NCBI GenBank assembly: GCA_000320545.1
Contig: ADNK01001129.1
Coordinates: forward strand, 62,001 to 126,000
Direction of reading: 5' to 3'
From: Bigelowiella natans CCMP2755
Lineage: Eukaryota > Protista > Cercozoa
DNA: 64,000 nt
Positions 1 through 64,000 of the stretch are shown here, one piece after another. The notes beneath the pieces were generated by a model. The model was not told the origin of the DNA. It made no database searches and saw only the letters and a program-made list of their open reading frames with translations. A program made the translations under genes and the position numbers. Within the stretch, counting starts at the first letter, position 1. The number at the start of each line of letters is the position of its first letter.

Positions 1-872
1 CAACAGCATTCTGTATCAACGTGGAATCTACGATCCAGAGCTCTTTGATGCGACGAAGAAGTACAAGCTTAGAATGATGGTGACAAAGGACAAGGGACTT
101 TCCGAGTATCTTAAGAACGTCCTGGAGCAACTGACGGGTATTAAGAACCATTATTTTCGGTGAAGGTTATTGAAAATACCCTCTTAACAGCTTGGCTCGA
201 GAAAGGAATGGTCCAAAAACTGGTTCTAGTGATTGCAAGCGTAGATACTGGAGAAACACTAGAAAGGTGGCACGAATCTAATCCAAAGATAATGAATTCG
301 AGTGAAATTTCTTTATTGCAAATAGATGGGTCTTTGATGTCGATACAAACAAGAAATGTCTCAAAGACGGGTAGGTTTACTTTTGTTCGTTGATATTCCG
401 AAATAGAAATCAAACTAATCAATAATTGCTTTACAGATCAACACAGGAAAAGTCTGAGAAAGACATCATGCGTGAGATTCAAGCAATCATACGGCAGATT
501 ACCTCTTCTGTGACTTTCCTTCCGCTCCTTGAAGAACCATGTAATTTTTTGTATAGTGATTGAGATGCAGGGTTCACAGAGAATTGAATTGAACTATCTA
601 GGTACCTTTGATCTTCTGATATACGCACCCAATGAGTGCAAGGTGCCGGAGAAATGGGAAGAGTCTGATCCAAAGTACATTGCAAAGTCCAACGAAGTTC
701 GCCTTCGTTCTTTCACAACAAAGGTATTTCACAATGTATGTATTTGTAGATCATGTTTAACATTTTCTCTATTTAGATCCATAAAGTTGAAGCTTCAGTT
801 GCATACAAGGCATGCGACGATAGTGACGATGAAGAGGATCAAAAAGAGAAAGAAAATGAACTCAGAAACTAG
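1..872 (+). CDS. MAD2: Spindle checkpoint HORMA protein MAD2 (5' part lies outside the window; about 6 exons visible)
   Basis: Spliced translation: NSILYQRGIYDPELF...EYLKNVLEQL|WLEKGMVQKLVLVIASVDTGETLERW|...EIQAIIRQITSSVTFLPLLEEPC|TFDLLIY...WEESDPKYIAKSNEVRLRSFTTK|IHKVEASVAYK...RN*. These are hallmark MAD2 motifs. Introns are about 50-70 nt GT-AG; stop at 870-872. Confidence 0.96.
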
Positions 873-1374
873 ATATCATATAAATATCATATATACCTAA
901 GCATATGTTGTGGTTTGAACTGCTGAACAGAATTGAGATCTACTTCTTCCAACCAAGTTGTTTTTTGATTTAAAAAACTGTCTCCTACTGCGAAGAAGCA
1001 TTGCTGTAAATAAATGAACAGCAGTGAATACCTCTTTCTTCAGGATGTTCTCAACATATATAGAATTTAATATACGCTGGCAACACTGAGTAAATATTTT
1101 CGCTGTATTTGCATTCGATACTGTTGATACCTTGGATGTACGATGATAATGAGAATGCAAAACGGCCTTCTAGTACACACTACCGCATAATTTCAGAATG
1201 CATCTCATTATGAAGATAGTAAAACTAAATGGACATTATGCACCACACTGAGAACAGCACTGCTATACAATGCGTTGAGACAGAAGCATGCACGCACACT
1301 CACATGCATATATACAATATTTGGATCACAGACACAACGTAATATAAGCACTATGTATATCTCTAGATATGTAC

Positions 1375-1410
<36 letters not shown>

Positions 1411-1440
1411 ATATACATATTTTATAAACTGTATCTATTA

Positions 1441-1740
1441 TCTAGACATGTTCGTTTAGATCTAGAGATGATCGATGCGTCTCGTTCAGCGCATGCGCTC
1501 ATTAGAATATTAAGCTCTCTCTACAATCTACTACACTAGTACACGACAGCTAGCTAGCTAGCTAGCCAGTACACACATCTAGAATTTAGACATGCTAGCA
1601 TGCTAGCATGGCTGTATATACGCATGCATGCTAGCATGGCCGCGCGCAAGGTAGCGGGTCAATCTAGCAAATACTAGAGTAGTATACGTCTATAAGTCCC
1701 TTTATCTAGTACGTGCGCGGCTGGGCGGCGGCGTCGTCGT
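1441..1740. repeat. CTAG/CATG-rich micro-duplicated intergenic patch
   Basis: 14 CTAG in 1441-1710 by hand count, including a (GCTA)n run; CATGCTAGCATG at 1591, 1599 and 1627. Confidence 0.8.
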
Positions 1741-1797
1741 TACTGTCGTCACACGATGTGCGATATGTTGGTACGTATGTCGATGGATCGAAGCGTA

Positions 1798-1920
1798 ACG
1801 TTCTTTAGATACGACTCGGAAAGTAGTCCCTTGTCCTTTGTCACCATCATTCTGAGCTTGTACTTCTTCGTCGCATCAAAAAGCTCTCCAAAGAGCTCTG
1901 GATCGTAGATTCCACGTTGA
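1798..1920 (-). pseudogene. Inverted, degraded duplicate of the MAD2 exon at 16-120
   Basis: The reverse complement aligns to 16-120 with 2 substitutions and 3 insertions (12, 3 and 3 nt), each a near-copy of the adjacent bases. Confidence 0.93.
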
Positions 1921-2510
1921 CCGCAAGCTGCAAGGCTAGAAGGACCGAGACTAACAAGCTAACTAGCTAACCTAGTCGAAGGATTCGCATTATTCTACCT
2001 AGCTTCGGATCATGGAGTCCGTAAATTTTTACAGTTATCTTAGGCGTTTCAAGTTGATTGCTAGGCCAATTTTTCGGATGTTTTTCGGTTATTTCAGGCG
2101 CTTTTCATGAGTCGCGCTTCCCAGTTTTTGAAGTGGACTCGCCTGGAAAGAACTCCGATTTTTTTTGGCAAATAACGGGCGGGTGGGGTCACTCATTGGC
2201 GTTGCGCAAAGTTCAAGTGTTTGAGTCTAAAGCCTCTAAAAAAGTGATGAGGGCAGTCCTAAACCTGCTACGCTTTGCCAAAATAAATTGAGCCTTTCTC
2301 CTAACATATTGATCGCAATGAACGCACAGCAAGCGATGCACAATCCAAAATGCTTTCAATGCGCTGCTGCGGCGGGTATCCTTGCATGAACTCGCACGAG
2401 CTTCATATGACGCAGATTTTGAACGTGCAGAATTGTTTTTCACGTCATACGCAACAACTTTTCCCATGCACAATGGATTTTTTCGGATTTTTATTTTTTG
2501 GATGGTCTCC

Positions 2511-2863
2511 TTAAACAGAGTCATAGCCCCCCCGTGTGTAAGCCTCATATATAGCTGTGTTCCTAGTGGTTCCGACCAGCATTCGGTAAACACCACATTG
2601 ATAGCAGCACCATCCAACCGCAAATACTGGACCCCAGAACGCAGCCAAGATCGTCGCGAATAATGTTGATGCATGTTGGTCCTGACATCGTGTCATCATA
2701 AAATGTGTGTAAGTTCTACATCTTATGCCTGCACGCCACACACCAATACATTAGGCATCGATACATCATGTATTAGTAATATCATATCAGGGGTAAATTG
2801 GAAGTAAATCCTAACGTATGTGTCTCATACATTATTACATAGTAACATTATATCATGTATAAA

Positions 2864-2896
<33 letters not shown>

Positions 2897-2908
2897 TTTG
2901 TGTATGTG

Positions 2909-2947
<39 letters not shown>

Positions 2948-3159
2948 TTTATATATATATATATATGTACATATCATTATGATTATCAACATCATCATCA
3001 TAATTGTAACGTCCTACCTTGCAATCATCTCCACCGCCATTTTCTATAATGAGTAGTATCATTGCTCCTTGAAAATTGGTGTTAGGGTCAAGATATTAGG
3101 AATCGCTTATGATTGTAGGAGTTAAGAGTAGTGTTTTGTTTAGATTTAGGATTACGCAA

Positions 3160-3196
<37 letters not shown>

Positions 3197-3392
3197 AGAT
3201 AAGGATTAGGATTTGGATTTAGTAAGGTTAGAACCTGCAGTGACGAAAGCACCAATGACTGCAATGAGCAACAATATCATCCTGTTTGACAATGAGATCA
3301 GATGTAATAAGTGTTCTTTGGACTCAGCTAGGTTACAGATATTGCAGTCTAAATTTACTAACTGTAAAACTTTAATTACAAATATGTATCAT

Positions 3393-3469
<77 letters not shown>

Positions 3470-3729
3470 CATATTGTATGAAAACATGCATGTACACGCA
3501 CGTTCGATGCTGACATAGCATTTCACGTCATACACCATACATCAGCATCATAATAACATATCATACAAACACATACAGAATGAATTTGAATAATGAAGGA
3601 CTGAATCCGCGTCCTAATCCTCCACACGTTAAGTTCTCAAACAGAGAATACCGATTCACAGCACCGTATATAAACCATAATCCCTGGATGTATAATGTAT
3701 ATAGGTGCATAGTATATGTATGTGTATTC

Positions 3730-3768
<39 letters not shown>

Positions 3769-3857
3769 TTCATGTTATCGTTGTTATTGTTGTATATATA
3801 AATAACGCAGTAAGTGTTTCCAGCTTTATTACGATTGCATCTTTTTTATGTATCACC

Positions 3858-3896
<39 letters not shown>

Positions 3897-4116
3897 TGTG
3901 TGTGTATACATATATATTGAATTGTTGGTTTTAGTATTGACATAAACTCATGTGAATAGTTTTCATGATTATTACCGCTGGTATTAGTAAAGCTCCATGC
4001 ACGTACCAGTAAATGGAAACTTGACAACCGCCATCTGAAGCCTGAAGGTATCAGCATACGCACATTGCACATTATTTTTCATTTCACATCTCACATCTCG
4101 CATCTGCATGTACATG

Positions 4117-4165
<49 letters not shown>

Positions 4166-4561
4166 TTCAACATAAAATCGCTCGGAACCGAAAATATCCC
4201 CGATAAAAAAATGAGATGATAGTATGAACTTGGATGTAGGTGCAAAATGCATGATGAAAAAGATGCAATGCATGATGTGTAATACATAGTGCATGATTTG
4301 TAAAGATAAATGTTATACATCGTAATAAATCAACTACAATTATCATCATTACCACCACCATCACCATCATCCTTATCATCATTAGTGTCAACCATCACAA
4401 GCATCACATCATCATTACTACCCATTTCCCAAAGACGAAGGATATCACAGCATCAACTATGAACAAAATTCCAGTCGGCCAAAAAAAGAAATTCCAGAAC
4501 CTAAACGTACATTTGTGTGTGTTTGTGTGTGTGTGGTGTGTGATGCATGCTGCACAATGTG

Positions 4562-4601
<40 letters not shown>

Positions 4602-4624
4602 CACAGATTGACATGTACGTGAAT

Positions 4625-4658
<34 letters not shown>

Positions 4659-4724
4659 CAACGACCTTCTCTCTTGCACAAGGTCGTCCTTCTCTTTCTG
4701 CTCTCTCTCTCTGTAGCTAGACAT
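2511..4724 (-). CDS. Hypothetical multi-pass membrane protein (spliced; internal exon phases and possible upstream exon near 5873-5910 uncertain)
   Basis: GT-AG-bounded exon candidates: MSSYREREQKEKDDLVQER|RFWNFFFWPTGILFIVDAVISFVFGKW|...GLWFIYGAVNR|MILLLIAVIGAFVTAG|AMILLIIENGGGDDCK|DQHASTLFATILAAFWGPVFAVGWCCYQCG...GGYDSV*. They are separated by microsatellite-filled introns. Confidence 0.6.
2860..4660. repeat. Cluster of intronic (TA)n, (CA)n/(TG)n and (CAT)n microsatellites; representative of dozens of similar arrays in SRP72, MFS and E3 introns
   Basis: Directly visible, e.g. (TA)n near 2865-2890, (CA)n then (TA)n at 3397-3462, and (TG)n at 4121-4164. Confidence 0.95.
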
Positions 4725-4785
4725 GATTCAACGACGTGTGTGATGATGATGTAGATGTGAGCAGTGCGTAGATAAGATATGATCA

Positions 4786-5750
4786 CAAGGGGGGTTCACT
4801 CCCCCGGGTTTTGGTCCGCATCATGCTCGGCGGTTTTACCCCGGCGTCAGCCGGGAAAATTTTTTCGATTTCACCCAAAAAAATGCAAATTTTGTTCAAA
4901 TTCCTCAATGTTTTCTTCAAAAACCATCCACAAAGTGTCCAGTGAAATTGCCCAAGATGCACATTGGCGGAACTCTTGGCATCGAGTCACTGGGATGTCT
5001 CAGATGTGCCCAACCCACTTCCCTGGCGCATGCAGATTTGATCAATGCTTTGTTCATCATTCATTGTTCATCATTCCCGCCCTTCCCATCGATGTGTGCA
5101 CCAGCGTGTGTGACTGATCACGTGCGCAGCGTCGATCATCCAGTCGTGCGCGACGTCGCGACGTGTCTAGCTTCAATTTGATGATCAAGTGACAAGTGTG
5201 CATCAGAGCGTGGGAAGCTGTGAGTGCTTGCGTGCGCGCGCGCTGGGCACGCACAAAGTGTGCCAGTCTGGCAGTGTGCGCCATCGTGCCCACACGTCTT
5301 GCTCGTGCGTCCAATCCCAAGCAGCTCTGGAGCTGCGCGTCGCGCATCACATCCAGCTTCATTGATTGCCGCATCGGCACCGTGCAGGCCGCTAGGAGCC
5401 ACACATCGAAAACTCACCTGAGTCAAAACCACAAAAAAAAAGCACCTTTTTGGCGCGGAAACGTTCAATTTTGCGAATTTTGGAGTGGAACTTCTGGAGG
5501 TGATGGAGTTGCTGTTGACACGGCCTCTGAGCATGTTTTTTTGAGCCAACACGCAAAGTGGACCCTTTCCGCGGCACCCAAAGTTTTTGCCCTCGATTTT
5601 TTTCCTTGAAAATCCACTTTTTTGCACCCCTTTCTGGACAATTCTGGACCTTCTCACACGTCCAGAAGTCTTCTGTGGTGCTTCGGAAGAAGTTTGGAGT
5701 GGATTCCGAGCATGATACGGACCAAAACCCGGGGGAGTGAACCCCCCTTG
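4786..5750. mobile_element. Non-autonomous DNA transposon (MITE-like; hAT- or P-type ends)
   Basis: 45-bp TIRs CAAGGGGGGTTCACTCCCCCGGGTTTTGGTCCG(C/T)ATCATGCTCGG at 4786-4830 and 5706-5750, with one mismatch. Perfect 8-bp TSD TATGATCA at 4778-4785 and 5751-5758. No transposase ORF recognised. Confidence 0.95.
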
Positions 5751-6513
5751 TATGATCAGTCCACGCGCTGATCCGATGATGACAGTTACAAAATTAATAA
5801 TATGTGGTATCATTCAAAGTCTTAAGAAAACAAAATGCACGGTTCAAACCCGGTAAAATCTTCCAAGTCTCACCAGCTCGAGAACCTAGGTCGCCGATGG
5901 ATGATGCACATGAAGTGTGTCAAATCTCGTTCGCCCGAAAACAATTTTCGCGACACGGTCTGTTATACGACCTCGTACTTCGTACTTCGTACTTGTTCTC
6001 TCACATGTCTGTTTCCAATTTGTCATTTTCGTTTCATTGTCGCACTTGCGAAAATTGTGGGTGAAACTTTTGCCTGATGTTTTTTGCTTGAAATGTTGAC
6101 CAATTTCAAAAAAAGACCACGGTCGACAATTGTGCCCACATCGACCATCCACAGGACTGATTAGGCCGGCCATGCCTCTCAGTCGAAGCGCTGTGCGACA
6201 TGGTACGAAAGAGCGGGGGCCTCACTTCCTGAGACTCCGCCAAGATCATGGCGTCCAATGAAATTTGACGAGGATTGATTCCCTGCGACATATTGTGAGA
6301 AATAATGTCGCAAGTCCGAAAAGAACGACGTTTTGTCCATGAATTCCCCCTAATTTGGACATCTGGGCAATTTCGGTGTCCAGAAGGAAACGTTGAAACG
6401 GATGCGAATGGATGCTTGAGAGTAGGAAGCATTAAACGGAGCACTAGAAAGCATTAAAAAGAGCAGATCTTCAACTCTAGAGAGGAACGATTGCACGTTA
6501 GCTTCATTGCATA

Positions 6514-8081
6514 ATGGCTTTCAACCAAGCTCGAAAACATGTCGTTGCAAACTCGCCCTGTGGCACAATGCTGCCCGGCACAGTCGACATTGACGCTCAT
6601 CGTCGAGAAAAGGGGAACTTTTTCTTTCAACCAGCACGCATTCATGGCTCTAGGCCCATGGGAACGTCGCAACCCTTGCCAGAGATATCTCCTCCGCAAT
6701 ATGACGGCTACCAACGCCAGCTGATGAAGGGAAGGAAAAAACGTCTAACAACACCACCAAACCGTAGAATTACCACTCTACATCAAGGACCGAGGAGAAG
6801 GGACAAAGATGAATGGGCGTTGGTCTTCGATAAAAAGGTAATGAGTGAAGCTTATGCCGAGTAGACCTCTGGTGTTTTGTGATATAAACTGACGATTTGT
6901 TTCAAATTACAAAAGGATAGAGCAGCGTCAGAGCATGCAATTGAGGTGGCAAGGAGAAAAGCTGCTAAACGGCGGAGCCTTGTCGATGAGCTCGACCGGC
7001 AAATGGCTGAGCGGGAAGAAAGGGCGAGGAGGATTAAGGAACGAAAAAGGATTGAATTGGTTCTCAGCCACAACACATCGTATGGATTATTCCGCATCTC
7101 GTTCAACATCATTCTTCTTCATTAGGAAAACATTCGAGAGGGAGAGCGATTGCTACGACTCGAAGACGAGCGCCAACGGTAGTGTATATCATCGTCGATA
7201 TACATCACTGTATCTCATGCTTCAAGTTTCACGTCTCATTTATCAGGCAGAAGAAACACTCGAGACAGGAACGACTACGGACCGAATTAATGAATAATGA
7301 AAGGGAGAAGAACAGCTATGTTCAGCAACGGTTAACAACCCAGCGCTCTGAGGTTCTTTCTCAAACTCAATACTTCGCAAATTGCTTCTATAATCTATTT
7401 TTCTTTCACATTAGGAGCTGGAGTTGCTTAAAATGGAGCATGAAAAGGCTGAAAGAGATATACGTCGGGAACATGAGAGGAAATTACGCGAAAAGGAGCG
7501 ATTCAAGAAGTTAAAAGAGAGTAATCAGGAAATGAAACGAATCAAGGAACAAGAGAAACAGCGGGAGATGGACTACGAAGTTCAATTAATGAAAGAGTGA
7601 GCCACATGTATTTACTTCATAAAATCATAATGAAATGACACTTATTCCTTCGTAACTAGATACGTCCGACGTGAGGAAGCCAAGGAAAAGAGACGAGCTG
7701 AAGAGTTCCAAAGCCGGCAAAGGCTTGTAGGTAAGTGGAAGCCATGAAACACAGAAAAATAATAATGCTCTCGGCGACAAGAGAGGGGAAGTAAACTAGA
7801 TCGATATAGTATCAAATTCTGAGAAAAAGGTGTTATTATGGATATGAATACGGTATTTGTTTAAATTTGGCAGATGGTCGTGAAGAAGAAGGACTCAAAT
7901 TAGTAATGGAGAAGAGGAGAATTTGAGAAAACTACATTTAATGCTAGATAACTTCGTAAACGCGCATAGCGATCATGCTGCGCAGTCACACACAAATATG
8001 CACACAGGTGGATTGATACTTGAGCAATGCATCCCTCTTATATACTCTTTTTCATTTGTTTTATGAATGAAAACAATTGAA

Positions 8082-8118
<37 letters not shown>

Positions 8119-8975
8119 TCACATTCACATTTACAACAATACAGGGAAATGAGAGCCAGAGATGAAAGGATGGCTAGGAATGACAGCATTCGGAAAGAAC
8201 GCGCTCGGAGACTCGCATTGAATGCCATGAAAGATAACTCAGAACTAATTCGGTAGTCTTTCATCAACAAATCCTGCCTTTTCCGTGAGTATGTCTTAAT
8301 TGATTACATGGTTAAACGATGTTCATGAGAAAAACCAATATTCGATACCTTCATTCTCAGCATGAAACGAGCGTCCAGAGAGGAATATCGGCTGGAGCAG
8401 TCCAAGCTTAGGAAGGAATTGGAACTCCAAGAAAAGAAGGTTAATCCAAGGATAAATATATATATATTCATCTTCCTAACCTTTTGTTTGCTCTCGTGTT
8501 CCAACCAACCAATCAGCTTGAAGAAGCCCATATTCGAAAGCAGAATAGAGCAAGACAGCAACGCCTACAGTAATATCAACGAATAATCGTATTAATTTGA
8601 AGCTAAGAACTAGAACGCTGATGATGCAATAAAACAAAAGAAAGCCACAAGACAACAATTGTTAGTATAAACAGTAGTATCAGAGCAATCAGGATGTAAT
8701 AAAGAGTTACACTTCGACGCGTAATGGTTGCCTCTGATTTCAGGTATGGCAACGAACTGGTTTCCCAAATGCAAAACGATGTTCAAAGGAGGGGGTCAAA
8801 CTGGGAGATGTCGGAATATGAGAAGGTAGTATTCTGCACCAGGACTAGCTCGTCTTGATAAGAAAGATTCACATTTCCAAGTAATTATAGTCACCCGTTA
8901 TTTATCATTTGTCCTCTTTTTTGTTTACTTACGTAATATCAGAGAGTCAACGGCATGCGCCATTTTCCTAACTGA
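6514..8975 (+). CDS. Long charged coiled-coil protein, trichohyalin/plectin-like (probable axonemal/ciliary CFAP type); start uncertain, possibly 6172
   Basis: E/R/K/Q-rich exons: DKDEWALVFDKK|DRAASEHAIEVARRKAAKRRSLVDELDRQMAEREE..., ending YGNELVSQMQNDVQRRGSNWEMSEYEK|RVNGMRHFPN*. Ciliary role is inference from composition and the MSxxExxxN-type end. Confidence 0.65.
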
Positions 8976-9706
8976 TCATTTATGGTCGATTAAGAAAAGA
9001 CGACAAACCTTACCTGGGAAAACGTACACACACACACACACACACACACACATATTATATATTAATAGTCAAGCGTCATGTGTAAATTACATTGTCTTTG
9101 AAGACAGCTAGGTATATAGCGACAGCAGACTACGATAGTGGGATACTACATATGAACGTTGTTTGGCAACACCCATACACATAAAATACTGCCATACCAC
9201 TAGCTAGCAAGATCACGAAATCAGCTATTAGTTTATTGTATGTATATCTAGATATCCATAATACTAGACCAGCAGAACGTCACAGTGTGTACACCACATG
9301 TAACATTATCAAAGATAAAATAGTTATAAAATATTGACGATTGCCGGAGAGAAAAGTCTGCAAGTGCACTGTCTTGCTGTGTCAAATTCAGGCACAGCTA
9401 GACAGCAACACATTCTAGCATTCTAGCATTGTGTGCATGCGTTGACGCGTTGACATGCTAGCATGGTGTCTATCTATTAGGCGTGTCCATTGTCGTTATC
9501 ACATGTGGGCAATCGCACAACATGTGGTGCTACGCTAGTACGCACATGCATACGCATGCGAGCACCGCGACATCTTCGCTCATTATTCGCTGCAGCCGCC
9601 ACAATCTAAAGATAGTCTACATGCATGCATACGCTCTTGATTGCCATATTTCATTGGAATCCGAACGTAACTGTAGTGCTGCCAAAAATGAGCCGTTTTT
9701 TTGTTA

Positions 9707-11403
9707 CTATTTGAGCAAAAACCTTTCGACTTTTTCAAGAACCAATTCCCGCATGGTTTCTGTTCCATTAGAATCGTAATGTCTATGTAAACAAAGGAGG
9801 CCTTCGAAAAGTAATTTTTTATCCCTCACCAATGCAGTTAGCGCAGCAGCTGCCTGCTGACCGGCCCACAATGCCGCCTCTGGTTCCTTTTTTGCGACGC
9901 AATGAGATGACACTGCTACCAAGGATGGGTCTCCCGCAGGAGCTATGTGTTGTGCTGAAATTCCAGAGGCAAGCTGGCAAATTTCTCTATGACGCACTCG
10001 AATCCAGGCAGAATAATTAGACTTATGTTGTTTCGATTCGCCACGGTCAACGACTTTGACATGGATACCCTTATACAACCACCGCACGGTGAAAATTGTG
10101 CCTTTCCTTTGCAGCGGGCACTCCGGGCAACTAAAAACTCCGCTATTATCTGGAGTGAGGGGTAACTCGCAACCAGAGCAACCAACATAGATATTATGCG
10201 CGAGATCAGACGGGGCCACATGTGACTGGTACTTCCCTGACTGTTGCCGAGTTATCACTTTTCCGCTTGAGAATGTAAGGGCGACGATATGAAACTGAAC
10301 GCGAAACAAGTCCGAGTTATGCTGAAAAGAAGGCGAGAATAATTCGCACAAGGATTTGACCTCCACGATTGGTGGTGGGGTAGGAGAGAGCTGCGTAAAC
10401 CCGGGGTTGTTATTGCCGTTGTTTGTTTTCGACTGTTTACTTGAAGCTGCGACGAAGGGGAGTAAGATTGAGCGCATATGTTTTCCCCAATCCAAAAGTA
10501 GTTTTGCCTTCGGTGGAATAGCGTTAGTTTTTCGTTTCATTCATTCGAAATTGGAAATACCTTTTTCATCCACGGATGCTCCAGGGGTAGTGGTTGGATT
10601 CTAGCCGATGCTTTGCCATCCGGTTCCGTGACAGATCCAATTATCCTCATACTAGACCACGAGGTGCTATTTCCGGCAAGAGTCGACTGATCATGAAGGA
10701 AATTCATCGAGCTTTTAAAAAAAAAATTATGCCTATGTTACCTGGAACAATTTGAATTTTAGCTTCTCCAGGACCAAAATGTCCCCAACCTGAAGCTTCC
10801 TCACCCAGTTTGCCTAGTAATTTGCAATCAGTCTCCTAAAGGGTCATGACGAATATTCTCAATGACCTTATAGCCCCAAAGAGTGATGCTGAGGTGGTCC
10901 CTGCCGCTGTCTCCCACCGAGAGCGTGCTGCAGGTGAAAAACAAACAAAATCATCAATAGAAAGGACTTTTCGTTTTAATTCGCTTTACCTCATCAACGT
11001 GTTTCGGCCATCTCGCGTGGTGAGTTCACGAACTGGATTAACCTCCAGAACCATAGCCATAATCGAACGCCATTCAGTTCCTGCTGAAATCGAGGAAAGC
11101 AAGGAGAGCTTGGGAAGCCCTGAAGCATAATTCGCCAAAAATCAACGTCTTATATCTCGCATTCGAAATCAATGGCTTTCACATACGAAGAAGTGTCCTG
11201 CTCTTTCTGGGATGCATCAAGACCCGCTGGTGAAGACGGAGTCCATTCCGAGTATGTGGCGGGAAGCCCTTCCCGCTGGGAAGGCGATATAATCTTCCAC
11301 CTTGTCGCAAGATGATAAACCGACTAAACTTTGCAAAGATGTGATCTCTTATGGTTGATGTAATTAACTCAGAACGATGTCGCGCCGTAGAAAATAGCTG
11401 CAT
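9707..11403 (-). CDS. SHLD2/FAM35A-like ssDNA-binding OB-fold protein (start uncertain: 11403 or 11443)
   Basis: First OB fold: SIMAMVLEVNPVRELTTRDG..TLSVGDSGRDHLSITLWGYK|ANWVRKLQVGDILVLEKL. C-terminal Zn-ribbon OB: YVGCSGCELPLTPDNSGVFSCPEC..WLYKGIHVKVVD..WIRVRHREICQLASGISA. This follows the recalled SHLD2 C-terminal pattern (YxGCxxC..L..D..CxxC..Y..D..IRV..I..ISA). Confidence 0.7.
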
Positions 11404-11468
11404 TTCCCTTCGTTTTCAATCCTATTTCGACCTTTTTTGGCATTGCGACGAGGAATCCGGACGTCCGG

Positions 11469-12161
11469 ATGGCTTCTGGCCTCCGAGTGCTCGTCGTGGC
11501 CGCGTTCGTTTACCTGAGTACAGTTTCATCACGTCAAGTACTGAAAATTGTCTCAGGAAATTCTCCACCAGTAGCGAGACCATGGTAAAAGGAGTTTAAA
11601 CCAACAAGTTTTCTGAAGCGTTTGGACTTTCGCTGATCCTGACATTGAATGTCCAATCGTCTCCATAATTTTTAGTCTAAATTTCCACGGGCACCTCATT
11701 AGTCAAGGTGTGCTTACGCCCCCGAAGCCGCGAAGATCTTGGGTGTTAGGTAGGTACGAGAGGCAGCGGCTGTTCCCACTGCGTCGGAGACTCAAAGCTG
11801 CAGAGGAAGCAACAGGGCTCGCGGAACAGAATTCACACCGACCGAACCTGAGGAGAGTTTGTGATGCTGCAGTCTTGGTCACTTTGTTACAGACGTAGTG
11901 AAAAGTATGATATACCGACGGAGAGTTTTCGCTGGTTTGAAGGAATGTTACATACTCTAGTTTTAAATAACCACCACGCTATGACATATTAGGTTCTAAT
12001 CTCATGTGCATGCATATGTTCATGCTGGTTTCAGACGCTTAACAAGAGCCTCTTGCATGGTGTCAATGTTGAACGGGCACTTAAAAATACAATACGTAGA
12101 GAGGTCTGCTATCAAATTCTATAGAAAGGGTTGGAGTAATGAGAAATACAGAAAGAGAGAA

Positions 12162-12202
<41 letters not shown>

Positions 12203-12975
12203 CTATGTACGCTGGTGATATATCTGTTATACGAATTAAGTTTGATAATAATTCCATCTTCCTCGGGAAAATCACATGCGATCGAACTAATACACACCGT
12301 GGACTTACGAGATCACATGAGTTTTTCAACATGCTGTCATTTGTATACAGATGAATTCCGTGGAGCCTCTAACAAAGGCGGACCGTGTGTGCCTGGCCGA
12401 CTCAGTACTCGGTGTGATAGTTTACAAAAATCGATTGACTTATATCGTGGACCAGATCGAGAGATCGAAAGGTGTGTTTCTAGTAAATCTCCCCATTGTC
12501 AGCTCGAGAATGTGCACGAATTACTCCGCGCACATTCTCACCGTTGATCTGGCATTTTTGGCTGCTTGAATGGTGACATCTAGAATTATTTTGGTATCTT
12601 CCATGAAGGAGTGAATCATGTTAGCGTTGACTCAGGAGAAATACAAGACGCCAGCTTTGACGATCTTCTCTACATCCGGAAACTTCTAGCAACGTATCAA
12701 TCCTAATTTTCTGATTGAGAGAATTTTAAGTTATGTTTGGATGGTTGATTGATCAGATATTTTCGATTCCACAATACCGACGATATCTTGTTTGAAGAAC
12801 TTACTGCACCGCTGCAGGCGGGAACGCGGTTAGAACGAGTGAACGTTGTGCATGTGAGGGTTTTGATAAGTAAAGCATCGATCCAAGGATGGCTATGATT
12901 CTCGATGTCTCTAGCCCCCAATCCACCAGTACATTTACATATATGCGCGCGCACGCATACACACGCACATATTTA

Positions 12976-13021
<46 letters not shown>

Positions 13022-13873
13022 CATATTGTGCTGTTTTGTAATGCCATAGGTTCATGCGCTGCCTGACTGCGACCGAGAGCATCCAGTGGCCAACTGACCC
13101 GTTTCTACGGTATGTTCTAATTGAAATTGTGATGAAATTATTCTCTGTTCCTGTGCTGCTTCCATCAACTTTGTGTTGTTAAATGGCCCCTGTTTCTGAT
13201 TGTAGAATATCGGTTGAGTATTCGATCCCGCAATGGCTCTTGGAGGCCTGGGTCAGTCAAACACTCTGCCACAAAGGAGCAAGAGCACAGTCATAGCTTG
13301 AGTGCTATTATTTTTGAGAATATTTGCTAATTGTGATTTCTCTTTTTTTAATTGGGTGGGATGGGCGTCAGTCTGATTCATTTGGACTTGAAGGCGTACG
13401 GCGTCTTTGCAAAGAATGCAACAATAGAGGACCGGTGCAGCTCCCTTTTTCCTTACCCGTCATCCGCTTTCTCAACCGCTATCCTTATCATTTCTTTCTT
13501 TCAGTAACATGCCATTTCCTCCTCTTCCGTCTCTTCCTCATTCCGTATTCTCCTTTATAATATTCTTGTTGCACCTTAGTGTTGTAATTAGTCGTCGTCA
13601 TCATCATCATCATCACCATCATGATTATTATCATAATCGTCATCGTGTGAACCATAACCGACCAAGGTGACAGTGAGAGCCAACACTCTGAAAGTATCTA
13701 GGGAGCAGCTGCAAGGTAGTGACTTGGATGAGATAGCGATGGAGGAGTAGGGAATTAAAATGAAGGACAACAATCGAGAGCGGCAGATAGCATCGTGCTC
13801 ACTTCAAAAGACAGCTGCAGCCTCCGGACATAATTCTTGTTTCGAGCGCCATTTTCTAAATAAACAGGCGCCT

Positions 13874-13913
<40 letters not shown>

Positions 13914-13960
13914 CTGTGTGTGTTCTTATACGTGCGTGGAGAGATAGAGATGGTTAGAAT

Positions 13961-14000
<40 letters not shown>

Positions 14001-14825
14001 GAGAGGGATCAACTTATCTTACCTTCACCTCCTTCGTTCGGCATCTAAATCAATATAGTCAAGTTAGCGTCAGAGGGAGTTGAAAGTCTGCCTACGAAGT
14101 ATAGTCCATGGGGACTCACATTCACGCAAGGTAGGTTGCTCGAAGCTGTATCTCGCGTAATGCGACGACGAGCATACACTAAGTATTGATGGCTGTTACT
14201 AGAGGCAATATGACATGTAGAAATCATGCTATATATAAGGCCGCCCGAGTGGAGGGACATGGCAGCTGTCGGTTTCGAAACAAAGACTGATGGAGTTGCA
14301 GGTAAGAGGTTGCAGTTGGCGGCTTATGTCGTGAATGTTTGACGTAGTTTCGAATCAATGACGAGAAAAGGAACATGTCATCTAAACTGTACCACTTGCC
14401 AGGACGAAGGGTCACAGCTCATCGCCCTGGCTACGGGTACCTCCTCCATGAGACGGAAATGACATTCGACATCGCTGCTTATGCAAGATGTTGCGAGGCA
14501 TTAGCACGGCGATGCGATGCGATAACGACGACGAGGATGATAAAAATGAAGTTTGGTGATGATTTCGAACCGTAACCCGAAATCATTTTCCTTCCACAGG
14601 AGTCTCCGAGGGTACTGAGTCCGTGCTGGACTACTGTGCCGGTAGTAAAGAATAGACAGAAAAGGAAGAAAGAAAGGGAGGGGAGGAGGGGTGAGGAAGA
14701 AAGAGGACCACTCGCTGCTGCCATCTTTGATGCCAACACGATTACCTATCATCTCTTCGTCTCTTTTGCTCTTAGGTGCAGGAGGCAAGTCCATGGCACT
14801 TGCAGGTATTTTACACTCCCTGAGC

Positions 14826-14869
<44 letters not shown>

Positions 14870-15399
14870 GAGAGAGATTAATAAGGATGACAATTTATCT
14901 CCAACAAACTACAGGGATGTTAGGAGAAGGCAGGGGCGTTATACATGCGTGGGAACCCTTTTCAAATCGCAGAGAAACTCTCAGAGACCGCATTATTGAG
15001 AACAATCTCCAATGTCGCCTCCACAATCACTACCATCACCACCATCACCACCACCATAATCATATCATCATCCTCATCATCATCATCCCAAACTGAATGT
15101 TTTCCATGTCGCTTATTTCTACCAACCGCATTGTCATGTGACGTGATTCCTCTTCATCGTTCAGACCGCATTACTGTCGAAGAATCCCTGCAGGTATGAG
15201 TCACTCACGTGAAGAGTGATTGTGTTAAACAACGGTAGAGTGCGTGAACGAGTTGGCTACGATGCAATTTCCTCCCCGTTTATCTTAGGAAGTTGAAGCC
15301 TTGTCTATGGATTGCACTCTCGTCGATGCGCCGTGCTCATCATCGGTATACCCTTCGACGGAAACGACATCCAAAATAGTAGCTGTTTTTGTGTCAGCT

Positions 15400-15430
<31 letters not shown>

Positions 15431-16296
15431 CGGACGCGCGCGCACGTTTAATTTAATCCCGACAAAATCCATTACTGCCCAGCACGTGCCTACAACCGCA
15501 TGCTTGTGGTATGTTTACATGCACAGGGCACTCTTCGTCGTCACCCGGAGTTGCGCTGGCGTATGGAAGAAGATATTGCCATGAGAGAAATGCCAGAGGT
15601 TTCTCATTGTAATCATTACCTACTTCACACACTTTGCCCCTTACCAAAGCTCTTTTGCTTGTCGTACGTTCACACTGCTTAATTTCCCCCTATACGTGCA
15701 CACCCATAGCTCCAGAAAGAGATTCTGGCTAATGCATCGCGCACCGTTAGACCAGGGGGGGTCCTGGTGAGATTAGGCCATCTTTCCAAATAAAAAGCGA
15801 AGATGATTATGATGATGTGAAAAGTGCTCTGGAATTCTTATCTTCCAGTTTAGTTTGTACGTCGCGAAAAAACACTTATTTGGGCTGAGAAAGCGCTTTA
15901 TTTGGTTATCAGGTCTATGCGACCTGTTCCCTGCTTGTTGAGGAAAACGAAGACGTATGTGTCTGTGTGTTTGTGTCAATATTTGCGCTTTTAAACTGCC
16001 GCTTCTTCTTTTAACGCGTGCTTTCTCCTCTGCTGCTCAAGGTTGCGATGTGGTTCGCTTCTTCCAGCTTTGGGGAAGACTTCGAACCCATGGCACTTCT
16101 GGAGCCTCCCTTTGAAGATCTTCGTCGCAATGGGCGACGACCACAGACTAGAGCCGAGATGAAGTCGTCTGGTGAGAAAGAGAAAGACGGGATTGGAGGC
16201 GATAGGGATGATCATATGTTAACGCTCGCACCCCATCTGCACGGGACAGATGGTTTCTTTATCGCACGTTGGCGGAGACGCATGATCGGTAAGTGA
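11469..16296 (+). CDS. RsmB/Sun (NOL1/NOP2/Fmu) RNA m5C methyltransferase, probably plastid-targeted
   Basis: Leader MASGLRVLVVAAFVYLSTVSS followed by an Arg-rich segment (..RQRLFPLRRRLKA). NusB-like ADRVCLADSVLGVIVYKNRL; WPTDPFLR|ISVEYSIPQWL; VTVRANTLK; LDYCA|GAGGKS; VDAPCSSS|GTLRRHPELRW; VYATCSL; LAPHLHGTDGFFIARW. Confidence 0.9.
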
Positions 16297-16699
16297 AGGC
16301 TCGTAGAAAGCGCATGTCTCGTCTTAATCGGTGGCAAATTATCATTTTGGAGAAACATTAATGCGTAAGTTATAATCAATGCATAATGCATGCATTGCGC
16401 CCTAGCAAGCCCACTGTATATATGAGACCAATACGCGAAACTTATTAGCATTAGCCACTTGCTTATTGATATTGCGCACCGCCATGAAGAAGCACGCATA
16501 AAATATGTATCTAGATACCTAGGTATGGTGTGCATATTGCTGCGCGTATACATACCACCAAAAGACAGTAAGGTGCAAGAGTGGTGTATTCTTATCGTCG
16601 TTGAATATAGCATTTCAGGTAAATCTATTGTTTATGAGCAATGGAAATTGAGATTACACGCTCGCAGTGTTATTTCTGTGCCAACGAGGACTCTGACAG

Positions 16700-17068
16700 C
16701 TAGCTGCCTGTCTTTGTTTGCAGTTTCTGAATGATACTTGGATTGGCGAAGCTGTTGCGCATGTTGCTGAAATCGGTCCAATATTCCGCTAGTTCTGCAA
16801 CAGGTTTTAGACTATTATGGTAACGGGGTAATTGGCCTTCTACACAGTCATCACGAGTTCTAAATTGAAGTGGCTTCGACACAATTGTTGGGGGGCCATG
16901 AGCTGGTAACCCCAACGGACGTACTCTTACGCCCATTGGTGAAACGCTTAGACCAGATCTCAAGTTGTCATCGAATCGACGAAGGATTGACCAGAAGATA
17001 AAGACTGAAACAAGGACGATTGGCGACACGTACTGCGGGTTCATGACGGCTCCTGAATCAATTATCAT
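16700..17068 (-). CDS. Small hypothetical protein with an N-terminal hydrophobic segment
   Basis: 122-aa ORF in non-repetitive sequence with TM/signal-like PIVLVSVFIFWSIL. No family recognised. Confidence 0.4.
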   Translation of the reverse strand: MIIDSGAVMNPQYVSPIVLVSVFIFWSILRRFDDNLRSGLSVSPMGVRVRPLGLPAHGPPTIVSKPLQFRTRDDCVEGQLPRYHNSLKPVAELAEYWTDFSNMRNSFANPSIIQKLQTKTGS

Positions 17069-17578
17069 CGTTCAATACCCATTTTGATATTTTCCAGGAC
17101 AGATTCACAGATATCTTCACCCTATACTAAGGAGTACAAACGCAGAATTACAGATCTGGCTGCATTACCCCTGCAAGGCTTTCTAAAACCTCGTACTCGA
17201 TTCATCTCCCCCTCAAAACCAATGGACACTTACATATTCGATTTTCGTGAAAAAGAGATTGCGAGTACTCATGTGCAATTCCCGTTCCCTCCCCTATTTT
17301 ACCCGCAGAGAAATACCCTACTCAAGCTCGGGATCGTTGACGATGATTCGAGGCAGCCGATTTCATGTATTTTTCATTGTCGCAATGCCAAATACGCAGA
17401 CCATTTTCTTGTCGCTTTGAAATAAATCCCAATCTGCAACTTCCGCACTTACCCGTGTAGATGTTTCTAGGTATAAATATTGTCTAGATTTATATAAAAA
17501 TTTCGTTCATTTTTCACACCGTAAACATCTACAGAAGAAGAACCAATCAGAGACCCAAGGAGCCACATATGGAAGCAC

Positions 17579-19531
17579 ATGGCTCTCTCTGGCTGCCTCG
17601 CCCCTTTCATATGGCTAGTCATCCTCGTTATCCTCTATAAATGCAGCGAGCAGGTGTCTAAGCGCTCGTCCTTTGTTCTGGGTTCTTCATACCGGCGTAT
17701 AGCTCCGCCGCGAAGTAGGCTACCCCCTCAGTCCTCGCTTGCAACTTTGCGGACACGTCGTCGGTACAGCACGTGAGATCGGGGCTTAATATGAGTGCAC
17801 ACATTGCTTTTTTCACAGAGATGTTCTACGACAATTCCGTTCGAACTGCCATGATCTTGCGCGTGGCCAGTCTGCAGTATCTCAGGAGCATCATTCTGGA
17901 TGCCATTCCACAATCCGTTGATTTGGTGGTCAGGTGTGACGTTTCCGTACATGCGGCGCGGCGTTTGTCCATCCGGGAAGTAAAACAGGTTATAGAACGA
18001 TGTACTATTCGAACACGAAAGTAGCGCATCCGACCGAGCCTTTGTCTTAAAACTTGTACTTCTCCGTAGGAGCTGGATCAATATGGAATAAGCTACTCTG
18101 GTAAGAATTGATACCACACACCTTCTGTTCGTGGCGTACGCGGCCGCATCGAGCACATTCAGTATTTTCGGGAAATAGTACCTCTATTAGTATAGAAAAT
18201 TCTCAATCAAGTTTCCTGTTTGTTCTTGCAGGTATATTCGAGGGAGCCGAGCTGAGGAAGGTGATTCCCCTTCATGTTAATTTTCAATGTTATCTTGTTA
18301 AGAAAAATGCAGTCTGAGCATCCGAATCTAGCACCTTATCCATGCCTACATACACATCTGGATCTCTTCGATACTACTTACACCATCTTCTCGGATCTGA
18401 TGTTCATTCTCGGTGTGCCCAGCTGCTCGAAGATGCAAAAGCAAGCGATATGGTAATAGATATTCTGGAAACCCTCCTTGTGCATGCTTGCACGCACTCC
18501 ATTGCAGGATTGACATCCTTCGCTACGCATTGCCTGTATCAACAGTGAGGCAATTTGAATATATCAAGATACAGAATACGTCTACTATGATATGTAGAAA
18601 AGAAAACCAGAAGCGGGGTCATCAGATACGATTGCAAGCGATACGGCTGGCGCTAAAACAGTGCCATTAATCCCCAGGAGGTAAGCTTCTTTTTCGCTGA
18701 CTAGACTTTGAGCCTCTCATTCCGATGCTCGCCGTGTTTCTGCTCTTCCTTGTTTTATGACAGGTTCGAAGGTATGATGGGGGCTGGAGTCTCAACTGCT
18801 GGAAATCAATACTTCACGATCTCAGTTAGGTTCCCATCTGCAGCATCCGCGCACTCAGGTTGTGGAGAGTCTAGAGCAGTCGCTCGTAGTTAGGACATCA
18901 TTTCCTGAGAACAGAAATGGGCTATATGCGGGAAAACTACGTCAGCAATAAGCAAATCATCGTATCGTCTTGATTTCCTTGATCCTGCTGTTGTGGCTGT
19001 CGTTGTCTTGCAGCGATGGAGTTCATCGTGGACACCGCTTGCTCATACACATTGATCGCGGACAAGGCCGCGCGGTTGCTCGGGGCGACATCGACTGGGG
19101 TATTTCGCTTGGCCTGCTTCGTGCTAGCTGTTCTCCACTCTCACTTACTTGCAGGTTGGTGCGACGGGCACGACAGCCACTGGGAGCACTTCTGGAGGCC
19201 AGTTTCAGGTGTATTGTTATTAAAGGAAGGTGGGCTTTAGAGACAGGGAGAGAGGGAGCGAGAGGTTAGAATTTGAAAGGGTGATTATCTCTGATTTGAG
19301 TATGCTGCCGTTGCTCTAAGGTTAAAGCCGGAGAAGCGTTGTGCGGAGACGTAAGCTTGGGCAGTCTAATGCCCGTTTCGATGCCTCAGCTGCCTTTCGA
19401 CTACGATGTGCACGGGGTGGGTCGCTACAGTGAACCATGCAGTAGTAGTAGTAGTAGTAGTAGTAGGCATGGCGCGCAATAGCACAAATGATATCTGAAC
19501 GGCCGACAGCGATAGCACACAAACACATACA

Positions 19532-19571
<40 letters not shown>

Positions 19572-20089
19572 GTGCACAGAGAAGGGAGAGCCAGCAGAAG
19601 AGAGAGGCTCATTCACTTACAGGTCGCTGGGATTCTTGGGCTGGAGACGCTCTCGAAATTTGACATTGAATTCGACTTTCGGCAGCAGAGAATGAGGCTC
19701 TTCCCACCGGGGAGCTTGAGTTCTAATCCTGGATTGACAAAGGTTGTTGAGGCGTGATCTAGTCCATCAGTGGATGCATGCGCGCGTGGGTGGTAAACAT
19801 GCACGTAAAAAGCTGCTTGTGAGTGAAATCGCTTCGAAGAGGCTGTGGGTTATTTCCTTTGCCATCGATCACTGATCCCCTCGCTTCTGCTGATCTTCCT
19901 AGTCCAGATCTGATGATATCGTTACAACAGTTGCTCACATCATCATCATCAACCATCTTCCCCACTTTTAAGGGCTTTGAGGCAATGGAGATGAAGCTAA
20001 TACCTATGTTTGGTCTGTACTACATCGACGTTAAGCTGGGAAGGTGCTCATCAACCTACTGCAGCCCACAACCTCACAAAGAAAGGAAA

Positions 20090-20129
<40 letters not shown>

Positions 20130-21131
20130 TTGTTGCCTTTCGGACACCCTCGAAGTACATTCGCACGAATACATTAAGCATCATGGATTGTATAATTCAT
20201 ATATCCTCTCCTACAAACCGCAGCACTTTGATCAAAGGGATCGTTGACACGGGAGCCTCCGGAAGCGTTTTCAACAGGTATCGATCAAGAATTAGAAGAG
20301 TGTTGCAGCATGGAGGGAACAACACAATACACAAACACAAACACACCCAAACACACACACACAAGCATGCATATCCAAACGTTAATGCAATGCGAGCCTT
20401 GAAGGAGACAAAATGGCACTACTCAATCTGTACTTTTCGATTTTCCCTCGTGGTTCTACCATGATAATCGCTACATGAATCAAATCAGCATTGCTGCCAG
20501 TCAGGCCGGAATCACAGGTACGAGCTTTCATATCTGGATCATGCAAACTTAGTTTCTATTTTATCATCTCGATCTCCTTCATTTATCACCGCCGCCACGC
20601 TTCGCCATTAAACACGGCGAGAGATGCACATACCCCCACTCAATACACGAGTACTGACCCTCTACTGGCTCGTTTGAAGGGACAGGAAAGGGCGTCGTCT
20701 CGGGAGCTGGAGCTGGACAGATACCGATGAAAGAAGCGGTGCACGCACTTGCACAACTGAATGCATGTTCTGCTACAGTTCTAAGATGTATTGTAGGAAG
20801 TATAGGTTTGATTTATAGATTTATGCGATGGAAATTTTTTAGGACATGCAAATCGGTGTACTCCAGAGAGTAGTCGCTGTGGAGAAAGCTGGGATCGGTA
20901 TGTGCCAGTGCGTAGTCGAATCGAATTTGTGATGTATAACATAGGAGTTCTTATACTATTGCTTCTTCACTTATTTTGTATTGTACACATGTAGCGGATT
21001 TGCCAATATTCCTGAATCTGTTTCCTGCTTCGCGAGAGGCTGTGGGAGTCCTGGGAATAGACTTCCTATCTAATGTCAACGCGCAAGGGCGCTGTTTCTT
21101 CTCATTAGCGACACGAAAACTTTGGCTTTGA
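17579..21131 (+). CDS. Retropepsin-like (clan AA, Asp_protease_2 type) aspartyl protease with two catalytic lobes and a bipartite leader
   Basis: Signal MALSGCLAPFIWLVILVILY plus an R/S-rich segment. Lobe 1: FIVDTACSYTLI ... AGILGLETLSKFDIEFDF. Lobe 2: KGIVDTGASGSVFN ... VGVLGIDFL..KLWL*. Confidence 0.85.
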
Positions 21132-21329
21132 TGCACACATGCGATACGATTGCAATCAGCATTACTATAGTAGAGCATGTGCGATTGATCGATCGAGACA
21201 TTCATGATTTAAACGTTCACATGTAACAAAATGATTTCACCAATGCCTTGCTAGCTTGCTAGCTCATGCTTGAGCGCTAAGTCGCCTTGCTTTGAGCTCC
21301 CCTCTCCCATGCTCCCCCCCCCCCCCCCT

Positions 21330-21373
<44 letters not shown>

Positions 21374-21846
21374 GCTAGCTACATCTCATCTCCAATTAGC
21401 AATGCATGATGTTTGTTTGATTGTGCGTGCATTTCAGTGCGTGCATCCTCATTTGCAGGTTGTGGCACAGCATGTCACATGCCCACACATGCGGTCATGA
21501 TTGATGTGTGTCTTCTGCTCGCGAGTCACGACCGCAGCAGCGCATTTTGCGGCTGATATAGCATAGCTAGCATAGAATGGCCGCAACGCAGACAAGGCAA
21601 GTAATGAACCGATAAAATGAACCATGCTTCAATGATGATCCTTGTGATACCCAATCAACATCTAGACATGAAAATGAACCAATTGAAGCTCTATGCAAGT
21701 ATTCATCAACATGCAGCTAGAGGACCACCTCGCATCATGGCAATCATAGGCATGTCGTATTGTTTCCTGTAATTCTCCCCTACATCTCCACATCTATCTC
21801 TCAGGCCTTTCGTCTTTGCTTGCTAGTCTTCAATCTACGATCCACA

Positions 21847-22001
21847 TCATCGCTTTCCCCTTTTCTTCTTCAGCCTGCGCTTCTCGCGTGCGCTCAGCTT
21901 CGGAGCAGCCTACAACAAAATATGGGCAGAATCAGGTTTAATTCCTCAAGATCGGAGTGTCTTGCAGCAAATAACGACGAGGACAACACAAGACTGGCGC
22001 G

Positions 22002-22045
<44 letters not shown>

Positions 22046-23930
22046 TACCGATGGCTTCTTCTCTTCCTTCACAGGCTCCTTTGTTTTGTCGAGCGACGCA
22101 GCGAGGTCAGCGCGCACAGCTCCTCCCTAGGGGAAAAGAAGGAAGAAACAACAGGAAAATTCAGGCGAAGCAAGCTACGACGAGGAAACAATGAAGATTT
22201 GTTGTCGGATAATAAATACCTGAGGTCCTCGCATCAGGTTGTTCTTGTTACGCCTGCGGCCCTTGCCGCGCTTATTGTAGCTCTAAGTGGAAAAATAGAA
22301 GTAGTAGAAGAGATTAGGGTGTGGTAATATGAGCATCACTAAAAGCAGCACGCATCGTTTTTGAGATGTGTAAAGGTAAAGGCTTTGCAAAACGCGGAAG
22401 GACTGCTGCGTACACACATGCAACATTTCGATGAATGTACCCTCTCCCATTTTGGCAGCCATCGCTCAGGATCAGGAGTCTGATGGGGAGGATAGGCATG
22501 ATGTGTACAAGTTACCTGAGCTCAGTGTAAGGTGACGACGATGATAATGATGATGATGATAATGATGACAAAATAACTGGTACTGTCGCATGGATCGAGA
22601 CGTTTGCACTCACAAAACAGCTCTCTGCTGACCTATACTGTGCTGCTACTACTGCTACTGCTACCTCGTTCGGGTCGTAGTTCTTTGGGAGCCGTTTTTT
22701 GCGCTTTCGCTTCTTCTTCTTCACCACGGCACCTCCTGTTTCACCGCACGATAAAGAATAAGAACAAGACGATTGCTACAGCTACTACTACTGCACATTG
22801 TATGCTACTACTATTACTACTACTACTATTACTACTTCTACTACCTTTAGCATCGTCGACTGAGACTCCTTCAACTTCCATATCATCGGCCTCGCCTAGC
22901 CCCTTTTGTTTTTGTTTCAGTATTTATATCCATCATCATCATCATCATCACTCATCGTGCCGTGTTGTTGAATGATGTATTCCCGTGGCCTAGTCCCCCC
23001 CCCTCCATCTTCTCCCTTTCACAGCTGCTACGACGCAGATGAATGAGTGCTGCCCCGCAACGAGGTTGCTGGGTTGTGGCGCGTAAGAACTATCAGTCAT
23101 ACTTCCTACCCTTTATTTTGGCGACGGATATTACTGTTTCCTACTACTTCTACAACTTCTACTACTACTACTACTACTATTCACACTACCTCGAGAGCGT
23201 CTACATCCAGCCCTTCCATATCAAGTGCTGGCAGCTTCTTCGCATACTGTACAGCACCACCACACATGTAGAATTACTGTTAGTGTTGTTATTGTCATTT
23301 GTCAGCATGTCTTTGTGTCGCCTTTCATCTAAATATAGTCCACACGACTATGGTGAGGAGGAGGAGGCAGCGGAAAGAAGAGGAGGAGGAGGAGGAGGAC
23401 AATGTGCGGATGGTAAATTCTCCTCCCCCATCTAAAAGTAGTAGGCACAGAGCTCAGAAGAGGTGAAATTCTAAATGTATACTATTTCCTCATGATGTTA
23501 CTCAATCGGGAAATGGTGCGGATAAATCATCATTGCGTGTGCCTTTAGTGATCGCCCGTACATAATAGAGATAATAATGCGGGGTTTTATTTGTTTCCGT
23601 GGTAACTCTTCTTCCTCCTCCTCCTCCTCTCCCACCAACCTTCTTCGCAAAATCGATGTCGTAGAGAGCCGCGTTGACGACCACGCCGCACAGATCTAAG
23701 AGCGACGATACGAGGTGAAGAATAAGAGAACGAATCGCACAAATCCACAGCATGCCCATGCACACGCTGATACTCATCATGTCGTCTCGCCCCCGTCATA
23801 TTAGACGGAAGGAAACGGTTGCGATGGAGGAAAGAGAGGATGGGGAGTAACATAGGTCGTGGCATTCATCTATGTTTCTGACGGAGACAATGTGTCTTTG
23901 CCTTTCTTCCGTGTGTTCTTTTGAATGGAT

Positions 23931-23962
<32 letters not shown>

Positions 23963-24164
23963 GCTACTAATTATTATTATTATTATTATTATCATCGTCA
24001 TTACGTGCCACTTCGCCCGTCGACTTCGCCATGAGCTCGTAAGCCTCTGCAGCAGCCTTGTGGTCCTACGAATGTCATTATGCAAGAAGGGGGGGGAGGG
24101 GGGGGATTACAAAGCTTTACGACAGTTATGTGCTGCTGCTACTGCTGCTACTACTACCAAGAGA

Positions 24165-24196
<32 letters not shown>

Positions 24197-24398
24197 AACA
24201 ATAACGACGATGCTTGTGCGATATATACAACTGTAAAGTACCCCAAGTTTTGCCTTGATGTCGGCACCTGCAGCCCTTAGAGAGTCAGCAACTTGCTTTG
24301 CATCAGGGGTATCAGCAGCCTAGGGTACGTATCATGCGGATAGAAGGGAAAGCAAAGAACAGTAATAATGGTAGTAGTAGGAGGAGGAGCCGTGAGCA

Positions 24399-24434
<36 letters not shown>

Positions 24435-25035
24435 GCGATGTGGGGATGGTAGTTGTGAAGATTATGATGATTATCTTGATGTTATCAGTTATATCATTTA
24501 AGGATGTGTGGTAGCCACAGAGGCGACATCGACGATGTAGAGTAGTTCAAGAAGAAGCGAAGAACTTCTTTCCCGGTTAGTACTACCTCCTCGGGTTTCA
24601 CGCTCTAGAACCTAGTACTACTGCTGCTGCTACTACTACTCTACTTCGCGTTGTTTCTTCTTCTTCTTCTTCTTTTTCTCCAACACCATGACTAAAGGAG
24701 TAGGATGCAGCAGTCCAACTTCGCTTTCTCGCTTGATGTATTATTGTTATTTTCACCTTCCAATAGCCGATCGCTTCATCAAGCTTCTCTGCAGCCTATC
24801 ATGTTGTTATCCAATAACGATCGTTAAATGATGATGATAATGACGGAGAAGATTACGATTCAGCTCAAACACCTGTGCAATATTCCCGGTCTTACTGAGC
24901 CAACGCACGATGGTTCCTTCGTGATAGTAGTAGTATTCATTTTGTTATTATTAGTAGTAGTATTTGTAGCAGTGGTAGTTGTCGGGATATTCAAATAGAT
25001 ATCAGGGATATGCCGGAAAGAACGCAGAATATAGC

Positions 25036-25068
<33 letters not shown>

Positions 25069-25096
25069 TGATGCAGGAGAACTTTTGACTGGTATT

Positions 25097-25140
<44 letters not shown>

Positions 25141-26024
25141 CGAATGATACGGAGAAAACTGGTATTTTTCATTTCAATGTGACCACCACTTGTTGTTTAC
25201 CTACGACGGCAGGCTTTTTCGACACTTCGCCGTCTAGTTCGCTCAACGCCTAAGTCACGGAGAAAAAGGGCACAGGGTAGTAGTAATTATCATCGTTTAT
25301 CCGTTTGTCCATCCTCCTTTTCCTCCTTATCATCATCATCTCAATATTCCTACCTGAATCCCTTCCTCGTATTTTCCCTTGGTGAAATAGATGGTGGCGA
25401 TGGCCACCAGGCACGAGGCCCTTCCCTCCCCTGCTTTCTTTGCCTCCTCGCTGTCAACGAATTCTTGCAGCACCTGAGCGGATTTTCGGAAGGCAATTAC
25501 GGATGAAGATAATCGCAATTTGAGTAACTTTTGTTGCATAAGTTCATGCTTGCATGTCGAATGAGACGGAGTCACCGGGCAGATCAACATGGCACAGTTC
25601 CACTGTCTCGGGATGGCATACATGGCGTGTTTGGGGAAAAAATGATACGAAGTTCTCTCATCAATGCTGCTACCTTTAAGGATTTCACCCATCCCGTTTT
25701 CCCCCTAACAAAATAATCGCAGAGAACAAGATCAGGAGGATGATGATGGTGATGATGGTGATGACGATGATGACGATGATAACGATGGACGTAGCAATAA
25801 TAGTAGTTGCCAAAGAAATGATGGAATACGCTTTGAAATAGGTATCATTATCGTCATCATAATTATTCTCAGCACCACAACTTCATTATCGTACATGTAT
25901 AAGCCTGAAGCGTAGGCGAGAGTTGGGAAAGCACTGTTAGGAAACTTCTTCTTCAGCTGAATATAGTCTTGCTCCTGAGACGACGACGAGACAGCATCAA
26001 CATCCATCATAAATGGCAACAGAT

Positions 26025-26062
<38 letters not shown>

Positions 26063-26164
26063 GACATCAAAAAGCCGCAACAAGTCATCACCAAGCACGA
26101 TGGCCGTGAGATTACTTTCTATATCATGCTTACTACCGCATCATGGTGTAGTAGCGGTATACAG

Positions 26165-26210
<46 letters not shown>

Positions 26211-26584
26211 CAATCAAATTTTAGCCGCATCGTCGTCATGCCCCACCACTCCCCTCCCCCACCCCCCCTCGCAGCAGCATATGTTCCATAGCAGCTGCAG
26301 CACCTTTCCTGAAGTGCCCTGGAGCAGAGCTAAGCAGTGATTCAGGCGTGCCACACGCCTTTTTATTTATTGCCATCATTATCATTCGAAGACCACCAAA
26401 TCAAATCAAGGACACGGAGAGAAAAGCGTCGTGGCCGATAGCAAGAACCCAACCGACAGAAAGACGACATAGAATCTCATATACGGGTATATATATATAT
26501 ATACATACATACATATGTTGTTGTATTTTTTGGATAGATGGGTGCTGCAGGAGACATGTGTTTTCTTCTTCTATGGATCGTCTC

Positions 26585-26626
<42 letters not shown>

Positions 26627-29543
26627 ACACTATCATCGCTCTACTGCTAGCTTCTTCTGACTCCGCATACTTTTGCGTCTCAGAGAGTTTGGAAATCGGA
26701 TAGTTGCCGAGTTCACGTGCCCATCTTTCGGCTTCATTTCCTTTCGTCTTTTTCCCGATCTTAAGAGATTGTAGCATATGTTACTATTGTTGTTGTTGTT
26801 GTTGTTGTGGTGGTGGTGGTGGTGTGGATGAGGAGACGATGATTGGGATAATGGTAATGATACCAATATGATGATGATGATGATGATGATAATGATCATG
26901 ACGACGACGATACTGGTGAGAATGACGATTTTTTTAATCAGCAATAATAATACAACAATCATTTTCGTCATCGTTATCGAGGCATTTCCAATAGGAAAAT
27001 GTCTCCTACCGATAAGAGCTTAAGCAAATTCATCCGAGCTCCAGCAGCAATCTAAATTTATCAAAAAATGATGATACCGTTGCCGTCGACGGTCGGTCGA
27101 AATAAAACTTACAGAGAACACAAGTAATCCATATTTTGGTCCAAGCACAATCAGCACATCACCACACACACGAGGAGAAGCAAAAAAATCTTATCGCGTA
27201 GTAGTAGTAGTGCCCTCTCACTAACATGCAGCATTCCTGTTCACAATCATCACAATGCTGTGTTTTCTTCGATTTATTACAGAAGGGTCTTTGGACGTGA
27301 GCAAGCCGCGATATATTTCCTCAGCTCTTTTGAAATATAGTAACACGGCAACATTATGAGGAGAAAGCTTGAATATATGACCACCAGCTTCCACGTACCT
27401 CGATTTGTCATCTTGCAGCTGTGCTATGTAGGCCACGAGCAAGTTCACAGCCTCCATCTCTGACTCAATTTCCTTGCTATCCCCCCTTTTGATTATCAAG
27501 GTGCTATCAGTGTAAGAAGAAGGGGAAATGAAGAAGGGCTCTCATACATGTTACAGCAGATCAGTTTTTGTAGCACAATATTCTCTCCTGCTGCATTTCA
27601 ACAATGAGCAATACCCATCGGCTTCGATTTCATTCTTGCATAGTTCTGTAGCCTTCTCCACCAGCTCTTTCGCCTGCCATCATTTTCGAAGACGACACGG
27701 TGAAGACGAACGATTCTCAGCAATCATCGACCATCATTATCATCATCATCATCATCATCATCATCATTATCATCACCAGTATCAGTGCCACCACTCCCCT
27801 TGAGGAAAACTGCATCATGTTGTGACTGGTTTGTACTGCTCACCTTCGATAGATTTCCGGCCTCAATGTATGGAATAGCAGCATTGAATGCAACAGCGTA
27901 GCTCCTGAACAACCGTAATCAGCGTTTATATATCGTTATAATATCATTCAATCTCTCGCGTTGTTGCGTTAATTGATTCCGACCAGAGATCGGCGTCGAA
28001 GTTGCTGACGTAGGTCAACGCTTTGGCAGAATCGCTGTCGGCCAGACATGCCAGGTAGTTTGCCCGGATATCCCCAGCAAACTCACTGCTCTGAGAAAGC
28101 CAACAAGAGTGAGAGAAGAGGAGCCTTCGAGAATGATGGATTTATATGGGGGAGAGGGTCGAGAAGATATGGAAAGTAAATTTCCGCACGTATCAATCAT
28201 TTTCTGTTCATCCCGGCCTTTCCTCGTTCTCAGGCATCATTCCACAATCGACTAGTCCCTTACTCACCATCTGTGCCTTCTTGGAGATGAATTGCTTCTC
28301 GTAGATGCCTGCACTCTCTCCTATTCTGCCCAAGCGACGAAGCTGCCATTTGTACGCACATGCACGCATGTAAAGAAAGGAACGAGGACGATGATGACGA
28401 CGACGTGTGTATCGTGTGTATTCTGTCGATGCTCTTATTTAAATGTAGTCGTGTTTCTTCTCTTCAACCAGCTGCGCCTGTACATGCCAGAATCCTGAGG
28501 AGGAATATGATTAATTAGAGGGACAAGGACGAACCTTTGGGAACAATTGCAACTGAAAAACACACTCTCTCGAGTGAAACATACTATTATGCACTTATCA
28601 GGCCAGTTCAGTTTAGGCAGGACGTGAAGCATTTGTAGACACCTTTGTTCTTCGCCCTGTCTGCAACCTCGTTAACCAAAGCGAGTGCCTTCTCGTTTTG
28701 CTTCAGCTGCAAGGAAGTATAGTGTGACCCTCTATCGATACTCTTTGGAAAAAACGATGTGCGAAGTTCATTTGTGCGGAGTATGTCAGGAAGATGGAAG
28801 GCGGGGGAAAGTATGTTGCGAGGATTAGCGGCAGTGAGAAACCAGAGACCTGGTAGTAACAGTACACGAGCTCGAATGCATATGTCTTCTTATAGTTTTC
28901 CTGCTTCAAGATCATTCCAACTGCAGATTTATAATCCTCCTGTGATAAGGTACAGTTCATGAAATACGTCTCACCCATAATATACAACTTAATCCATCGT
29001 CTGCGATTAGGTACCCCCCCCCCCTCTCTGAACACCGACCCCAAAGTCGTGGTTTTGAAATGAGAATCGTTGATAAGTAGAAACTCTATGAGTTGGGGGT
29101 TTTCCTCTGAAGTTGATTCTTATATACGCACCTTCATAATCGTGGCTATGATTCGACAGCGGTTCATCTCCGCATCCTTTGCATCCTCCTTCAGAACTAA
29201 ATGATTAGGATTTGGGGATAAGATTCGGCGCCACAAACTTTAAAGAATCCCCTTTTTCGGATGTATTTTACGTAATGAAATTCAAAACGTTTTTTATTGT
29301 GGATAAAAAAAGCTAGAAAGGGGGGGATATCGATATCGATCGAAACGAAAGCTACATGAAGAAGGGCGATGACGTTTTCGAGTTAATTTCTCTAATCAAA
29401 GGGATTCGGGGGAAATTGAAAATTTTCGAACATTCTCCCGAGATCTTGATGATCCGATCAAGTTCATCGTCCTCAAGTTCATGGGCGGGGTGCCCTCCTT
29501 CCCCGATGAGCTCGGCAAGGGCCTTGAGCTTGTCCGCCGCCAT
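21847..29543 (-). CDS. SRP72: Signal recognition particle subunit SRP72
   Basis: N-terminal TPR region: MAADKLKALAEL..|VLKEDAKDAEMNRCRIIATIMK|EDYKSAV..AFELVYCYYQ|LKQNEKALAL. Diagnostic RNA-binding motif KKKKRKRKKRLPKNYDPN|..PDPERWLPKWER at about 22440-22730. Basic tail KRRLKKKRGKR*. Confidence 0.93.
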
Positions 29544-30132
29544 TACGACAAATGTGGAAACGTGTTTCCCGTCAATTTGTTCTTGAATATGACCTTGGAG
29601 GCATGTCTTACGCCAAAATCCCCAATCATCCTTTGGGGAGTCCAACTTTTCGCTGCACGAATTTGCAGACCAAGAGAAATAATGCGAATTATATCCGAAA
29701 ACAAATAATTTGTGTTGACGCGTGTACAATCTCCAGGGCGTTCGGCTCTTCAAATTTCTCCGTGGCTGATTGCGCAGTAATAAAGCGGCTGAAAGGGCAA
29801 AGAGGTTATCTGGCCAAGTGCGACTTTCCTGTGAAAGGAGAAGTAAGCATGGTTAGGTTTGCTTTCGACAAAATGCATATTCTGTAAGAAGTTTCTCGGA
29901 CCAGAGCTTATCTAGATTTTGATTGTGCATCCAGAGTCAACGAGTCGGCGATGTAGATCAGACTACCTCGGATGCATATCTCGAAGGATGGCGACTGGTA
30001 TTATACGTGCGACAAATTCTTAAGCTAGTCGCAGTCGGAAAATATAATATATTTTCTTCTTTTTGGGAAACTACAACATCACTGTAACTTTTTTCTGGAT
30101 CAAGTGCCAGTGCCACAAAACCCCTATCTGCG

Positions 30133-33100
30133 ATGGCTTCGCGCACGCCGGTTCGCTTTCAACCCGTCAAGCCGTAGATCATACTAATTTATATTTTCAT
30201 CCAGAGACCTTCGAAGAAGACGGGCGGTGCAGATGGCGTGCATGTGAGCTGTCGGTTTAGGCCTGTAAACCTGAAAGAGAAGGAAAATAAAGACCAAAGT
30301 ATGTTGTAACTCGCGTCACTACTCTGTCCTTCAAAATATAGCACTCCCATTACTTTGATATTCTCTTTGAAATCAAATAGGTGCATGTGTGGTAGTATTT
30401 CCAGACCCCACCTGCGTTTCATTTGCGCCAAAAGTGCATGGTGACCTCAAACTCAATCAGAAGACAGCCACATTCAGCTTCGACCATGGTCAGAGGGTGT
30501 ACTATCGGCATCATTTGTTAAAGATACTGATAAAATCAATATGTGTTCTTAGTATTCAAACCCGAATCATCTCAAGATGAAGTATGTGCATTGAAAAATA
30601 GAATATGGAAGGAACGATATCTATGGAAATCTTTGGTAGGTTTTCCAAACTATTGGAGAGGACGTTGTGGATGAAATAATTGGCGGTTTCAATGCCACCC
30701 TTTTTGCCTACGGTCTGATCTACAACGTTTTACATATAACACGATATCAACTAGAACTTTCAAATAGGTCAGACCGGGTCTGGGAAAACGCATACTATGA
30801 TGGGAGACAAAGACGATCCATATCTTTGTGGCTTGATCCCCAGAGTTGTAGAGTATGCGATGATACGTTCTTTGAAGATTCAGTCCTTTTAAGAAAAGTT
30901 TTAAAAGGCTCTTATCATTAGGTCTATATTAAGCAAGCTCGAGCAAAAATCTGAAGCAAAAAAGAATATGATATGTTCCGTCAAAGTCTCATACGTGGAG
31001 ATATACATGGAGAGAATCAAAGACTTACTTAATCCAGCAAAATCAAACCTGAAACTGAGGGAAAATAAGACTAAAGGTTATAAAATGTCTTCTAACCATA
31101 TGATTCAAATTACTTTGAGCTTCGACGTCTAGGTGTCTGGATCGAGGATGTCACTACGGAATATGTATCGAGTAGCGAGGTTACAGTAAAATTGTGATTA
31201 GGCAGTTTCACTTGGAACATAAAAAATTGTTGATCTCCTTCTTTAGGAAGTATATGATTTAATTGAAGTTGGAACAAACAATCGTGCAATAGCTTCGACA
31301 GATATGAATAAGACATCCTCACGGTAACTCGTCGGTCTAGAAGACTAGTATCTTCCTATTCTTCTGGAAATTCCTGATCGTTCTTTATTACGCCTCTTAG
31401 GTCTCATTCGGTATTTATTCTTCACGTGAGCCAAACAGAGCAATCAGAAGGAGGGGGAAATAATGACGACGAAGGCACGAAGAAGAGGCAAGACGATATA
31501 CCATGCGACTTGTGCAACTGTTAGTTTTCTCACAGGCAGTTCCTATTCATCCGATCAGTGCTACGCTGTACCTGGTTGACTTAGCGGGGAGCGAGAAAGT
31601 GCGGAAGACAAAGGCGACAGGTAACTTACATAATATCATGCCATAATCAGTAACTGATGCCATCAATAGGAAAGACGCTTAAAGAGGCCATGCAGATAAA
31701 TAAATCGCTGTCAGCACTTGGGGTTAGGATACGTCGTATATCGATATATCGCTGCATCAAAAATACAAATATTTAACGTAAAATAGAATGTAATCAAGTC
31801 TCTCACGACACACTCCAAGCATGTGCCCTACAGGTCTGCCATGTAAAGCGCTAAGGGTTGGGTACAATTATTGATATTTCTATGCACATATTTAAAGGGA
31901 TTCGAAGCTAACACGGCTGTTATCGCAAGCTTTAGGCGGAAACTGCAAGGTTTCCAACCCTGAATTTGTTTCTTGATCTCAATATTTATTTTAGATACAA
32001 TCCAACAGACCTTTCTGATTCTTACTGCTTCGCCAGCTTTGTACAACAGCGAGGTTCGTGTTCCCATGATTTAAAGCCTAAAATGAGAATTAAAAAACGA
32101 TAACAATCATGATGATATTGATAATATAGGAGACCTTGAGTACGCTACGATTCGGGAGACGCGCGAAGATGGTGAAAAACAAGCCCATCATAAACACCAA
32201 AAAATCCGCAGATCACTACCTACGGTAATCAGATTTATGGCAAAGTAAAATAAATGCTGTGGCTGATGTAACGATAACTTTAGGCTACTGAAATTAGCGG
32301 AGAAGAAAATTTTACAACAGCAAGAATTGATAAATGCCCTGCAGCAAACGGAGGGATCTAGCATTGCACTAACTAACGGAGATGGGAGTCCAGGAAGAAA
32401 TCTATCTGAACATACAACACTCATCGTTTCTCAAAACGGTGGAAAGGTCATTTGAGAGGTAACCTATTTCTCTGTCTCAAATTCCTCCTTTTATTATTTT
32501 TAGGAGAGCAAAGACAATTCTACCAAGAAACATGAAACCAGGCAGCAACGACGACCATCGATGGTGAACATAGTATCTCGCCTTCAGGCTCAAATATCAG
32601 AACTGGAGGAGGAGAATTCTCGCCTAGATATGAAAAATGCGGAGATTTCAGACATGGTCTCTAAACGCAACATTAAGGCCTTTTTCCAAACACTTCAACT
32701 ACTTCTTCTTTGCCGTTCTTCTTTTATCCTTTAGTTTGTTACGATGCAATGCGAGTTGGCCGAGAAGTCCAGTCTCCTCGAGGAGCAAGAGTCAAAAATG
32801 GAAGTGTTAGAGAGAAAGTTTGATACATCGAGGAAAACTCTGCAGGTACTGAAATCAAGGCAAAGTGGTTTTCTTCCGATAACAATTTGTTTGAATTTCC
32901 AGTCCATAGAACGAAGTGTTAGTGCTATTTACGACGCACGATTATACTGCTCTCAAATGGCACACAATCGTGAGATTTCAGAGCTTAGGAAGGAGATGGA
33001 TGCCTTGAATCGACAGGTATTTCAACGCAAGGTGATGATGCTCACATTGACACGTTGCCGTGGTTTAAGGCTGAGACTAGAAGACAGTTGATGCTTCAAT

Positions 33101-35082
33101 TCGAGAGGGAGACGGGAATCAGCATTGCAGGAGCAACAACCAAGTAGGGTTTTTCCCATTTCTTCTGGACTATTCTGCGATTAGTGCCGACTGATATTGG
33201 ATGTATAGACGGACGAGACAAGGGAAGAAACCGGCGCCACCCTCAAACCAAAGGATCATCAAAAGCAATCAAGTGTAGGAATATATGCCATCTTTTTCTT
33301 AATTGAAATAATTATTAAAATTCTCCTGCAACTGTGCAACGCTTTTAGGTGCTATGTCGCGCATCTCGACGGGGTTAATGTTCGCGATAAGCCATCCATT
33401 AAGGCGACTTTGTTGGGGGTACTACTCATGAATCAAGCTATCTAAAATGTTAGAACTCGGCCTGATTCTTTTTTCGCTAGGTCCTTCCACAAAACGCAAG
33501 TTTAACTTGTAAACTAGCTGCTGAAAAAAATGACGAAGGCGACATCTTTCAACTTTGGATGCAGGTTTCAGCGTTCATGACATACCGCGAATGTTGGACT
33601 GACAGTTTAGGATACACGTGAACGTAGTCATTAAGTAATTTTGAGCATTTGGATGATTTTTATATGTAGCACGAGCTGGGATGGTCATGCGCTCGAATGG
33701 GGTCCACAATCAACATTAATCCTGAAGGAATAAGCGATGACTCTCTTTGCTGCATGAATCAGATCGCGATGGCTCATTCTTCCTGTTCCATACTCAGAAT
33801 CCGAGGTAGTAGCAATGACAAATTTAGCATTCAACAACAGAGTCATCTTTTCCGTTCGTTGCCATCGATCAGGATGTAGAGCCTTCACAACCTCCTCCAC
33901 CACCACCCCAAACTCTTGTTGTTACCGATGAAGAGGAGAGAATGAATGTAGAAGGTGGTGGATTAGGGATGCTGCCCCTCCGTCCTCGGAAAAGAAATCA
34001 AGCCACCACGAAGGACACTTCCAAAGAGGAAAAAATTGAACCTCCACCTGTTGAACAAGAACCACGAGGTGTTGCGGAGAACAATGATGATGATGAGCAG
34101 AAAGGGCAATCTACTGCAGACGAGTCAACTGCTGCTTCTACTACTTCGAACACCTCTCAGTCAGAAACTCCCACCACCTCGATCAAAAGGAATAAAGGTG
34201 GTCAACAGCCAGAGATAAACGATAAGCCATTCATTAATCTTCGTCATTTACAGAGGTTGAGTCGCTGCGCCAATTTCTTCGCATGAAATGTACGCAACTG
34301 GCTGAGGCTCAAGCAGAACTTCAAGAAATGAAGTGGAAATAAAATAATGGATAACTGAAAAATAGAGCTTCACTTTTGTTTTTTATTAAGTTGAGACATC
34401 TTGTATCTTGAGCTAACTTTGAGCATTGCTTCTACTTCGAGGCAAAAAATTGCATCTGTCAAATCGTTGGAAGCAGAGATGAAATCAGTCTCAACGTGTG
34501 TGAATGCTCTTGAATCTTTAAGCAAGATTGATTCTTAAGCAAGATTGTAACGTTCTTTTCTTTAGATTGAAAAAGGAAAATAGTGCATTAAAAGACCAGG
34601 TCTTTTCTTGGTATCGAGGAAATTTCGTTTGTGATGATTTTGTTACATCTGTTTATAAGGTTGTAATGTTGAAAGAAGGAAATGCTGAGAAGGAAAATCT
34701 GCTGGAATCATTTCGTGCATCAGCAAAACGTAATTGACGTGTTCAGTCAACTCGGAAAATTGATTTAAAAAGCAACGAAACTAACCGGCATGCCTTGTAT
34801 TTGTTTACGTGCAGTACAAGAGGTGAACATCGAGGAAAAACAAAAAATCATAGAAGATTTGGAAGCCAAAACTCAGGCATATTGACCTTTTCTAGCATAA
34901 TTTGCCAGTAAAATGACATTAAACTTTTACAGGCGTACAAGCAGCTCACAGAGAGATCACTTTCACCTAGAGGTTCAGGATCAAGACTGTTAAGAGTTGT
35001 TCGTTCAGGGCGAGCTCGCAGTCGTGCTAGCAGCTCTGCTCACGTTCCACCCAGACTTCCCGAGAGTCTTCGGGCACCTTAA
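30133..35082 (+). CDS. Kinesin heavy chain-like (kinesin-1 type N-terminal motor) with coiled-coil stalk
   Basis: VSCRFRP, FSFDH|VF, GFNATLFAYG|QTGSGKTHTM, SYVEIYMERIKDLL, MNKTSSR|SHSVF, LYLVDLAGSEKVRKT, INKSLSALG|NVI, HVPYR|DSKLTRLL, ETLSTLRFGRRAK. Many introns of about 50-80 nt. Confidence 0.95.
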
Positions 35083-35089
35083 CCATGGA

Positions 35090-35959
35090 AAAGTCTAGTG
35101 CTGTGCCTGAATTTTCGTGTCAATCTAGCAATGCATTGGCGGGCAGAAATAAACGATCAATTTGCATTTCAACATCACGGCATAGCTTTGCATGTTTGTG
35201 GCACACTGCTAGACTATGTGATGATTGTCGATGATGGCAATGGGCAGCACAAACAAGTGATTTGAATCAGGTAGGTGCAGTGATCGATTGAAGTGAAGAG
35301 ACTTCAAGTCATTGCATGCTAGCATGCGTGCGCGAACAGCAGACATGCAATCGTCGCAAGTGTCAAGATCGCATCACTCATTGCTAGATTGGCGTGGTGG
35401 TGAACGATCAATGTCAGCGCATTCCAGCATTACAACACTTCAATGTCTTCTACGTCAGCTAGATGTCTAGACGTGGAGGTGCAGAAACGAGGGTTCACAC
35501 ACCCAGCCAGTCAGACACGATGGCACGCTCGTGCTGATGATCCGCCAAAGTGACTGCCAGGCTAGCAGATTAGTGCAGTTCCAGAGTTGCTGCACGGTCT
35601 GGACATGCTGGCTACATGGTATGCACAACCTTTACGACGAAGCCAAACATCCAGAAATCACTGGATCAAGCATCGTGTGCTTTGTTGATGTTGACATCGT
35701 CTGGACAGACATCCAACTCATCATCATTCCCATGCTGGCATATTGCATCGTGTTGCCGTTGCGTTCAGATTCCTCACGTTGTTGTCGGATTTGACAAGCT
35801 TGTTTTAGCATTCACCACATTGCAATCTGAACGCGCCCTGGAGTCGCGTTTCTCACTCACTTGTGACGTGCATGGGGCGGCTGCAATCGCACGGGCTCGG
35901 TGCGGCACATTTCTGTGCCTCACTTCTCGAATGAGCGGTTTTGGCGAGTGGTTCTAGCC
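35090..35959. other. TpA-depleted convergent intergenic region between the kinesin and MFS 3' ends
   Basis: Few TA dinucleotides, many of them in CTAG or TAG/CTA context; rich in CA/TG, CATG and CTGG/CCAG. Confidence 0.75.
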
Positions 35960-36504
35960 TCAAAAATTATCAACCAAGTTGTGCCCAAGGAGGCTGATTT
36001 CCTCCTCATCTTTGCTGTCTGACACATCAGAGACATCACTCTCTTTCTCGTCAGCGTTCTGCCCAAAAAATGACAATGTTAGGAGTTGATGGTTCTCAAC
36101 AAAGGAAAGCTGAATTGACGATCAATGACCACCTTCACGGGAACAAATGCTGGCTCCCTTTTTTTCTTGTCCCAGTAAGAAATTAAAATGCAGAATACGC
36201 CGCCAATGGCCAACAAGACTGTCATCATTCAGATTGACATCAGCAAAAAAATCACAGAGATGCAGACGAAAATGACAAGGAAACAAGATTGCACGCACCT
36301 GCGATGAGAATGAAGATGATCGTCCATCCTGCCGTGTCACTGATGAATCCGACAGCCAGCTACCAGGAAAGTGAACCAAATGGCATGCAATTTCAATGGG
36401 CAATGCAGATGACACATCATGTGATGACCATCATCGTCGTCATCATCATCATCATCACCGCACTAACAAGGATAGAATGATAACTTATTATCCCTTTCGT
36501 AATG

Positions 36505-36564
<60 letters not shown>

Positions 36565-37237
36565 CATATGTATGCATTTATATATATTTTAATATATTTC
36601 CTGTTGTCTCAATTTATTTCACTAATAGAACACCTGTCCAAGCGCGGCGATTCCACTGCCCGTGCCGTCCACAATACCTTTCGTAACCATTCATCACAAT
36701 CAGGAGTGCCAATAAATGGCATGTTCATTCTCTCACGATTTGTCTCGCAGGTTTCAAATTTCGCTACTAGCTAAGCTATGTGCTCCATGCATGATGATTT
36801 TAGCACCGGATATGGTTGCCGTGACAGCGAGTTGCGATCTTGTTCCGATATCGGCTGATTGAAAGAGGAGCGGGATGATCAGCCCAAAATCATCACCACT
36901 ATGATCCATCCACACTTTGTTTTGGTTGTAGATGAAGATAAGGTGTGCTGCGTGTACAGTGTTTGTCGTTGATCAAATCGAGCGCCTGCACGTACCTGCT
37001 ATAGCAGTTGGCATAAGCATGGCCGGGCCCCCCATCATCGTCCTAGATCGTTCGTAAAATGAAGGGGGGTGGGTGAATGCATGGATGGACGAGAGTTGGC
37101 TGATGGTCGCTGTGGCAGCTCAGCACGTCAATGGCGTACCGATATACTCAAAATATGTATTAATACGACAGAATATGCACGCGCGCACACACACACACAC
37201 ACTCAAAATATGTATGTACATTATATATATAATAATT

Positions 37238-37271
<34 letters not shown>

Positions 37272-38049
37272 GTATACTATTGTGATGTAGCAAGATAAAA
37301 ATATTGTTTTCTTTCTCACCCCATCATGAACATCAGCGCCGCTGCCTGATAAATATATGATCCATATTCAAACAAAAGATGTACATATGCATGCGCCTGT
37401 ACACTCGGGAACTACACCAACAACAATCGGGAAAACTTGTAGGGCACAGATGAAGTTGTGGAGTGGTAACATATAATGTGTTGTGGCTTAAGATAGTGCT
37501 ATCAGCACCCCTGCCGCGTCAGTCACGAATGCAGATCCCAGGGCGAACTGTTTTTTTTAAAAAAAAAAGAATAGAAATGATGAGATGACTGCACTTGTGC
37601 ACTAACAACGCGTCTTTCTTATCCTCTCTTGTAGAGATTACAATGGCGGCCGTGAAGAGCAGGCCTGCGAAGATGGCTGGGCGATTGCCCGTTCGGTCGG
37701 TTATCCTTGGGACAAAGATTCGTCAGACATGCAGATTAAGGAAGGAAACGGAAATCAATCAATGAATGTGGGAAGCTATCTAGGCGATTTTCCATGCAGA
37801 GAGCCTTTTCTCCCTCCCCGTTGGATCAACCCGTAATTACTGTGGAAATAACAACAATACCCTCCGTCCTGCAATCGGTGCCACCGGAGGCGAACCATAG
37901 AGGCTACACCACCCGCTCAGCATACTCATACTACACTCTTCGCTCTATCCCCTCTGCCTTACTTTCCCGAGGTGAATGCGCCTATGACGAGCCCGAAATC
38001 GTACGTCATTGCGACCTTGAATAGATCCAAGAAGGGGCATCAACCATGG

Positions 38050-38081
<32 letters not shown>

Positions 38082-39523
38082 AAATTCGAATTACTCAGCT
38101 TCCGTCGACGATTATTAATTTTATGATAGAGACAAGATGTACATTATCCTTGTTATGTAATATATTGTGATACCAACGAGGCCGACGCTTGCGACAGGCC
38201 AACATGCTGATGTAATTCCATCGGTGGGGAGAGAAAGAGGGTTAGATGTCATTGAAGATAATCATACGGCCGCACGCAAATGCAGCACCGTCATCATAAT
38301 CTATCTTATAAAACCTTGTTCAGGTAGAGCACAATCCAGAAGAACAACGACACGTCCACCGTACGCACCATCTAGTGATGAGGGGGAGGGGAAGAGAGGG
38401 CAGAAGGTACCATGAGGAAGAACCGATCAGGGTGTGACGACCTCCAGACCGTTGCAGGTGGTAGTGCCTCTTGACGATTTTCACCCTGACTCCTCTCTTT
38501 CCACGCTCAGCATTAAACCACCCACAAGATGAGTTCTCCCATCACCCTCATTTCTTCCTTTTCTGACCACGAACGAGAGGCATGATGTGCATGTCGCGTG
38601 ACGTGATAGCACTCACGCTCTGTGTTTTCACTACCGAGAATGCTGCGGTGTAGGTCTTGACGTTTGGAAGTGCCAATACCTATCCATCAAAGGGAGGGAA
38701 TTGCAGGAAGCGGCACACCATATTTATTGAATGGAAGCTGCGGCCTATCACCCCCTCCCACGCATGTTACCATCCAATCACATACCTGCGAGAAAGGCAC
38801 ACCTCCGTTGGGACTAGACGGGAGCTGAAAAGGACCTTTGTTGTTGTATTTGCGAGTGTTCGTGTGTACATGTGTACGTGTGTGTGTGTGTGTGTGTGCG
38901 AGCGTATCCTCAGCAGCAGAATCGTAAGCAATATCACGAAGAGCGCACCCTCATTCACCAACAATAGCCCCACCTATTTCCTACTACCTTCTTGCAACAA
39001 CAGCAGTTGGCATAAAGCAACCAATATGATGAACAACGCCGGTACTAACAGCATCGGCATTAATGCCCTTGAGCCCTGCGAGGAGGAACGATGAAGAGAA
39101 TAGCACCATATGGAGCAGACCGGGAATGTGATAAGAGTGTAACAAACACACAAACACAACACCAAAAACAATAACAACAAACAACAAGTGACGCGAGAGG
39201 GGGAAGTGGTAGGGAGGTTCTCATATTCCTTTTACTCCTACTACTAGCACCTCCTCCTTCGCCAAGAGCGAGGCAAGCCCAAGACCGATCAGGTTTCCCA
39301 CCTACAAAAAAGGAAAGATGATTCAGCAATACGACGCGCAGGAGCGCGCGCGTGTGATGCTATTCCAAAAAAAATAGAAACCAAAAAGTAGGCAACGTCG
39401 TTTGTATACATGAACCCCACCACCAGCATTCACGCAAAACCCCACGCCCCCCACGTCACAATGCCTGCTGTAGGTTTCCTCTATCAAGACTAGAACGTGA
39501 TTATTCTCCCTTCACTACTGCTT

Positions 39524-39557
<34 letters not shown>

Positions 39558-39774
39558 CACTGCGTTAGTAGCCCAGATGCCGAATACGGTCCCGTGTGAC
39601 GACGGCTGGAACCACCCAGAAACGATCTGCGAAGGATTCAGAGCAATCAACGAACAATCGACGAGCAGAAGAAGAGAGGAGGCGAAGGAGGGGGAGGAAG
39701 AAGAGGCGGAAAAGGAAGAGCCACGATGGCGACAATGCGGTGACACGGCGAATGATCTCTGAGCTCCTTTGGTG

Positions 39775-39851
<77 letters not shown>

Positions 39852-40742
39852 AACTGCCACTTGATATATACTTCTAATACTGCAATGCTATAGCAACCTT
39901 AACAGTGCACGGCAGCGACGCTGATTGGAAGAGGCCAAATAGGATAATCAAAAGCACATACCTAACAGAAGAGCGCAAGTAGAGAACAAATCCTTTGGGT
40001 GATGATATCACCATAACGATAAGAGTGGACGACGACATATCGAATGCATTATCAACATGCAATATAATCGTCTTGCATCAGCAGGCTCTCCTGCCCCTCC
40101 TACTTATCTATGATGCGTTTGTTGTCTTCGTGTTCTTATTCATTTCTCTACCAGAAATATGCTCCCCCGCTGATTCCCATCGCAGCGCTCAGTGCGAACA
40201 GCATGACGCAGAATGCTGCTCCAAACTATACAGAAGTGAACAATGAGAATGCATTCTTCTAACGGCAACTAAACGACGACCACATATCCTATCCTGCTAC
40301 AGCAGAGCAGAACTCACACAGTTCTGTCTGCCGAACGACAGAATCATCCACTTCATCGTGAACAGATTTTCAACTTCTAAACTCGATGAAACATACAGAA
40401 ATAACAGTATTCCTTCTAATATAGAGTCATCGGTGTTATCACACTCTAAAGTTTTTGAAACGAGAGATGCAGTAGAGATCACTCACCATAGCAAACACAA
40501 GGTGCCGTACAGGATCGAACTGGAAGAGTTTGGGAGGGGGGGAAAGAGGAACAAGAGCATTATAACTTTGCACAAGCAATGTCATGGAGTTCCTGCTTCT
40601 GAGGTGTCATTTATCAGGGTGGAATAGAACACATAAAGCATGTTCTTTTTCTTAAATGGAAAGCGAAGGCATTTGCATGCGCTATTTTGAGTGACCCGCT
40701 CGGCAACGTATCCGTTCAGGATCATACCGACACCGTATGCTG

Positions 40743-40788
<46 letters not shown>

Positions 40789-41389
40789 GTGTGTGTGTGT
40801 GTGTGTGTGTTCATGTGCAGATGGATGAGCGTGGTTTATGCTGTCTCATAACTGCAAAACTAACTTCGATGCCACTATTTACTTCGATGTCAACTCCATT
40901 TCTACATATTTGCTGTCGTTGTGTAAGTAATATACCAAACATTAACAGTGTATCCAGAATCCCAAGAAATCCTCCGCTGAAACCCCAGTTTTCCTCGAGC
41001 TTGGAAAGGGAGGGAAGAGAGCGAAGAAGAAGGAATAAAACAAACACTACGTGCTTATGTGTAACCGTCTCTCTCTTTCTCTCTCCCCCCCCCCCATCCC
41101 CCCCTCTCTCTCTTTCCCCCCATCCACCATTATCTGCCTCTTTTTCAGAATTACCTCTCCATGTGCTGCAGCGAAAGCTTTCCTTGCAATCTGGACATCA
41201 TTTGTAAATGGTTGTCAAATCAGTGTGAACGGTTCCTGCATCATCGGGGAGTTATACTACATGAATTGCGGAATGGCCCAGGAAAGTCAGTAGAAAGTTG
41301 GTGGAGGCTTCATTCCAGAGGTCACGCTCCTTTCTTGTCTTATCATCTTCTGGCCCACAAGATGTAGTCGGTGGATGCACCGTACTCAT
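35960..41389 (-). CDS. MFS sugar-phosphate/glycerol-3-phosphate exchanger (SLC37/OPA family); start uncertain
   Basis: FLLTFLGHSAIH|IARKAF; FLGILDTLLMF|AYGVGMILNGYVAER; GLFQSASLPCTVK|VSGWFQPSSHGTVFGIWATN; SADIGTRSQLAVTATIS|GIVDGTGSGIAALGQ|LAVGFISDTAGWTIIFILIA; acidic dileucine-like tail DEEEISLL..NF*. Confidence 0.88.
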
Positions 41390-41429
41390 CACGTCGACAA
41401 CGCTCCGAAAGGCTAGTGCTGATTAGATT

Positions 41430-42262
41430 TAGAAAACGATCAGAAGTGTCCATGTTTCCTCCAACTCTAGTGTCCTACTATCGATTTAATGACCATCGAT
41501 TCAAGCACCAACGACAAGAAGACGATTCATCCCCTCCCTCCCTGTGGAACCTTGGCAAGCCTCTCGTCGATAACGTCAAGATTGATCACTTCCCTGATCA
41601 CGAAGTCATCCAAATGCCTCACAATCTTGCGACAACGAAGGATGTATGTCGCAATATTTAAATTTACTTTTACATTGTGAACCAAAATGAGATCCTTTTA
41701 CATCCTGCGACAATATCAGTTGAAGCTCGGCTTGGGGGTGGCGTTCGGTTCCAGGAAAGAAAGAATGGACCCAGAGAAATCCATGCATGTGAGGGTTTTC
41801 ATGTTACCGCAGATAGAAAATTGTCGTCAAATGCACACAGATCTGGTAAAGAGCGTCAGGAGGTTTACCGGTATTGGCCCGGAGAAGAAGAGAAAGAAGC
41901 ACTGGAAGAGGTGATGAAAGTGCTAGGTCAACGCTCCGAAGTGCGAAACGAGAGAGTTCTCTGAACTTGGAATTTTGACGTTTATCTGTCGTAATTGTAA
42001 AATATCCTGCGTTTTGGAATTTTTTAAAAGAATTTTCATCTATTGGCTGCAATTAGAGATTTGCATCTGTCTGCAGCCCCACCCTCCAGTACTGCTCTCA
42101 TATACACCTACTTCCTTTGCTCCTTTGACACAATACGAGCTGTACGCCAGTCCAACCATTTCTTTTGGTAATAACGTGTGACCTAAGTATGCGTACCGCG
42201 AGATCTACTCATTGAGTTTCTCCCTTGGTGCTATCCCCTTCCGAAGGCCTTCCTTCTTTCAT
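41430..42262 (-). CDS. Possible small spliced orphan gene, or 5' extension of the MFS gene
   Basis: Exon-like pieces with GT donors: FRELSRFALRSVDLALSSPLPVLLSLLLRANT| and IATYILRCRKIVRHLDDFVIREVINLDVIDERLAK|. Model unresolved. Confidence 0.3.
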
Positions 42263-42558
42263 GCGGAATGTATGATTGGAGAGACGTCGTTGACATCATT
42301 ATGTGTATGAAGTGGAGTGATTGCTCTATTTTGGCTAGAAGTAACATATGGTTGCACTTGTTTTACAATTCTCTCTCTCTCTCTGCTTGTCCAAAAAATG
42401 ATTGCTCTTCTTTCTTACACTTATTACCACTAAGAGGCTTCACACCATATTGACTTATTTCGAAACTCTGTTTGCAGACGCAGGCTATCAGACTCCGTGG
42501 CCCAGGCGCGCGACACAAGTAGCTCGCAGTGACACGCGCGTGAGTCTGAGGAGGCAGG

Positions 42559-44282
42559 ATGGAGAACATCCAGGCTTCGGGCCATTATGACCTCGAGCTT
42601 AGCTTGTTCCTTGGAAATCCGATGGTTGTCTCGGAACTTTACTTCGAGTCGTTAACGGACGCTGGGATAAAGCGGCTGCTCAATCGTGGCAATAAGCAGC
42701 AGCCGCAGAATAGCCCTACCTCTTCGTCTGATCTGACGAGGAGCGTCACGCACATCCAACAGATAGAGAACCTGGAGGCGCTACTTAGGCCGAGCCCACC
42801 CCAGTTCCTATCGCCCGACTCAGTGCGAGGCCAGGTAGGCTCCCACGGACGCTTAAAGGAAACCTTATTTGAGAACTTTTACCACAAACGGCTTGCTGTG
42901 CTTCGGAGTCTTCTCCACTCCAACGCAAAGATGATCAAGTACGTGGAAAAAGGCCGCCGATACTCTTCTTGTCACGGTCAGAGGGGGGCAAGGCAAGGAG
43001 GAGGGGGGATTGGGGGCAGCGGCCTCTCTACAACGCATCGTAGTCCACCGAAGATCCACCCTATTCTCCGTTGGGGACTTCTGTCCATGTTTCCCTTGAT
43101 TGACTCAATCAGTACGCGTGATCCAAAACTCAAATCGCGCATCCTCAAGATCCTTATTCAGGTTGTTCAAAATAGCAGGCAGAAAGCAATCACAGATCCA
43201 CCATATAATGTTTCACAATTTCTGTCATGCTCTTCGCAAACTTCCAGGTACTGAAAACGTCTCCGCCGCTGTCACTGGCTGACGAACCGGAGGAAACATG
43301 GGATGAGATGGTGTCGTTGCTAATGTCACCATCCTCCTCTTCTCCTTCCTCAGATTCAAGTTCCAGTGAAGTGATAAGCGCATTGTTGGGCCTTGCCTTG
43401 CAGCGTGGTTCACTGCGACATATTCTGGCCGCTCTTTGTCCAATTTTTGAGCGTATTGACGAACCTCTGGCGCTTGACGTGGAGCCGTACGTCGAGGCCC
43501 TCGAAAGCTATGGGGAGGACACAAACAGCCTCTCCGTCATGCATGAGTAAGACAATAACGACAGATAATTATAGTAATAATAATGATAATAATAATAATA
43601 AAATAATAATGAAAATAATAATAATAATAATTGCAATAAAATGAAGAAGAGGGGAAGAAACGACGACTCACCACAAAATACATGAGAGATCTCTTTTTAC
43701 ACCTCTTCATCATCATAGGTACTCCCTTGTCGGTAGTTGGTTCCACCAAATTCCATGGGCGGTCTCCCAACGACCGAACTCGGAAGAGGCGGCACGTTAT
43801 GGTGCGGTTGCGGGGTCGGGGCCCTACGTGTTCATTCACAACAGCTACGGCCTGATTAAGGTTGGGACGGGATCTAATGGCACCATTCGCGGTCAGATTT
43901 ACGCGTACAATTCCAATACACACCGGAAGGAACAAGGCTGGCTGGTGGAGATCGGTCAATACTTATACTTTCGCTCGACGAAGATGCGTGGCCTGGCGCA
44001 GCGGTACTCAGCAGATACACTTGCTGAGTCCGGTATTGTGCGCATCGTTGATTCTTCTTCTTCCTCTTCCCATTCGTCCTCCTCTTCTTCACGGCCGGGA
44101 TATAAGTTGGAGAATGGCAGAGGAAATAGAACAGGTAGAAGACACCGTAAACGCAACGGTGATTGTGATGCGGAACAGCACAGAGGGGGGCGCTGGGAGA
44201 AAGTAATGGTGTTGAGAGAGGAACTGGTTGAGGAGAGGAACGAAGCGAAAATATCTTGCAAGATGTGACACACACACATACA

Positions 44283-44319
<37 letters not shown>

Positions 44320-47300
44320 AGACGTATACGTGTGCACACACGCACACCATCTCTGTCCGTTGTATCCTTGCCGTCATTTTTCGTGATAAAGGCCTCGAGG
44401 ACAATCCAGTCTACTACCAAATGACATCCGAAGGCCGCTTCCTCTACCTCTTAATGCCGCTCCCCCACCCCCTCCATCGCGAGAGCCACGATTATGTGAT
44501 AGACGTTTTCCACGTGCGGGGCCTTGAAGCACACGTTATACGTCGCATATCGCTCCCAAGTGGCTGGACACAGTAAGCATGATTTTCCTACTCGTTTTCC
44601 TCACCAAGCACCTTGATGTGATTCCATCGTCCAACGAATACGAGCATTGTGAAGCTCCCTGCGCAGCAGCACTGTCGTCGATTTATCCCTTCCCTTCATC
44701 TCTACGTGCGTGATACAGATTCCCCGTGACGCGGCGCGACGAGAAGTCGGAGGAGGAGCGGCGCAGCCAGTACCACTACTACGTCGGCCAGAAGGTTGAC
44801 GCGAAGGACTCAGTGAACAAATGGTGCCCCGCCACCGTCGTGCAGGTCTCGCCGTGCCGTGTACTGCTGCACTACGATGGCTGGAGCTCCAAATGGGACG
44901 AATGGTTCGAAATTGACTCGGCGAGACTCGCGGCCTTCGGAAAACACACGCATGCTTCCGGCACCGCGACCGCAGCTAAGGACGCCGATGTGAGCGAGGG
45001 AGAGGGGGGTGGGGTGGGGGAGAGAGAGTTGTAGTCCTCTTCTCCCCCTCCCTTTTTTTATCTCAAAATGTTTTTGCCATCATATATCTATCTATCTATC
45101 TATCTATCTATCTACCCCATGACAAGGAGGAAATAGTGTTCGGCGGCATGTGGTTGACTGCACTCGTTTGTTGCTTCCTTACCACGATGATGATGACGAT
45201 GATGATGATAATGATGATGATTTTCCCCTCTCCGTATCCTCGTAGCACCTGTACGACGTCGCCAACTTCTCCCTCCTCCTTCTCATTATTAGGTCCAATG
45301 GTCGTTTCTGAATGTAGAGGACGATGGCAAGCTCGGAGGACCTCATTCTCCACCTATAATAGGCAGCACGAATACCAACTTTTCCTTCTATTCGTCCTCG
45401 TCGTTGTCCTCTATTGCACCCTCTCCAGCGCCGTCATCGCCTCTACGTCAGCAAGCACCATCACCACACGCCTCGACCTCCTATTCGCCAGCCGACTCCA
45501 GGCAACACCATCAGCAGGAGAATAATGGGTACTTCCTATAAAACCGAGGGAGGCCAAGCAGGGGGAGGGTAGAGAGAGACAGAGTGATATTTTCGTCTAG
45601 AAAGTTTGTGTTGCGATTTTGTTGGTTAATCATGCTGTATCTCTGCACGCACTTACCAGGGGTGTGGACGAAAAGGGGGGAGGAGGCGGTGACGCCCGCC
45701 GAAACCAGAGAAACCGTCAGCGCCGTGGAGCACACGTAACCTCTTCATCGTCTTCTTCTCCGATTGTCGAAAGGGGGGAGCAGCAGCGCCCGAAATGGCG
45801 GCCGTACCCCCCCCACATCATCACACAGATTGAGAGGATGTACCAGGGCGGCGTTAAGCGGCCCTTCAACATTCGCGTCGGGCAGAGCGAGTTTGTGATC
45901 GACCTATCGAGCATGGCGCAGGTGGATCTTGTCACCGGCCATCGCACACGTATACGCCGCTCCGACCCTCACATGTCCAACGCGTTTGCTTTCCTCGAGG
46001 ACGTGCACATCTACTGCACCGGCTGCCAGCTCGTTGCTGTCATTCCGCCGCAGGTGCCGCCCAATATGGGGAAGAAGACGATACAGCGTGTCTTCTCATT
46101 AGACGACCACGGCGCGTGGCGGGGCGACCGGACGCTGCATCTTGACTGGGTAGGTTAGGAGTAGTAGGTGGAAGATGCGTGAGCAAGATCACGACAGATG
46201 ATGACGATGGTTGTGATGCTGATGCTGTGATAATGTTGCCGAAGGAGAATGTGAAAAGTACTAAGTATCAACAAGGAGGGGCTGGGAAGAGAAGAGAGAG
46301 AGAGAAAAAGAGAGGAGAGAGCACACATCTTTCCCTTGAATGTCGTTGTCACTATTAAAAACTCCCTTCATTCCACCATATTAACATAAGGTGTCGGGGA
46401 TGTTCTACGACCATAAAAGCAACCTGCTCTGGGCGTACCGCTCGTCTCTGCAATCTCTGTGCGCATCGACGAACAACGGCCAGATCCACGATATTTTCCG
46501 AACCGGAGAGATCCCAGTCGACGACCTCTCCACGGCCCAGCCATCCTCCCTACCGCCGTATTTAGCCACACCTGGCGACAAGAAACGATTCGCTTTCACC
46601 CAGCAGCAAAGCCACATACCGTCAGGTTTCCCTCCATACTCCCCCACCTCCTCCTCTTCTAGGACGTCTACGCTATTGCCATCGCTCGAGGTGCTCAACC
46701 GCGTGTTTAAGCGGCTGAGTCTCTATGCCAGGGTTAAGGGCCGTGGGAAGCAGCCTACCGCTATGGCTTCCTCAACCAGCGAGGGCATGCTTCAGCCTTT
46801 CTGTATCGACGTGCACGCGGAGACCTTCGATCACATACACTCCATCCTCGTGTACTGCACGGCGTTTCTGCGCCGCCACGTCAAGCAGAGGATGAATCGC
46901 GGTGAGAAAGGCAATGGCAAGGGGGAGCCCCGCAGAAGCAGAAGTAGTAGTAGTAGTAGGAGTAGTGGTACCAACGGTGAAGAAGAGAAAGAGAAAGAGA
47001 GGAAATGGAATAATCTTAGCACGATGGTTACGGGCAAATCCGAGCGGCGAGCTAAGGATTCTTCACGAGTGCTGAGCGTGGTTGATACGCTGCTGTACGT
47101 GCTGGAGCTGCTGGAGACCAACCTGCGATTCCTCAAGATTGATGATCTAGACGCCATCATCTCGACGAGCACTAGTAGTACCACAATTGGTAGTGGTAGT
47201 GGTGGTGAGACTGGTATGAGTCACCTTGACAGTATAGGCAAGGAGTCGATTAAGATCGTCCAGGTGCTTGGGAAGGTATAGTGCTATGTTGCGACTTATC

Positions 47301-49105
47301 GCGATGATTCAAGCAAGTTTACGCACCGTAGCTCCTTGTTGCTGTTGCCGCCACTTCTGCACGATTTCATGCGTAACGTTTCTGAAACACATCAGGTGCG
47401 CGAAAAGCTCGAGAATCTCCGCGAGTTCAGCCAGAATATTACTTCTGACTGTGACGACGAGGATGAGGCCAAGAGCACAGATTCGGCGACTAGATCCCGT
47501 ACCTCATCTCCTTTGAGTGATGATGCCAGATTTCGTTCGAGAGCAAATTGGCTGAGCGATAGAGTCGCTAAGTGCCTGGTCATAGATAATTGCGATCATG
47601 GCTTCATGTTCACCTCATGAGATAGATCATAATCTTTTATCTAACAATGCAGTAGGGGGGGGGGGGATAGAGTAGTAATTGTATTGGTGGAAGGGGGGGG
47701 ATGAGGCCATGTCTCTCCATCTTTGATGACGGTTTCGATGACGATGACGATGATATAATATGATATGATATGTACTACAGATGGCTGGTTGTAGATTTTT
47801 CTATCCGACTCCAAAGGTAACATTCGCCGTCGACTCAATTTCGCAATCTTTGCTTCTTTCTGTTACTGCCCTCTTTCATCACTATCACCATTTTATTAAA
47901 TAAATGATGCTTTTTCCTATCTGACGCAGCACATGAGGGAAGTCATCTTGGCACAGCTCCATAGCCGAGAGGCCGATGGAAAGCAACGAGGGGCAAGTGC
48001 GTTGACATTATCAAAGCGTCGGCGACGAAAGGAGGTTGCAACATCTGCGCGCGTGTATTAATGCGATTATGCATGCGTCTGGGCGAAATATTCGTGTTAT
48101 CTTCATGCGTGGTTTAATGCATTCATAGATTGATGTGTGTGTGTGTGTGTGTGTACAAAGACGTCAATGATAATGATGGGATAATGATAATGATGATAAC
48201 ATTTAGTTACTGCTGGATCTTCTGGCCGATAACGCGCAGCTCGTGGCCCTTGTTGACTCGCCGGTAGTATTAATAACTAGTGGGCAGCTGCAGATTGGAG
48301 TGGTGGTGTAAAAAGAGTAGTGCTGCTACCATTGAAACCTTTTACTGAACTACCATTACTCCACATGAAGGAATCTCCTAGCTTTCGTTCAATATTTATG
48401 TTGTCCTCATCCTCATCATTCACTTTGTCTCCATCGTTGTCGCCATAGCCCTTGCCCTCCTCCTCCTCCTCCTCCTCCTCCTCCTCCTCCTGACCTCTTC
48501 TCACGATCGCCATTTCTAACAATCTGCAGAGCGACTTGATGGTAGTCGTAGAGGCGCTGGTGGCCAACGAAGCCAACAACGCACTCGAACGCTTAGTTGG
48601 TGCTGCCGCGAAGAAGGCTGCAATGCCGCCACGGACCAAATTCCAAGGTCAAGGTAAGAATTCGGGAGCGGCCGCAGGTGACGACAAGCAACGGAAACCG
48701 AAGAAACAGAGGATGCATCTCCTCTCGCCTACCCTCCGGCTGCTAACCAAGCTCCAGCTCTTTTACCTCACAAGAATCAGCGAGATTGCCCGCCGAACGA
48801 CCACAAGCAACACTCGTAGCGTCTTCGGAAGTAATGGGGAGCATCCTCCCCCCCTTCCGCCTCAGCACCAGCACGTTCTTCGGTACATATCAATTCTATC
48901 CGCTGGATGTGTCCAGCTTTTCGATGCTGCCACCGCAGCAGCAGCAGCAGCAGCATTAGAAGCAGCAAAGGAGGAGGAGAAGGAAGAAGATAGTGGAAAG
49001 ACAGCGAGGAGGAGAAAAAAGAAGAGAAAGTCGATGATGGTAAGCGAGAGTCATCACAACATACTTCACTAAATCAAACAAGTACATGCATTTACACACA
49101 CCCAT

Positions 49106-49147
<42 letters not shown>

Positions 49148-49531
49148 ATCAATTATGTTCATACAAACAGCGTGGAGTGGACGCGATCTTGCGGTCATCG
49201 ATTCCCGGTGTGCTTGTGCAGCCCCTGGTAGCGTTTCTAGGCTCCTACCCACAGTTTTTCATCCAGCTAAGAGCGACGCATGCGGAGCTCACGAATCTCA
49301 TCAAGAGAGTGGATAGATACAACGGGGCTCTCAGAGAGGCGGGACTTCTTGGGGGCGGGGAAAGCGAAAACGCATTCGAGCCTGCGAAGCAGGAGGTAGG
49401 AGGGTCCTTGGCACCGGACAGAAATGAACGCTTTTGAGAGAGAACGAGAGAGAGAGGGGGGGGGGGAGAGAGGATATGCGTATTCTATGAAAGGAGAACT
49501 TTTGAGATATATGCACCACCACACTTTTCCC

Positions 49532-49574
<43 letters not shown>

Positions 49575-50078
49575 AGAGAGAGGCCGAATACTAGAAGAAA
49601 TTCCCTCCTGAATCCATAACATAACTCTACGCGCACGTTCCTAATCATCTGTCTTTACCGCCTCCCACCACCACATCTACACGCAGATCCAGACGAAGGT
49701 CATCGAGTCATCGCATCCCTACGCCAAGGGTACCATCGACCAAAACCTCGAAATCCCCGGCGCTTTGTACATGACAATCGAGTTTGATGAGCGGTGTTGC
49801 TCGCGCAACTCCAATGATGCCCTGAAGATAAGCCGGCCTTTTCCCCGCTGGCAATTCGTCGCGTACGGTGCACCAGGACAACACCATCATGCCAATTGGC
49901 CGATAGGGCGAAATCGTCGCCTGGTTCGCGTTCGCGGGAACAGTCTGAGCTTCTTCTGGAATGTCGAGAAGGATGACAAAAAGAACAAGGAAAACAGCTG
50001 GGGATTTCGATGTACCGTCTATGGCTATGTGCCCAACTGCCAACCGCCCAAAACCAGGACCACGAAGGCGGAAAGTGG

Positions 50079-50111
<33 letters not shown>

Positions 50112-53100
50112 CCAAATAGATGGGCTGTCGTCGTCACAGGAAGGAGAAGCGGAGGGATTTGAGGAGTCTCTGCTACCGTGGAGCGTCGACTTAGAGCTCA
50201 GCCTTGCTCTGTCCATAGGAGCGGTCATCAGCTCCTTGATTCGGAAACCGATGATGACGATGATGATGATGCCGAGATTAGTGGTAGAACCGCCGCCCAT
50301 GCCTTCGGTTTCGCAAGCACACCAGCCGGGTATTGTCGGTGGTGGTGGTGGTGGTGGTGGTGGTGGTGGCGGCTTATTGTCGTTCTCAACCCCCTCTCCC
50401 AGCGCGTTCACATCGCCATATACATCTACCGTCGGCGGCGGTCTACCGTCTTCTTACACCACAACAGCTCCAAGTCTTCTTAATAACAGCAACGCCACAA
50501 AGATGATGATGCTGTCGTCTGAGAGCGAAGTAGCAGCGATGGTTGATCTTAGGCTCCTCAGCACCGACAGCCTCTCAGCAACACCCAGCACCGGCAATAA
50601 AGCGACGGGCAACGGCTCCTCCCTGCTGGCAAAAATTCTAGGCGGCGTGGCAGCCACGACAGTTGAGAGACTGTGCAAAAGCGTGCAGGCATCCACGTGT
50701 TCCGTGCGGCGACCACAGATGAATAGGCAGATGAAGGCCGCGTTGAAGCCGGCCGAGGATGCCATGCTCGCCTGCCTCCTCGTTCACACCAAGACCGATA
50801 GGTGGGCGAGGAGGGCGGTGCAGCTGCTCAGCAATAAGGATGATGATGATGATGATGACGACGATGTTGACCCGAAGGGGAGGCGGGGGGAGATCGCAGC
50901 CATCCTGTCACGGCTCGCCCCCATTTGGGAGAGTATGCACGCAATGTTAACGTGGATGATGCTCGAGTCGCAACTGGCCAAGCGTTGGCACCTCCTCGTC
51001 GACGCCGTTGTCTCCTCCTGTTCTTTCATTGGAGCGGGGGAACAGAAGCACGGAGATGGTGGGGATGGTTATCAGAACAAGATGGCGACGGATGTGAAGA
51101 CGAAAGGAAACAGTGGAGTTGGTGGCAGCAGATCTAGCGGTATCTTGGACGCCGTGCAGCTGGGCGAGGCTGTAAGTAGGGAACTCAAAGGCGAGAGCAA
51201 TCAAACCTTGCGAGAATTAGCGACAATGCAGAATCTGATTGAGGAGGGGAGTGTTAGTGGAAACGATGCTAACGATGATACCATTCTCCAAGCACTAACC
51301 AGGAAGGCAACCGACGATGCTTTCGAGGAAATTACGAGGCGGAGAAGAGTAGTCAAAGCATGCCGCAGCAGCACCAACAGCAACAAAAATAATACACATA
51401 CACGCAATATATATTTTTATATTTATATATTTATATATATATTTATATTTATATATTTTATTTACATCTTTATAGATACTAGACCCTACTTCCGCATTGT
51501 GTATCGTTTGACTCTCTCCATGTCAACAGATGACGCGCTCGCAGGCTCCACCAGGCGTGAGCAAGCTGGAGAGGAAGAGGAAAGAAGGAAAACATAAACA
51601 TGCAGCAGGAGAAAAGCACGCCACAGAGACTACAGCTGCAACGACTACTACATCGTCATCTTCTTCGTCTTTCCTCTCCTCCCCCCCCCCTGGGTTTATA
51701 CGTCAGGATAGTGTGCCGACCGCCTCTGGAGCTACAACGAGCACCTTCCTGAGCGATATTAGCGAGAAGGTGGCGGAGGTGGCAGCCTTACTGGTTACTT
51801 GCTGCCTCAACAACAACAACTCCGAGGACGACGACTGCTTCTCCCCCCTCATCTCGGTAGTAGCTCCTCTCTCTAATGAAATGAATTTAATCGATATTCG
51901 CTCAACTATTTCTTGTTCCTCTTTGCCTTCTGATGATGAGGGTGATGGTGATGACGACGAGAAGAAGAAGAAGAGGATGATGATGGTGATGATGGCCAGG
52001 ACGATGATAACAACCAGACAATTTCCCTCCCTCTAACTTTCCTCTCTCCCCGTGCAGATTCCTACCGCTAAGTTGCACAATGATGAGCGCGGTGACACGA
52101 AGGCGCGATGCCGAGAATACGCGGCCCAGCTCATCATCATGGCAGAAATTAGCAGATATTTTCGGTGCGCGGGGCGCGGGCTGATCTCCGCCGGAGCCCT
52201 GCAGCAGATCGCGGCGGCGCGCACTTTGAAGGCGCGAGAGCGCACGCACGCCTACAACGTGACTGCCGGGGTGGTATCGTCCATTTCTGGGCATGCGACG
52301 CGGTATTTGTTCTTGTGCACGCTGCCTTGTCAGCACTACGGAGAGGGCATCAACGGCAGCGCACCGAGTGCTCGGGGAGTTCTGAGGAAAAGCTTTGAGA
52401 AGCTCATCGGAGCGCTTACAGGTCGTCTCGTTTGCTATCTGTGCATGCTGAGAATGATAAATTAATTTGAAAAAAGAACCACCTACGTATTCAAAATTTC
52501 ATCCTTAAACATTGTGTAATCGTAAGTGCCAACTTTCATCACAGGCGTCATATCGTCGACCAATGTGGAGAAGCCATCCGAGCTGCTGCTGCATCGACTC
52601 CTGCTCCATTACTGCATGTTGGGGTATACGCACGATGATGCGACCATTATCGAGAGCGCCCAGCTGCCAAAGGTGCTTCTCCGACTTAGCTCCAAAGCTC
52701 TGCACTCGCGCGCCTTCACCGCTATAAATGGTGATTGCAGCTACAACGACAACCTCAAAGACAGCAAAGATACTACCATTAGTGCTGATGTGAATGACGA
52801 GGAGGACGATGGATACTCCGACTATGAGGAGTGCTTATCGGCCGTCACAGGCGGTAACTTCGTGCAAATGGAGGTGTACGAGTGTCTGGACTGCGGGCTG
52901 AGCAATGGCGAATGCTGCTGCGCTATCTGTGCGCGCAGGTGTCACGCCGGGCACCGCATTAAGTTTAAGCGTCGCTCCAAGGCCTTTTGCGACTGTGGCT
53001 TCATGGAGAACTGCCTTTGCATGAGGGCGTTGAGGCGAAAACGGTGCCGTGAAGAGCAGGTTGTTCTAGCTCGGTTGGGCATGATCATTTTCCGCGCGCT

Positions 53101-56075
53101 GGCTACGAGGATTGCAGGATGGCGACGGGGAGCCCTGGCCGGATTTATGGCCAAGGAGCAGGCAATTTCGCAGCACCGCCTTCTGAGCGGCGCACTGACG
53201 CAACTATTCGAAGCCACCGTCGAGAGGACGAGGGAGTTTGCCTCCCTTCTGGAAAGGAGAGAGTCCCGACAAAGAGGAAGAAGGCAGCAGCATTGGTTGC
53301 GGAAAGGGGAGGTGCTTACCCAGGGGGGAGAAGAACAAACTGCATCTGTTGTAGTACCCAAGGGTGAGACTGTCGAGGAAAAGGAGTCAGGCCTGCGCGA
53401 TCTGGTAATATTAATGGTTTGCATATGGTTGAAACTAACTGAAGAAAAAGAACAAGGAGGAGGAGGAGAAGGAGAAGGGGGAGGAGAGTGATAGGGAGGA
53501 TAAATATTGAGTACATTCGTTTGATGCCTGCAAATGTGGCAATGGTAATTTTTAACTTTGCAGGTTCGAATCGGATATTTGTTGCTCCGCATTGTCGACG
53601 GCTTCGGTGTAGACAACGACGACAACAACGACGATCAGAGAATCTCCTCCTCTACAGCGTCATTATTACTTCAGGGTGTGGCTGGCCCTGTGTTGGCGCA
53701 CTATCTCCTCGCCATCGTGCGTGTGATCGAGTGTGGGTCGCAGAACATGCAGAGAATTGCTTCCAGGAGCCTGTTGGTGTTGCTCAAACATGTACCACCC
53801 ACCACACTGCAGCTTGTCAACGAGAAGCAGAACGGCAATATAGTCGAGAAAACAGCAACGATGGACGACAAAGGGTATCCTCTCCAAATGGGGGAGGATG
53901 GCTACGGTGATGGCAATGTAAGAATTGGGAAAGCTATGATTGCCAGACTCCTCTCCCTCATTGGCGAGATAACCACTACTCCTGCCATGAAGAAAGAGGA
54001 ATTGGAGGAAGAGGAGGATGAGGAGAAGGAGGAGGAGGAGGTAGAAGGAGGTGACGGAGCAATAGGAGAAGGTTGCCGGCAACCCACAACAGACCCTTTC
54101 GTAGGGAAGAGTAACCAACAGCTGCTCACAAATTGTGAGGAGGAGGAGAATCTTGGTAAGGACGAGAAGATGAAGAAGAAGAAAAGGAAGAAGATTGGGG
54201 CTAGAGACTGTTCTACGAAAACGAGGGAGATAAAGAAGAAATCGGCACCTCCACCGCCGGCCAAATACCGACTAGTGCTATGGCGGCCTGATGGTGTACC
54301 TGTCAATGCTTATGTGCAGCAGTTTTTGGAGCTTTTTTACACCCCACTGATGCAGATAATTCACCGACCGGCTGGCGAAGGCACAGAGGGTGGTAGTGCT
54401 GGAACAGCCTTCAGGTAACAATTAGTAGTAGAGTAGTAGTAGTAGTAGTAGTAGTAGTAGGAGTAGAAGTGAGGTTAGTATCATTTCTGTAATTCTGAAA
54501 CTATCATCTCATCATTCTCAATGCCCTCGTCGTTGGTATTAGCATCTTGAAATGAAAATAGGAGCCATCGCTGATTCTTGTGTCCTCACTATCATCAGTA
54601 TGACGATGCTCCGGCAGCGGCTTCACCATGGGCTCCGGCAATCGTCCTGGGCGACGTTATTCGTCGGCACCCGCAGGACATGCTATAAATTCGGACTCAA
54701 GGTCGCCAGAAAGGGTATGCAGTGTCTTGTGGAACCCTGTACGCCGGACGTGTGCGCAGAGCGCAACCGCGTCCTTGCGCGGCACTTTTCCAGCCGAAGC
54801 TTCTGCGTCAGCGGTCAACAGGCTACGGAGCGTGCAGCGCAGCTTGTCGAGTGCCTTCATACCGTGCTGTCCTCCTCTACCTCAAAGGGGGGCGTAGGCG
54901 TATTTGGAGAGTGGAGAAGGCTTGTCAAACAAGTAATGGCGGCGGAGCTGACGCGCCTGCCCTCCCTGAGCCACAATAGGGATCAGGTAGGGAGTGATAC
55001 CGATAAAAAGGAGCAAGAGCGTGGTAAGATGACAAGGACGGGCGCGTTTGTGAATAGAGGAGCACAAAACGCATATGAGGAGAAGAAGGGGAACAGCAAC
55101 GGCAGCATTGCAGCAACCAAGCCATCGACTGGAACGACGACGGCAGTCTCAATCCGGGCAAGTGTGGTCGGCAGTCTGTGCGTGCTGAGCGGCTTCATGT
55201 GCGATCTTGTAAGGGTTGGTGGCACCGTCAGCGTCGCCGCAACGGACGATAACTACCGCAGTACATCACCTTCGACAGGGGTACGTGAAGACAGAACAGT
55301 GTTTCCGAATTAAAATATAGAATTTGAAAGCTTTGAACGTATCACCGTGGCGATTGCACAGTTATCTTTTATCGTCATTATCATCATTATCACCACCGCC
55401 ACCACCACCACCCATGATTTACCATGAGCAATTCACAAATCGTTTTCCTTCCAGGCGGGATCCTCGAGTGCGTTGGCCGAGCAGGTTGGAGTGGTGGTCA
55501 GCATGGAGCTGGGTTACAACCAAATGCGAGTCGTCTTTGCGAACGACCCCCGCCAGCGCCCCACTCTCGTCCATCGCTCTAAGCTGCGCGGTGTCAGAAA
55601 AGTCTCCGAGCGTTTGCTCGCTGATGCAATCCTGAAGGAAGAGGACGAGGAGGATGGAGAGAAGGCCAACGACGATGGAAAGCAACGGGCTTCTCCTGGT
55701 GCACGATCTTCCTCCTCCTCCTCCTCCTCTTCCCGGGTTAAAATCGTGGACGCGATATTGAATGCGCTTGAATACTTTGGCCCGCCACCATCAACAGCAG
55801 CACGTACTCGGCAGCAGCAGTCGCTCGATGGCTTGCTTAATCAAGAGGGGAGAAGCATGCGGGAGCTCATGTTCCTCCGCCCTCTTCTCCTGGGCGCACT
55901 CAGCATGCTACTGGCCTCCTCCTCAACGACCACGAGGAGCGGAGGCGGTGGTGGTGGCGACTTGGTGCTTCAGCGGACCCTGCTACAAAGGTACGTAATA
56001 GGAAAAGCTGCTGCTGTTGATAATCATAAACCTATAAACGCCACATTCTTTGGGGGATGCTGTGATGTAGCTAGT

Positions 56076-56145
<70 letters not shown>

Positions 56146-56771
56146 TGTCTCGCCTGTCTGATAATACCAGGCGTCACTTGCTCCGATTGATCCGTGAGCA
56201 CGTGAGCTCGAGCCTTAAGTCATCCTCGCAGCAGCAACAGCAGCTGCTGCTATCAAATTCTCGGCAAGCTCAGCAGGTGCTCGTTGGGTTTCTGAGCCGA
56301 TCTATCGCCCGCCTCTACGACCTGTCGACCGCCACTCCGAAGCTGTTCAGGCATCCTGCAGCAGCTAAGGCAGCGGCTCTCTCCAAGGCCTCACGTCGCT
56401 CTGCCCCACCTGACCGTAGTGCCAGAGCTGCTGCTGCTGCTTCTTCGTGGGGACGAGACAGCAAGGGATATCATCCTCGGTCGCTCATCTCGCGTCGCGA
56501 GAGTTTAAGTAGCACTGGGAGCGGTGCTAGTCGTAGCATACAGGCCGCATATCAGCGGGAATTGCCATACTTTCCTCCTCGCCTTTGGGGAGGGGGGGTC
56601 GGTTTTACGGCACTTCCGACTCGATGGAACCGCGACCATGCTCCGCATTGCCTCTTCTCTCACGCGAGCTGCCGAATCGTGCAGGTGATGATGATGATGA
56701 TGAAACTAACGACGATGGTGGTGATAGCTAGGACACTGAAAGATTACAACGTTCGTCATTCCTCTCCCAAC

Positions 56772-56830
<59 letters not shown>

Positions 56831-58962
56831 ACATTCATGAGTGCTCATGTCCTTATACGTATAACGCAGTATGCTGGCGGTCACTCGAAGCGCATAAAGA
56901 TGAACAAGGGCGACAACCTACCAGTCACCATCACCGCAGAGGAGCCCATTCCAGAAGGCCTCATAGGCTACTATTTCGAGGTGCTGCTGTTGCCCCAACA
57001 GGCTCATTACGACCCACTCACTAGACGCATAGTGGATGACGATGACGGAGAGGATGACGACGATGCTGAGGGAGTTGGGGCAGCAGGAGGAGTCGATAGT
57101 AAGAGGAGAAAAGAGCGTAGGCGAAGGAGGCACAGAAGGTGGAAGCGCCTTGGGCTACACACATCCTCTTCTACTCCAACGACAGCCACGACTGCTGATG
57201 ACGACGCCTCTGGTTCGTCATCGAAAGCATCTCCCAAGCAGAGCGATGGCGACAACGACAGCAAATACCGCGGCGACGACAGCGATGATTCCTCCGATTA
57301 CCACCCGGATGACAGCGGAGAGGAGGATTTCGCACACAGGAGGGCCACTCGTATTGGGATTGGCCTATGCGCCGATGGCAGCGCGGCGCTGAAAAAGAAC
57401 ATCCACGGTTGGTGCGAAGGCTCCTACGTGTTCCTGTCCTCAACGGGGTGCAAGGCGCGCTATCTCGCCAAGGCGAAGCCTGCCGACTCTGCGGAAGACC
57501 GGGCGCGGCTGGAGGTGGACGACCTCGTGGACATCAAGGACTCCGTGGGGAAGTGGGAGCCCGCTACCATCATCCGAAGCAATGCTAGGCAGATCCGCGT
57601 GCACTACATCCAGTGGGACTCAAGGTACGACGAGTGGGTTGATCGCTCCTCCGACCGCCTGGCGACCTTTCGAACCCGCACTGTTGGCGCTGTAGGCCAG
57701 CTCTTCCCCGAGCCTTACTACCGGCACGCGTACAGCGGCGATGATAACATTGACGGCGATGGCGGTAGCGCAGAAGAGAGCGACCCGGCCGACTACTACG
57801 ACAGCAAAAGAATGACGACGACGGCAGCATCGACGAGGAGGATGAGGAGAGGGAAAAGGAAGCTAAATGGCGGAGCACGCATTGGCGACGTCATTGGGTG
57901 TCTATGGAACAAAGTAGAGCGTACGATTTCCTTCACACGTAACGGCAAATCGCTCGGACCTGCCTTCCAAAACGTAGCTGCACCATCACACGCAGAAGGC
58001 GGCGACCACAAAACAGCTTCAACTTTTGCTGCAGGAGGAGGAGTAGGCGGAGGAGCTGGGAGTGGGATGTTGTTCCCCGCGGTGACTCTCTACGGAACCA
58101 AGGTTCAGGTGGCAGTAAACTTTGGCCAAACTCCATTTTTCTACCGCCCCGACAACGATCCCGCCCTCCGTTCCGCTATTCTCGCAGTCGAGGCTAAGAA
58201 TAGGCTTCGACGAGCTGGTAGGCCTCCCAGGTCACCCCAAAGTACCGCCGAGGTGCCGAACCATTCCAAAAATTCTTTGCCGCTCTCATCTTCACTCAGT
58301 CCTGCTGCTGATGCTGCTGCTGCTGCTGCTGCTGCGGCGGCGACGACCACAAAGAGCAGCGTCCAGGAGAAATGGAGAGCTCGTTACGATGCTGCTCGTA
58401 GCATAATTCGTATGGGAGTGCTAGCGGACGGCTGCACGCTGGAGCAGGTAGCGCGTGCTCTTGAGCTGCATGGTGACTCGCGCCCCCAGATGATCGAATG
58501 GGCTTTTGCAAATCCCATAGCTTTCAAAAACCTTGACAGCGGTAGACGACGAGCTAAGAGCAACGACGAGGAAGACGATGGTGACCTGCTGCCTCCCCAT
58601 AGAGTTATGGCGAAGGCAGCATCTTCTGAAGATTGCCCTCCACCCCCTTGCTCCCCCGTAAGTGTCGGGGAGATGAATGATAGTGAATTAGGGAGGGGAG
58701 GAAGAGATCCATCTCATGGTGGTGGCAACGACACCGATTTTGATGTGGAGGACTGGGTCGAAAGCGAGGACGAAGAAGCTCTTTTATGGGAGAAGCTAAA
58801 CAATAATGTGAGGTTGTGGGAGGAAATTAAAGATGTGGCTGCCTTTCACGGTATTTCGCATCATGCTGCCGGCATGGCCCCAATAGAAGCTACACCAACA
58901 GGGTATGTAAAGCGTCCGCAATCCCTTCCCTGTGTTTAGCATCATCTAGATCAGCATCTTTG

Positions 58963-58996
<34 letters not shown>

Positions 58997-59808
58997 CTTC
59001 GTCTTCGTCGCATGTTATGGTGACTTTTCTCGAATACAATCAAATATATCATTCGCAGCGGAAACGGTAGCATCATTCGCTTCCACCGCCTCTGTGAGTC
59101 GCCCAGCGAATTATCAAACAACGGCGATGGAGACGACGAAGATGAGCAACCCAGTAGCAGCGGTGATGGGAGGGGCGGTGAGGGCGAGCAAGACTCCGCT
59201 CTCTTCTCGCTCCTGCAGAACCAGAACTTACAGGTTGATATCCCTTGTGATGACAATAATACTATTGCTGCTGCTGGTGGTACTCACCTTGCGATGTGTT
59301 TATTCTGTGCACAGTCGAGTTATACGATGGGGGGGGACTCTGCTGCTGGTGGGCTAGACGGCGTGACCGGCGGTTTGCGCGCCGAGGCTGAGGAGGCGGA
59401 GGCGGCACGTACCATCGCGCACATCTCCAACATGGACAATTGGTTGTCTCAACTGGAACAGGGCCTTGGCTCCCACAGTCAGCAGATGGAGCGAGTGCAG
59501 ACGATGCTGCAGCAGCTCCGTCGGCTCAACTTTGGATCACTCGCGCACGCCATCATGGCCCTGCCGCAAATACGATCATCGAGTGCCCCGAGGTCGAGTG
59601 TTATTGTACTCACTTCGGGGAGAGGCGATGCGAATGCGTCGGCGTCTTCTCGGGATGGGGGAAGTGGAAGCGGCCAGTTCATTTCGGAAGAACTCTCGTT
59701 CTGGTCCGTCGTCTAGCAGTAGCATGATGTGGTGCGCATGCTGGCATCTGAATGTACTGTATTATATATATTTCCTAAACATTACGTAACATATTTACTC
59801 AATCAAAT

Positions 59809-59845
<37 letters not shown>

Positions 59846-62800
59846 CGTGAAAGAAGGAAGTAAAATTCGGGAGAAGGGAAAAAGGAGAGGAAGAGGATGA
59901 TGATGATGATGATGATGATGTTGTTGATGATATCATCACAGGTCCCCCACCGCTATTGCCGGGCGGCAGACAATAGTACAGGAGCAGCTGAGCACGGTGG
60001 AGCAGTCGATGACTGGAGCGGAGCCTATGGTGGGTCTGCGCGTACGCATCTCAGCAACGGCGAAGAAAGATTCACTGTCTGCGGAGTCGTCTCGATCCGA
60101 GTTGTTCGACCCTGCGGCGTCAGCATGGCTCCCCCAAATGGACTACACGGAGGGCAGTATAGGCGTCATCCGTGCCCTTGACTCTGACGACACCGTTCTG
60201 GGCAGCGGCGGCGGCGGAGGAGGAGGAGGAGGAGGAAGCACAAGTCACCAGCGGCAGGCAGAGGAAGGAGACTTTCTGCCTGGGGCTGTCGGTCCCAACC
60301 TAGCGCTGGTGGAGGTGTGGGACTGCGAGCGCTCTCTCGTCTCGATGTTTTGGTATCCTGTGAAGCACTTGCTGTCAAGGCCAGCTTCCAACCAAGATGC
60401 CTACCTCGGGCTGGCGACGGAGAGCAGCACGGTGAGGAGGCTCTGTGATCATCTCCACCACTTCTCTGATTGTATGGCGGCAAAGATTCTCATGCGTCTC
60501 TCGCCGTACCTCGTGCATAACCATTACCACTCAAGACCAGCCCCAATAAAGAGGAGGACGATGATGCAGCAGTACCGCCCTGAGGTAGTAGCCAAGAGAG
60601 ATGAGCTAAAGCGGAGAGCGAGAGGGGGGACGAGTTTTTGTGAGCAGGCATCAGTATATGTTTGTCTTCATCACAATCTTCTCTCTGCGCCATTTTCACC
60701 ACACACATCTTTGCTCGCCATCATCATCATCATCATCATCATATCATCATCACCATCAACGGCTCTAATTGTCCTCCTTACCACAATACTATTATCAGGT
60801 GACGCAAACTGCCGACCCTGTGAGCGCGATCTGGCGTGGCGTGATCAGCAGCGCGCCGCCATCACTTGTTGCTGGCCCCGAGTTTGCTTTGGCGACGACT
60901 GCTGACGGTCACGGGCCCGCGGAAGCGTTCCGCACAAAAATCGTAGGAAGATTGAATAAGGCGCTTGTTGCGATGAACGAGGTAGTCACCTCGCGGCTAA
61001 TCAAGGACACGCTGAAGGTTGCATCGGTCCGCCTGCTAAGGCTAGATACGGTCCTCTGCACGAAGCCACTGGCACCAAAACCACGAGTGAATGTCTCTTT
61101 AGATCTACTGCTGCCAAGAGAAGAGGAAAAAGCAGCAAACCACCGTCGAGCCGAGGAGTATTATTACCAATACTTGCGCAGGCACCGGTACCCTGATCAC
61201 AGCTGGCCTGAGGTCATGGACGACTATCTTCCAATGCTGCAAGTCATGATGACGAAACACCCCTTCTGGTGCTGCCAGCTGCTGCGTTGTGCGGCCTCGC
61301 TACTGGTGGACTCGACAAAAGCCTTCCACTTCAGGTCGAAGCTATCCGACGTCACGCCGGCGGGCCGCACGTGTGTTGTCTGGAGCAAGCGCGTCCGCGT
61401 AAAGGATGCGGCCTCTCTGGTAAGTATGATGGTTGTGATAGGTGACGACGATGATGATGATGATGATGATGGTGATGATGGTGATGACAGTAGTTCAGCG
61501 ATATTGTCCTCTGACGTGATGATCATGGTCAACGATGGTGGGCTGTGATCACCACTATCGTTTCTTGACCAAAACTTGATATCATCATCAAACTCTTGTT
61601 CCCTGGACCGCCAAGTGACATTTGCTGATCGTCTTCCCCTCATCATCCTTTGTTGTGCCTTCCTATGCTACTACTACTACTACTACTACTACTACCACTA
61701 CTACTACTACGATCCCCGTTTTTCACAGCTTGTGGCCTTCGATTCGTCCTGTCGCCTGCCATCCGGCGTACTGTTGTCATTCTACCGTAACAAAGAGTGC
61801 ACAGAGCTCATTCGCTGTCTCTCGCATAGTAGCAGCGTCTCTTCCTCGTCCCCACTTAGTGGGGCGGGAGGAACGCAAGGCAGCAGCGCCTGTCTCACAT
61901 CATTCACGGTGCCCAGCGCCGCTGTTTGGATTCGCTGCTCGGTAGTAGCAGTAGTAGTAGTAGTAGTAGTAGTAGTTGTTGTTATTGTGGTAGTAGTGGT
62001 AGCAGTAGTAGCCACGTCATCGTAGCGGTGTGGGCTGAGTAGGGCGAGAAGGGTGATAAGAACTAGTCATCATTATCACCAAGGGCAACTCCATTGCCGC
62101 CAGCTTCTAACTCGCCCTTCCCTCCCCCACCACCCCCCACCCCTTCCATTCCCCAGGTCTCCACCCAAGCGCAGAACATGGGCAGCAAGGCGTCCTCATC
62201 ATCGAACAACGACTACATATCATTGCGATTCACGATCAGCCCTGTCTCTGCAAAGCTGCCGCTGGCTTGCTGGATTGCTCATCAGGTGATGAACTCCCAT
62301 GCCCATATTGTGGCTGAGTTGGGCAGGTCTGCAGAAGCAGCTATAGCGGCTAGAAGTCATCGTGGAAAGCAGCACCCACCAGAAACGCCTGCTCCTGTGA
62401 GAACAGAATCTCCTACTGAGGGACCCTCATCATCATCATCATCATCATCATCGCCATTACCATTGAGCGCCGAGCGCCTTTCATACCTTGAGATAAACCG
62501 CAAAGCATCATTGGCGATCTTGAAGTGTGTGTACCACGAGTGCGTAGGACTGCTTTCCTTGCCTCAAACACCCGCACAGGTCAGAGTCCTTGTCCTACGC
62601 CTGCTCAGCAGGCTGCTGTTAGTTACGGCGCGCTCACCCAGGGAAGAAGGCGAAGGAGCATTTGAAAGCAAAGGAGGAGGAGGAGGTGAAGGAGTAGGAG
62701 GGAGCGTGTTGTTTGGAAACATGGCGGAGCTCGGAACAGCTTTCAATTCAATGCGGAAAATATACCAACAAGAGGCCGATAATACCGCGGCATCCCAATC

Positions 62801-64000
62801 TGCCGACAGGTACACCAGGCTGCTACCTCTCTGCAATGATTCTGATCTGTATAACAAACTAAACAATCATCCCGCTCTTACAATGTGTTGGGTTATCGCA
62901 ACAGTAGGTACCGGATGCTTGGTTTGAGAAGAAAGGCCACTAGCGACAGCTCGGACGGAAAGCATAACTGCCTCCACTCCCAGCTCACCCAGGCTTATAT
63001 CCAGCTATTCCATGCCGCAAGACAGCATGTAGAGGCCGCTAGGAAGCTACGACAACAGCGGCAGCTCTACCCGCCAAGATCGTCACCCTTCTACTACAAC
63101 TACGACAGGAAGGTAGAATTTACTTATTTATTTTTATATGTTTATTTTTTTGATTCATGTGTAGCATTGCCAAGAAGATGGAAGCGGAATAAACGCGATA
63201 CGGCACAAACACCACCTACCACCTAATCAGACTGCCGCCAAGAACTCTTGCATTGCATCGGTGCTAGCTGCTCATTCGACAGGCTGTTTCAGTGCTGCCA
63301 TAGCCTCCGGGGATCATCATTCCAAGATGGCCGCCCTTGATTTTCCTCCATCTGCTGCCTGCGCAATTGTTAGCAGTAATAGCAGTGGCGATGGAGCAGG
63401 CCGAGGTAGCGCTGCAAGAAGCGGCAGCAGCGAGTCAACTCAGCTGTCGGCAATGATCTCATGGACGGGGAGTCCCTCCCCGGTCGCAGGAGGGGAAACA
63501 AGGAGCTGGGAGTCAGGGGTGTGGCTCGACCAGATATATCGTCTAGGCCTCACGCTCCGTGCTATTATGCTGGAAGGAGGCAAGCAGATCAAAGGACGGC
63601 CCACTGCTGCTGCTACTGATGCTGCTGCGGCTATTGGTGGTGGTGGTGGTAGCGGTGTTGGCGAAGGAGGTGTTGATGTGAAATCATCCTCCTCATTTTA
63701 TTCCTACGCGAGTAATTTTTCCAATGCGGCGGCTTCTTCCTCCTCCTCCAGCTCCTCTTCATCCTCCAGCTCCTCCTCCTCCTCCTCTTCCGCCTCCTCT
63801 TCCTCCTCGCCCTCCCTCTCCCCCGAAGTAGCTCTGCAACAGTCGGTGCGCGTGCTGGACGTGAAAAGCTACAGTGAGCTGGCCCACTATATGGAGCTGC
63901 TGACAGAGGAGAAGAACCTGACGGCTCCTGAGGAGCTACCGTTACCTCTCAGGCACCCACTTGGTGGAAGTAGTAGTGGTGGTAGTAGTAGTATTCGTGG
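42559..64000 (+). CDS. Giant HECTD4/HERC-like E3 ubiquitin ligase (N-terminal part; a HECT domain is not seen and is expected beyond the window)
   Basis: VLKTSPPLSLADE; LLGLALQRGSL; GLIKVGTGSNGTIRGQIY. Tudor-knot about 44780-44940; WWE about 45790-45960; ESSHPY..MTIEFDERC..WGFRCTV about 49700-50030; UBR-box about 52830-53020. HECTD4-like FCVSGQQA.. and LCVLSGF..VRVGGTV. SPRY about 56610-58145; UBA about 58390-58510; MIB/HERC2-like SH3 about 60020-60370. Confidence 0.8.

Follow-up and report, generated by a model that had tools for sequence, protein, structure and literature searches.

The locus considered here raises the question of how a mobile element can come to lose nearly all of one dinucleotide, and what this loss means for the element and for the DNA around it. 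In the 64,000-nucleotide stretch of the Bigelowiella natans genome that was analysed (hereafter the window), positions 4786-5750, a segment of 965 bp with the composition A212 C264 G237 T252, contain four TA dinucleotides (at 4837, 5168, 5393 and 5716) against 55.4 expected (obs/exp 0.07), and the original prediction, which had been drawn from the letters of the sequence and had put these numbers at four and roughly 50-60, was exact on this point. Shuffling the element 20,000 times gave a mean of 55.4 TA (SD 5.6) and a minimum of 36; the Poisson probability of the deficit is 4e-19, or 5e-14 when the TA obs/exp of 0.77 for the 64-kb window is taken as the baseline, and the element is the lowest-TA 965-bp stretch that the window contains. 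Both CA (obs/exp 1.48) and TG (1.36) are enriched. The CpG level of the element (obs/exp 0.93) is the background level of the window (0.91), with no depletion, and on this ground deamination of 5-methylcytosine was rejected as the cause. The earlier suggestion that GCGC runs in the element represent converted TATA runs has likewise to be abandoned, since TA is changed to TG or CA and never to CG.

An 8-bp duplication lies directly outside each end of the segment and identifies 4786 and 5750 as the true ends of the element, with the termini CAAGGGGGG at its start and CCCCCCTTG at its end (Table 1). As had been predicted, the sole mismatch between the two inverted ends falls at a TA site (C4819, that is, CA against TA at 5716-5717), and two of the four surviving TA dinucleotides, those at 5168 and 5393, sit inside CTAG. 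The TA that is private to this copy is most simply explained as a new G-to-A change; the same letters are present in a contig of single-copy depth from a 2025 sequencing run.

Table 1. The element and its borders, in window coordinates.
Feature	Position	Strand	Remarks
Left target-site duplication TATGATCA	4778-4785		Identical to 5751-5758; TA kept
Non-autonomous inverted-end DNA transposon, hAT-like, TA-erased, 965 bp	4786-5750	+	4 TA vs 55 expected
Left 45-bp terminal inverted repeat, begins CAAGG	4786-4830	+	44/45 match to reverse complement of 5706-5750
Inverted-end site 34-35, left	4819-4820		Here CA, i.e. converted
TA private to window copy	4837-4838		TG in 13 other full copies; alignment column 52-53
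CTAG with surviving family-wide TA, consensus site 383	5167-5170		CTAG 17/21, CTGG 3, CCAG 1
Second CTAG with surviving family-wide TA, consensus site 598	5392-5395		CTAG 21/23, CCAG 1, CTGG 1
Right 45-bp terminal inverted repeat	5706-5750	-	Compared with left end
Inverted-end site 34-35, right	5716-5717		TA retained here
Right target-site duplication TATGATCA	5751-5758		TA kept; duplications of 7-9 bp and of differing sequence at other copies
Right flank, nearly all single-copy	5759-6560		TA roughly halved (obs/exp 0.31-0.55 over first 800 bp); belongs to the shoulder of about 400 bp around the copies of the family

A search of the genome (91.4 Mb in 3,736 contigs) places the element in a family with at least 14 full-length copies, all in unrelated flanks, to which fragments and longer variants have to be added, the family termini numbering 44 in all. 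Pairwise identity among the 14 full copies is 95.9-99.7%. Ten of them are bordered by perfect 8-bp target duplications, one by a 7-bp and one by a perfect 9-bp duplication, and the remaining two by 9-bp duplications that each contain one TA-to-TG/CA mismatch. Over the element, contig depth rises to 20-28 times the value of the flanks. The 8-bp duplication, the lack of coding capacity and the occurrence of tens of near-identical copies liken the family to non-autonomous (MITE-like) hAT elements, and the terminus CAAGG fits YARNG, the end motif of hAT elements; classic MITEs, however, are shorter than 965 bp, and the inverted ends of this element measure 45 bp. Neither Pfam nor Rfam gave a match for the element, and the open frames of the longer variants (L033 and L034) had no Pfam hit. 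As regards an autonomous partner, a 33-base end pattern allowing up to three mismatches matched this family only across the whole genome, and the three hAT dimerisation-domain loci of the genome have ends, AGGGCTGGGCACAAAT, that are unlike those of the element. The window insertion was found in all four read runs examined; an empty-site joint at this position was found in none of the four, which thus give no evidence of present-day mobility.

Hypermutation of TpA to TpG or CpA has been reported in Bigelowiella natans (Mettrop et al., bioRxiv 2026, 10.64898/2026.01.13.699255), and the process that had been put forward as possibly novel is therefore already the subject of a 2026 preprint. The mutation-accumulation lines of that study revealed two integrated viral regions with a mutation rate about 1,000-fold above that of the remaining genome, and in the integrated giant-virus region 206 of 211 new mutations fell at TpA, all of them to TpG or CpA; across the genome, DDE transposase and reverse-transcriptase domains are over-represented among coding sequences poor in TpA, and adenine deamination by an ADAT2-like enzyme was proposed by the authors (10.64898/2026.01.13.699255). 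The element resembles this system in the dinucleotide, the direction and the products of the change, and in the combination of low TpA with raised CpA+TpG, while the transposon domains among the TpA-poor coding sequences provide a further likeness. Judged by the footprint cut-offs of the preprint (Rho TpA <= 0.43; Rho CpA+TpG >= 1.52, a 5% cut-off for 1-kb windows), the TA obs/exp of the element (0.07) and of the family consensus (0.04) lie under the first; the CA+TG obs/exp of the element (1.42) is raised, yet remains below the second. The genome searched contains a single giant-virus major capsid locus (L053, G000:C3187:124672-125196) with a 438-aa open frame, in which TA makes up 3.4% of dinucleotides with an obs/exp of 0.50, compared with 3.3% and 0.45 for the integrated virus of the preprint; the locus matches that hypermutable virus, and the genome is very probably the same. 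The preprint deals with two integrated viral regions and with a survey of coding sequences and 1-kb windows, without erased elements that still transpose or depletion that spreads to flanks, and its main text makes no mention of CTAG, MITEs, hAT or flanking bases (10.64898/2026.01.13.699255).

We consider it highly likely that the element is a copy of a non-coding transposon family and that its lack of TA represents the final outcome of this hypermutation. Most of about 50 former TA sites would have been converted in the ancestor of the family, and the TA-free element would have stayed mobilisable and gone on transposing, since the ends are all that a non-autonomous element requires. The process would then have converted the one TA of each inverted end in individual copies and, slowly, the two CTAG sites, TA in CTAG being converted about ten times more slowly, and it would also have eroded TA in the target duplications and in about 400 bp of flanking DNA. 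The enzymatic step is plausibly adenine deamination, giving A-to-G changes on either strand.

The inherited nature of the erasure is apparent from the comparison of copies. Each full copy retains two to five TA dinucleotides and the majority consensus two, both in CTAG, and since the consensus itself is so poor in TA and the copies are nearly identical, the bulk of the loss is older than the amplification and was inherited rather than imposed copy by copy. Among the TG/CA dinucleotides of the consensus, 141 of 170 are invariant across all 14 copies, fragments that are 87-92% alike carry the same TG/CA states, and shared ordinary substitutions mark nested subfamilies on this common TA-free background. 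The original prediction had named near-identical copies and a consensus itself devoid of TA as the signs of inherited composition that would speak against it, and for the bulk of the sites in this family this is what is found; the excess of transitions at TA that it had expected is nevertheless present, copy by copy, at the residual TA sites of the inverted end and of CTAG. That the ancestor of the family did contain TA is suggested, on the evidence of the sequences, by the dinucleotide balance, in which a TA deficit of 53.5 is set against a CA+TG excess of 51.4 (about 41 and 33, respectively, with the dinucleotide biases of the window as the baseline), and by eight sites (34, 151, 499, 572, 629, 757, 828 and 921) at which the copies alternate between TG and CA, an alternation that requires TA as an intermediate state or else two transitions at neighbouring positions at the same time.

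It could be argued instead that the family was never TA-normal, having arisen from a TA-poor donor, by assembly from erased DNA or under selection, and that hypermutation added only the last changes. The two TA of the consensus would agree with such an origin, as would the TA-free state of all three hAT transposase loci and the fact that the search recovered no TA-bearing relative of the family, even the copies that are 87-92% alike being erased. However, the near equality of CA+TG excess and TA deficit and the alternating sites argue against it, the same CTAG-sparing signature occurs in 56-64 kb of unrelated erased DNA, and the mutation has been seen in real time (10.64898/2026.01.13.699255); moreover, birth from already erased DNA would still be hypermutation, one step removed. 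We regard an origin of this kind, including its selective variant (for example the avoidance of TA-targeting insertions), as improbable.

At the residual sites, conversion has continued in individual copies. At inverted-end site 34-35 the left ends read TG in 11 cases, CA in six and TA in three, and the right ends, read inward, TG in 18 and TA in two. On a maximum-likelihood tree of the 14 copies, which was built without the inverted-end site, the left site changed state at least six times, and sister copies differ at it in the pairings TA/CA, TA/TG and CA/TG. Polarisation is possible at the two CTAG sites, since 38 of their 44 site-copies still read CTAG; the other six changed without exception (6/6) to CTGG or CCAG, and this is 7.2 times the A/T-to-G/C transition rate at other A/T positions (Fisher P = 2e-4), although the polarised changes from TA to TG or CA within the family rest on few sites. 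The only two mismatched target duplications, ACTGCGAGG/ACTACGAGG and CACGAGGCC/TACGAGGCC, differ as TA/TG and TA/CA, and in both cases the converted duplication copy lies on the TA-depleted side. Conversely, nine private TA dinucleotides that arose from ordinary C-to-T or G-to-A changes persist in the copies, which implies slow or episodic action in this family. The predicted change of A to G in 5'-TA on either strand is thus borne out both by the mutation-accumulation lines of the preprint and by the residual TA sites of this family.

Since the process evidently acts on copies after insertion, at the inverted-end and CTAG sites, and since the flanks are depleted as well, one might suppose that every copy was erased independently after its insertion, in the manner of RIP, with the TG or CA outcome fixed by the local sequence. 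The same 45-bp end, however, gives three states on the left and two on the right, and CTAG gives both CTGG and CCAG; the choice is accordingly not set by the sequence, and free choice at some 50 sites could not have brought 14 copies into the agreement observed, nor would it produce nested subfamilies, defined by ordinary substitutions, on one and the same TA-free background. Independent erasure is in our view very improbable, and the loss in the ancestor remains the preferred reading.

The DNA around the copies is also depleted. In a profile of 25 flanking sides, from which three fully erased sides were left out, TA obs/exp rises from 0.46-0.56 within 0-400 bp to 0.74-0.75 between 400 and 800 bp and to 0.81-0.87 past 800 bp, and CA+TG obs/exp falls from 1.37-1.46 near the copies to 1.20 farther out. 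Among the proximal 200-bp sides, 11 of 28 have a TA obs/exp below 0.25, compared with 1.6% of the other 200-bp windows in the 64 kb. We infer that the depletion follows insertion, and the mismatched target duplications imply at least some action after insertion; the shoulder is, however, often one-sided and no trend with copy age was detected, so that some flanks may have been half-erased before the element arrived. The long (TG)n and (CA)n microsatellites directly to the left of the element (window 4510-4665) inflate the CA+TG content of the left flank and are not evidence of conversion. On the right, a segment of about 135 bp (window 6012-6148) recurs in the genome as six further, diverged copies (72-86%) and may be a small old repeat. 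Single-copy depleted patches do exist, and flanks are half-depleted, but it is most unlikely that the depletion belongs to the locus, through its chromatin or a gene-end context, instead of to the element itself, given that the drop to a TA obs/exp of 0.07 begins and ends at the first and last base of the element with TA-bearing duplications on either side, that the same pattern is found at 14 unrelated loci and that a TA-rich retrotransposon lies with sharp edges inside one erased copy.

This retrotransposon also bears on the question of what attracts the process, which the original prediction had supposed to be targeted to repeats. It is a 5.7-kb LTR element (L031:2200-7914; G000:C1535:14199-19913) that splits a copy of the family, contains an open frame of 1,657 aa for reverse transcriptase and RNase H, and shows a TA obs/exp near 1.1. 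Among 507 first-look candidates, at least 23 copies of this element are 100% identical over 5.5 kb, TA-rich and unmutated. On the other hand, window positions 35300-36600 are single-copy, with only a 30-50 bp motif recurring elsewhere, and have a TA obs/exp of 0.2-0.3 and a CA+TG obs/exp of 1.4-1.7; the hypermutable viral region is single-copy too (10.64898/2026.01.13.699255). Over the time scales observed, sequence duplication is thus not enough to provoke the process, nor is it required, and the notion of repeat targeting does not hold. With fungal RIP the process has in common that mobile DNA is hypermutated at the DNA level, by transitions at a specific dinucleotide, and that neighbouring sequence is hit to some extent; but RIP, which changes CpA to TpA, needs duplicated sequence and acts before meiosis, whereas the element has lost TpA and gained CpA and TpG, the opposition of direction having been recognised correctly at the outset. 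Another copy of the retrotransposon (L039:1840-4501) sits at a distance of 130 bp from an old family fragment, and this LTR element may prefer erased or silenced DNA.

The sequence rule of the process can be read from the TA that it spares. In a sample of erased DNA comprising 29 segments of fetched loci (56-64 kb), CTAG holds 96 of 239 surviving TAs, and the density kept relative to non-erased DNA is 65% for CTAG, 10-12% for CTAH/DTAG and 0.6-6% for other contexts. Within the family, the conversion of six of 44 CTAG site-copies may be set against that of 17 of 20 left ends at the inverted-end GTAT, from which a relative rate of about 0.07 follows for CTAG, and the two classes of site together provide an internal clock. 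New mutations point in the same direction: in the 206 TpA events that Table S2 of the preprint lists for scaffold 10, the edited A is followed by A in 67 cases, by C in 52, by G in 20 and by T in 67, such that TAG accounts for 9.7% of new events but for 21-22% of TA sites (P = 3e-6 to 1e-5). The expectation that conversion would be slower before G, with the palindromic CTAG protected, agrees with these proportions. Between the strand-equivalent classes of the same table, A-to-G at TAG (3/91) is rarer than T-to-C at CTA (17/115; P = 0.008), a difference at odds with a simple strand rule. In erased DNA the half-site products TTGG and GTGG exceed TCAG and GCAG, respectively, which would run contrary to the simple rule, supported by Table S2, that a 3' G inhibits, although the comparison is confounded by composition. 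Table S2 also lists four T-to-C events on scaffold 10 that lie outside TpA (ATG three times, ATT once).

As regards the enzyme, clustered transitions in foreign nucleic acid are a feature shared with APOBEC3, acting on retroviral cDNA, with ADAR, acting on double-stranded RNA, and with ADAT2/TadA-type deaminases. In the natural substrates of TadA and ADAT2 the edited A is preceded by U (tRNA position 33-34), which fits the T-A context. ADAR2, in contrast, favours a 3' G, while TAG is disfavoured here. The proposed search for TadA/ADAR-like proteins did recover one ADAR/ADAT1-type locus and six CDA-fold loci, but this is an ordinary set without expansion and gives no lead that would add to the ADAT2-like candidate of the preprint. 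The CTAG rule, taken with the list of new mutations in Table S2, is a concrete constraint for identifying the enzyme.

Reports of DNA-level A-to-G hypermutation systems in eukaryotes are very few. The TpA mutator of this alga is among them, and its support has so far come from one preprint and two integrated viruses (10.64898/2026.01.13.699255), to which the present family adds a non-coding DNA transposon as a target. Relative to the preprint, four points may be new: that transposition persisted once TA had been erased, that the TA of the inverted end was converted repeatedly, that the flanks show a shoulder of about 400 bp, and that CTAG is spared. The family also indicates a limit of such a defence, in that an element for which the ends suffice is not immobilised when its TA is erased, and the half-erased flanks near insertions are a possible cost to the host. 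More speculatively, and with considerable reservation, the family could be viewed as a hypermutation-proof transposon, which, having no editable TpA left except one in each inverted end, spreads under a TpA-directed defence while its insertions attract the editor and erode about 400 bp of host DNA. The inverted-end TA may be kept because the transposase needs it. Were this so, there would be a collateral, transposon-seeded mutagenesis of host sequence, and the sparing of CTAG would be the sequence rule of the editor.

Two minor observations concern other erased DNA of the genome. The three hAT transposase loci (L047, G000:C2149:9838-13038; L048, C2351:207186-210413; L049, C2036:87357-90518) are themselves TA-erased, with an obs/exp of about 0.05, and carry subterminal TTTGCAAA repeats within the ends given above; they contain open frames of 536 and 603 aa, but since TA-free DNA lacks the stops TAA and TAG, long frames in it are no evidence of function. 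Finally, 50-60 bp of the element at window 5023-5084 (element positions 238-299) recur with 83-96% identity in erased loci outside the family (L043-L046), and this segment is probably a piece common to another element family.
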